Origin: Octopus sinensis
Taxonomy: Eukaryota
NCBI RefSeq assembly: GCF_006345805.1
Contig: NC_042997.1
Span: 136,462,001-136,526,000, forward strand
DNA length: 64,000 nucleotides
Direction: 5' to 3'
The first letter of the stretch is position 1; each line of letters begins with the position of its first letter. Shown here in pieces: positions 1 to 64,000 of this stretch. Under the pieces are notes generated by a model. It was not told the DNA's origin, searched no databases, and worked only from the letters and a program-made list of their open reading frames with translations. The translations under genes and the position numbers were made by a program.

Positions 1-695
1 AAAGTATTCTCCATTTGAGGCAATGCATTGGTCCAGACGCGTTTTCCTCTGTTGGAAGCAGTGCTGGAACTCTGCGAAGTGATGCCTTTTAACGCTTCCG
101 TCGTCTTTTTTTTTCTTCGCCCCTTCCACTTCTGCAAAACGTTTTCCTTTAAGAATATTTTCATTCAGGAAAACAAAAAAAGTCACAGGGAGAAAGATCG
201 GGTGAATATGGATGGTGGGTAAGTGGATCATGCATTCAGTTGTGACTGCTTTTGATCTTCCGTGAGCAAGCAAGGCACACATTTTGCTGCAACTCTTTTC
301 ACTCGCAATTCCTCGTTTAAAATTCATTGGCAGGAGCTCCAGAACACACCAATCATATCAACAAGCTCGTCAATTGTTCGGTGATGGTCCTCCAAGATCA
401 GTTCATGCATTTTCGTGATATTTTCATTCGTGTGGTGGTGTTGACGGTCGCCCTTAACAAGATTGGTCTTCAAGTGACAAGTGACCATTCCTAAAGCGTG
501 AAAACCACTCCCAAACTTGTGGCCGCATCTCTAAACTGTTTCGGCCGAAACAGTTTTTGCTTTCACCAGTTGACGACGCTGGTCGGCAGATTGATGCTTG
601 AGGGTTGCAATAAGTGAGTTCTAGCGGCGGAAGCCTGAACTACAATGAGCTTGCCCCACAGAGAACGTTTCCGGTTACTTTTGGATACCTACTCG
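1..695 (-). mobile_element. mariner (Tc1/mariner) remnant, internally deleted, runs off the window start
   Basis: Reverse complement of 1-72 reads EFQHCFQQRKTRLDQCIASNGEYF, the typical mariner C-terminus. TIR-like end TTACTTTTGGATACCTACTCG followed by TA at 696-697. Confidence 0.8.
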
Positions 696-1280
696 TAAGT
701 ACCAGTTGAGTACTGGGGTCGATGCAATCAACTATCTCCCTCCCCCAAATTTTAGGCTTTGTGCCTATAGTAGAAAAGATCATTATTATTGTCGTGCTTG
801 TTGTTGGTGTTGTTGTTAAGGCAACGGGCTGGCAGAATCGTTAGTACACCGGACAAAATGATGTTAAGAATTTCGTCCGTCTTCACATTCTGAGTTCAAA
901 TTCTGCCGATGTCGACTTTGCCTTTCATCGTTTCGGGGGTCGATAAAATAAGTAGCAGTTGAGTACTGAGGTCGATACAACCCCCACCCCAAAATTTAAG
1001 GCTTTGTGCCTATAGTAGAAAGGATTCTTATTGCTGTTGTTGCTGTTGCTGTTGTTGCCGTTGTTGTTAAGGCCGCGAGCTGGGAGAATCGTTAGCACAC
1101 AGGACAAAGTGCTTAGCGGCATTTCGCCTATCTTTATGTTCTGAGTTCAAGTTTCGACTTCTCATTTCATCCTTCCGGGGCCAATAAAGTAAGTGCCAGT
1201 TCAGCACTGGGTTCGATTAAATCGATTTCTCCCCTCCCCACCCACCATAATATTTCTGATCGCATACCAAAATTTGAAAC
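696..1280 (+). mobile_element. Three tandem copies of tRNA-derived SINE family A (3' part 696-790; 819-1032; 1070-1280)
   Basis: Repeated GGCGGCGAGCTGGCAGAATCGTTAGC...GAGTTCAAATT (A/B boxes)...GTCGATAAAATAAGTACCAGTTGAG, separated by (GTT)n tails. Confidence 0.85.
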
Positions 1281-1345
1281 CACCACTACTACTGCTACTA
1301 CTACTACTACTACTAATGAGTCTCCGGTTCATTAGTATTATCACA

Positions 1346-1387
<42 letters not shown>

Positions 1388-1388
<1 letters not shown>

Positions 1389-1526
1389 TGTGTGAGAGTG
1401 CAGCGCATGGTATCAAAGTAACACTGGTGTACAAATATACGAAGCCCAATATACCTATCATGACTACCCCTCTGAAAGGGGTACACTAGACACATGCTTC
1501 ACAACCGTATGTCCGCGACATGGTGA

Positions 1527-1528
<2 letters not shown>
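1388..1528 (-). repeat. Fragment of dispersed repeat family E
   Basis: Reverse complement matches 54720-54865 and 57265-57415. Confidence 0.75.
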
Positions 1529-1590
<62 letters not shown>

Positions 1591-1805
1591 GAGTAATCCC
1601 TCGCCATCGCGGTTCACCTATCGCAGTTTATTATTTAAGTTTACATCGATTCCTCTGTGGCGTCGTTTTGTATTTATAATAAAATAGATAAATACAAATT
1701 ATAAAAATAATTTTAAAATTATACAATACAGTACTGTTTCTGCTTCGCGGATTTTTATCTATCGCGTTTTGGATCGTAACACCAGCGATAGTCGAGGGAT
1801 TACTG
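1591..1805. mobile_element. Tigger/pogo-like MITE
   Basis: Terminal inverted repeats AGTAATCCCTCG...CGAGGGATTACTG followed by TA. Non-coding, about 215 bp, inside (TA)n. Confidence 0.7.
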
Positions 1806-1815
1806 TATGTTTATG

Positions 1816-1912
<97 letters not shown>

Positions 1913-2117
1913 ATACCACATGTGAATCGTTGGCGATTTTCTTCCTCCGTCTTCCCTTCTACTGGACTTCCCTCTGTTTGCGAAGAAGAGCGTCGGCTCG
2001 AAACGTTAATCCATCATCTTTTCCTTTCCTGAAAGCCTCTGCTAATATACTTTACATGTGTCACATGTATATAATAATATAATATATATAATAATATAAT
2101 AATATAATATATATATA

Positions 2118-2166
<49 letters not shown>

Positions 2167-2219
2167 TATATACGTACATATATGTACATACCTGCATATA
2201 TATGTATATATACGTTCAT

Positions 2220-2405
2220 ATATGGGTACAGGACATCAAAAAAACGTTGAAGAAAATGAGAAACGAAAACATAAAAGCAAAAACATAGAAACGAACTTTT
2301 TTTTCAAACAACGAAAATAAGTGTGAAACAAGACATACAACACAAGGAATATTCCACTTCTTCAGTTGTCCCTGTTTCATCTACTCCGCGTTACGTAGGT
2401 AAGAA
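2220..2405 (+). repeat. Dispersed repeat family F (also 29695-29915 +, 33590-33780 -, 28925-29035 -)
   Basis: Shared ATGGGTACAGGACA...GAAACGAAAACATAAA...CTTCTTCAGT...GTTTCATCTACTCC. Confidence 0.75.
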
Positions 2406-2423
2406 CATACATACATACATATA

Positions 2424-2454
<31 letters not shown>

Positions 2455-2457
2455 CAT

Positions 2458-2559
<102 letters not shown>

Positions 2560-2614
2560 ATATATTTCAAACATATGCATCAATAATACATATACGTGGT
2601 TTGATCAATAAGTA

Positions 2615-3486
2615 AAATCAACCACTTTTTACAAAGGAATAAGTTTCCCACTGAAGTTTACTTTGCTTTCAGAGTCGATATATTCGACTGTGCCCCGATC
2701 CTGGCATTTGAAGTTTCTAAACCATCAATATACGAATGGTAAGTGCACCTTGATAATTACCACCTCCCGATTAGTAGATAGAATGCAAAATGGCCAGACT
2801 GTCGTACAAACTACATCCCAAACTGAGTATTGATGAGTGAAATATAGTTTTCATAGATAGAGACTGTATATTTAGAACAGCAAGTGTGGGCCATGACGCG
2901 TTTGTCATGGAACAACAACAACTATTTTATTAAAGCATTCTCTATATCTTACTTAACAAGGATATACTATAGATAGCCAGACAACTACAGTATTCGTCTC
3001 AAGGAAGCTTTTCGTATAAGCGTATAGTACTAAAGAGTACATAGGTATATCATTAGCAGACGGAAAGTGTTCAGCAGCGGCGGTGAAATTGCTAAATCTA
3101 GATTTATGCTTCTTTTAGCGTCATCAGTAGCGTGATAAAGTATCCACTAACAATCGCATGCTTAGACAAATCTAGCTTCTACTGATATATAAAAGAACAA
3201 TAATTAACAAATATCTGATGTTGCAAAGAACCAGCAGGCTAGGTAAAAGCAAAATTCGTTGTTAGCAACGGACGCAGTAATAGTTCAAAATAGCATTCTG
3301 TATACATTATTTTATAATGTTTCTTATAACGGAACGGTGATTGCTTGAACTGTAGGTATCCTCTACTTTCGATCGTTGTTTTCCACAACACACACGAAGA
3401 AGCTATCTTGAGTATCAAAAGTTTGTTGGTTCTTTTTATGTCGGCCAGTCATTTCTATTTTTCCTCTGCTTAATGTCACCCATAAT
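2615..3486 (-). mobile_element. Probable Penelope-like 3' end/pLTR insertion bounded by a 52-bp direct repeat
   Basis: Direct repeat at 2563-2614 and 3487-3538. Internal degenerate hammerhead at 3091-3131 (-). Confidence 0.5.
3091..3131 (-). ncRNA. Degenerate minimal type I hammerhead ribozyme
   Basis: GCUA CUGAUGA c GCU-aaaaga-AGC a UAAA UCUAGA UU UAGC. 4-bp stem I, palindromic stem III, GAAA changed to UAAA. Confidence 0.55.
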
Positions 3487-3515
3487 TATTTCAAATATAT
3501 GTATCAATTATACAT

Positions 3516-3850
3516 ATACGTAGTTTGATCAATAAATATCCAGACTGTTGCCATTGTAACGACGCTAAAGCACGTAGAATAAGGCTGCTTTGCACAGATT
3601 GACCTTGAACTCTGCTGTGCATGCGCACTAAGTTTTATCGTTCTAGCTCACTTCCCCTGTTTACAGCAGTACATGGAAGGAACGTGTGTAGCGTGTGATT
3701 GTCGCATTGACCATGACAGAGAAAGCTGAGCAGAGAATCTGCATCAAATTTTGACAAAAGCTTCGTGATACCTGTTCAGCGGCCTACACAAAGTTGCAGA
3801 AAGTGTATGGAGAGGAGTGCATGAGCTGCACATATGTGTACTAGTGGTTC
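3516..3850 (+). mobile_element. mariner 5' fragment (TIR plus N-terminal HTH pseudo-ORF)
   Basis: TACGTAGTTTGATCAATAA end. From about 3713 reads MTEKAEQRICIKF*QKLRDTCSAAYTKLQKVYGEECMS. Confidence 0.8.
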
Positions 3851-4439
3851 CATAGCCTCCAATAAAACCATAAGCGGACATCCTTTTCAACAAGATCAAA
3901 CCAAGGGAGAAAAGAGCCAGCCACTCTCTCTTTCTCTCCACATAAACATACATGTGTATGTGTATGTCTGTCTGTATGTATGTATGTATGTCCTGGCTCT
4001 ATTTTTTAGAATTTCTCACCAAGATATGTCGGCTTCGAAACAAGAAATAAGGTTCGTACATCGTAATTTTGTATGCATGCATATATGTATGCATATATGT
4101 ATATATGTATGAATGTATGTATGTATATATGTATGTATGTACGTACGTATGTATGAATGTATGTATACATTTATGCATATATGTATATATGTACGCATAT
4201 ATGTATTTATGCGTGCATGCATATATGTATGTATGTATGTATGCATATATGTATTTATGTATGAATGCATATATGTATGTACTGTGCATATATCCGCGCA
4301 TGCAGGTACAGCCTGTCATTACAAGAGTCTTGTGTTTAGGTTTATTTAAACAGATCTTTTGTATATCTATAAGTATACATATACATGCTTTGGACTAAAC
4401 TTCTAACGTTTTACGTATTTTCTCAAGTCAGTTAATGGC

Positions 4440-5650
4440 TTCTGATGATTATTTCTTAATTAGCTGGGTTCTTTGATGTTTAGCGAAGACAGCTGTGCTG
4501 AGATACTTGGCTTTATAAGCAAACAGCTCGGCAATATCGAATATAAATCGTGAAATCATGTGTGGTTTTTGCAAGTTTCTCCTTAATTCAGAATACATAT
4601 TTCCTTTTCCTTTCATCATTTGCATAATAAGCTTTTGAGGATAATTTGTTTCCACTACTGTACACACTTTCTTTGCTCCATTGTAGTTGACCTATTTTGC
4701 TTCAATTTCTACAGTGGTTTTGTCAATTAAACTGTAGTGTTATTCTTTCATGTTATATCCTCTACATCACAGTAATTCTTATATTCTGATCTGCACTATC
4801 TGTTTTGCAGATTGCATTGTATTATTTTTCTTCCGCTACCTTATATCTCATACAAAGATATTATCGTGATGAAATTGTTGGACAGTGGCTTATGATATGT
4901 ATCACATCTTCGGTGTTGATTGCACAGCTTTTGTAATGATTGTCTGACTTAGGTATTTAATTTATATTCTTGGTTTGGTAGGGGGATCATTAGATATTTT
5001 GTCGTTATGTCTTGTTCCTGAAATTCCAAAACGTACTCTTCAAAGTTAGAGTTTATGTTGATGACCCAAGACAGACTGTTGACTATCATGTTTGGCAATG
5101 TTACTGTTTTCTGACAACATAGTCACTTATGGCTTTCTGCTGATAAGCGAGAATCTTTTTGTCTGATGTTATAGAGCTGCGCAAGTCTGCAGGTTGTGCA
5201 GCTCTGGACATTAATCATAGATTACTTTCTCAGGAGCTCTTTTCTAACTCCAACGATCGTATTTATCCCATGTATGCAGACTTGATCCTTGAACACAGAT
5301 GCTTAGTGGTTAGTAGATTCCTTTGAAGGGATATGAGGCGATACTCAAAGACCGTTTGCATTAATGTTTAACTTCTGCCTCTTTGTTTTTGCTTTAGGTA
5401 AATGTGACAATTATCACAATCGATATGAACATTTCTGGTGGTGATTATTAATTTTCATGGTTCAGATCTCATCCAACGTTCAATCGATTTGAATAAGCAT
5501 TCAGCAAACAACATTCTGAGCCACTGATTTCTGAGAATTTTTTTTTTTTTTCATTTTAGTGTAACTGTTTAGTTTTTATATATTTAGCCTTGGGGGAGGT
5601 TCTACAATGGATCAACAACCGCTGAATGGAATGGGATCTTGTTTACCGCT
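4440..5650 (-). mobile_element. Highly decayed retroelement remnant, possibly PLE GIY-YIG region
   Basis: Broken frames give a Cys cluster (CNLQ..CRS..YC), then EAK*VNYNGAKKV and SRFIFDIAELFA, loosely like PLE endonuclease. Many stops. Confidence 0.35.
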
Positions 5651-5961
5651 TTCAATCTTATCTTTCTTTGGTTCTTTTTCTAAAGTTGTTGGCGTTATTG
5701 TCGCTTCCGGCGATCGTGTTGCTTGTAATGATTCTCTGAATGGTAAACTCTAGTCTGAGACAAATATCGTTTCAATCATGAATGAAAGACTTCTTCAATG
5801 GATGTGATCGGAAGAATAAACAGTTATTTAAGGTTGATGCTTGTAAACTTAATGTTAGAGATGGTATTCATTGCAAATTTAAATATGTCTTCCACACCAA
5901 GCAATGTCAGTTCATGTCGAGGGAGTGATGTATACAAGTATATGTGCATGTATCTTGTCTT

Positions 5962-6009
<48 letters not shown>

Positions 6010-6038
6010 GTGTGTGTGTGTGTGTTTGTGTGTGTGTG

Positions 6039-6285
6039 TATAATCTGACACTTTCATGTATACAGATTTATGTTTATCTGAATTAAAGAGAAAAGCAGAG
6101 TGTATTTGAAAAAAATATAAAAGACATGTGAATGTCTTCTAATATGTATGTTTTCTTTTGTATGTATGCATGTATATACGTATATATAATCTGACATTTC
6201 TATGTATACATGTTTATGTTTACTAAAGTTGAAGAGAGAAGCAGAGTATGTTTGAAAAAAATCGAAGAAAATATATATGAATGTT
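6039..6285 (+). repeat. Diverged local tandem duplication, period about 146 bp
   Basis: TATAATCTGACA...AAGCAGAGT...TTTGAAAAAAAT...TGAATGT occurs at about 6039 and 6185. Confidence 0.7.
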
Positions 6286-9200
6286 TGCCAAATCTCCTAT
6301 TCTGTGGAGTTTTTCTCTTGTAAACAGAATCTACGAATAAAAGCGGGTGTGAATCAAAACAACTATTTTCAGAAGTCTAGTTTACAAAATTAAGCACAAA
6401 CTAAAATTCTTCAATACAAAACATCGTTCATGCGCCTATTCAGAATGAATTAATATGTGAATGAGTCAACAAGAGAATCTCTATGTGATCGCTCGACCGA
6501 CTAAACATAACAGCTAAATCTCCTTAAAATCAACTTCCACCGTCTTGAAAAAGATTTTTAAAAGTCCTAATACCTCTCCAAGAGCATAAGTCCGATAGAT
6601 CAGAACAGACTTGGGGATAAGCAATAACAGAAATATTCTAATATATGACAGTAAGTATCGTTTTAAATACATTATTCAATTTCGTCTTTTAGTGTTTGTG
6701 TCCTAATGACATTGGGTCCAATTTGCATTAAACTATCCATTTTTCGTAAGCCTCCAAAGCCATAAAATACAGTGTGCCAGTAATATCATTGTTATAAAGT
6801 GTTATGTGAAAGGATACAGCTGAAGAAATGGTCTCGCAATTATTCTAAGGAATACTACATTAGAGAAGTTGCTGCAATCTGTGGACCAACAGGAAGAGTT
6901 GAACTTGGCACCGGATGCAAATCAGCCACTTATGAATATTACAGTGAGGTCAATATTTAAAGCAGCAAGTTGTTTCTACACTATTGTACCTATTTGCAGC
7001 TACGTGGACTGAGTCATTTGAAAGTTAAGCGTCTTGATCACAAGCATAATAACGCATAGCGCATTGGTTGGAAGAGAACTTTCGGTCTCTTGGCTGTTTG
7101 TCAACAAACCTCCATCAACTTGGTCATGATCATCCGCACTCTCATATCAGAAATATATTACAGACAATTCAACAGATTGAGTGCTCTTGATAACAAGTAT
7201 TACTCTTCCGGCTAATAATATTTAAAGTGATATTTAATAAAACCTCTCATTAATATTTAGTTGGACATTACTTTTATGATACAGACCACAAAACATTCTG
7301 AAATAGAACAAGGACCCTAGTAATGAGTTAACCATCCATTACTCACTATTATGCTATCTCTTCGGTCCTATTTGTCCTATATGAACTAGCAAATTAAATA
7401 GGACCTTCACCCAAACACAGTCAAATCTCCTTCCTGCCGTACTCTTGAGATCGTTTGTGACTAAAACCCCAGACAACCTTAATCATCTTAATCACTTACC
7501 TAATCCTTCTCACCGAAGAATACATTGGGAATCTAATTTCTTGCTAGATAGTTATTACTTCTACGAAGAGTGTACTCGAAAAACATTCTTCGTTTGAGAT
7601 GTGAGAACTTAATTTCATCTAACAATGGCAAGAAACATCCATTACATTTATATGGAAGGCACACTGACAATACGAGCCAATGTAAGGGCCTTTAAACTGT
7701 CGCTCAGTCTGCAGCCAAATATCCCACCAAATCATACATTATCTTTAAAAAAAGGACACATATTTCATAAAGTAGATCTAATATCCTATTGGAACGTTTT
7801 TGATCATCGACCTGGTCGATCAGGGTTGAATTACGGCAACAAAATCAACACACAACACCTCTTCTGAATAACATACATCCCTTTGTTCATGTCCTTCTAA
7901 ACATTGACCAGTAGAGGTTCCAGATAAACATTAACCACATCAACCACATAAGTCTTACGTTTTCCAGAATAAAAATAGTAAAAATAAGAGAGATTATTTC
8001 CGCTGAACCAAGACTGTACTGCAGTTCCAATATCCGCATGAAATGATTTCATCTCCCACCGTTAATAATGTTTGGAAAATCGTGAACATTCTATTAATTC
8101 ATCTCTGCATTCGACCCATTCTAAAATCAATGGTATATTTCGCTTGCAAAAAGGAAACTAATCTTTTGTTTCAATTGCACTAATCTAAATTTGAAGCTAT
8201 TTTGCTTTTTAACAATAATAATGCGTTGAGAAAAAAATGACCGCCACTTAAAACTTGTTCTAAGTCAGAAATAGATATTTAATTAGAAAAGTTACTTTGC
8301 TCCTGGCAAGTTGAAACTGAAATTTGGTTTCAATCACCGGTCAAAAACATTTTATTTCAATAGTATTAGGAAATTAATAAGCATCACCTGTCATCATTTC
8401 CTAAAATACAACATTGTTGAGCTATATCGGAATTATTTCCCATTGAGTAGGCGCCAGAGCCGACTTTGCTTTTCATCTCTCCGTTGTTGGTAATATAAGT
8501 GATACACGTGTCTCGATTTAATGGTCTATATTGCCTAATGTATCAAGTAACAAACTGCATTTAATCGACTCTATGATCCGGTTTATTTCAGTTGGAAACC
8601 ACTTTATCTTAACTTACACCGCACTGCTAAAGCTTCTGAGAAAAAAGTCATATTATAATTTACCATTACTCACCTCGCTAAAATATAATACACAGTGAAA
8701 AAAGAAACCAATTTTTAATTCATACTGGAAGATAATCCTTTGTATCAGAAAAAAATATAGGATTTCCAACGAAAAACAATTTCATTGAAAAGAAATTCAT
8801 ATATTGTCTAAGCCTAAATCAATGAAAAGAAAAATGTCCCATTTAATTAAATCCATAAGGTTTTCATATCAGGACTGCTTTTGTTATTGTTATTATTTTT
8901 CTCAAGTCGGCTTTGACTAACTATACCAATGATGAAAGATGTTTGAACCATAACATCCCTTTTATGAAGGATGTATTTCGAACTACATTATACCATGTAA
9001 CCTTTTAAGATGTTGATTTGAAGGAGATTTGGGTGTTATTTCAAGCAAACTGAGTAACCACTTATAAGCTACCTCATTAGCCCGTTCATATCATCATGTG
9101 GTGTTACAGTGTCAATGTTTATTCCCAATGACTCAACCCCCTTAAGTTTCATTGGGTATAGTATGCAGTTAAGTTTTCGTTATCTTGCAATATTGCACGG

Positions 9201-9399
9201 TATGACCAAATCTTAATGGTTGAAACCATTAACATAGTAATATTCTAGCACTTCCGTCTTAGTAACTTTCTCGCAATACATCACATAATGACTTAATGTA
9301 TTAAGTAATGCTTCTTCGACATCATGAGTTACAAGACTAACTTTCTTTACATGCAGAATCTAAAGGAATGGGCGAACCCGTGTCACTTGCAGCCCTTCG

Positions 9400-10330
9400 G
9401 AGTTAGCAATACTTATGCCGTTAAAGTTCCGTTTGAGTTGTTGCAAGGAAATACATGAATGGGGAGAAGATCCCAGAGAACCGATGTTCTGGGGATGAAG
9501 GTTTGAACAAAGGGACTAGTGCTGGTACGAGCTGCATTGTACGCATCAAGGATACCGAGAGATGGCGAATGGTTTGGGGTGCCCGAGTGGGGGCAGTTCG
9601 CAACTAACCAGCCCCGAGTGGCAAAATCTATTATAGTAGCAATAAAAAAGATAGGTAGAGAAAATAGCACACACCTGTGAGTCAGAACCTGAATGTGCCC
9701 CTCGGCTAAGTAGTCTTTCTCTGGTTGTCCAAGTATCACTGTGCGTAGCAACAGTACCGTTCCAGATGTGAGAGAAGTATTCCATTGTGGGCCATATTTG
9801 AACCTTATAGGGTGCCAGCAGCTGTTGAGGAGTGGTATATCTTCTAGCCATAAAGAGAAGGCCTAGTCTTTCGGATTCAGTCCCAGCTATGCTAAGGATG
9901 TGTTTTCTCCAGGAGAGATACCTGATGATGAGAATAGAGTTGAGAGCGAAATCGAGCCCTGAAAAATACCAGAGTTGACTGAGAGTGGAGTAGAAAGAAC
10001 TCTGTAAACACATACAACTATGCTGCGAAGTGATAAGAGGTTACTGATCCAAAAGATAAGAGATGGGTGGAGTCTGTAGTCGGAATGTTTTGACAGATTT
10101 GCATGCCAGATAGGATGGAAGGCTTTGTTGATGTCTAGACTTACAATATTGTTTTCGCTGAACTTCTCTAAAGCGAGAATCCTCTTGTGAATGATATAAG
10201 AGTGTAGAACTCTAATGGATCTGGATCTGCGATAGACGGAGTTGTGGTCATTGACAGGAGAGAGAAATTCAAGTTGAAGAGAACGTCATTGTTAATAGCC
10301 GTCAGAATTACTCTGGATATGCTAGGCGGA
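9400..10330 (-). mobile_element. CR1/Jockey-group LINE RT remnant
   Basis: SLDINKAFHPIWH (RT LDxxKAFD motif), YKVQIWPTMEYFSHIW and FIPRTSVLWDLLP, across frameshifts. Confidence 0.75.
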
Positions 10331-10571
10331 GAGAGATGACGGGGAGGAAATGGCGGGTGAGATGGCGGGAGGGAGATGTCGGTGGTGGTAGTAGTGGCAG
10401 TGGTGGTGGCAGCAATAGGGGAAGCAATAGCAGTAACTGAGACATGTGTGGTGAGGAGAGTCAGGTCAGGAAAATGGTAGAAGGAAGAAGTGAAATAACT
10501 CGCAAAAAACAGTTCAGATGTCAAATTCAAGTGAACCATAGACCCTTTTTGTTAATGTTGTTCAAGGCGTA

Positions 10572-10790
10572 AAGCAGCGAGTTGGCAGAATCGTTAGCGC
10601 GTTGGACGAAGTGCTTAGCGGTATTTCGCCCGTCGCTACGTTCTGAGTTCAAATTCCGCCATGGTCGACTTTGCCTTTCATCCTTTCAGGGTCGATAAAA
10701 TAAGTACCAGTCGAGCACTCGAGTTGATGTAATCGACTAGCCCCCTCCCCAAAAATTTCAGACCTTGTTCCTATAGTAGAGAGGAATAAT
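10572..10790 (+). mobile_element. SINE family A copy
   Basis: Full A/B box head and tail as at 819-1032. Confidence 0.85.
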
Positions 10791-11029
10791 GCTGTTTTTG
10801 TTGCTGATGTTGCTGCTGTTGTTACTGATGCTACTGCTGCTGTCTTCTTCTTCCATTCAGGACTCACGCCATTAGCCACAAAGAATAATCTCTAATTCGA
10901 GCCTACTCTAATCTACTAAGAATGCGTGTGGAGAGCTGAACCATCCTGGGGTAGAGGATTCGCAATCTAGACAAGGGTCTGAAAGTTTACCACACCATAG
11001 TGGGTTACATCATGGTTCCTCTGCTTTGT

Positions 11030-11224
11030 GGCAGAAGTAAGAAGAAAGAGTGAGAGAAAGTTGTGGTGAAAGAGTACAGCGGGGTTCACCCCCACCCCAC
11101 GCCGAAGCCTCGTGGAGCTTAGGTGTTTTTTTCTCAATAAACACTCACAATACCCGAACCGGGAATCGAAACCGCGTTCTTACGACCGCGAGTCCGCTGC
11201 CCTAACCACTGGGTCATTGCGCCT
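11030..11224 (-). mobile_element. tRNA-derived SINE family C copy
   Basis: Reverse complement matches 28589-28770 (GGCGCAATG.CCCAGTGGTTAGGG...GGTTTCGATTCCC). Confidence 0.85.
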
Positions 11225-11623
11225 CCACTCCTGTTACTGTTACCGCTGCTGTTGTGGTTGTTTAACAAGTATTGGTTGCTGATATTGCTGTTTTGGCAGA
11301 GAAGCATTTTTTTCTAAAACTGCATGTGTGCATACATATATGTGTGCGTGCGCGTGTGTACGTGTCTGTTTCGGGGTGGGGGCGTGTGTGTAAAGATATT
11401 CACAACACAGCAAAAATATAAAAACAAACTTGTAAGAAAATAAACAATAAAAATGTTATCTATCATTTGAACGGTAAAGAGGATACTAATTAAATATACC
11501 TGCATGTGGCTATGGTATTAAGAAGTTTGTTTTAGATCCCTGTGTTTTCAGTTTCGATTCCACTGAGCAACACTTTAGACAAGCGTCTTCCAACATAACT
11601 TTGTGTCAATATTTTTATGAAAG

Positions 11624-11922
11624 AAGGCCGGCGAGCTGGCAGAAGCGTTAGCACGCAGGGCGAAATGCGTAGGCGTATTTCGTCTGCCGTTACGTTCTGA
11701 GTTCAAATTCCGCCGAGGTCGACTTGCCTTTCATCCTTTCGAGGTCGATAAATTAAGTACCAGTTACGCACTGGGGTCGATGTAATCGACTTAATCCGTT
11801 TGTCTGTCCTTGTTTGTCCCCTCTGTGTTTAACCCCCTGTGGGTAGTAAAGAAATAGGTATTTCCTCTGTCTTTACGTTCTGAGTGGAAATAAGCCCATT
11901 GTGTGTGTGTGTGTCTGTGTGT

Positions 11923-11964
<42 letters not shown>

Positions 11965-12202
11965 TGTGTGTGTGTTTATGTGTATGTCTTTGTGTCTGTG
12001 TTTGTCCTCCACCACCATCGCTTGACACCCAATGTTGGTGTGTTTACGTCCTCGTTACTTAGCGGTTCAGCAAAAGATACGATAGCACATGCACTAGACT
12101 TACAAAGAATAAGTCATGGGATCGATTTCTTCGACTAAAAAAAACCTTTAAGGCGGTACCCCAGCATGGCCGCAGTCAAATGACTGAAGTAAGAGAATAA
12201 AA
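11624..12202 (+). mobile_element. SINE A copy (11624-11885) joined through (TG)n to the 3' half of SINE B (11990-12202)
   Basis: Family A head and body, then the family B tail ending CCAGCATGGCCGCAGTCAAATGACTGAA. Confidence 0.75.
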
Positions 12203-12245
12203 GAATATGTGAGTGTGTCTGTGTATAAGAATATGCATATGTATG

Positions 12246-12302
<57 letters not shown>

Positions 12303-12596
12303 CACGCATGCATACATGTACATATATACATGTATATATAGAAATACACACACATACTCATACACACGATAGTGGTGATCAGTGAGAATAGTCCTCAACC
12401 CTGCATTTGGTGGATAAATATGCATTCTTTCACGTGGTTACTTGAATGGGCAGTACAGCTCCTGTTGCTTATAGTTGCTTACCATTGATTTCATGCAAAA
12501 CAATCTCCCAATTCTCAAGGGTTCCACTTTAAAATATTGAGTAATCAGTTTCCATGTTGAATAAGACTACATGGGATTATACGAAACTTTATATAA

Positions 12597-13485
<889 letters not shown>

Positions 13486-13486
13486 A

Positions 13487-13560
<74 letters not shown>

Positions 13561-13568
13561 CTATAACT

Positions 13569-13915
13569 GACACTCCGTCGATAACGACGACGAGGGTTCC
13601 ACTTTGATCCAATCAACGGGACAACCTGCTCGTGAAATTAACGTGGAAGTAACTGACCACTCCACAAACACGCGTATCCTTAACGTAGTTCTCGGAGAGA
13701 TTTAGCATGACATTGAATGTAACAAAGTCAGCTCTTTGAACTACAGACACAACTCATTTTTGCCAACTGAGTGGAGTGAAGCAACATGAAATAAAGCAAC
13801 GTGAAATAAAGTGCTTTTCTGAAGGACACAACCTCGCACCGCCAGAAGTCGAACACATGACATTACGATACCCTAGCCACTAAGCCATACACTAAGCCGC
13901 ATACCCTAACCACTA
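13569..13915 (-). mobile_element. SINE family D-type copy
   Basis: Matches 35147-35438 along its length. Confidence 0.8.
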
Positions 13916-13952
13916 AGCCCCACATACACACACACACACACATATATATATA

Positions 13953-14593
13953 CTAGCAGTATCGCCCGGCGTTGCTCGGGTTTGTAAGGGAAATAACTAT
14001 ATAAGCATTTTTAGAGAGTTATAGCCAAAAAATAGCAAAAAATGCATTAAAAATGGAAAAAATATGATGGTAAATTTTTTTTTTAAATCGTTGACTCATC
14101 GTAGACATTTTTAGAGAGTTACTTCCCTTATATAATAGCGAAAAAATGCATTAAAATGGAAAAAAAAACGATGGTAAATTTTTTTTTAAATCGTAGACTC
14201 GTGTAGACGCTTTCTTAGCCATTTCTGTTTTGGTGTCTTCAAGCCATGAAGTCGTTGTTCTAAAAGAACGCTGGTCTCCTTGACAACACATTACGACGTT
14301 GATTTCCTTACACTCCCTTCCCCACAGGTGCAGGTGTGAGCGTGGACGCCAACTCCGCCGCCATCGACACACGAAAAATTATGCATTAAAATGGAATAAA
14401 AAATGATGTTAAATTATTTTTAAAATCGTAGACTCATCGTAGACGCGCGCTAATACTCAGACGGGCTCGATATGAATCACGACTATAAGCTACCCGAATT
14501 TGATTAAACTGCACCGCAAAATGTGGGAGTAGTTAGGAATCTAAATCGAAGGGGACAGACACTCATACAACTACAGTTTTATATATATATAGA
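13953..14593 (-). mobile_element. Non-autonomous Helitron
   Basis: Minus strand starts TC and ends with hairpin CCCGAGCAACGCCGGG then CTAG. Sits between A and T with no TSD. Confidence 0.8.
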
Positions 14594-14639
14594 TATACAT
14601 AGCGCAGTAGTGGTGAGATGTGACAGCAAAGAAAAGCAT

Positions 14640-15207
14640 ACATTCACTCTCTGCATGCAATTAGACTCGGAAAGTTCGTGAGGAACCCATTGACCCAATT
14701 TGCTGACTTTTCCGATAGCACACAGGTGTCAATGAATGGTTGAATGACCAAATCCAAGCTTCTCTGCTAGTTCCTCAACAGTTACGATGAGATTTTGTTC
14801 CACCAGGGTTTTCAGGATGTCCTTGTCGAGTTCTACAGATCTTTCAGGATGAGGCTCGTCTTCTAGGCTGTAGTTTATGGCTCGGAATTTCTGGAACCAC
14901 CATTGACACTGCCTTACGCTTATTGTCCAATCCCCATATACTGCATTAATATTTCTTGTACTTTCCGTTGCGTTGTTGTCTTTATTGAACTCATAAAGCA
15001 AAATATGCCAAATATGCTCCTTTGTTACTTCCAATATAGCTTTGAAAAAAATAGCTGTTAAAATCGAAATGCACTCTTCAAAACTTGCACTATGAATAAG
15101 GACAAGATAAAATTACTACCTGCTTTTATAGCAAGATAATATAAGTAGTTTATCCCATTCCCCTCTGACTTTTAGTTCAAGCTGTTGAAAAAACCGCATT
15201 ATTATAT
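14640..15207 (-). mobile_element. mariner 5' remnant (Mos1-type HTH, ORF 14729-15034)
   Basis: MEVTKEHIWHILLYEF...NATESTRNINAVYG...QWWFQKFR...SLEDEP...ELAEKLG. Confidence 0.85.
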
Positions 15208-15619
15208 ATATATACATACATACATACATACATATACACACACACTCTCTCTCTCTCTCACACATGCACACATTTATATTCTGTTATTCTTTTATATGTT
15301 TCAGCCTTGAGGTTGTGGCCATGCTGGATCATGTGTGTGTGTGTGTGTGTGTCTATCTGTCTGTCTGTCTGTATGTATATATGTATATGTATGTGTGTGA
15401 ACAATAATATTTTCAACAGATGTGTTGCAAATGTATCTGATTGTTCTCAAGCTTCAATACTGTGTGTGTGTATGTGTGTGTGTATGTATGTATGTATATG
15501 TATGTATGTATGTATGTATATGTATGTATGTATGTATGTGTGTATGTATGTGTGTGTATGTATGTATGTGTGTATGTGTGTGTGTATATGTATGTATGTA
15601 TGTATGTATGTATGAGTGT

Positions 15620-16091
15620 ATGTTTACTTTATTACTAACACAAGCCACTACGGTTATTTAATGTAAAGTCTTCCTCAAATCACTCTCTCTCGCTATGTAC
15701 TCTCTTCCAAGAACATTTTCACTCACTCTTATCTCTTAGCTTCCCATACATTTTACTCATGTATCTATCAGCGTCATAGACAGAAACAAATATTACATCG
15801 CCATCGTCATCGCATTCTATTGTCTACCTGTCAACACACTGAATTACTTTCACTTTATTCGTAGCACACTGTGTGTGTGCGTTTGCGTGTGCTGTAAACC
15901 GGACTAAGAAAAGCATTTGTTTTCTGTAAATTTTGCTTAATTGGAGTTTAAATTTTAAAAACTGGACCTGGCATGACCCGATGCATTCTACTCTTAAAAA
16001 TGCTAGGTAAATTGTAATTGAAGAAATCCTATATTGTAGATTTCTATAAGATACAAAGGGAGGCAGATAAAATCTGCCTTTTATAATAAGA
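15620..16091 (-). mobile_element. Helitron 5' segment
   Basis: Closely similar to 17800-18179 and 19630-19932. Minus strand begins TCTTATTATAAAAGGCAGATTT. Confidence 0.7.
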
Positions 16092-16489
16092 CTAGCAGTA
16101 TCGCCCGGCGTTGCTCGGGTTTGTAAGGGAAATAACTATATAAGCATTTTTAGAGAGTTATAGCCAAAAAATAGGAAAAAAATGCATTAAAAATTGAAAA
16201 AAAATTAAGGTAATTTTTTTTTTAAATCGTTGACACATCGTAGATATTTTTAGAGAGTTACTTCCCTTATATAATAACGAAAAATATGCATTAAAATGGA
16301 AAAATATGATGGTAAATTTTTTTTAAATCGTAGACTCATCGTAGACGCGCGCTAATACCCAGAAGGGCTCGATATGAATCACGACTATAAGATACCCGCT
16401 TTTGGTTAAACTGCACCGCAAAATGTGGGAGTAGTTACGAATCTAAATCGTAGGAGACAGACACACAACTTCACTCTTATATATAAAGA
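16092..16489 (-). mobile_element. Short non-autonomous Helitron, same family as 13953-14593
   Basis: 5' TC, 3' hairpin plus CTAG, high similarity to the 13953 copy. Confidence 0.8.
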
Positions 16490-16601
16490 TATAAGCCACG
16501 TAGTTATATACACATACTTTGTTATATACACATTCTTAAAAGAAAATGTTATTTTGAACACAACATTTACAAAGAATAAAATATTTTTTGGTTTTTCTTA
16601 A

Positions 16602-17425
16602 CCCTTTCGTTACTATATTTCTGACCAAAATACACCCCTTATGTGTTTCAATTAATTTCTAACGTAATCATAAATTTAGTCTGGTTTCATTAAACAACTA
16701 TAACTTTTTTATTTATGAATATATTAATCTGATTTTTGGAAGATAATTTAGTGAAATGTTCTCAACCAATTCTATACTATAATTTTTGTCACAAAGTGAC
16801 TCTAATTGCAGGTAGATACAGGTAAATTCAACAATATATAAAATTATTAAAATTTTGTTCAAACATCGCTATAGAAAATGGGTTATTAGCTAATATTCAA
16901 TTGGGTATACAACAAAATTTTACGATAGAATTTGTTATTCTGGGTAACTTTCTAATACCCATAATAATATTTATGGCAAAATAGGCCTTAATTTCATTTA
17001 AGGTTGTGGGAAATAACAAACTATCGTTTCTTTCGCTTTGTTTAGGTTGAGATCAAATACCACATGCTTTTTTTTTTTCAGTCATAGAGTTAGATTTATG
17101 AAGGTCTTCAGTAGAAAATCCTTCGAATTCTGACTCGCTGCTTGATATAATGAAATTCGTATCCATTTTTTGTCAGAATTACAAATTTTGAAAACACAAT
17201 AGGAACAAATTTCGGGAAAAAATCTCCCATAATTCACGGAATTAAAATTACACTTCGATTTTTGTACAAAACTGTAGTTGAACTGTTTACGAAGTATAAT
17301 ACGTGTTTTCACGAATGTTCTAAAGAGATTTACTCTGATATTCTCATTTAAATATGAATAGGTAAATTCGGGCGGCTTGGTCACATTAACCAAAATTTTT
17401 TTCGGGCGGTTTGGTAACGAAAGGG
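16602..17425. mobile_element. Non-autonomous piggyBac element
   Basis: TTAA|CCCTTTCGTTAC ... GTAACGAAAGGG|TTAA: perfect 12-bp TIRs and a TTAA duplication. Confidence 0.9.
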
Positions 17426-17689
17426 TTAAACGGATGCATACATTTATTAATAACTATATATAAGTGTCGTCTGTTTATACATAAACACTGTTTCATACTG
17501 CAATTATATGTACATATATCTATATATAATATTATATAATAAAATATATACAGAGTAAAATAAAAACCAATTTACCTTTTCTGTATTGTTATTCGACCGT
17601 CCGTGTGTCTTTGCAAATGTGTTGGAATGATAAGTGAGTTGTGTTTTGGCGCCTTTTTTTACTAATAACAAACACACACGTGTTTGTAT

Positions 17690-18179
17690 GTAGTTGTTTG
17701 AAACGTTTGTGTTTGCCACTCTCATATATGTATGTGTATGCGTGTGTGTGAGGAATGACACACACACACTCACGCACGCACACATGTACATCAATGCTTT
17801 TATGAGCGTCATAGAGAGAAACAAATATTACATCGCCATCGCCATCGCCATAGCCATCGCCATAGCCATCGCTATCGCATTCTATTTCCTACCTGTCAAC
17901 ACACAGTGAATTAGTTTCAGTTTATTCATTGCACACTGTGTGTGTGCGTTTGCGTGTGCTGTAAACCAGACTAATAAAAGCATTTGACACACACACCAGA
18001 ATGTGAGTTTTCTGTAAATTTTGCTTAATTGGAGTTTAAATTTTAAAAACTGGACCTGGCATGACGCGATGCATTGTACTCTTAAAAATTCTAGGTAAAT
18101 TGTAATTGAAGAAATCCTATATTGTAGATTTGTATAACTCCCAAAGGGAGGCAGATAAAATCTGCCTTTTATAATAAGA
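17690..18179 (-). mobile_element. Helitron 5' segment with (CATCGC)n expansion
   Basis: Paralogous to 15620-16091 with the same TCTTATTATAAAAGG terminus. Confidence 0.7.
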
Positions 18180-18187
18180 TATATATA

Positions 18188-18271
<84 letters not shown>

Positions 18272-18272
<1 letters not shown>

Positions 18273-19357
18273 TAGCAGTATCGCCCGGCGTTGCTCGGGT
18301 TTGTTTCGACCCGCTGGAATTGTAATTTTGAAAAGTAAAAATTTTGTGAACATTTTTCTGGTCGAAATACACCGAAAAGTGGCGACACAGCAGTGAAAAA
18401 ATCGTAAAAAATAGGGATTTTCATAGAAAAAAGCATCTTTTTGATGTAAATAATTTTTGGTGTTAACATGGTCCGATTTGAATTTTATGTTCTACGGAAG
18501 GAAGAGCAACCCTTCTTCTACCATACTCTCAATTTTGGTCAACTTGCGCCGCAGGGTCTCGGAGGAGATAGTGTTAGTTGAAGGTTACCATTCTAGGTGC
18601 CTGAGTAACAACCTCGCGGATTTACAGATAAATGAATTAATTACTATTTTACAGAATAAAATTAAATAATTCTTGAAAATTAATTAATATTAATATTTTT
18701 TGAACAAAGTAAATAATTTTTAAAACTTAAATAATAATTTTTTTTACACAAACGCGAAGGGGGAAAAAGGGGTGGCGAATTCGATTTACATACCTAAATT
18801 TTTTCTTTTTCATGACATTGTAGCAAAATAGTAGTGAATTATATAAATACCAGCAGTACATTTTTTTTTCTGGGGTATTTTTTTTCAACCTCGTCACATA
18901 TTTGCCCCTTTCAATTTAAACAAAGTCTTAATTAAGCAATTACGGCAGCTTAGCAATGGTTTCAATACAGGCGTGACATCTGTATCTCAATTGTTCAAAA
19001 CTCTTCGAATTTTTTCGCACGTGATGATATCATAGTGAAAACTTTCAATTACGCGCGCTTAGAAGTACGCTCGCAAATTAATACTACCAACATTTTGAAG
19101 TTCGCGCTCCGCTTGTGTGTGTGTGTGTGCGTGCTTTAGGTGTACGTAGGTATGTGTTTTTGTGTGTGTGTGTCACTGAAGCCATACATACATATATACA
19201 TACATAACCTCTCTCTCTCTTTTCTCTCTCAGTCCCTCACTACAAAAAGTGAATAAAAAAGTTCAGTTATTTCTGTCTTTCACTCTGTCTGTCTCTTTAC
19301 ACACACTAACAAAAGCACTTCACTTACACACCACACTTTCTGTGTCGCAAAACCCAT

Positions 19358-19392
<35 letters not shown>

Positions 19393-19929
19393 GCACGCAT
19401 GTACATCAATGCTTTCGGAGTGAAATGTTAAAATATTGAGTTTTCTCGAATTTTGTCTTAATTGGGGGTGAAATTGAAAGAAATATATTATGGCATGACC
19501 GAATGGAGTACTTTGAAAAATCTTAGGTAAACTCTAATTGAAGAAATTGTGTGAGGAGTAAATCGTTATGTATTTATTTGTTTCTGTTTGCTGTGTTTTT
19601 TTTATTTTTTGAGTAGTGGTTTAAATACTTTCAGTTTAGTCTTCCTCAAATCACTCTGTCGCTATTTACTTTCATTTTATTCGTTGCACACTGTGTGTGT
19701 GCGTGTGCGTGTGGTGTAAACCACATTAAGAAAAGCATTTGACATACACACCAGAATGTGAGTTTTCTGTATTTTGCTTAATTGGAGTTTAAATTTTAAA
19801 AACTGGACCTGGCATGACCCGATGCATTCTACTCTTAAAAATGCTAGGTAAATTGTAATTGAAGAAATCCTATATTGTAGATTTCTATAAGTTACAAAGG
19901 GAGGCAGATAAAATCTGCCTTTTATAATA

Positions 19930-19932
<3 letters not shown>
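18272..19932 (-). mobile_element. Non-autonomous Helitron, about 1.66 kb, both termini present
   Basis: CTAG plus hairpin at 18272-18300 identical to the 13953 and 16092 copies. 5' TC at 19931-19932. Inserted in (TA)n. Confidence 0.8.
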
Positions 19933-20005
<73 letters not shown>

Positions 20006-20726
20006 TTTTACGTACATGCGTATATATCACAGTAATGTTCGTTTGTGTATGTTATGAGTTTCTTCCACCATCTACTTTATCTTGTCACCGTTTATGGAAA
20101 GAGAAGAGAGGCACAATAGTTATTGCTAGTATCTCAGAGACATTTTTGTTCAACATTTTTGCTCTACAGTTGTTAATTTTTCGATTGCCAAAAAATAAAT
20201 TACATATTTCTACAGAGATAAAATAAAATTAAAAGAAATTAAAACTGTGCAATGAATCTTTTCCACAACTTTGACACTTTCCCCATATTGATGGTAAGAT
20301 TCTGCAAATGAAACTATCTAAAGCTAGGGGAAATTGGACGGAAGTCGATATTTTATGGTGATAAGAAAGCCCCTCTAAATTATTATGAATGAAGGCATGC
20401 GTACATATGCTTGCTTTCTAAAATTCGATGACCAGAGTATCAAACTCGTTATAAAATGTCAAAAACTTCGTTTTTAAAATTAATCTGAATACATTTGCAT
20501 ATCTTTAATCAAAGGCTGTTCATCTGAAATTTTAAAATTATCTTTGGATATTCACAATCCAGACTGCCTCATAAGCCACATTACTAAACCAGTTCAAACG
20601 CATTATGTGTGTGCATGTGTGATTACGTGTGTGCGTGTGCGTATGTACGTTTGTGTTTGCTTGTGTGTGTGTGTGTGTGTGTGTATGTGTGTGCATGTGT
20701 GTTTACGTGTATGCGTGTGCGTATGT

Positions 20727-20777
<51 letters not shown>

Positions 20778-22281
20778 GTGTGTGTGTGTCTGTTATCTGG
20801 TAGTAACTGAGTGAAATGAGTATTGCTGACATTCAACTCCGATTAATTATTAATTTAGATCCCAGAGTGAATTGATAACAATTAGAAATCTTAAAATACA
20901 AATGCATATCAACACTATGCAGTCCCATACTACAAAGTCCCTTGCTTTGTTCTGAGTGTTATATGATTATGTGAATGTACATGTGTGAGTATGCGTGGGT
21001 GCATGATTGATGACACACACACATATAGGTACTCTATCGATTTTCCGGCAACTAATGATTTAGTAACTCTTTTAATCTGGACATAATTATATGACAACAC
21101 TAAGATTTCTGATGACCATTATTAATAACTTTTAGTTGTCAGTCCTTAACGACACGCATTTATTTACCTACTAATAACAAATTATGAAGCCAGAAATACT
21201 CTCCTTTCATGTAATTATAATGATATAAACATGCAAAAGCTTATATGCCACGCGCTAACAGACTAAGGATTCCACTCTTGACGAAGAATGAATTAATAAC
21301 TTCACTGTAGAGAATGCAATGTCCCAGGATAGAAGAGGGAAAATTAAATATATGCCCGTCAAAGTTGCGTTTTAAGACAGGGCCTGTGGGAGGCTAATGG
21401 TTAGAAAGTGAATGTGTGGTATTGAATTTTGTGTTATATATTTATAGCCCCATGTCATTGTTGTAGAAATATTGAAAGAATGCTTACAACTTTTTAACGT
21501 TTCTGGTGAATAAGTAAAGGTATTTTTTGAAGGCTTAGTAGTAAAGAGATTATTAATAGCATGACAGTAAGCTTCTGGGAATTACTGCCATGTACTTTCT
21601 TATAACTTAACAAAAGAAATAATCCTGCACACGGATCCGAGATAAAGGAAGCTGGAAAACTGGTAGTGTACCAAGGTACCTCTTCTACCAGTCTACTCCC
21701 TAGATATATATTTTATCGAACCCGAATGACTAAAGAGTAAAGTTAACCTCTACGATATTTGAACTCAATTCACAGGAACCTACAAAAAATCCTTCAAGAC
21801 ATTTTGTCGTACACGATAAAAGGTCAACCATTGTCTTCCACTTTTGTTTTTATTTACTGTTTAGTCAGGGATGGTGGAATCGATAGAAGCGTCAGATGAG
21901 AAGTCTGACAGTTATTGTTTTATCTCCTCGTTCTGAGTTTAAATTCCGCCTCAACTTTAACAGTCCTTCCAACAGCCAGAATTAACAAGTTAACTTCTGG
22001 ACCACAAGTGATGATGAAAGCAGTAATGTATACAAGAGGATTGTGATCGTCTGCCGCTGCAGCAGTTGCACGATGATGATGCATACGCCTTATATATATA
22101 TTACGTTTATATATTTGTTTTGCAAGATTTTTTATGTGAAATCGTATGTTGAAACAGATATTGTTGTATTTAGGAATGGTCATTTTGCCAGTTTAGCCAA
22201 TAAAAACACACGCACTATATATTTGGTGTTACTTTGCTTCAGCGTTATTTATTTTTTACATTAATCTTAATCTTATTTCGG

Positions 22282-22321
22282 CCAGAGTTCTTTCGTCACA
22301 CTCCTGTGACCTCATCAGTGG
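22282..22321 (-). ncRNA. Minimal type I hammerhead ribozyme
   Basis: CCA CUGAUGA g GUCAC-aggagu-GUGAC GAAA G aa C UC UGG. Intact core, 5-bp stem II, 3-bp stem I, CUC cleavage triplet. Confidence 0.75.
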
Positions 22322-22555
22322 TGCTTTGATTTCTTCTTTCTTATTTGTGTGTCTCTCCTTACTAACGGTCAGCCATTTTATATTTTGTATTTCTATTGTA
22401 TGTGTCTTCATTTGCGCATGCGTATACCTCTATGTGTGCCTATGTTTAGTTAGTGGGGGGAGTGCCTGTAATATTTGTATCTCTTGTTTATATACGTTCG
22501 TGTGATTTGTTTTTGTCTTTGTTTTATTTTTATTTTGTTCATGTGTTTACACCTA

Positions 22556-22682
<127 letters not shown>

Positions 22683-22819
22683 TGGTCATAAAGTGGCCAA
22701 TGGTTTCACATCCATGAAGCGCTAGGCCTTATAGACGGCACGTCAGACTCAATGGAGGTAAACAAAACCGTCACAGTCAGTTAATATGTAAATTTCGAAA
22801 TAGGCGCAAGAGTAGATCT

Positions 22820-23250
22820 TGGGTGCAGAAGTGGCTGTAAGATAAGAAGCTTGCTCCCCAACCACATGATTCCGGGTTCAGTCCCACTGCGTGGCACCTT
22901 GGGCAAGTGTTTTTCATTATAGCCTCGGATCGTGAGTGGATTTGGTAGACGGAAACTGAAAGAAGCCCGTTGTATATGTATATGTGTGTGTGTGTATGTA
23001 TGTATGTATGTATGTATGTATGTATGTATGTATGTACGTATGTACATGTTTGTGTGTCTCTGTTTGCCCCCCACCAGCCATTACTTGCTGTGTTTACGTC
23101 TCCGTAACTTAGCGCTCAGTAACAGTCTCCAATAGAATAAGTACTAGGCTTTAAAAAATAAGTCCTGGGGTCGATTTGCTCGACTAAAGGTGGTGCTCCA
23201 GCATGGCCGCAGTCATGAAACAAGTAAAAAATGACTGAAACAAGTTAAAA
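22820..23250 (+). mobile_element. SINE family B copy
   Basis: Matches 12707-13110, including GGCACCTTGGGCAAGTG. Confidence 0.85.
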
Positions 23251-23574
23251 AAGAAACAAACAAACAAACAAAAATATTTTTTAAATATCCATAGACATTG
23301 TTCCTCTATCCAAGGAAAAGGGGTGGATTCTTAAGCAATGGGAAAGTATGTTGTTATCTATAAGATAATCATGTTGGAATTATTTTTCTCACGGCTTTTG
23401 ATAGATGCCAATCCTTTTCAAAAATTCAGTAATAATAATGATATTCCTAACATAGAGATAAGACCAAAAATTTAAGAGGCTATGGTTATTCGATTGTGTT
23501 GACCCCAGTACTTTACTACTTTATTTTATCCACCCTAGACGGATGAGAAACAAACTTCGTGAGATTTGAACCCT

Positions 23575-23900
23575 CTCCTATCAGCTATTCCCATACAATT
23601 CCTACGTGCGTCATGAATGTAATTTCAATTATTCACTAACAATAATTACGAGGAAATGTTCCTAGGAATGTATCTAAATGTCTAAAGAAATCCAGTACTC
23701 ACTTCCTTCCCTATCATACACTGCCATCAGTCTGAAGTTGCCTTCATCACTCTCTGTTCACATCCAGGACCAGCGACTTATCAACTGGGTTTAGGAAGAA
23801 CATATTAATCTCCAAAACAGCAGCGTACTGCCACTTGATCCGAGATGACCGATAGAGGAGTAACCCTCATAATCGGCCAGTATATTTCGGAAACTTTGGC
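23575..23900 (-). mobile_element. L1/Tx1-like APE endonuclease remnant
   Basis: Broken frames give LVLDVN..., GNFRLMAVY and DFFRHLDTFLGT. Confidence 0.45.
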
Positions 23901-26900
23901 CTTTTCATGACTACTAGGCCTTGTGCATTGGTGTCAACCATTCTTTATTAAGAGTTACTTGTCTTACTAATCGTTTTGGTGGGGCCCTTGAAAGAGTCAT
24001 TCAACAACCTCAAGTCCTGGATATTTTTAACGCTCCCACGTTTTGTGTAAATCGTTTTCTGAGGAATTTATACATTCCTCGAATTGCTTTCACAAGGGGT
24101 CTATTTTTAATATCATCATCAAAAACCTTGCTTATTATAAACATTTTGTTCTCGTCTGCTTCAACAATGTCATCAACTCCACTTTTTCAGTTTGACAAAT
24201 GATGTAGCTGAGGGGTTCGTCTCACCTGTAGATTGTTGTTATTGTGAGTGTGGTTCCAGCTTTTCTGGTTGCTACCGTTGTTATTATCATGGTATTGTTT
24301 TTGGCATTTGTTGTTATTACTGCTGTGATCATTGAGATTGTTGTTCTTGTAACTATTATTGCTGTTGTTTTGGTATATTACTCGTTTACATACGTTTATG
24401 TTTGGTCACATCTTTTTTACTTGTTTTTTTGTTTTTATTGTTGTTGTTTTGCATTGCTGATCCTTTGAGTTGTTCTGGTTGTTCGGTTCGCTTGTTTTCC
24501 TTTAGTCGCTCCTCTTTTCCTCTGATGTTCGCTCCAATTTGCCATTTTTGAGCACTAACTGATGGAAGACTGGAATATTTTCATTATTCAAGAGATCGGA
24601 GGATAATAGTGTTATGACTGTGCTTTCAGATACTTCCTCCTGTTTTTGTAGCAGTTAAGACGCATTCTTCATAGTGTCTTTTTTTTTTAATTCCTGTAGT
24701 AGAAACTTATGCTATAGCTACTGCTCTTATGGTTGTTGTAGTCAACGGGTGGTGCTCCGCTCTCATCTTCTCCGCGATGATGAATAACTCTGTGAGGCGG
24801 TTTGCATTACCATAAATGTAAAAGTTTGCTTTTTTTGCCCTCGATGAGCACCTGCATTTTCCCATACTCTTCGAGGTAAAAAATAATCAGGTGTGTCAGG
24901 AAGATCCTCTGGTGCAACCAACAGTTGAAATTCCAGTTACATTTCAGCTTTGCTTTGCTAGGGTAGACTGAGGTCCTATAAAGTCTCTATATTCTTCTTC
25001 TAGTACCATCACTGTGGCCTGGTCCCTTTGATGCAGCACATTAGTAACGCTATCTTTGGTTATCCAATGTCCCATACACAGTAGGATCATAATAAAAACT
25101 TGTAATGTGCATGTATTTGTGGCCACAGTATTTGAGTTTCCTACCCGCTACTGCAGATGGCCCCCACTGTCTCGTGTTACTTCCCTCTGGATACGTAAAC
25201 TTCGAAGCGTACACTATCGATATACGTAATTTCTTTTACTGGCTCTGCCTTTCCCTTGATCATGTGGGCAGTTCATTATTTCGTTGAACGCACAAAAGTT
25301 ATGATCTTCTTTGTTGTAGTGTCGTTATTTCTATTTTTTGTTCACTTTTTTAACTTCTGTTGTCCTTGTTGATGTTGTTATTGTTGCTGTCATCATCGTC
25401 TGCATTATTGTCGTTGCTGTTGCCGCTGACTTTGCTTTGGTTGCTACAATAATTCTTGCTTCATGCAGTAGCGTCAATGTAGCAGTAGAAAATGGTGTAG
25501 CAGTGACGTCAAAGACTGTCGTTGCCATGGCGTTCACAACGCTATTCTTGTTCTCAAGCCAAAGCTATGGAATGCTTTCCTTCATTCTTAGACTTACCTG
25601 TGACTTCTCTCTCAACTCACTCCAGTATGAATATTATCTGGATTTATTACTGCAAAGTATTTAATAATATACTACACTCTAAGCTGCTAAATACCCTCCC
25701 CATAAATAAAGCAGTTACAACACTAAAACCGTACATCAACCTTAACGTATCAAAAACAAACAAGCATGTCATTAACAAGTAAAAAGAAGAAAATGAAATC
25801 ATATTCTACATGCACAGAAAAGTTAATCTTCCAAAATAACCTCTCTCCTCCTTTGCCTAGCTCCGACCCCACAAACGAAATTGCTAAATATTCATGATTT
25901 CTAAATACTTACAGGAAACTCAGTGCAAAACCTATTAAAATTTGTCTCAAAATAGGGTCAAGACAAAAGCGTGGTAATTTTTTACTAAAATACTAAACAC
26001 TTAACTGACTGTTAGAAATAGAGAAATAGGTAATAAATACACTAGCCATTTCATAATTAAACTATTTCCAACATAATAAACTGGAAGGACGCGAGTAAGA
26101 CTGTGAAAACACTATGAGTAATACATGGAGTATTAGGTATGATATAAAAATAAACATGAACAAAACCATAAAAAAATTATGTAAGGACTCACAATTCTAC
26201 AGGCATTCAACAAAATAGCCTGTTATTTGCAACCTATATCCTACACAAGATAGTCCTTTCAATGATATAACTCGAACAAAACATACTAGTTGCACATAAC
26301 GCATACTCTCTACGACCATGATCCAATAACAATTCATATCCCATGCAACACCACTCAGTAACACGACTCGAGGACAGCATAGTCATCGGAATAACCACCA
26401 AATATAACAGAAGCCACACAGCATATACGGCATATACTCAATACTCAAGAAAATAATACAACACATCCTCCGACTTAACCGATGCCTGTCACTATATCAT
26501 CAACCGACACAACTGTTGTCCGTTAGTATAACAATTCAAAACAAAGAATGGCCCAGAAAGGAGATAGAAGCAGGAGCCAATCAAGGTACACCACAGATCC
26601 CCGATTACGTTTATTGCCACAGGACAGTACCCTATCCTAGCTGTCATCTCCGGTCTATAGGGACATGTTCAGAGTAGGTCCATTCACTTGTACATATACC
26701 TTTATTTACCTTCCAGGAAAGTTACTGGAGGACGGAAACTCCTTCTACACACTTAACTTCTTTTCTGAGTTATAATTTGGAAATATTGATGGGGCTTGGC
26801 AGAAGAGGGAAGCGTCTACCCTCAGGCCTTACAGTCATGTCTAGAATGCTTGTCTGCGAATGAGTTCGAGCCTATTTTTAAAGACAAACTTCACTTTTAT

Positions 26901-28549
26901 CATGCTCAGCATTATAAAAGCGAGGTTTGTGAGTGCTTGCCACGATGTGCGAAATTGATGATACGATAAATTTTAGTGTTGATGCATCTGTAAGTTATAT
27001 ATCATCTACAATGTCAAGCTTTCCTGCTGATACAAATAAAAATATCCATCTACCTTCCTTCTTTACGACATTCCTGACTATCAGAAGTACTCACTGCCTA
27101 TACGTGTAAGTGTACTGTCGAAAGCAATTTTTGTTATATTCAGTAGTGCTTGTAGTTGCGGTTATGTTATCGATGTTCATGTTGCAAGTACGAAAGTATT
27201 TTATTTGGGAATTCTTTGTTGAAGTTAAATAAACTCCGGTTAGTCTCATCTTTTTCATTTCTGCTTTCGCTTTTTTTGCAGCCGATGATGACAATGCTGT
27301 CATTACTGTTGTTATTAATGTTGTTATTGCTGTTGTTGCTTTTATTACTGTACTGGTGTAGTTGTGGATGATTTTGTTGTTATTACTGTTGTTTCTGTAA
27401 TTACTGCTGTTTCCGTTGTTGTTACTGTGACTGTTGTTTTTATAATTGGTGTTGAAAATGTCTTCCTCTGTATCTTTTTTAGAGTTAGAACACCGGTTTC
27501 TTAACCAAAACCACAATTATTTTGACTCTCGCTTACGTTTTACTTCTACGTATTTTAATTGCTTCACTTGCACTGCTCCATTCCTTTAGTATCTTTTCTC
27601 GAAGATTATTAAATTGTTTTCCCTCTTCAAATTTGGGCGTTAAAAGTCGTTCAAGTACAAATCTAAATTTTAAAAACATGAATTAGACCCACAAAGACTC
27701 AACTGCTTCTCTCCCATATCAATTGCACAAAAAATATTAACTATTAAAACTTCAGGTAACTTGACTGTGAAAATTATGAGAGCTAGAGCTGAAGGTGACT
27801 TCTAGGTATGACAACAATAGTAATATTCAAGAATAACGGAGAAATCTGCTTATTAATTAGTTGGAATTATGGAACTTTTACTTAGAGAAAGCAATTATTA
27901 AATTTTCCATTGTCTCGAAAAAATGTTTAATTCCAATTTTAATATATTTTTACCAAAATGCAATTTCCAAATTTCTTTTCAACAAAACGATTAATTTTAA
28001 TTCGCTCCCGGCGTTTTATTAAATCTGAAAATGCAAGGCAGTAAGACTGCTTCTAATGCTTCACTGTCTTGCTGCCTTCTCACTCTCTTTCCATCTCTTC
28101 TTAGTTTGTGTAATTCCGATAGTTAATTCCTTTGCTGAAACCACCACTATTCGTTTTATCGCAGCTCATATGACAAGCAGGAATAAAAAAAAATATCCTT
28201 TCCCATCACTGTATATCAATAGTTGTGCGTTCATATAGTTTAGATTATTAATACATTTTAGTATTAATACAGTCGACGGAAAAGAAATAGGAAACAAAAG
28301 TGAGTGTTTTAATATGAATTCTTTTCCAGTACAACTCTTAACATTTTTATGATGCCTTAAAAAAAATCACTTTAAACATCAGAGATTCTGAGCCTGCAAT
28401 TTTGTTTATATAACATTTTCTTTTAACAACAAACTAGCGATCGAAATATATATTATACAAAACAAAATATATTAATAAACATACACTTTAAATGCAAACG
28501 AAATACATCAATATACAAAACAAAATATGTTCATACACATATGTGTGTG

Positions 28550-28588
<39 letters not shown>

Positions 28589-28592
<4 letters not shown>

Positions 28593-28887
28593 CAATGGCC
28601 CAGTGGTTAGGGTAGCGGACTCGCGGTCGTAGGATCGCGGTTTCGATTCCCAGACCGGATGTTGTGAGTGTTTATTGAGCGAAAACACGTAAAGCTCCAC
28701 GAGGCTCCGGCAGGGGGTGGTGGCGATCCCTGCTGTACTCTTTCGTCACAACTTTCTCTCACTCTTTTTTCTGTTGGCCGACTCGCTTACCCACCAGGGT
28801 GGCATCACTTGATGGCTAAAACAATGCGAAGCGCATTGTGACCAGCGATGTGTAGCAACATGTGATAGCCTGGTCGGTTACGTGATT

Positions 28888-28894
<7 letters not shown>
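28589..28894 (+). mobile_element. tRNA-derived SINE family C, full length
   Basis: A box TGGCCCAGTGG and B box GGTTTCGATTCCC. Lies between (GA)n and (TA)n. Confidence 0.85.
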
Positions 28895-28924
<30 letters not shown>

Positions 28925-29040
28925 GTTTGTCCTGTTTTCCATTTGTGTCTTTCGTTGTTCGAAAAAATACTTCATATTCCATATACTCGTACTTCGTATT
29001 TTATGTTGTACACGTTTCGTGACGTTCTGTGCCCACATAT

Positions 29041-29179
<139 letters not shown>

Positions 29180-29196
29180 TAGATATAGATATATAT

Positions 29197-29234
<38 letters not shown>

Positions 29235-29925
29235 CAAGAAGGGCTGTTAAGCCGAATGAGATAAAAAATCTTTACGAACGCTATTTTTTTGAGAACGGCG
29301 AGGGAGCAACAGATGTGCCGTCTCTACTTGAAGGTAGCCAGGAGTAGAAAGAAAGTAGTAGCCTTCTCATCACGTGTCCGCATCGGGAGGGAGGAGGAGG
29401 AGTAAGAGAAAGGGAGAGAAAAAAAGGAATGGTTGTAGAGAAAAGAATGAAGAATGAGAGAGAGAGAGGGAGAGACAGTAAGGTAGAAGAAAAGGAAAGC
29501 CAAAAGAATGAAGGCTGAAAAAGGGAGGGGAGAGAAAGGTTAAGAGTGCGCATCATTATTAATATTATGAGCAATCTTACTTAGAAATGGATGCGTGTGT
29601 TCCGTCATATAATAAATTAATAAATAAATAAAACATATGCATATATACATGCATATATGTACGTACCGACCTCTACATGTATATAAACATGCATATATGG
29701 GTACAGGACACCCAAAAAACGTCGAGTACAATGAGAAACGAAAACATAAACACAAAACCAAGGAAAATGACATTTTTCTTAAACAACGAAAAAATAGAGT
29801 ATAGGACATACAAAACAAGGAAAATTCCCCTTCTTCAGTCGCCTTTGTTTCATCTACTCCACGTTTCGAAGGTCAAGGCGATACATGACTTTAATGAAAC
29901 TTTCCTTCCCGCGAAAATCATATAT

Positions 29926-29984
<59 letters not shown>

Positions 29985-30625
29985 GTGTGTGTATGTGTGT
30001 GTACATGTATATATGTATGTGTGTGTATGTATATATATATGTGTATGTATGCAACGGTGTACGTATAGATTCAAATATGTGTATACATCTACTTGTATGC
30101 GTACGAGTTTGTGCAGTCATCGGTGGCTGCTGCTTGATGAACCGACAACCCAGCGTGCTATAGATAAAGCACACGCCACACAGCCTTTCACGTGACAACT
30201 ACCCTAACTTTAAAATAACTGTGATGACAGACTTTTAATATATTTATCTTCCGATCAAAAATTATAGAAATTACACCCGACATAGACCAGGATGAGTGTG
30301 GGTACCTACGTCTCTGTGTGGGTGTGTGGGTGTGGGTATGTATGTGTGGGTGTGCATGTGCGTGAATGTGTGCGTATGTTCCTATACGCATCCCAACCCG
30401 TGTTAGCAAGTGTAGTTACCTTGCCTCGCTTCAAACTTAATGCAATCTAATCCTTCCTTTACAGGTCTCATCCTATCTATGTCGCTCTCCCGTTTACTTC
30501 CCCTTGTAAACTTTTCCTTTTTTCTTTCTTTCGTGTCTATAGTTTATGTGTTTGTATTTACAATTATTTGCTATTATTTGTTATGAATATTTAATATAAG
30601 GACAATTGTAGCAATGCCTCATCCC

Positions 30626-33266
30626 TAACTGAAGCAGAAGCAATCCAAAAAGCAGAAATCCCCGGAATCCCTGGGTGCATAGAACACGCATTTTCCTTCT
30701 GGGAAGCCATCACCTGTGCAAAACAAATGAAGAAAAACCTGTATATTGTTTGGCTAGATTTTGCCAATGCTTATGGATCTGTTCCGCACGCAATAATAAA
30801 AACAGCGATGGACTTCTTTTGGATTCCAAAAGATGTTCAACGAATGCTCATGTCGTACTACGACAACCTGAGGATGAGATTTACAGCAGGAAAGTTCCCA
30901 ACGGAGTGGCAACGGCTTAAAATTGGTATTGCAGCCGGATGCACGATATCAGTCATCTTATTCGTGCTAGTCATAGAAATGCTACTCAGATCTACAAACT
31001 GTGAGAAAGCTGTTACGAAGACAGCTTTTATGGACGACGTAACTATATTATCGGAAAGTAGAGAAGCAGCAGAGGGAACGTTAGAGTGGTTGGACGAACT
31101 GATAGGATGGGCAAGGATGAAATTCAAAGCCAAAAAATCTCGAAGCGTGGCTTTCGTGAAAGGAAGGCAAGAAGAAGTGAAATTCAGGATAGGAAGTGAA
31201 GACATACCAACGGTGAAAGAACAACCAGTAAAGAGTCTCGGCAGATGGTATAGAGATTTATTAAATGATAAGAAGCAACGGAAAGAAACACACGAGCTAG
31301 TAGAACAAGCATTAAAGGCAATTGACAGAACAACGCTGCCGGGAAAATTCAAATGTTGGTTACTGCAATTTGGGCTGTACCCAAGAATAATGTGGCCATT
31401 GCAAATGTACGAAATAGCCTCTAGCAGAGTAGAAAGGATGGAGCAAAGATGCAGTGTGTTTATCAGAAAATTACTTGGTCTGCCGAAACCACTGAATACA
31501 ACTGCACTATATGGAAAACCCGTGCTGCAACTACCAATAACATCAATCGCCGAAGAATATAAGGCAGGAAAGGCAAGGACAGTAATGATGCTAAGGTATT
31601 CAAAAGATCAGAGCATCCGGGAAAACCCTCTAAAGGTACGAACAGGGAGGAAATTGAAGGCGGAAGAGGCAGTAAACAGGGCGATCGGAAAACTAAGGCA
31701 CGCAGATATAGTCGGAGCGACGCAAGAAGCTAGAACCAGCCTAGGGTCGCAAAATTTTCAGGCCATTTTGCAAGAACAGTGTAAAAGAGATGAAAGAGGC
31801 AGTGGTATACGAAGTGAGAAAGCAGGAAGAAGAAAGGCCAAATGTACATTTGGTGCAATGCAGTCAACGGGGACAGTGCCTGAGATGGGAGGAATATGTG
31901 ATCAACCGCAGAATATCATGGAAGGAACTTTGGGCTTGGGAACAAGCAAGAACATCCTTCCTGATCAAGTCTACCTTCGACGTTCTACCCTCACCGGCGA
32001 ACTTAGTTCGGTGGAACATAAAAACAACTGATGAGTGTAGATGCGGAGAGAAAGTGATGGTTAGACATGTTCTGTCAGGTTGCAGACTAGCACTTGAAAG
32101 ATATATATGGCGGCATAATCAAGTCTTAGGCGTCATAAGTGCAGCACTCAAGGAGAAGATCGGGAGGTACAATAGGGGAGAGTACCTAAAAGTAGAAAAG
32201 CGTAGGAATGTATACTTCCACAAGGAGGGAAAAGGTTATAAAACCAGGCCTACAAGTAAAGTATACGAGATAGACGAAAGATGGAAGGGATACTGGGAGG
32301 TGGCCACGGATTGGAAAGACAAGTAATATTTCCACTAATAAAAACAACAAAATGACCGGATTTAGTTCTCTGGAACAGAGACCGGAGAATGGGGATTTTA
32401 CTAGAACTGCCAGTACCTTGGGAAGAGGACAGCGGCAATGCAGAGGTACGAAAGGAGAAGAGGTATGAAAAGCTAATCGAAGAATACAGAGAACAGGGAT
32501 GGAATGTCGAATATTATCACCTGGCAGTGGGGGCTAGAGGCTTCATTGAAAGGAAAATGACAACGCTTTTCAAAAGAAGATTTGTTTTTTCTTGCCCCGA
32601 GCTGCGTAAACTAATAAGGAGAGTACAGGAGGCGGTCGAAAAAGCCAGCTTCTATATATGGCTGAAGCGGGAAGACCGAAAATGGCTTGAAAGTCATAAA
32701 CATCCCGACGGGAATTAATATAATTAGGTGAGACAAGCTGACTGAATCAGCTTCGCTGACAGACAGGTGACGGTCGTTTACAAAAAGCGCGGGCTAAAAC
32801 TACGCGCCTTCAATAGTCAGTTAAGGTGAGTCAGTGTCACGTGACAACTTGCTGGGACTGTCTGCTGGAGTCTATGCGGCAGGTATTTAAAGGGAAAAGT
32901 TTGACAAGTCAGTCAGTCACCGGTTGACACTCGCTGACGATACATCGAAGAGGCCAGGGAACAGAAGGAAGAAGAAGAAAGAAGACATGCACTCAACACC
33001 AGAGCTGAAGACACCTCCGAAAGGGGGGGGCGCCACGTCAAAACGGTAGAGGAGTCGGGGCTGAAACCGGACGCGGTTCCTCATGATGATGTCTTGAGCT
33101 AACTGGATCCTATAATGTAACTGTTGTGGTAGCAGACCACGAAACACGGTTGTAATTCCTCCATGACCGTCCAAACTCAACACTTTTAGTGAGACACCAC
33201 TCTATGTATGAATGTACTTGATGTAACCCATGCTTCAAAATTGATGCAACACAATATGATGCACAA
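30626..33266 (+). mobile_element. 5'-truncated RLE-type non-LTR retrotransposon (HERO-like, R2 group)
   Basis: QKAEIPGIPGCIEH, WLDFANAYGSVPH, GIAAGCTISVILF and FMDD (RT); C-x-C...H-x4-C knuckle with WRHNQVL; PDLVL...LLELPVPWEE (RLE). A few frameshifts and stops. About 550 bp of 3' UTR. Confidence 0.9.
30727..32718 (+). pseudogene. RT, zinc knuckle and RLE ORF of the HERO-like element, split over ORFs 30727-32031, 31790-32326 and 32389-32718
   Basis: Frameshift near 31760 and stops near 32325-32355, with motifs continuing across frames. Confidence 0.88.
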
Positions 33267-33470
33267 CATCCCACCCATAAGGGACAGTCGTAGGATGGTT
33301 CGAAACGATTGTTGGACACAATAAAAATTAATAGCAAATCTATCTTCTGTTTCCTTAATCAATTATTATCTTAACAAACACTGCAGAATTCCTGAAATAG
33401 ATCCCAAACTGTGCTAGTGCTTTACTCAACACAATAGCACACTAATTGATATATAGCAATTAGTCCCAAA

Positions 33471-33507
<37 letters not shown>

Positions 33508-33779
33508 TATATTGCTGTCTTGTTCTCACTGCCCAGTTCTTGTTACCACTTCACCCTCCGCAAAAAGTCCCAAATTTTATTTAATTTGCTTTGCGGGAAG
33601 GACTGTGTCAACGAAGTCGCGTAAGAATTGTCCTTACCTTCAAACGCGGAGTAGATGAAACGGGGACAAGTGATGAAGGGGAATATTCTTTATGCTGCAT
33701 GTCTCGTTTCTCTGTTTGTTTTTCGTTGTTCGAAAATAAGTTCGTTTTCTATGTTTTCGTTTCTCATTGTGGTTAACGT

Positions 33780-34600
33780 TTTTTATCAGTTAGTCAGCAT
33801 GCTATTAAAAGTTTAGGTAATTTATACATTAAATTAATAATTATATAAGTGTATAATTATATTAAGGGACCAAGGGCGAAAACGACCTGTCTCCAACATA
33901 CTTGAAATGCCGAGGCACTCAAATACTACCAAAAACTCCAGTGAAAAATATTAAAAAGACATCACGTTAATTGTGAATCGAGTCCAATTTCTGGATTAAA
34001 GTCATATAAACAGGCTTTTTTAAAATATTTTTTCACTAGTTCGATTTCAATATTATTTATATATAACCTGGAGTATTGGGCAGTATTTGAGTGCCTCGGC
34101 ATTTCAAGTCGTTTTCGCCCTTGCTCCCTTAATATAATTATACACTTATATAATTATTAATTTCATGTATAAATTACCATTAAATTTTTATAGCATGCTG
34201 ACTAACTGATAAAAATCATTAACGTGATTTTATCCTTATATTCTATTATGAATTAATAAATAGAATAAAATGATTTGATTATTTTTACTCCTGATCGGAA
34301 TAGCATTTCCTGCGGGGCTATTTTGATAATATACACGTGTTTGTCGTGAAAAGATTTAAATTTGACTTATCTTGGATCTATACATGCAAATATTTGTATG
34401 TAGACGAGTGAATCTACTTTGTACGGTATATATAATTATTTGTATTTATATTTCCCGTTTATCGTGTTGACGAAGGAAAAAAAGGCTGCTTTTATGGCTT
34501 TAATCCAGAATTTGGACCCAATTCATAATTAACGTGAAGTCTTTTTAATATTTTTTCATTAGCCCGATTTAAATCCAGTGTGTGTATATAATCTGGAGTA
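33780..34600. repeat. Complex fold-back inverted repeat
   Basis: 33780-33940 is inverted at about 34068-34216. 33941-34015 is inverted at about 34485-34560. Confidence 0.85.
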
Positions 34601-35146
34601 TTGATTATGATAATCTTGATCTGATTAGATTACTGCTTTAAATCTTTTCAGTATGGAACTGGCAACTCCTCAAGATTAATGATTCTAAACTAGGCATTGA
34701 TAGCCTTTCAATTAGTTAATTTTGTTTTTCCGTATGGGAACCGATAGTTGTCTTTTGCATTCTAAACATTGATTTTCTATCGTATTAAGTTCGGACTTGT
34801 TTTCAAATCATTATATAAGATTTACTTTATAATCATTCAACCATTTCACATTAATTTTGCCATATAACATGGGATATCATCTTACTGAAAAATCACTTCA
34901 TCTGAATTATGTGGAAGTATGTCATTTACTGAGAGGAGTACTTTTGTTTCCGAAATAGCCTCTTGTACATTTTAGCATTTAAAATCTGATTTATAATTTC
35001 AATACATCAATGTGTTTTCTGGACATTTAACATCTCAATTCTACACTGACATGATGTTTCATTGTTGTTGTATTAAACTCAGGTATCAAATTTTCATTTA
35101 GCTTTGCACATCATGGATTTCAGTCTATATATATACTCGTATATAG

Positions 35147-35438
35147 AGCACTCCGTCGGTTGCGACGACGAGGGTCCCGGCTGATACGATCAGCGAAACA
35201 GCCTGCTCGTGAAATTAACGTGCAAGTGACTGAGCAATCCACAGACACGCGTACCCCCAAAGTAGTTCTCAGGGAGATTCAGCGTGACACAGAGCGTGAC
35301 AAGGCTGACCCTTTGAAATACAGGTACAACTCATTTTTGCCAGCTGAGTGGACTGGTGCAACGTGAAATAAAGTGTCTTGCTTAAGGACACAACGCGTCG
35401 CCGGGAATCGAATGCCCTAACCACTAAGCCACGCGCCT
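35147..35438 (-). mobile_element. SINE family D-type copy
   Basis: Minus-strand head GGCGCGTGGCTTAGTGGTTAGGG and core GCAAGACACTTTATTTCACGTTGCACCAGTCCACTCAGCTG. Confidence 0.85.
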
Positions 35439-35576
35439 TCACTCATATATACTCATCTACTTGTATATATCCATATACAAATGTATGTTTTATGAAAAAC
35501 ACGACTGCTGCAGTGTTTTTATCTTTTACATTAGAAATTTTTCGTATTTCTGTATACGTTTTCTGCTGTTTGTGAA

Positions 35577-35910
35577 GGCGCATGGCTCAATGGTTAGAGC
35601 GTCGAGCTTACGATCGTGAGGTTGTGAGTTCGATTCCAGGACCGAGCTGCGTGTTGTGTTCTTGAGCAAGACACTTTATTTCGCGTTGCTCCAGTTAACT
35701 CAGCTGTAAAAATGAGTTGCGACATCACTGGTGCCAAACTGTAATCGGCCTTTGCCTTTCCCTTGGATAATATCAGTGGTGTGGAGAAGAGGGGAGGCTG
35801 GTAAGCATGGGCGACTGCTGGCTTTCCATAAACAACTTTGCCCGTACTTGTGCCTCGGAGGGTAACTTTCTAGGTGCGATCCCATGGTCATTCATGACAG
35901 AAGGGGGTCT
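35577..35910 (+). mobile_element. SINE family D copy with an alternative tail
   Basis: GGCGCATGGCTCAATGGTTAGAGCG...GAGTTCGATTCC, then the core TTGAGCAAGACACTTTATTTC. Confidence 0.85.
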
Positions 35911-35946
35911 CCTCTTTCTGCTGTTTGGAAGAATAAAATTTACTGG

Positions 35947-36330
35947 TCGTTACTATTATGCAAAAGTCTCGTAAGTCCAAATCGTAGCTTTTTCAGAAAG
36001 CGAAAAAATAGTTTCACCATTCCATTTCTTTTTGCATTAGCAACAGTTTCACCTTAACAATGATAATTTATTGGGTGCATAAAATCGTAACTCCGTGCAT
36101 GTATGATATTTTCAGTCAGAAATATTTTTGCAAAACTGTTGTATGTGGGACTTTTGAAAAAATGCTAAACCGTTGTACTACATTTTGACAACTTTCATAT
36201 CTTGGCATCTAAAGCTACTGGAGATACGATAGTTTGACCAAAAGAACCGGCTATTGCAAGCAAAATTAAATGTTGAAAAAAAAACACATTTGGCCAAATT
36301 TGGACATACGACAGTGAAACATAATAGCAA

Positions 36331-36333
<3 letters not shown>
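35947..36333. mobile_element. MITE with imperfect TIRs of about 35 bp
   Basis: TCGTTACTATTATG...TCGTAAGTCCAAAT versus ATTTGGACATACGA...CATAATAGCAACGA. Confidence 0.65.
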
Positions 36334-36412
<79 letters not shown>

Positions 36413-36785
36413 GCATATATGTGTCTGCATGTATGATTTGTTTGAGTGTTGGTATGTGTATTGTATGTGCTATGAAATTTCATTTCCAGGTGCACTTTTA
36501 AAGAATCTATTTATCATATCTTTAGCTAAAATAAATAAAATCATGTTGACAAGTTTGAAGTAAACTAAATGATAAAGTATAATTTACATCGATGGTTAAA
36601 TGAAATAAGTGAGAAAACAAAATTTGCGAATGATAACATATACGAAAAGAAAGCTATATAAAGTGTCAGTATAAATATACTTTTTACTGAATGTGGGTAA
36701 ATGGCGTTTCTCTATAAACAACAACAATCTTCGGAATTTGTTTTCGAGAATTACTCTATGACTTTGATTTACAGCTATTACTAGA

Positions 36786-36843
<58 letters not shown>

Positions 36844-36888
36844 GCGGGGTGGAGATAGCGATAGAGAGACGTGTGCTTGTGTGCGCTC

Positions 36889-37215
36889 GGTCCATGGCTC
36901 AGTGGTTAGAGCGTCAGGATCACAATCATGACTTAATGGGTTCGATTCCAGGACCGAGCTATGTATTGTGTTCTTGAGCAAGACACTTTATTTCACGTTG
37001 CTCCAGTTCACTCAGCTGTGAAAATGAGTTACAACGTCACTGGTGTCAAGCTACATCGGTCTTTGCTTTTCCCTTAGATAACATCGGTGGCGTGGAGAGT
37101 GAAGGCGACTGCTGGGCTTCCATAACCAGCCTTGCCTGGACTTGTGCATCGGAAGGGAACTTTTAGCTACAATCCCCAATCCCATGGTCATTCATGACCG
37201 AAGGGGGTCTTTACT
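36889..37215 (+). mobile_element. SINE family D copy
   Basis: Matches 35577-35910. Confidence 0.85.
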
Positions 37216-38329
37216 CTTGTCGATGTGTGTGTAACAAAAGCACCATAAACTATAAAATCACTGAGCAAGTGTAATTTTTATCGGAACTTGAAACTTAATG
37301 GATGCCAACATCTAAACAATGAGACTATAAGGTACAAAAGGCACTCAACGAACAGTATATAAAAAGTAAACAAACACAACAAACGTATACACGCCATCTT
37401 CAGTTGCCTAAAGGATATCATTATGGTTTCGACATCTGGACAGTACTATTCAATCCGACGGTGTCAAGGGCATCAAAAATATAAACGCTGCTTGGGAATA
37501 GTAGACAGGGGGTCGAGCATGGACTCACGGTGTTCTTTAAGTCGACATCGCCCTTTGATGTTTGCATTTGTGTTTTGTAACTATAGTTACAAAACACAAA
37601 TACAAACACCAAATCTTCAACATACATCGTCATATAACTGCAGCTACCAAATATTGAAATTAAATAACAAAGTATAATAAATAAAGAAAATAAATCAAAA
37701 CAGAACATTTCTACCAAAAGAACAACAATACATAAAAATATATAGCATAAACCTAAACTAAACGAAGCAAGCAGAAGTTATTAATTCAATAAATCGAAAT
37801 AATTAAGTTACAAGCACATAAACCAATAAAATATAGAAAAATAATATCCAAAGAAACAATCTATCCAAGTTTTACAAAGTAACAAGCACAAGCAGAAACA
37901 AGGGAATGCATCTTCCTAAAATTAGTTAAAGAGCGTAAATTCAAACACATTTCCATGTTTAAAACAAAATATAACAAACAGTAATATGAATAATTTATAA
38001 AATTATATGAAAACCAACATAACCATCTAACAAACCATAAAGCATGATAAAAAATATATAAAACGAAGCGCCTGTGCGAAAAATATTCTCCGAATAAGCG
38101 GCAAAGCATCCATGTGTTACCAGGAAAACTAAAACTTACCTTCTAACTCCCATCGCTATCCAACAACGAAAAATTGTGAGCGAAAGTCCAGAAACTGTTC
38201 CCTAAAGGAAAGGACGTCGTACACAATAATACATGACGACAGATGCAAAACAACATGCCAAATAAAATTAATCATTGCGAAACTTTATGCTAAACTGGAA
38301 ACTCGAAACTGCCCCAAGTTATTTTTTTC

Positions 38330-39150
38330 TAAATTTCATTATGACTCCTCAGGCAACAATGAAAACTTTTTACTACTTCCAAGGTAACCTTGTTATTCCA
38401 TATGCTACGTCAACTCCTTAACTCTAAAAATACATCAACTTTATTTATAATCTTACTGAATCTAATAACTTGACTAGAGAACACATTATACCCGACTCTT
38501 AACGGAATTCTACAAAATGCCCAGGACAAGGATGCAATAGAAATATGAAACCTATCAGTTTCATTATAAACGCTAGTTATAACATTATTACCTATACAAA
38601 CTACCTTAACAGCTAAATCATTTACCTTATTCACCACCTTTCCATTTCTATTAGCTACGAGATATGGAAATATTTTCAAAACGATTTTTAAAAAAATATC
38701 ATCAATATATCTGCAGCAACTACCAAGCTGTTTGACTAAGCCAATATTCTATTGGCATAATTCATTCAGAAACTAAAACTCGTACGAAGACAAATATACG
38801 TCAGCTAGCACAAAGCCAAAATTACTACTTATCCGAAGACATTTGACTTGTTTAAATATCCTATCAGCAACATTAATAATAAAACTAACCATCTGATTTG
38901 GCCTACACTTAGCTAAACAAATGAATTCATTATACCTACCCTTAGAAATATATTTATGACACTCATCAACCACTATATCAAGTATTCTAAATATATAATT
39001 TTCCACCATTTTCAAATCTAGATTCTTATACAGTGTAGAGAAATCATTCAGATGCATAGCTCGAACTATATTAACCTTTTGGAGCTTATCTAAAAACTTG
39101 TTACTGGACCTAACACTCTAGAATAAATTAACATCTAAGTTATATAAACT
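38330..39150 (-). mobile_element. Penelope-like RT remnant
   Basis: DFSTLYKNL, FKQVK...LADVYLSSYE, CRYIDD (about 38698-38715) and GYNVFSSQVIRFSKI. Confidence 0.75.
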
Positions 39151-39562
39151 CCTTTGTATTACTGAGCGATATGCATTTCTGCGTCGTTGTGCTTAATGAG
39201 CAGCAAACACAAATCCTACATTCATAACCCTCTAAGAACTGTCACCCTTATATTTAAACAACAAAAACGTAATAAATTTTCTGTATACGAAGTTTGTCAG
39301 GGTGGAATGGACTAATTAGAAGCACACTAAAATAGCGATGATTAAAATAGCTGTATATGTAACTATATTGAACATACTTGTGTACATTCAAACGTGAAAA
39401 AAATCTTAGCTGGATGCGATGACATCATTCATAACGCACTAATGTGTTTTTTTTTCACAGACAATGCCTATAAGGCAAATTTCTCTAACGAGACGGAATC
39501 CGTAGCGAGGGTCTTCCCAATTCTGTGTACATGTTAAATAATTTTGTACACACATTTTAATA

Positions 39563-39660
39563 ACAGACAGACAGACAGACAGACAGACATAGATACATAC
39601 ATACATACATACATACATACATACATACATACATACATACGGACAGACAGACAGACAGAA

Positions 39661-39726
<66 letters not shown>

Positions 39727-39736
39727 TCAGTCAGTC

Positions 39737-39806
<70 letters not shown>

Positions 39807-39812
39807 ACAGAC
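39563..39812. repeat. Compound tetranucleotide microsatellite (GACA)/(TACA)/(GATA)
   Basis: Direct reading. Confidence 0.95.
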
Positions 39813-40300
39813 ACACCAGTCTACTCAGGGACAGAAAATAAATATTCTTTTTCTAATGAAGAGTAACATTAGAAACGAGCAGATCGATCCTACTTTCTTA
39901 TGACCACAGAGGGATGAAACTATGATTACTTTTCATAACGAGACTAAAATAGTATGTTTTTGTAGTAAAACGTTATATGTCTAACACAATATTGCTATAC
40001 TTTAATCGATATTTAGTATAAATATTAATTATTCATTCACGAAAATGTATTATAATAGAAAATATTTCATTAGACTATACAATAAAACCCTATGATAATA
40101 ACAATAGGATTAAAATATATAAAACTGTCTGGTGAATAAGATACACCACTAAGACAAATCTTCTTTGCCAATATTGTTTTTACAAACATCTTCTATGATA
40201 AAACAAATGTTGTTATTCGATATGATATTCAATGAAATTACTCGGTGCATTTTTTTCTCCTTTTTTTTGTTTCGTTTTATTTCATTATATATATATATAT

Positions 40301-40735
40301 ATATTATATTATATTAAATTAGAGATAAAACCACTATTAGGCAAATCATACAATGAAAAACTCAAGCCAATACATAAGATTAATTAATTTATATTATTTT
40401 AAATATATATCAATGAGTTCATTGATTAAACCTCGCTAAGTTAAATATTTAAATCACCTGAAGAATGACTGTAACCCGAAATTTTAAGAATTGGACAGCC
40501 ATGAAACGATCGTAGTGTTATACTAATTATCTTTTTTTAATAATTTTGATATATATTTAAAATAATATAAATTAATTAATCTTATGTATTGGCTTGAGTT
40601 TTTCATTGTATGATTTGCCTAATAGTGGTTTTATCTCTAATTTAATATAATATAATATTTTACTATAAAATTGGATTCAATCCTAAATCTGATTTTTCCC
40701 TGTAAGTTTGGATTTATTCCCTAATATTTTATTTT
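40301..40735 (+). mobile_element. Fold-back element (PLE pLTR-like) with 113-bp inverted arms around a hammerhead
   Basis: Arms 40301-40413 and 40546-40658 are reverse complements. Flanked by (TA)n. Confidence 0.8.
40455..40517 (+). ncRNA. Minimal type I hammerhead ribozyme
   Basis: CAC CUGAAGA AUGACUGU...ACAGCCAU GAAA C GAUC GUA GUG. Intact core, 7 of 8 bp in stem II, palindromic ACGAUCGU stem III, GUA triplet. Confidence 0.8.
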
Positions 40736-40741
40736 ATATAT

Positions 40742-40803
<62 letters not shown>

Positions 40804-43379
40804 TTACTAGATAAGAGTCTCCGGCTGCTCAACATGATGAATTCAGCGCTATCTTCTCCCTGATTCGCGCTGAAGTATTTAGAAATTGCAAGAAAAAAAA
40901 ACTAATAGAAGATTCCTTTTGGGTAAATTTAACGATAGTGAAAAAGAATGAATACATTAATTTTCCTAATAAATATTCTCAAATAGGTTTCGAACTTCTA
41001 AATATCATCAGAGATTTCCGTTGAAAGAGCTACCCAGGCCAGCTGAAAGAGAGCTGATTAAAGCTTATTTATTGTTTTAGTTGTTTTTTTTAAATTTTTG
41101 TTTTGTTTTTTTGCCTCTTGGCAGATCCTTCCGATGTTTTTAGTAAAAATAATTTGTCTTAAAAAGTGTGTTCATCTTCAGAAGAATAACATTTACAAAA
41201 AAATATCCTAAGACCTTTGCATTTGTTTTTAAAGTATTTCTGAGGGCTTCATTCGTAGGAGTTAAAAGTTACTCATTTAAATACCGACCAAACTTGATAC
41301 GGTTTCATTTTCAATTATGTCTATTTTTACGACGTCACTCAAAACGTTTTATTAATGGAACATTGTTTTATTAATAAACTGAAAATGTTTTATTAATGAA
41401 AATGTTTTATTAATGAAAATACTTTATCAATGCAAATAATTTATAAATGCAGAATAAAATGGAAATATATTTTTGATTCAACATGATTCTCTTCAAATAA
41501 ACGCGTTCAATAATGTCTTTGAAATAAGATGCAAGCAATGTAAAATGAACAGAAGCAAGAACCTTAGTTATAAAATGAACAGAGAACTTACTTTAATTAA
41601 TGAACATTATGTTGACTAATTAAATTATTCTACTACATGACACTCTCATTAATTTACAATCCACTTCCTTTCTCCAATGGACATAAACGATCTTTAATTG
41701 TGGATTCTATTCAAGTGTTAATCTCACATTATATTTTTGTTCATTCTTATTTTATGGCTTCACATTTCACTTGACATCACAGTGTTCAATTCACTTTAAA
41801 CGAGATCAAAGAAAGAAGCCATCATTGGGCCAGTAAGGGAGCTTCTGTACAGTCGCTCGGTTTTCTAGAATAGATTGATTAATGTAATCCTAGATACACG
41901 ATGCCTGAAAAAAGATGGGGTTAACCTAAGTATTTTTCTATCAGTATTGACTTGGAATTAACAGCAATCCGAAATGACATCTTCCAGACTACAAATCAAA
42001 TGATCGACGACTCGTACCTTGCTACTAGAGTCGCAATATGTTCACAACAAAAGAAGCAACACCTTTAATTCAGATAACCGCAGTAGTTCACCACTGAAAA
42101 ATGTTGAGGCTCAATTCCTTTGGATGCAACTGAAAAGATCTCTTTTCAATATTCATCTCATTTTGTAGTACTGTATTTTATTATCATTCAAAAAGCAGTT
42201 TCAATTTTATTTTATCTTATTGAAAGCATATGTTGCTGTCATGCTACCACTCTGTCATTTCCCTAGATCTTACATATCAATTTGTCTCACAATACAATTC
42301 TGTAATAATTCTACTGAAGTTCTTGTATGAATAGAATTCTACGCTTTATTGGCTGCATTATAAACACTGTCGAAAGAACAAAAAATATAGTAACTATCAT
42401 ATTGTCTTCGATGAGAAAGTAACTGAACGTAGACAACAGAACATCTTCAATAAGATTATTTGTCAGCAGCACCTGCCATTTTCTTCCTTTATTAGAAAAA
42501 CCCAAAAAATAAATCAGGAAACAGTAAAAAGAAAACGTTGATTGTTGGCCAATGAAAGTGGTTTCAAAATTGCTTGGAAGTTATCACTTGAACCAATACG
42601 TATAGTTAAGAATTCATTTTCTTTCCGGGTTGGAGAAATGAGACCTGACATGACATTGTAGAGAAAAAGCATTATAAAAGCAAATTCATTCCACCAGTAT
42701 AAAGAGACATGAGTATCAAGTTCAATTTGCTTTTAAGCTGGCCAACGTTTCCATCCATATAATTTAACAATCTCATGTTGAATGGCATTCGAAGTTTGTC
42801 TGTCTTATTTGTTCTCTATTGTTTTTCTGTTTATTTTGCTTTTGTTTTTCTTGCTTTTCATCTGTTTATTTCTTGTTGCTCATTTGAAGGAGTATTTTTT
42901 TCTGCTTCTCTAAAGGAAGTCGGGAATTTTTGTTAAGCTATTGGGCAAAAAATGTTATGTGGAAGCAAAATCATCTGAGAGCAGATAATTATAGTTTCTT
43001 ATGTTAGTATAATACACATATATTTTTTATAATTTGTTCATGTGGGAAGTTTCAAAGTTCATGTTTTTCGACGTAAGTGAAAGTTCTGGGTATCATGATA
43101 TTGCATACAAAAGCAGAGAACTCAGAAAGCTAAAAGTAATCCCAGAAAAACTTATTTCAGCTTGAGAAGGGCATTTGGATCACAAATTTCAAATTCATTC
43201 CCTACTATTATTATAGGATGTTTGTATTTACGCAAATTAATATAATGTCTATATTTTACACAAACATAATGATAAATTTGAAGAGATTAACGCTAATGTA
43301 TTATTGCCGCTTGTTTTTACCTAATCTGTAGGGGAACATAACAGAAATAGCAGCGAAGTACTGGGATCTTTATCTTTTG

Positions 43380-43910
43380 ACCGGCAGATTTAGAAAATAA
43401 TTTTTTGTAACTAAACACTTTCAAACTTCGTATATTGGTAGAATGTGTCATATAAAATATCTTTTACTCTTAGCGTTTTAGAGAAAAGTTTATATTTACG
43501 AAGTTATTTCGTTTTAAAGTTGTCGTATTTCGGTAATTTCAACCAATGAATGACGTGTATTCAGCTGAATAAAATTACTGCTGTTGTTTGTAAACAACAA
43601 CTTCCAGTGGTGTATATTTCGTTTGTCACTGTTATTTATGACATATTTCATCTCAGTTACCTTCGTATGAATAACGAGTGTATCTGAAGCATGTTTACTT
43701 CATGGCACTACCATAATCGTTCGTGCTTCGTTTTTCATCTTTTTCCGTAACTCTAACCCTAAACTTAAAACTTTAACCCTAACCCTAACCCTAAAATCCT
43801 AAGCCTAACCCTAAAACCTTAAAGCTAAAACCAGTACAAACACACGAACGATAACATAAATAACAGTGGCAAACGAAAGATACACCGCCGATAGTTGTTG
43901 TTGACAAGTA
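43380..43910. mobile_element. Non-autonomous element with an internal inverted repeat around degenerate (TAACCC)n
   Basis: 43588-43641 is inverted at 43856-43908. Telomere-like hexamers at 43748-43825. Confidence 0.6.
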
Positions 43911-44476
43911 CTGTATTCGTTATGTTAAGCTCAGCATTTGATTCATACTATTTTCTACTGACTCAGGAGAATTTGAAATAATTTGAGATGTTTAAAGTCA
44001 GAACATGGAAGAATGAAACCGAGTATTTTACTTTATTCTACTTAGAATAAAGGTCCTATGTTTTTAAATGAGAGAGAACGACCTACTTTCGGGGCTGGTT
44101 AATTCTTTTAAGTCATTGTTAATAAAACGTTCCTTCCGTAACTTGGTCATCGATAGAAAGCGTACCTTAACTATTACAAACCGAAGGAAAAAATCAAGTC
44201 GAAATATTTGTCTAAAGAGTGTGGTCGAAATTTATGCCGTTTTTAAGCCTCGGTACACTCAATTTATGATTTTTTTTTCTAATTACTTAACTCATTTTTA
44301 TAGATGAAACTTATTTCAATGTTTGTAATTGCAGTACTTTTCAAACTGTTTCGTCACCGATGGTTATCAGAAATTTTATTTCTGAATATGTGTAAGTGCC
44401 GTCCCGAAAATAATGCAAAAGGTCACATAACTGTTTCATTAAATGACGGAAATTGTTCAGATAGCACATGATAGAA

Positions 44477-45200
44477 TCGTCGTCGTTGGCGTTTTATCGT
44501 GTGTCCGATAATTAATTTGGTTTCTTCTTGACCACATCTTCCCCTCTGTCCGTGTTTATGCCTCTGATGACTAATGAGGCAAATTCTTTCATGGAAGTAT
44601 CTGTTGCAAAGTCACAAGGGATCCGTGGTGGAAGCTTTGGTTTTTGCAGCCTCCATTTTCTTTCTTGTCGATTCTCTTCCTCTTTCCTCTGTCGTTCAGC
44701 TTCAAAATGATCTGTCACAGTGGAGAGGAAATTATGCCATCCGGCCTGTCCTAAGCTTCAATGTCCCAGGCTTTGCTTCATCTGATCCTTGTATCGACGG
44801 AGGGGACGGCCACGATGTCTTCTTCCAGTGGAATGTTCACCGTATAAATTTTGACGTGGCAGCCTAGTTTCTTTCATTCTTGCTACGTGGCACGCCCATC
44901 TCACACGATGTTTCAAGATGGTAACCTCGATGCTGCTGCTTTTCGTTCTCTCCAAAACGGAGACATCGGTTACATAGTCGTTCCATTTAATATTCATAAT
45001 AGAGCAAAGCTTCTGTTGGTAAAATAGCTCTAGTTTTTGACGTCAATTCAGTAAAGAGTCCAGGTTTCTCAACCGTAGAAGAGAGTGGAGATCATGACTG
45101 CTTGGTAGACACTTTTGTTTTCTGGTTCAGATCTTTGTTCTTAAAGACCCTTTTTGTTCTTAAAGACCCTTTTTGCGAGTCCACCAAACGTGGTGTGAAC
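44477..45200 (-). mobile_element. RTE-clade LINE 3' remnant
   Basis: NIKWNDYVTDVSVLER...RWACHVARMKETRLPRQNLYGE...GRPLRRYKD, with a short (CGA)n tail near 44480. Confidence 0.85.
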
Positions 45201-45329
45201 GCTTTTAATCAGTTCTCCATGATGTGCACTGATTCTATCACTGTTGATAGAGTAACTCTTATTCAATATAACGGTATTACTCAACATAGTTTCCATCACA
45301 AGCGATGCATTCACTTCATCGTTAAACTC

Positions 45330-46465
45330 AACTCTCGAATCATCTTTGAAAAATGTCAGGAGTACTATGTTATACTCACTTTCACACGTCTGTGTCTCAT
45401 AAAATCGTTACTTCTGGTTCGATTACACTGTCCTTCATTGTACCAATAAGGTGGAAGTCAGTCGACGCCTGACCTGCGTTGTTGTTCCATGAATGGAGAA
45501 GCAGTGACCCGACCAATTTGCCGATTGCCTGATTTGTTGTCAGTGACGTGTATATCACTTATTGCCATATTCAATGTGGATCATTTTCAGATTCTTCCTT
45601 GGTCTCTTCCTCCTAATGGCTTCTCTAAGCATTTTGAACGTCTCAGTGTACAGCTCGCTGTTCACAGTCATGTTCCAGAAAAGCAGAACAACGACGCCCT
45701 TGCCATGCAAAACAAAAAGTTACCACGACTTTCTGTGCCGATCGCTGATTCTGTAACTTATGCATTATAGGAGAGGTATGATGCTATTCCATGGACTGAT
45801 CCTTCACTTCTCGATCATAAAGATGCACCCACAGTTCATTCCCTATCACCATAATGGGAAAAAAACATATCTTCCTCGGCTTCGAATTCTTCCTGCAGAT
45901 CAGTGCAGACTTCCACATGCCTCTCCTTTAAATCGCATGTCATCTATCGACGTGTCTACTGTGCACACACTTTCCAATACCCAAAGTCTTCCAACCATTT
46001 TCTGTAATGCATTGTGACCACACAGTCTAGTTGTCTAGCAAGCACATGGATTGGGATTCGTCTGTTCGTGCAAATCAAGTCATCCACCCCCTGATGAATC
46101 GTGTCTGTGGTCGAAGTTGATGATTCCCCATTGCATTTGTTAATCTTCTATGCTGGTTTTCCCTTTTTTTAAACTTATCAATCCGTCTGTGCACGTCGCT
46201 CTTACCAATGATAGCATCTCTGTAGCCTTCTGACGCCTGCATCCCTCCTTCATCAAAACCTTAATGATACATCCCTCCTGCATCAAAACCGTAATGATGG
46301 TGCATTGCTTCTACTGGTAACTGATTATTTTCCTGCAGTTAATGCGAACAGGAAGAAAAACTACTATAGAGGAAGAGTTTTCTACCAGTTTGTGTCGTTT
46401 GTATGATCTATGTAAGTTAATAAAAAGTTACGCCCACATTCACATTACTTTTTGGGCGACACTTG
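45330..46465 (-). mobile_element. Decayed mariner remnant
   Basis: STDFHL (SPDLAPSDFHLF-like) near 45450-45470 and a TIR-like TTACTTTTTGGGCGACACTTG followed by TA. Confidence 0.55.
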
Positions 46466-48415
46466 TACATAGTCCGGGTTGTACTTAAACTATGAACATA
46501 TATATTTCTAAATTAAGAGTAATAATATGACTGACACTAATTACTACTAATAGTATATTCAAGATCAAAGATAATTCTTAATTCAGATCGCAAATGAAAC
46601 CTTTATTGCATTTTCTTATTAAATTTCGTTCAAGAAGATAGAGGTGAACTGAATAACATTATGTCTAAACCGATTCTGTTAAGATGCGACAGCAAGAACG
46701 TAAAATTATCTTACTATATAAGTAAACGGTAACCAGAACTCAAAAGCATTTCTCTTCTTCCATTAGTTGAATGCATTAGCTTAAATTAATTTTCAACAGT
46801 TGCAGAATCTTATGACACATGCAAGTGTTACTGTATCTTCAAAAGAGATGTTTGCCAGTCATTGACATTCACACAGAGCAGTTAATATTTTGATCATTCA
46901 AATATTAAACCCGTCTTTCACCGCAAGTATTTAACCTATCTGTAATCACTGGCGCTTTAATTTGTTTAACAAACCAGTTTTTGTTTTGCTTTTAATTCCT
47001 CTTTCGTCATTTAATTTATTCTGTTTCACGTAGTCTTGCCGATGTATCATATTATATTTTCTCTTAAAATTTAATTTAATGGACACAATTTCCTTATAAA
47101 TGTTGTGGCAGCTGTTCTAAATCGATTTTTTTTTCCAGTTCTTAGTGTCGAGTTATTAAGTCTTGTGGAAGAGGGATATAATTAATTGTACTAATACATA
47201 TGACATTTATCAGTTTGACTTGGTAGTACCTAGTTATTTTGGTAATATATTTTCCATTGTTGCGTTTTGATAACGTACCAAACTTTAAAAAAACTAATCT
47301 ATAATAGTTATAACATGAATGATAATTCTGTTATATCTTAATCTTAAACTCAATCAGGCACTCATAATATAATTAGTTTTCATTTCTTTCTACGTGCAAA
47401 CTATGCTTGTTTCTTTTAAATTTCACTTAATCTAACGTCGAAATACAAAATATTATCTAATTTAATTTATTGTATTAGGAAAATGGGCTTAATCCTTCCC
47501 TAAAGTAATGAGGATTTAAAACATAAAGACTATGAAATACCACGCATTTTTGTTACACTTGTGAATGAAAACAAATATAACAAGTATTCATAGATTACTT
47601 AGAACCTAACGACAGACCAACAGAACGCCTACATTAAGTTTTAAATTCTTTTGAACTTACTATTACTCTCTTTACTCGATCGTCACACCTTAAAACCTTC
47701 TAATGGTTAATTCATAAACTATGAAATCTCGCCTTTCTCTTTTGCAAGTGAAATCCATTTGCAAGTGAAATCCATAATAACTCGTGTGGTTATTTTCTTC
47801 AACCTACTATTCTTCGAAAGAGAAAGCGAGAATCTCGTATTACATAGAATTGTTGGTGAACTTCTTGAAAACTATACTTCTATGCTGTATGTTAAACGAA
47901 TGTGATGCATGCCAAGTTCATCTATTTCCAAATTCCCCATGTGATAGGGGTGGTATGAGGATATGAACTCAATACTGTCAATGGATCTGAAGGATTTCGT
48001 CAATTGTACAAGGTGTCCATAAAGTCTCTTTACAATTTAAAAAGTTTATTACAAAGGCAAATAATGGGATATGATTATCAGATTTGTTCTATGTACTCCA
48101 TGGTTATCAAAGTTTTTAACCACATTGCATTTTGTGTTTTTTATGTACCCTATTGATGGAAAGGGATCCGTTAAATGAAAACCTTAAAAAAATGGCTACT
48201 CCTCAAGAAAAGGCACAATGTGTATTTTGGTTTATTGAAACAAAATCGTACATGCAGATCCAGCGAAACTACAGGATTAAGTATGGAAGACATCCACTGT
48301 CAGGCACAAGAAATTTATGGAAACAGGAACAATGTTAGATAAAGGGAAGAGTGGCCGATCAAAATTATTTTCGGAAAACGTTGGTCATGTAAGACAAACT
48401 TTTGCTACAGTTCTA

Positions 48416-48593
48416 TTTTTAAGAGATGAGGAGTTATGTACATTATTTAGATTATTTACATTTTACGGATATTTGTCCTCATCTTGTTTGTTGTTAACAC
48501 AAAGTTTCGGCTGATATACCCTCCAGCCTTCATCAGATGTCTTGGAGAAATTTCGAACCTGGGTTCTCATTCCTAAGGTATTTTTCGATGTTG

Positions 48594-48658
<65 letters not shown>

Positions 48659-48688
48659 TAGGTCACTGCCTTAATAATAATAATAATA

Positions 48689-48726
<38 letters not shown>

Positions 48727-48867
48727 GTAACATCGAAAAATACCTTAGGAATGAGAACCCAGGTTCGAAATTTCTCCAAGACACCTGATGAAGGCTGGAG
48801 GGTATATCAGCCGAAACGTTGTGTTAACAACAAACAAGATGAGAACAAATATCCGTCAAATGTAAAT
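48416..48867. mobile_element. Palindromic hammerhead-bearing insertion (PLE pLTR-like)
   Basis: Arms about 48454-48659 and 48672-48867 with an (ATT)n/(AAT)n centre. Imperfect flanking duplication TTTTGCTA(CA)GTTCTA. Confidence 0.85.
48780..48825 (+). ncRNA. Minimal type I hammerhead ribozyme (mirror copy at 48496-48541 on -)
   Basis: GACAC CUGAUGA a GGCUG-gaggguauau-CAGCC GAAA CG UU GUGUU. 5-bp stems I and II, loopless palindromic AACGUU stem III. Confidence 0.82.
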
Positions 48868-51800
48868 GAAGTTTTTGCTAGTTCTACAAAGAGTTCTACA
48901 AAGGTACTGCTGCCAGACAGTTACCAACTTCAACAGTGCACAGAGTCCTACATAAGAGCTTGTGATTGTACGCTTACAAAGTGCTACTTTTACAGGCACT
49001 CGAACCAAATGATATACCAAGACGAAAAGAGTTTGCAGTTAACATGCTGGAACGAATTTCTGGGGATGCAGCGTTCCTCACCCGAATTTTTTTTAGTGAT
49101 GTGGCAACCTCTCATGTTTCAGGGAAACATAACACACATAATATGAGGACCTGGGGATCAGAACATCCCCATAATACCCCATGTGACTAGGGAACTTCAC
49201 CGAGATAGTCCAAAGGTGAATGTCTGGTGTGGGATGATGTGCAATCGAATCATTGGTCCATTTTCCTTCCCAGAGAGATCAATTTCTGCAAATGTTTACT
49301 TTGACCTTTTGACTGAATATGTGGCATCACAACTGGATGACCTTCAACCACTCATCATTTTCCAGCAGGATGATGCACCACCACACTCGGAACTGCATGT
49401 TCGTGGGTTCCTAAATTAAACATTTCCAGACCGGTGGATTGGAAGGGATGGCCCAATTCCCTGGAAACATCATTCGCCGGACGTCAATCCCTGGACCTTT
49501 TTCTATGGTGTTATGTTAAAGACATTTTGTATCGAACAAAGATACGGAACATCAATGACCTGAAGCAAAGGATCACTGATACCATTGCCACCATTGATAA
49601 GGCTGTGCTCCAGTGAACATGGTAAGAAATTGATTACCGTCTTGATGTGCTTCATGCTACTAATGGTGCCCATATAAAGATGTATTAAATGAAACAAAAA
49701 CCTTCAATACCTACTCCTCATTTTGTAATGATTTCCATTGATTTATCTGTTTATTTGCTTTTGTAATAATTCTTTGAAATTGTAAAGAGACTTTTTGGAC
49801 ACCTTGTATACTGCCCCCACCTGTTTTCAGCAATTAGTTAGCATTTACCTATTGTCTGTTAGCAATTAGTTAGTGCTTACCTGTTGCCACAAAGATCACA
49901 GGAGCGTCAATAATAAAGTGTCCCTAACACATTCTCAATGCAGTGGCCGGATATAAACATACATTTCTTTTGGTATTCTGACGCCTTGTTGAGTCGGCTG
50001 AGTTTCTCTTTTTCTTCAAAAGTGTAACAAAATATTCATTACTTCTGACAAATGTATTGTTTTTGCTGAGTCTTGTGAGGCAAGAGGTACACACTGAGCA
50101 AGATTCGCATCACGGTTTCATTTCCTAGTTAAAGTCATTTCACTTCGTCTGTGTGATTAATGCCTTTGGGACAGACATTTATGTTACAACACCTTATACC
50201 CACTAACATGTAGCATCTTTTGTAGCTCATCAACTTAAATATATTTATTGTTCGTGTAGCTAGTGCTGTGGAGTAAGAGCTAGAGTTGTAACAAGCCAAG
50301 TTCGCCATGTGGTTTCATATCCTATTGGTTGGACCCTATGAGCCCTCGATGTGTTAAGTCCATGATACGATTTCAATCCCTGATTCAAAGAATTTCATTC
50401 AAATCAATAATACTCTCCGGAAAAGATATAACTATCATGATTTCACTCTCGAAGTATATAGAGCATTCCTAAATAATCAAAAGAGATTAACTCAGGGTCA
50501 AATTCCACAGCGTTCTATTAGTAACAAATTTAAATTACGGTTTGTTTCCCCTACTTTTTTTAACCAGAGGAAGTCACTAAGAAAATTATTGATTCTTGTA
50601 TTTATGAGTGTAATTTTAATTAATTGAAACTTCTTGGCTCATTAATTTAAGTATGTTAGCGCTCTCTTTTTCGAACATATTTATAGCTCCCATTTTTATC
50701 ATTTGTTTTTGGCGGGCATTATAGAGTGACGTGTTTACCTGAGGCTATTGAAAAAAAGCTTTAAATTCTCAGTTTACTCTCCTCTAAACAAAGGTTTGGT
50801 GTATGTTACGACTAAGTGTTGCCATCCGATAATGTTTTCTGCATCAAATGTCTCTGCTTTGGGATTGCGAACTTTGAGGAGATAGGGCAACCAATCTTAA
50901 GAAGATCGCTAAAACCTTTGTTTTATAATATCAATTCTGTTTCTAATAGGCAATAAGTAACCTTTGTGCCTTTCTCAAATGAATCATCAACGTAAATAAC
51001 AGGAAATGCTTTCAACCGGAGTTAAAACTATATGATGTTTTTGTTTATTATTACCTGTTAGTAATAAAATAAATAACTAAAACATGGCGACAAAGAAGTA
51101 AACTTCCAGCTAGTTTAAACTGCAAAAATGTTTTATTTCCTGATTCACAGGGCTGTTTTTCTTTCTTCTAAAATATATTTCATCAAAAGAAAGCTCGTAT
51201 CGCGTGAGGAGAATGTGGCGAAGTTCTTGAAGTTCAGTTACTACCAAGGGTAGGTTGTTTTTTATTCACCCAAGCTCTATATTCGATTGTTTGCAGTGTC
51301 ACGTCCCTTTAACAGTTAACTTTGTATCTAAATAAGCTGGAATCATAGGGCAGTAAAGGCCATGTTAACCGAGTTCGCGAACAAGTTTCAATTCTCGACT
51401 CAAACTATACAACTAAATACCTCTTTATGATGGTATGAATATCCTACGACCTTATTTTCCTCACATTATACATTTGCGACCTTGTGACTACGACATCAAA
51501 AAATAACACAGTATATGGCACTTTAATTCTGTTTAGCTGCTTACATTCTTTTCCCTTTTTAATATATATTTAAAGAGAAAAATGTGCAATGTGTCTCAGA
51601 TGTTTGATGTTTTTTTTTTGCTTTTTTTTACTTATTTAGAATGACTTGCTAGCTTTTACCAAAAGGATCTAAAATTTCATAATTGTATAAAGATAAGGCT
51701 ACTACGTGGTGTGGAGGAAGAGGTTTCGTATCGTAAATTACTGTGTGTTAGAATTATCATTGTGGCAAAACTTATAAGAACAAAAATAAATTTCAATTTT

Positions 51801-53089
51801 CTCTGAACAGTAGTATTTAAATACAGGTCTTTCCATGTGCTGAATACTGCCGTTAAGTGTTTACTGAATGTGTTTCTTTACCCCCTTTTCTTCATTGTTG
51901 TTACTTATTGTGAATGATGTTCACTAAGTATTTCATCTCTTCTGCACTCACCATTGTCTGAAGACTTTCTCTTAAATGACTGTAGTTAATCCACAGCTGT
52001 AAATTTGTGTATAAGTCTCCGTGTACATTGTGCATGTTTAGATGTACGTACGGATATGTATGCTTTTATGTATGCATTATGCATGTATGTATGCACGTAT
52101 TCGGCAAGTATGCTATTATGTTTAGAAAATTGCTTCATGTGACTTTTAGACAATATGTTAATATCTAGGCCATTTATCAAAGACAAAAAAAATCGTAGTG
52201 AAAGATAGTATTATGACTGATGCCCTACATTTAAATTCCAAATACACTCGATTATGACTTCCATTTTATCATTTACTTTCTCTTTATAGTAACAAGTCAA
52301 AATAGGATTCTTTCTCTTTTGTTTTGATATTTCGCTCTACAGTGCTATACGTAAATATTAACCTTAAATATGAAAGGCAACTTGAGATAAATGAGGACGG
52401 AGATACATATAAGAAATTAATATATATATAATTAGAATTAATATATTCCTCAAAGAATATTTAGAAAATGAAATGGCATTTGTCAATTTGTCAATGGAAC
52501 GGCGAGATTGTTTCTCCAGTGGTACTTGTATTGATTTTAGAAGTGGAATGTGACTACAAAACAAGACATTAGGCTCCTTCGTCGGCTAAGACGATGACTA
52601 TTCCAGTTGTTCGAAAGACCGATCTATTAACTTTCTGAATTAGCATGTAAGTGGCTGGATATCCCCCACACACACAAACTGAGTAATAGTGCGTGGGCCG
52701 TTTGAATTGAACGTGTCTATGCAATCTCTGTCGACCTAATATCATTTTCAGGGCTTAGCTCGGCTCCAGGCTAAGATAGAAGACACCTACAAAAAATGTC
52801 GCACATTGAGATCGAACTCGTACCCTTATGATTGCTGCGTAAATCTTTTAGCCAGTCAGCAATACATATGCTATTATCAGCAGTAACACTTTATAATTGA
52901 TTAATGCTTCACTACCTTCCAGCGTTATATCCAAATTCTCCCGTGGATATTGGTTAGAGGAAGTAGGAATTGACGAGGATAACTCACTCTAGATACACTA
53001 CTACAATCTTTTAGTTGTACTTCAACGATGTTGGTTATGCAACTCATTCCATCTCAGATCATCTTTGTATTGGCTTCAAATTTTGGCAC

Positions 53090-53780
53090 AAGGTCAGCAA
53101 TTGGTACTTATTTTATCGACCCCGAAAGGATGGAAAGCAAAATCGACCTTGGCGTCGTTTTTTGAAGTCAGAACATAAGGACGAACTAAATGCCGCTAAG
53201 CATTTCGCCAGGCGTGCTCACGATTCTGCCACCTCGCCGCTTTGATCTTTGTATTAAATGAAGATTATAATAACTAAAATATATAATTCCAGAGAGATTT
53301 GTACTCAAGCTGGAGAGTCGGTACCCAGCGCAATTAAAAGCAAGCCAATGAGAAAGTCTCTCTGCGGTCAGTCGACCTTCTAGAAACAACAGTCAAATCT
53401 CCATCTAATCAATTATTTCGTGTTTACAAAAAAAGGGAAGTGATAAGAAAAGATGGGTTGGTCACCACTGTAATTCCATTTCTTTATCGTAGGTCTGCTC
53501 GATCAGACTTATGATAAAAATATTTTCCACGCCGTCCAAACCAACTATTACACGAGTCAATAATCCTCTCTACTGAAGGAACAAGGCCTTGAAATTTGGG
53601 GGAGGGGACTAGTCGATTACATCAAGCCCATTGTTTTACTGGTACTTAATTTATCGACTCCGAAAGAATGAAAGGCAAAGTCGACCTCGGCGGAATTTGA
53701 GAATTCAGAACGTAGCAGCAGACGAAATACTGCTAAGCATTTCGCCCGGCGCGCTAAGCACTCTGCTAGCTCACCGCCTT
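53090..53780 (-). mobile_element. Two SINE family A copies (53090-53240 and 53565-53780)
   Basis: Reverse complement of the family A sequence. Confidence 0.8.
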
Positions 53781-54329
53781 ACTAAAAAAAGTCGATAATG
53801 GAACTTCTAAGTAGTAGCCCGGTCTGCTAGAAATAGCAGCCAAATCTCCATAAATTTACATCCTACCGCCTAAAAGAAAAGAAGAAACACATTATATAAG
53901 ATAGCCTTAGATGTACAAAAAGATGTTTGAAATGCTCAATCAGAACAAACCTGGGGCTAAACAACACCAAAACATGATTGATATCAGAGTAATACCAAAT
54001 GCTTCAGTTTTACTCGATCAATCTTGCAGACTACTTTGGTTTAGTGTTAACAGCTTATTGAATGTTGGAACATTAAAATCAATTAGACTTAAGTAATTTC
54101 TATTGTTATGTATTTTTTTAATTCTGGGCTACACTTGATGACACATGATAGAATTAGTAAATACGAAGAAATATTGTTCGATCTGTTAAAAATAAACTTT
54201 TTGATATTTACTTATAGAAATATAGTATTTCGATGAAGTTATTTGCTTCTAATAAAAATCGTTATTCAACGAGATAAAGAACCACGGAGTTGAAAGAAAT
54301 AATAATAGTAAATGTTCCGGTGCAATACC

Positions 54330-54875
54330 AGGCACCGGCTCTCATAGTTTCTCATCTTAACTGACTGGAAATGTTATCATATACATGATATAAAAGATGG
54401 GCTGCAGCAAATATTCTACTCAATACCACAGATTTGCTTGTCAGTTGCTTGTCTTTAAACACTTGAGCATGTCCCTTAGTGGCTGACGATATGTGCATCT
54501 CTGATTACAAACAGAAGTACTGGGTGGCGGGGCATTACAGCCATGTGTTGAGAGGAATTCTTTGGAATTTGAATAATTAATCTCTGAAAACATGGGTGTT
54601 TCGTTCAACATCCTTAAACAACCTTTATTCATGGCCCTTTTGAGTGGGACGGGCTACTCGACCTGAAGAAAATTCTAACTGGGCTCCACTTGCAAGGTTA
54701 TGCACTGTTTATCTTGATATGAGATTACCATTTCGCGCACATATGGTTGTGATGCATGTGCCTGATGTATTCTTATCAGACCGGTAATCATGATGGGTAT
54801 ACTGGCCGTCGTATATTTGTACACCAATGTCACTTTGATGGCCTTCGCTGCTCTCTCACTGAATAATAATTATTA
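54330..54875 (+). repeat. Dispersed repeat family E, about 540 bp with an (AAT)n end
   Basis: Aligns over its full length with 56884-57425. Confidence 0.85.
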
Positions 54876-54914
54876 TTATTGTTTTGGTTTGTCTCAGGTT
54901 CGGACCTATTCGTG

Positions 54915-56040
54915 GTAGGGATTATGGGGATAGCAGGTTACTACCTGTAACTTTAGTTATCCACAAGTTTTCTGCAGTCTTTAAGTGCTTGGGGCCCTCC
55001 TGATAATCCTTGCTGTCCCTAAGAAACAAAAGTTTTGTAGAAAATCTCCCGGGCATTCTATTTTAATCTCCCTCAGCCATTTCTCTGTATCTTGGCTTTC
55101 TGATCCCAGCGCACCAATTATTATAGGCACGACCTTCAATGTTCGCATGCTCCAAATTCTTCCTATTTCAAATCTTAGGAGATTGTGCTTTCTTCTTCCT
55201 CTTTCTTTACGATCCTGGAATTAAATGGGCATGATGGGTCGATAAGTAAGTTGCTTCGTTTTTGCTTATCTATGATTGTAATATCTGGTTTTCTAATTTC
55301 TTGTCCGTTTGAATCGGAAACTCACACAAAATCTTACATCTCTCCAACTCTAGTATTCTTTCGACTTGATGGAATTTTCCAGTGTAAAACTTTAACACCT
55401 GGTTGTGCCTCCATTTCTTATATTCTTCCACTTCTTATATTCTTCTTGTTCCAAGTACCACAAGCTTTACATTTTTCTGACACATTTTCTTCATATATAT
55501 TTTTCTCAAGTTGTTTATTTTTATCACTTGGTCTTGAGCTGCTACAATTAGGCTTTGTTTTTTTTTATTTGTTTTATTTTATTGCCCCTTTTTTTAACCA
55601 AACCCAGGATTTTGCTCTACATACGTCTTCAGTGTATCTCCCAAATTGGCCATGCAGAGGATTCTCTTCGATCTATCTAACATGTTCTCTTTGTATTTTA
55701 TTCTTGTCCTTTTCTCCTATTACCCGCCTATTTACCTGTTCTTTCTTAACTAACTTTAGTAGTTTTTCTGTACTGCTCTATAAATACCCTACTAGACTTT
55801 TTCCATCTGTACACATTCTTCTACTGCTATTAAGCCTCGTCCATCCTGGTCTCTCCTCAATCTCCTCAAGTAGAGCCGGTTAATATCAGCTTTCGGATGG
55901 TGGGCTACATACATCGTCAACAACTTCCTAGTTTTTCTGTCAAGTTTCTTTATTTCTTTTCTGATTCAGTCTATTATTCCAACTCCATATATAATTAAGG
56001 GTACTGCTCTTCAATTTATTACTTCACTGAGATTTTTGTA
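54915..56040 (-). mobile_element. R4/Dong-like RLE LINE 3' remnant
   Basis: KLDRKTRKLLTMYVAHHPKADINRLYL, GRGLIAVEEC, LHGQF and RKPDITIIDKQKRSNLLIDPSCP (PD..D nuclease). Confidence 0.8.
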
Positions 56041-56207
56041 AATTAATATTATTATTATTATTATTATTAGAACCCTCCTGATGATAAGGATTATCAGGAG
56101 GGTGGTAAATATTTGAAAGACTGCTGAAACTTGTTAATACCTAAGGTTACAGGTAGTAAATCGCTATCCTCATAATTCCTAAATTATTATTATTATTATT
56201 ATTATTA

Positions 56208-56237
<30 letters not shown>

Positions 56238-56238
<1 letters not shown>

Positions 56239-56850
56239 AGGTTAAGAAGGAATATATTCACAGACACGACAGAGTTTGGACCTATATATGCTGGAAGCTA
56301 TGCCAACACTATGGAATAACAACAGAAAAAAGATGGTATAGGCACACGCCAGAATAGCTCACAGAAAACGAGATAGCAACCATACCTCGAGATATGCCAA
56401 TACGCACAGATAGAGAAATTAAGGCCAATAGGCCGGATATAGTTGTCAGAGATGACCAAGAAAAAAATTCTTTCTAATCGATGTATCAATACCAACAGAT
56501 GACAATGTTTCTCTAAAAGAAACGGAGAGACTTTAAAAATACAAAGTCCTTAAAATAGAGGTAACTCGAATGTGAAGTCTAAAAACAGAAACAGTTCCTA
56601 TCATAGTAGGTGTATTAGGTATGATATAAAAAATATTCAGACAAATACATAACAAAAACACCAGGACTAACAAGTATATATAACATACAGAATATAGCGC
56701 TACTAGGCACCGCACACACCCAACGTAAAACACTTTCAATACAGTAAAAATAAGAGTATCACAACAAACCAAAGCACGTACCCAAGGCACACAAAACGGC
56801 GCTCAGTAGTGCAGTAAAAGCACATGATAAAAATAAGACTACTAAATAAT
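56238..56850 (+). mobile_element. Second R4/Dong-like LINE 3' fragment (RLE domain)
   Basis: RHDRV...CWKLCQHYG, IRTDREIKANRPDIVV, LIDVSIPTDDNV and VPIIVGVLG. Confidence 0.85.
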
Positions 56851-56883
56851 AAGAAGAAGAAGATGAAGAAGAAGAAGAAGAAA

Positions 56884-57425
56884 TGGCTCTCATAGGTTCT
56901 GATCTTAACTGGTTGGAAGTCTTATCATGTAAATGTTTAGTCTTGGTATAAGAGATGTGCTACAACAAATATTCTCCCCAATACCACAGATTTGCTTGTC
57001 AATTGTTTGACCTTAACCAATTGAGCATGTCCTTTGGTGGCTAATGATATGTGCATCTCTGATCACAAACAGAAGTTGAGGAGCATCATAGGCATGTGTT
57101 GAGAGGAACTATTTGGAGTTTGAATAATTCACCTCTGGAAACATGGGTGTTTCATTCAACATCCTTAAACAACCCTAATTCAAGGACGATTCGAGTGGGA
57201 TGGGCTACTCGACCTGAAGCAAATTCAAACTGGGCCCCTCCTGCATGGTCATCCGCTGTTTATGAGATCATCATTTCGCGCACATTTGGTTGTGATGCAT
57301 GTACCTGGTGATGCATGTGCCCTTATCAGACGAGTAATCATGATGTGTATACTGGCCTTCGTATATTCTACCCCAATGTCACTTTGACGGCATGCACTGT
57401 TCTCTCACTCAATAATAATAATAAT
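56884..57425 (+). repeat. Dispersed repeat family E copy
   Basis: Paralog of 54330-54875. Confidence 0.85.
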
Positions 57426-57429
57426 GATT

Positions 57430-57870
57430 TCCTATTTTGGCACGAGGCCAGCAATTTCGGGGAAGGGGCTAAGTCGATTATATGGACCCTAATACTCAAC
57501 TGGTATTTATTTTATCGATCTCGAAAGAATGAAAGGCAAAGTCGGCCTCGGCAGAATTTGAGCTCAAAACATAAGGACAGACAAAACACTACTAAGTATT
57601 TTGTCCGACGTACTCACGATTCTACCAGCTCGTTGGCTTAATAATAATAAAAATAATCCTTCTACTACAGGCTCAAGGTCTGAAATTTTGGGGGAGGAGA
57701 CTAGTCGTTAACATTGACCCCAGTGTTTCACTGGTACTTAATTTATCGACCACGAAAGAATGAAAGGCAAAATTAACCCCGGCGAAATTTTAAGTCAGAA
57801 GGTAAGAACGGTCGAAGTGTCGCTAAGCATTTTGCCCGGCATGCTAACGATTCAGCCTGTTCACCGCCTT
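57430..57870 (-). mobile_element. Two tandem SINE family A copies
   Basis: 57430-57640 and 57655-57870, separated by (AAT)n. Confidence 0.8.
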
Positions 57871-57913
<43 letters not shown>

Positions 57914-58936
57914 CATCCAATGTAATCCGATTAAAATAATTGGATAGCTACGCACTAACTGCGCATGAACCTAGATTCACGAAACCTTTTAACTCTGTTC
58001 TCCGGTCTTCCTTGTTTTTCTTCCCTGTTTTTCTCTCTAAAACAAACAGTCCGAATTGAAAGAACATTAGTTGCAGTATTTGTTCCACCTCTCCGCAATC
58101 TGAGATTAAATTTCACCGAGGTGACTTTTATCTTTTATCCTTTCGGAAACGATGATGCTTTGCAGTTTTTGTCTGGTACTTTGCGTCGCCCAATTTAATA
58201 CCACGACTTGATTCTTAGGTGCCTTTAATGAAGGTCACTCTGTTTCAAGCTTTTGGGCCAGATGACCAGTTTGAGAAAATATTTTTTCTTCCTCCTTCTA
58301 ATCTCAGAGGTTCTAAAAAAAAAGGTTCTTGTGCATTGACCTTCCCTTCCAGACTAAATAGTGGTAAAAAGAACATTCCACTTTTTCATTCCATTCTGAA
58401 ACTAATTTTATAATTTTGTATTGTTATTCGTTTGTTTGTGTTCTTAGATAATGCTTTAGATTAAAATGTTATCCATTGAATGACATTGTTTTTCTTTCCG
58501 CACATAATTATTTATAATTAACTTTTAATGATCCCTGCATTAACTAGATTATCTTAGTGGCCAGTCGAAAATATGAAATTAAACTGAAAAAGAATTTTTT
58601 AAGTGGGTAATTACATGAGTGCGTTGAAAGACAGAAAGAGCGAGTGGGGAGAGAGAGAGAGAGAGAAGTTCACCATTAGATACTGGTAGAGAATAATTTT
58701 GTCTCTGGCGTTAAATTTTCGTCACGAAGAAGCCAGTTTCTAGGTTCATTACACCACCATTACCACCCATCGGTCATATGCTAAACAGGAGGTAATATAC
58801 AACAACTAATAAACAAGGTGTAATGGACCGACCGTTGCTACTATTCTGACAAAGTGGATATAAAAGATTTATTAGGGAACTACCGATGTGACTTTGTGGT
58901 TAAGTGGCTGTACATGATATTGAGCGTGAGAAAGTA

Positions 58937-58992
<56 letters not shown>

Positions 58993-60058
58993 CGTGCGCG
59001 CGCGCGTGTCTGTGAGTGAATGTTTGAAAAAAACACGTCCATGCTTGTGCGAAACTACCAGCCATCAGCTTTCTTCGTAGCGTCGTGTTTGGTGATGTTT
59101 GGAAAATATATTGTGTGGGGAACCAAAATTGTGTAACATACGACTGAATAACTAAATACAAGGCTAAAAGGGACTTTTATCTACTGAAGACAAAATCCTA
59201 AAGTTTCAACTGATTAAACAGGATCATGTGTTGAAAAAAAAAACTTTTTAACGCTTTAACTTTGATCGGTGGATCGGTAAAATCGTTAAAGTGTTTAACA
59301 AAATGCATCTATGTATTTAGTTCTGGTTCTTTGCATTCGAAGTCAACAATGCTTCCCATCTCTCCAGGGTCGATATAAATTGAATACTGGGATCGGTTTA
59401 GTTTACTGATAATGATGTCTGTCATGCTTCTTCAAGCAAGCAACCATAATCAAGAATTTCAGAACGAATTTTCTTTGCTCCGCTTGCGCTTTAAGGGTGA
59501 ATGTCGGTGTAAACGCCAACAGTAAGTGACCAAAGATATTAGTCGCTTTGAGAGACACAATGATGGGACAATATCACACAAATCCTCAAATGAAATGGCT
59601 ATATAATACGTCCATCATCATACACGATGCTTATCGGAATACTAAAAGTGAAATAACTTTAAGTGTATAAAAATTTCGAGTCTTTGTATAGCTGATCGTT
59701 ATTTAAGGTGTCTAAAGTATTTAGTTTGTTGCATGCTATATGTAACTTAGTATTGAAGCCGTATCGTTAATATGGTGAATATTAGATAAAAAACATATCA
59801 GAATTTTAACACAGAGTTAGAAACTCATTATTTGCAGAAACTTTCACGAGACTCTAAATGAACGCCATTATTCTTGACAACCAATAATAATTGATATTAT
59901 AGAAAATGCCTTAAATAACATGACGAAATTTTTTCTTTTCTTATTTTCTCATTTCCTTTTTCTTCTGAGCTTTACAGAAAACAAGCAGAAGAAAATTGGA
60001 AGTAAACTCAAGTGCGATGAAGAAAACAGAAAATAAACGCCAACTTAAGACTGCTACA

Positions 60059-60090
<32 letters not shown>

Positions 60091-60307
60091 TTGGATAGTA
60101 CCTCTGATAGCACTTGTCACACCCATCATATATGTAATAATACTGGCTTTTCAAGAGTGTAAGTTAAATGGATGTTAGATAATTGCACGAGTATAGACAT
60201 AATTAGAAATATGCAGCTCTGCAAAAAACATAACCGGCACTACATCATACAATGTCCTATCTTTTTAAGACGGCTTACGTGTGTGTGGGTGGGTGTGTGT
60301 GTGTGTA

Positions 60308-60720
60308 CTAGCAGTATAGCCCGGCGTTGCCCGGAATTAAGTTAGGATTATTAAGTGATCAAGCGATTTATTTCAAACCAAAATAAGTGACACCGACATC
60401 AAATTTGAGCGAAACCCGTTGAAATTGGTAAACGTTTGGCTGAAAATGGGTTGCAGGCAATTTGATTGGGAAATCCCATAAGGAATCGGTTTATCGATTA
60501 TTTCCACTCATGGTTTGTTTTTTTTTTTTCTTTTTTTGAGAACTTAAAGCATTCAAAGATCCCATGAGTCAAGTTTGAGACAAAATATGTCAAAATTGGT
60601 AAAAGTTATGATTGAAAATGGTGTGTAGCCAATTTTAGTGAGAAATCATATAAGGAATCGGTTTATCAATTTTTATCCTGGTTGAATAGAAAACCCCAAA
60701 TGGATGCCCGCCACCGATAG
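60308..60720 (-). mobile_element. Helitron 3' end with an internal duplication of about 170 bp period
   Basis: A|CTAGCAGTATAGCCCGGCGTTGCCCGG terminus. 60426-60510 is repeated at 60596-60680. Confidence 0.65.
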
Positions 60721-60929
60721 TGTTTGGCCTTGGGATTTGTTGATGGACATGGCGAAGCATGGTCTCATCGAGACGAGAAAATGCGACTGCTTGGTAAGCC
60801 AGCCAGTCGTGAAGAGAACGAGATAAGACTGACCACAGGTCATATGTCAGTGGTACGAGGAAGAAATACAAGGGGGGGGGGGCAGAGAGAAACAGAGAGG
60901 GAAGTAAAACAACGTGATAGATAGCAGCA

Positions 60930-62860
60930 TATAAAATAGTAACTTTATCAGAGAACACTATTTCAACGACAAAAATTAACATACAAACAAAAGGACTAAA
61001 ATTTATCAGAAACCCACGCAGAGCTAATCAGAATGAAATCAAAGACAATATTATGTAATTTTGCTGAAAGTTGTGACTTACAGAAGCACTACTTTAACTA
61101 TAGTAACGATGACGACTCACTTGTTAAGAACAAAAGCAAATATCTTCCACCAAAGAATAGGAATAAAACACTCGATGACTTTTGCTTCCACATTCTTGAT
61201 TTCCTTTATAATACTTCACACAAACAAAGAATTAACTCAAACCTTAGTACTACTCATGGGAAAAAATCGCAAAACGATGAAGAATTGACAGTTAAAGAAA
61301 CCGATAAAGAGAGTGTTGTAGTGATGGACAGAGAATACTACAAAAACCTAATGCTGCACATGCTAGAAAATGATTCCTGCTACGAGAAGTTTGAAAACTA
61401 TAAATAACAGAAAATAATGAGAACATTTTCGTCCCTCATGAAAAGGATCTGACAATCAAATTGACAACATAACCAATTTTAAATGTAAACCGAGTCTTTT
61501 CTAAGGTTTACCAAAAATACACAAAAGCCAAATGATTAATAACGCTTGCAAAGAATCATCAGACTTAAACATTAATGTCCAATCACCACGTGATTTAAAC
61601 TGGCCCATCGTGTAAAACATACTATTTAAGCAACTTCCTTCACATCCTACTGAAATCCCTTCTGAAGTATATTAAAAGTTTCATTAGAGACGATCTAAAT
61701 ATACTAAATCACCTCCCACAAACAATCAATGAAGAGACGGTCATGGTATCCGTTGATGTTGTGAACCGATATACTAATATCTCACACGACTATGGAAGAA
61801 AGCTATCCAGAACTACCAGGATGCATCAACAAGGAATTTGTAATTGAAACATCCAGAATAATTACTTCATGTTTGCTACCAATTAGTACTGGCAGGAACT
61901 TGGAATTGCGATGGAAACAAAAGCAGCCCAGTTCTTGCAAACCAATAACAGAGTATTTAGAATTTACTGTATATCAAGCATCACTACAAAAATATGAATG
62001 TTCCTTTTACCAGTATATAAGGGAGAACTGGAGAGGATATCTGGATGACTGTTTCTCCTTTGAAATGAGATTACTGATAAACGATTCGAATTTAAAATAC
62101 TGATCAGTGGTATAAATACTAATATCCAATTCACAATGGAAATCAATAAAGAGAAACTTCCATTTCTTGATTCTTTAATGAAAAAAATGTCAATAACCAA
62201 ATTGAAGCCGACGTCTATTATAAATCCACAGATTCGAAGCAATACATACTATTCAGCTCATACAACCCGAAACACATTAAAATAAATATCACTTTCAATT
62301 TAGTGAAAAGGATTTATACAATAGTGTCTGATAAAAATACTCGGGACCTACGACATACTCGTCGAGAGAAATTATCCATTTTCACAAACAGATGATGGAA
62401 TAAAACGTGCCAAGAGAATTGATATCCAAACACTAAGAGAAGTAAAACGAAATAACATACCCAATCTAAAAATCCTACCTTACATATCTACCAAGACCCT
62501 AAGAACAATGAAGCGTATAATACTATTATTCAAAATTTACATACACTCACTAGGGACTATACGCTAGTTCAAATTTTCGGTATACTCAAGTTCATTGAAA
62601 GCAAAAAACAACACAACCAAAATCACTGAAGAAATCACTGACAGGTACAACATTATACCCAGCAAAAACAGAACCAGAGTTAAACAATGCGGGCGACCTA
62701 ACTGTGGGACATGTCCCAACCTACTGGAAGGTTCGAAGAGCAAAGATTCAAAATTAAGACTGAGTTTACTTAATGTACGTCATAACTTGTTCGGGATGTG
62801 GACACAATTATATAGGGCAAGCAAGAATGTTTCACAGACGGAGGAAAATATGTATATATT
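60930..62860 (+). mobile_element. Penelope-like element remnant (RT plus GIY-YIG)
   Basis: KETDK..VVVMDREYY, GLPKIHK, DVVNRYTNI, YLDDCF, IQFTME...LPFLD, YYKSTD, CGRPNCGTC and TCSGCGHNYIGQ. Many frameshifts. Confidence 0.88.
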
Positions 62861-63541
62861 TACAGAGAGAGAGAATAAAAGAGCATAAATTTGACATAGA
62901 GTTCATAGTTTTATGTTCCACAACTGTTTTGGAACATCACTAAATAAACATCACTAAATATATATCTACATAATCATAATGCATAAATAATTAATTTAAA
63001 TTAATTCAGTTTGTTTACACAAATCATTAAATCTATTATGCTATGTATCACAATTGCTATTATATATTTAATGATGTCTCTCTTTATGAAACAGCTGTTG
63101 AACGCAAGTTGTGAACTCAATGCAGTATTTATACTTTTCTGCTTTTCTTCTAAATAGGTTTCTCTTAAAGTTCGTTTTAGCCGAATATATATATAAATAT
63201 GTATGTCGATACCTCTTGGATTTACTGTTAGGTAATAACATGTTGGAATTTAATGATCTGTTCTTAATTGAGCTCTTAAAATATCTATCTCACCTGGCTT
63301 GCACTTTGAAGAGGAGGTATCTCACTCTCCCTCTCTCTCTCTCACTCGTTCCCTCTTACTCACTCACTCCCACTCACTCTCTCTCACTCATTCTCTCTCC
63401 CTCACTCTTTCTCACTCACTCTCACTCACTCGCTCTCTTAAACACACACACGTACATACACTCATACATTTATATATGTATGTATATATATATATATACA
63501 TATATATATACATATATATATATATATTTACATACAGATTT

Positions 63542-63584
<43 letters not shown>

Positions 63585-63652
63585 ATTATATATATATATA
63601 TATAATATATATATATATATAAATATATATATACATACATATACATACACAC

Positions 63653-63683
<31 letters not shown>

Positions 63684-64000
63684 TGTATGTATGTATGTAT
63701 GTATGTATGTATGTATGTATGCATGTATAAGTATGCATGAATGTTATATATAGGGTCATTATTTCTCCCCATAAATTTGCCATTTAATTTACATTCTGCC
63801 CAGTTAAGTTTCCCCGCTAACTTGACAATACATTTTCATTTATTATACTATTTCTCGCAAGTGCTTACACTTCTGTTACCCCTTTAATACCCCCACTGTT
63901 TCACAAACCATTATCGCACTGTTGTTGTTCAATAAAATATTGAGACTGTATATTGGTATTTAGTCATTTCTTTTTCTAGCTAATGTTCGGTGTTTTTAAT

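What the first reader, a model, noticed from the sequence alone, without database searches (positions are those of the whole stretch)
48416..48867. Palindrome with mirror-image hammerheads inserted into a DD41D transposase
Arms of about 200 bp put a hammerhead on each strand, so a transcript in either direction contains one ribozyme and its antisense. The + copy is intact (predicted cut after 48820, GUU). The - copy has GAAACUUU, which breaks the AACGUU palindrome. The insertion interrupts the transposase after RQTFA and has an imperfect 14-16 bp duplication, so it appears to have moved as a unit after the DNA transposon arrived. The long hairpin would mask the ribozyme and could be an ADAR or Dicer substrate (inference).
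Basis: partly seen in the sequence, partly recalled or inferred. Interest (0 to 1): 0.72.

Follow-up and report, generated by a model that had tools for sequence, protein, structure and literature searches.

The report
Back-to-back Penelope retroelement ends inside mariner
The mirror-image sequence is real but ordinary: it is two ends of a very common Penelope-type jumping gene, set head-to-head inside an older dead DNA transposon, and the mirror was likely built during insertion by copying the element's RNA from both cut DNA strands.

Summary
The palindrome, both hammerhead motifs, the cut site after 48820 and the host DD41D mariner are confirmed. The insertion runs 48408-48867, and the left arm has a 48-nt tail that the right arm lacks. 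Each arm is the terminal repeat (pLTR) of a Penelope/Poseidon-type retroelement with at least 3,284 candidate copies; longer copies carry a reverse transcriptase and a GIY-YIG-like end. Head-to-head pairs are the family's usual form: 19 of 29 insertions in a sample not chosen for pairing. Of 60 pairs, 56 have exactly one tail and 39 a clear target duplication. This matches published PLE insertions. The palindrome did not move as a unit: six other copies with this centre have different ends. The plus-strand hammerhead is a minimal, dimer-type motif, so it is not expected to cut alone. No RNA evidence was found for ADAR or Dicer action. The one twist is a tRNA-like segment in the family's pLTR, where 35 of 45 copies begin, suggesting SINE-like RNA polymerase III transcripts; this copy has lost it. 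The scan noted this family and architecture before on other DNA.

The parts
48007..49808 (+). Old, broken DD41D-type Tc1/mariner transposon (TA, inverted ends, about 1.3 kb without the insertion); the target
48396..48407 (+). Left copy of the 12-bp target-site duplication; its last TA is shared with the tail end
48406..48453 (-). Tail: 48-nt extension present on the left arm only (arm positions 138-185)
   Evidence: loose ends pile up at 48406 and 48451 in four DNA-type runs
48454..48590 (-). Left pLTR arm, including the first codons of the PLE ORF
48497..48540 (-). Minimal type I hammerhead, damaged (GAAACUUU; C-to-U in stem I)
48591..48656 (-). (AAT)n/(AAC)n tract of the left arm; part of the element, between tRNA-like head and arm
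48657..48671 (-). Centre: last ~15 nt of the tRNA-like head of the left arm; CCT at 48669-48671 is shared with the start of the right arm (3-nt microhomology)
48672..48730 (+). (AAT)n tract of the right arm
48731..48867 (+). Right pLTR arm without tail (ends at arm position 137); predicted ORF start ATG at 48751
48781..48824 (+). Minimal type I hammerhead with intact core and loop-less palindromic stem III; predicted cut after 48820
48869..48880 (+). Right copy of the target-site duplication (10 of 12 identical to the left)

Best explanation
The palindrome is a pair of 5'-truncated terminal repeats (pLTRs) of an endonuclease-bearing Penelope/Poseidon-type retroelement, set head-to-head in an older mariner, and it was likely built during one insertion by two priming events. 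Shown: the arm is the element's pLTR, one arm has the tail, a 12-bp duplication flanks the pair, and the arms meet at a 3-nt microhomology. Inferred steps: (1) the element's endonuclease cuts both strands about 12 bp apart; (2) one 3' end primes reverse transcription at the tail end of the RNA (arm position 185) and the other at the inner site (position 137); (3) both copies run towards the RNA 5' end, usually on the same RNA or on RNAs of one source, and are joined by microhomology. The hammerhead is the ordinary PLE minimal motif, predicted to need a partner RNA or the PLE protein. This copy has lost the tRNA-like promoter segment and is likely dead; any read-through RNA is predicted to fold into one long hairpin that silences the ribozyme.
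For: Arm family: 3,284 first-look candidates. In 22 of 24 other loci picked by the endonuclease end, the tRNA-like head follows it, and in 20 of 24 the arm follows. RT: Pfam RVT_1 E 5e-10 in L072. In 3 of 3 long copies examined the arm runs through the tail into the ORF N-terminus. An inverted partner arm lies upstream in 20 of 29 other best copies and in 19 of 29 insertions picked only by a subfamily marker. Of 60 distinct pairs, 56 have exactly one tail (36 of 39 among pairs not picked for a tail); 3' ends fall at 135-159 or 176-185 with none at 160-175; a flank duplication scores >=9 in 39 of 60 against 1.6% of mismatched flanks. The tail arm is 5'-longer in 19 and the tail-less arm in 22 of 56 pairs, 15 unclear; a copy folded back from a tail-primed cDNA cannot give the 22. 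Partners share the subfamily base at arm position 59 in 11 of 14 cases against 17% (26 of 153) background. Literature: inverted 5'-truncated copy plus 30-40 bp tail (PMC8557442, PMC3846280); both strands cut and extended, two RT start sites bounding the tail (PMC11167929); minimal hammerheads, some 100-700 bp apart on opposite strands (PMC4209133).
Against: No experiment; the mechanism is inferred from copy structure. Pfam gave no GIY-YIG hit for the two endonuclease pieces; that domain is called from motifs I recall. Rfam finds no hammerhead. The tail here is 48 nt, a little longer than the 30-40 bp reported. 14 of 60 pairs have a duplication score under 8. Clade placement rests on recalled motifs, not a tree. 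3 of 14 partners lack the subfamily base, so one RNA is not always the template. The left junction was not seen in run contigs.
Confidence: 0.82

Rival explanations
1. The palindrome is a mobile unit of its own (MITE-like or palindromic retroposon) that is copied whole.
For: Six other loci have the same centre; in three of them the tail is on the same side as here; arms of a pair share variants more than random pairs do, 19 versus 9.2 +- 2.7.
Against: None of the six has this copy's pair of ends (185/137), and in two the tail side is reversed or absent. Centres and inner ends vary across copies. The centre is a CCT microhomology that can recur. No TA duplication or transposase ends flank the insert.
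Confidence: 0.04
2. One cDNA (or an antisense RNA) folds back and copies itself, as proposed for rotifer Penelopes (self-priming).
For: The pLTR begins with an imperfect hairpin and about 10 of 30 head-picked copies are joined there; arms mostly share a template; PMC3846280 reads junction palindromes as self-priming.
Against: The tail-less arm is the 5'-longer one in 22 of 56 pairs; the second arm stops at the inner start zone rather than at the junction; L200 has arms of two subfamilies at both marker sites. Self-priming on an antisense RNA is not excluded by these counts.
Confidence: 0.1
3. The hairpin is a host-selected RNA device (ribozyme switch, or source of small RNA or A-to-I editing).
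For: A read-through RNA is predicted to fold into a very stable hairpin; the arms differ at only 4 of 137 sites.
Against: Arm divergence from the family majority (1.5%, 3.8%) is near the family median of 4.2%, so there is no sign of selection; one ribozyme is broken; no host exon was identified near it in an ORF scan.
Confidence: 0.03
4. Assembly or library artefact (fold-back read).
For: Palindromes are prone to such errors; the left junction and centre were not seen in run contigs.
Against: The arms differ at 4 sites and in length; different mariner halves flank them with a target duplication; one run contig crosses the right junction without a difference; 60 distinct pairs share the design.
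Confidence: 0.01

Closest known systems
Insertions of EN+ Penelope-like elements with an inverted 5'-truncated pLTR and one tail (Craig et al. 2021, PMC8557442; Arkhipova et al. 2013, PMC3846280)
   Same: Head-to-head pLTRs, tail on one end only, target duplication of about 8-13 bp, pLTR plus tail holding the first codons of the ORF.
   Different: Here no ORF body is left between the repeats; the tail is 48 nt; the family's pLTR holds a tRNA-like segment and an (AAT)n tract.
Poseidon of Anolis, PAc (Frangieh et al. 2024, PMC11167929)
   Same: Hammerhead at the pLTR-ORF junction; two 3' end zones bounding an AC-rich tail; RT followed by a C-terminal endonuclease.
   Different: The predicted ATG here lies 34 nt before the core rather than at stem II; no activity was tested here.
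Minimal type I hammerheads of metazoan PLEs (Cervera and De la Pena 2014, PMC4209133)
   Same: Short stem I, bulged base after A9, G10.1-C11.1 pair, palindromic 15.2-16.2 without loop 3; pairs on opposite strands 100-700 bp apart.
   Different: Stem II is 5-6 bp rather than 7-8; the cleavage triplet is GUU.
Schistosome Sm-alpha/Sj-alpha SINE-like repeats and non-LTR retrozymes (review PMC6765202; bioRxiv 10.64898/2026.07.22.740005)
   Same: Short non-coding units with a type I hammerhead; a polymerase III promoter in the schistosome repeats; proposed PLE origin for retrozymes.
   Different: Those occur as head-to-tail tandems; this family inserts mostly head-to-head, and its autonomous partner with the same segment is present in the genome.

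Membership tests
EN+ Penelope-like element (pLTR fragment) | Linked ORF with PLE-type reverse transcriptase | tested here: met
   RVT_1 E 5e-10 in L072, upstream of the same head and arm; 'PLE-type' rests on recalled motifs
EN+ Penelope-like element (pLTR fragment) | C-terminal GIY-YIG endonuclease | tested here: inconclusive
   No Pfam hit for two short pieces; VYSIPCSC...YKGET...EH motif seen in translations and recognised from memory
EN+ Penelope-like element (pLTR fragment) | pLTR at both ends of the ORF, overlapping the ORF start | tested here: met
   L185 has head+arm before and after the ORF; the arm runs into the ORF N-terminus in 3 of 3 long copies
EN+ Penelope-like element (pLTR fragment) | Optional tail on one end; inverted 5'-truncated copy | tested here: met
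   56 of 60 pairs have one tail; bimodal ends
EN+ Penelope-like element (pLTR fragment) | Placement in the Penelope/Poseidon clade by RT phylogeny | not tested
   No tree built; no reference PLE proteins were fetched
Minimal type I hammerhead ribozyme | Core CUGANGA/GAAA/UH with stems I and II | tested here: met
   Plus copy; 107 of 152 family arms keep CUGAUGA and 20 have CUGAAGA; no Rfam hit
Minimal type I hammerhead ribozyme | Self-cleavage (as dimer or with protein) | not testable with these tools
   No assay; no raw RNA reads offered
tRNA-derived SINE (the family's short copies) | A and B boxes in a tRNA-related head | tested here: inconclusive
   Box-like motifs by eye; best local match to a genomic tRNA-Arg(TCT), score 61 versus shuffle maximum 41, but 13 of 15 tRNAs beat their shuffles; no cloverleaf by ARAGORN or Rfam
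tRNA-derived SINE (the family's short copies) | 5' ends at the head start | tested here: met
   35 of 45 heads that reach position +3 stop between -10 and +3, in samples not picked by the head
tRNA-derived SINE (the family's short copies) | RNA polymerase III transcription | not testable with these tools
   No RNA data; this window copy lacks the head
MITE / fold-back DNA element | Fixed ends and centre shared among copies | tested here: not met
Non-LTR retrozyme | Two or more head-to-tail units each with a hammerhead | tested here: not met
   The units here are head-to-head
DD41D Tc1/mariner (host) | TA target, inverted ends, 41 residues between second and third D | tested here: met
   spacing counted by eye across a frameshift; no Pfam DDE hit on the fragments

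The most novel reading that the evidence does not exclude
This Penelope family carries a tRNA-derived RNA polymerase III promoter inside its own pLTR. It makes short head-AAT-hammerhead-tail RNAs, a SINE born inside its autonomous partner, which the Penelope protein inserts by priming from both cut strands, at times on two different RNAs that could be held together by the palindromic hammerhead stem III.
Probability: 0.45. Interest if true: 0.55.

Novelty: new member of a known kind. Interest (0 to 1): 0.3.

Why it matters
The locus itself is an ordinary PLE insertion. Its family is useful: thousands of short head-to-head copies with target duplications and subfamily markers allow the open question of how PLEs form inverted repeats and tails to be tested by counting. 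The counts here favour two priming events, mostly on one template. If the tRNA-like head is a working polymerase III promoter, the family would link PLEs to SINE-like hammerhead repeats such as those of schistosomes. Such hairpins could also be a large source of double-stranded RNA in the host, which was not tested.

Tried and rejected
Rfam scans found no hammerhead or tRNA; the miRNA-family hits at E about 0.01 are far below their gathering scores and reflect the AT-rich hairpin. ARAGORN found no tRNA in 10 of 10 loci or in the head majority sequence. Pfam on five mariner fragments gave only weak hits. Contigs of runs X1, X2, X3, X5 and X6 could not show the left junction, the centre or an empty site; holes prove nothing. 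Arm site 45 was dropped as a template marker because the samples were picked by likeness to this window's base there; it showed no concordance (17 discordant of 38 against 16.3 expected). Earlier-note look-ups by place and by sequence returned nothing. Lunse et al. 2017 was not held. Searches for a paper on tRNA-headed or SINE-like Penelope elements listed none that describes this; Repbase and Ohshima and Okada 1994 (title only) could not be read, and supplements of the cited papers were not opened, so prior description is not excluded.

Full report
Observation. The inverted repeat is real: arms 48454-48630 and 48691-48867, 96% complementary. Without the microsatellite they align over 137 nt with 4 differences, and the left arm has 48 nt more, ending at 48406. 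The plus strand holds stem I (48781-84/48821-24), CUGAUGA, a bulged A, stem II and GAAAC-GUU, with the predicted cut after 48820. The minus copy has GAAACUUU and a stem I change. Rfam reports no hammerhead. The host is a mariner with TA-flanked inverted ends and D-41-D spacing counted by eye. Fourteen other copies of it lack the arm and are continuous at this site, which fixes a 12-bp duplication, 48396-48407 / 48869-48880, 10 of 12 identical.

What the arm is. A search of the own genome gave 3,284 candidates, 40 scored at 93-100%. Upstream of the arm other copies have an (AAT)n tract, a 76-nt tRNA-like head and, in longer ones, the end of an ORF. Picking loci by that ORF end, the head follows in 22 of 24 and the arm in 20 of 24. 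L072 encodes a reverse transcriptase (RVT_1, E 5e-10) followed by a GIY-YIG-like region that I recognise from recalled motifs; Pfam did not hit it. In three long copies the arm runs through the tail into the ORF N-terminus, and L185 has head and arm on both sides of the ORF. So the arm is a pLTR that includes the ORF start, as in rotifer and anole PLEs (PMC3846280, passages; PMC11167929, main text parts 1-2 of 4). The host is likely an octopus; this rests on a recalled repeat and on earlier notes, not on a call of mine.

The palindrome is the family's normal product. An inverted partner lies upstream in 20 of 29 other best copies, and in 19 of 29 insertions taken in chromosome order by a subfamily marker; four more have an inverted head only. 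Among 60 distinct pairs from the loci L001-L030, L046-L070 and L103-L169, 56 have exactly one tail, 3 none and 1 two; among the 39 pairs not picked for a tail, 36 have one. Arm ends cluster at 135-159 and 176-185 with none between 160 and 175. A flank duplication scores 9 or more in 39 of 60 pairs against 1.6% of mismatched flanks. Craig et al. describe the inverted 5'-truncated copy and the one-sided tail as typical (PMC8557442, passages), and Cervera and De la Pena report minimal hammerheads 100-700 bp apart on opposite strands (PMC4209133, parts 1-2 of 4).

It did not move as a unit. Seven places in the genome match this centre exactly; the six others end elsewhere. The centre is a CCT shared by the two truncated heads, which can recur.

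Mechanism (inferred). The anole PLE protein cuts and extends both strands and starts reverse transcription at two sites that bound the tail (PMC11167929). Two primings, one at each site, followed by a microhomology join, explain the single tail, the duplication and the variable centres. Either arm can be the 5'-longer (19 tail, 22 tail-less, 15 unclear of 56), which a fold-back from a tail-primed cDNA cannot give. Arms of a pair share variants more than shuffled pairs (19 versus 9.2 +- 2.7). Where one arm carries the subfamily base at position 59, the partner has it in 11 of 14 cases that cover the site, against 17% background; L198 and L199 were counted once. So both arms usually come from one RNA or one source. 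Against a strict one-RNA rule, 3 of 14 differ, and L200 differs at both marker sites. Self-priming on an antisense RNA (PMC3846280) is not excluded. That subfamily change, found in 533 exact pattern matches, falls on N7, which I recall as the one free position of the core; this hints at selection for function in source elements.

Ribozyme. Stem III has no loop; only the AACGUU word pairs with itself (-3.5 kcal/mol; AACUUU gives 0). Single minimal motifs showed no cleavage in vitro and dimers little (PMC4209133); the anole motif needed protein and was dispensable for insertion (PMC11167929). A read-through RNA of 48408-48880 folds at -297.5 kcal/mol with the motif paired to its mirror, against -11.4 for the ribozyme stems. 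Masking is therefore predicted, but no transcript was shown.

The twist. The head has A- and B-box-like motifs, matches a genomic tRNA-Arg(TCT) best (score 61, shuffle maximum 41) among 15 distinct tRNAs of 5 amino-acid types besides Arg, most of which also beat their shuffles, and forms no cloverleaf. In samples not picked by the head, 35 of the 45 heads that reach position +3 stop between -10 and +3; the other 14-nt bins lose 3 of 80, 4 of 77, 6 of 73 and 22 of 67. A polymerase III start fits this. A rival is the imperfect hairpin at the head start, where about 10 of 30 head-picked copies are joined to their mirror. In pairs with intact heads the promoters would point outward, so their RNAs would hold one hammerhead and no antisense arm. 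This window copy keeps only about 15 nt of head. Schistosome repeats with a polymerase III promoter and hammerhead are known (review PMC6765202, passages), and retrozymes are proposed to derive from PLEs (bioRxiv 10.64898/2026.07.22.740005, part 1 of 5). Searches listed no paper on a tRNA-headed pLTR; PMC13282606 (passages) and PMC10886601 (reference list hits only) do not mention one in the passages seen. Repbase, Ohshima and Okada 1994 and supplements were not seen.

Earlier notes. I had the pLTR reading before looking. Five notes describe the same architecture, two of them a tRNA-headed family; they are unreviewed and are not counted as support.

Verdict. A real but ordinary, probably dead PLE insertion: new member of a known kind, interest 0.3. 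The family-level tRNA-like promoter and the template counts are the parts worth pursuing.

Noticed in passing
window 48880-48903: 12-bp tandem duplication in the mariner right after the target duplication, replacing about 7 nt of the sequence seen in other copies; a contig of run X2 departs from the window just before 48902, so it may be polymorphic.
   Followed up: partly
window 30595-32715 (+): Broken non-LTR retrotransposon: RT (RVT_1 E 5.5e-18) followed by a zinc-knuckle and PD..D-type endonuclease-like stretch (recalled R2/NeSL/Hero pattern).
   Followed up: partly
window 61000-61404 (+): 135-aa frame resembling the N-terminal region of another PLE clade (recalled motifs); no Pfam hit.
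   Followed up: no
window 14732-15112 (-): Mos1-type mariner HTH fragment (HTH_48 E 5e-20).
   Followed up: no
window 53102-53243 and 53640-53780; also 828-980, 10577-10738, 11623-11856, 57470-57857: Copies of another abundant short repeat; one copy sits inside the 3' pLTR of L185.
   Followed up: no
L071:about 2180-2950 and 3050-3800 (G000:C11): A longer inverted duplication of PLE ORF sequence: the 301-nt query matches twice in opposite orientation 1.2 kb apart at 100%, a very young or artefactual palindrome.
   Followed up: no
L198/L199 (G000:C1:79354066-79357834): Compound insertion with three head+arm units: one inverted and two in direct tandem, the only layout seen here that could give a cis hammerhead dimer besides L023 and L188.
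   Followed up: no
family-wide, arm positions 87-88: The AACGUU palindrome contains a CpG and decays often: 72 of 152 arms keep GAAACGTT, 18 and 12 show the two CpG transitions, 5 have the window's AACTTT.
   Followed up: yes
window 45003-45449 and 54981-55965: Further broken LINE-like fragments on the minus strand; no host exon was identified near the palindrome.
   Followed up: no
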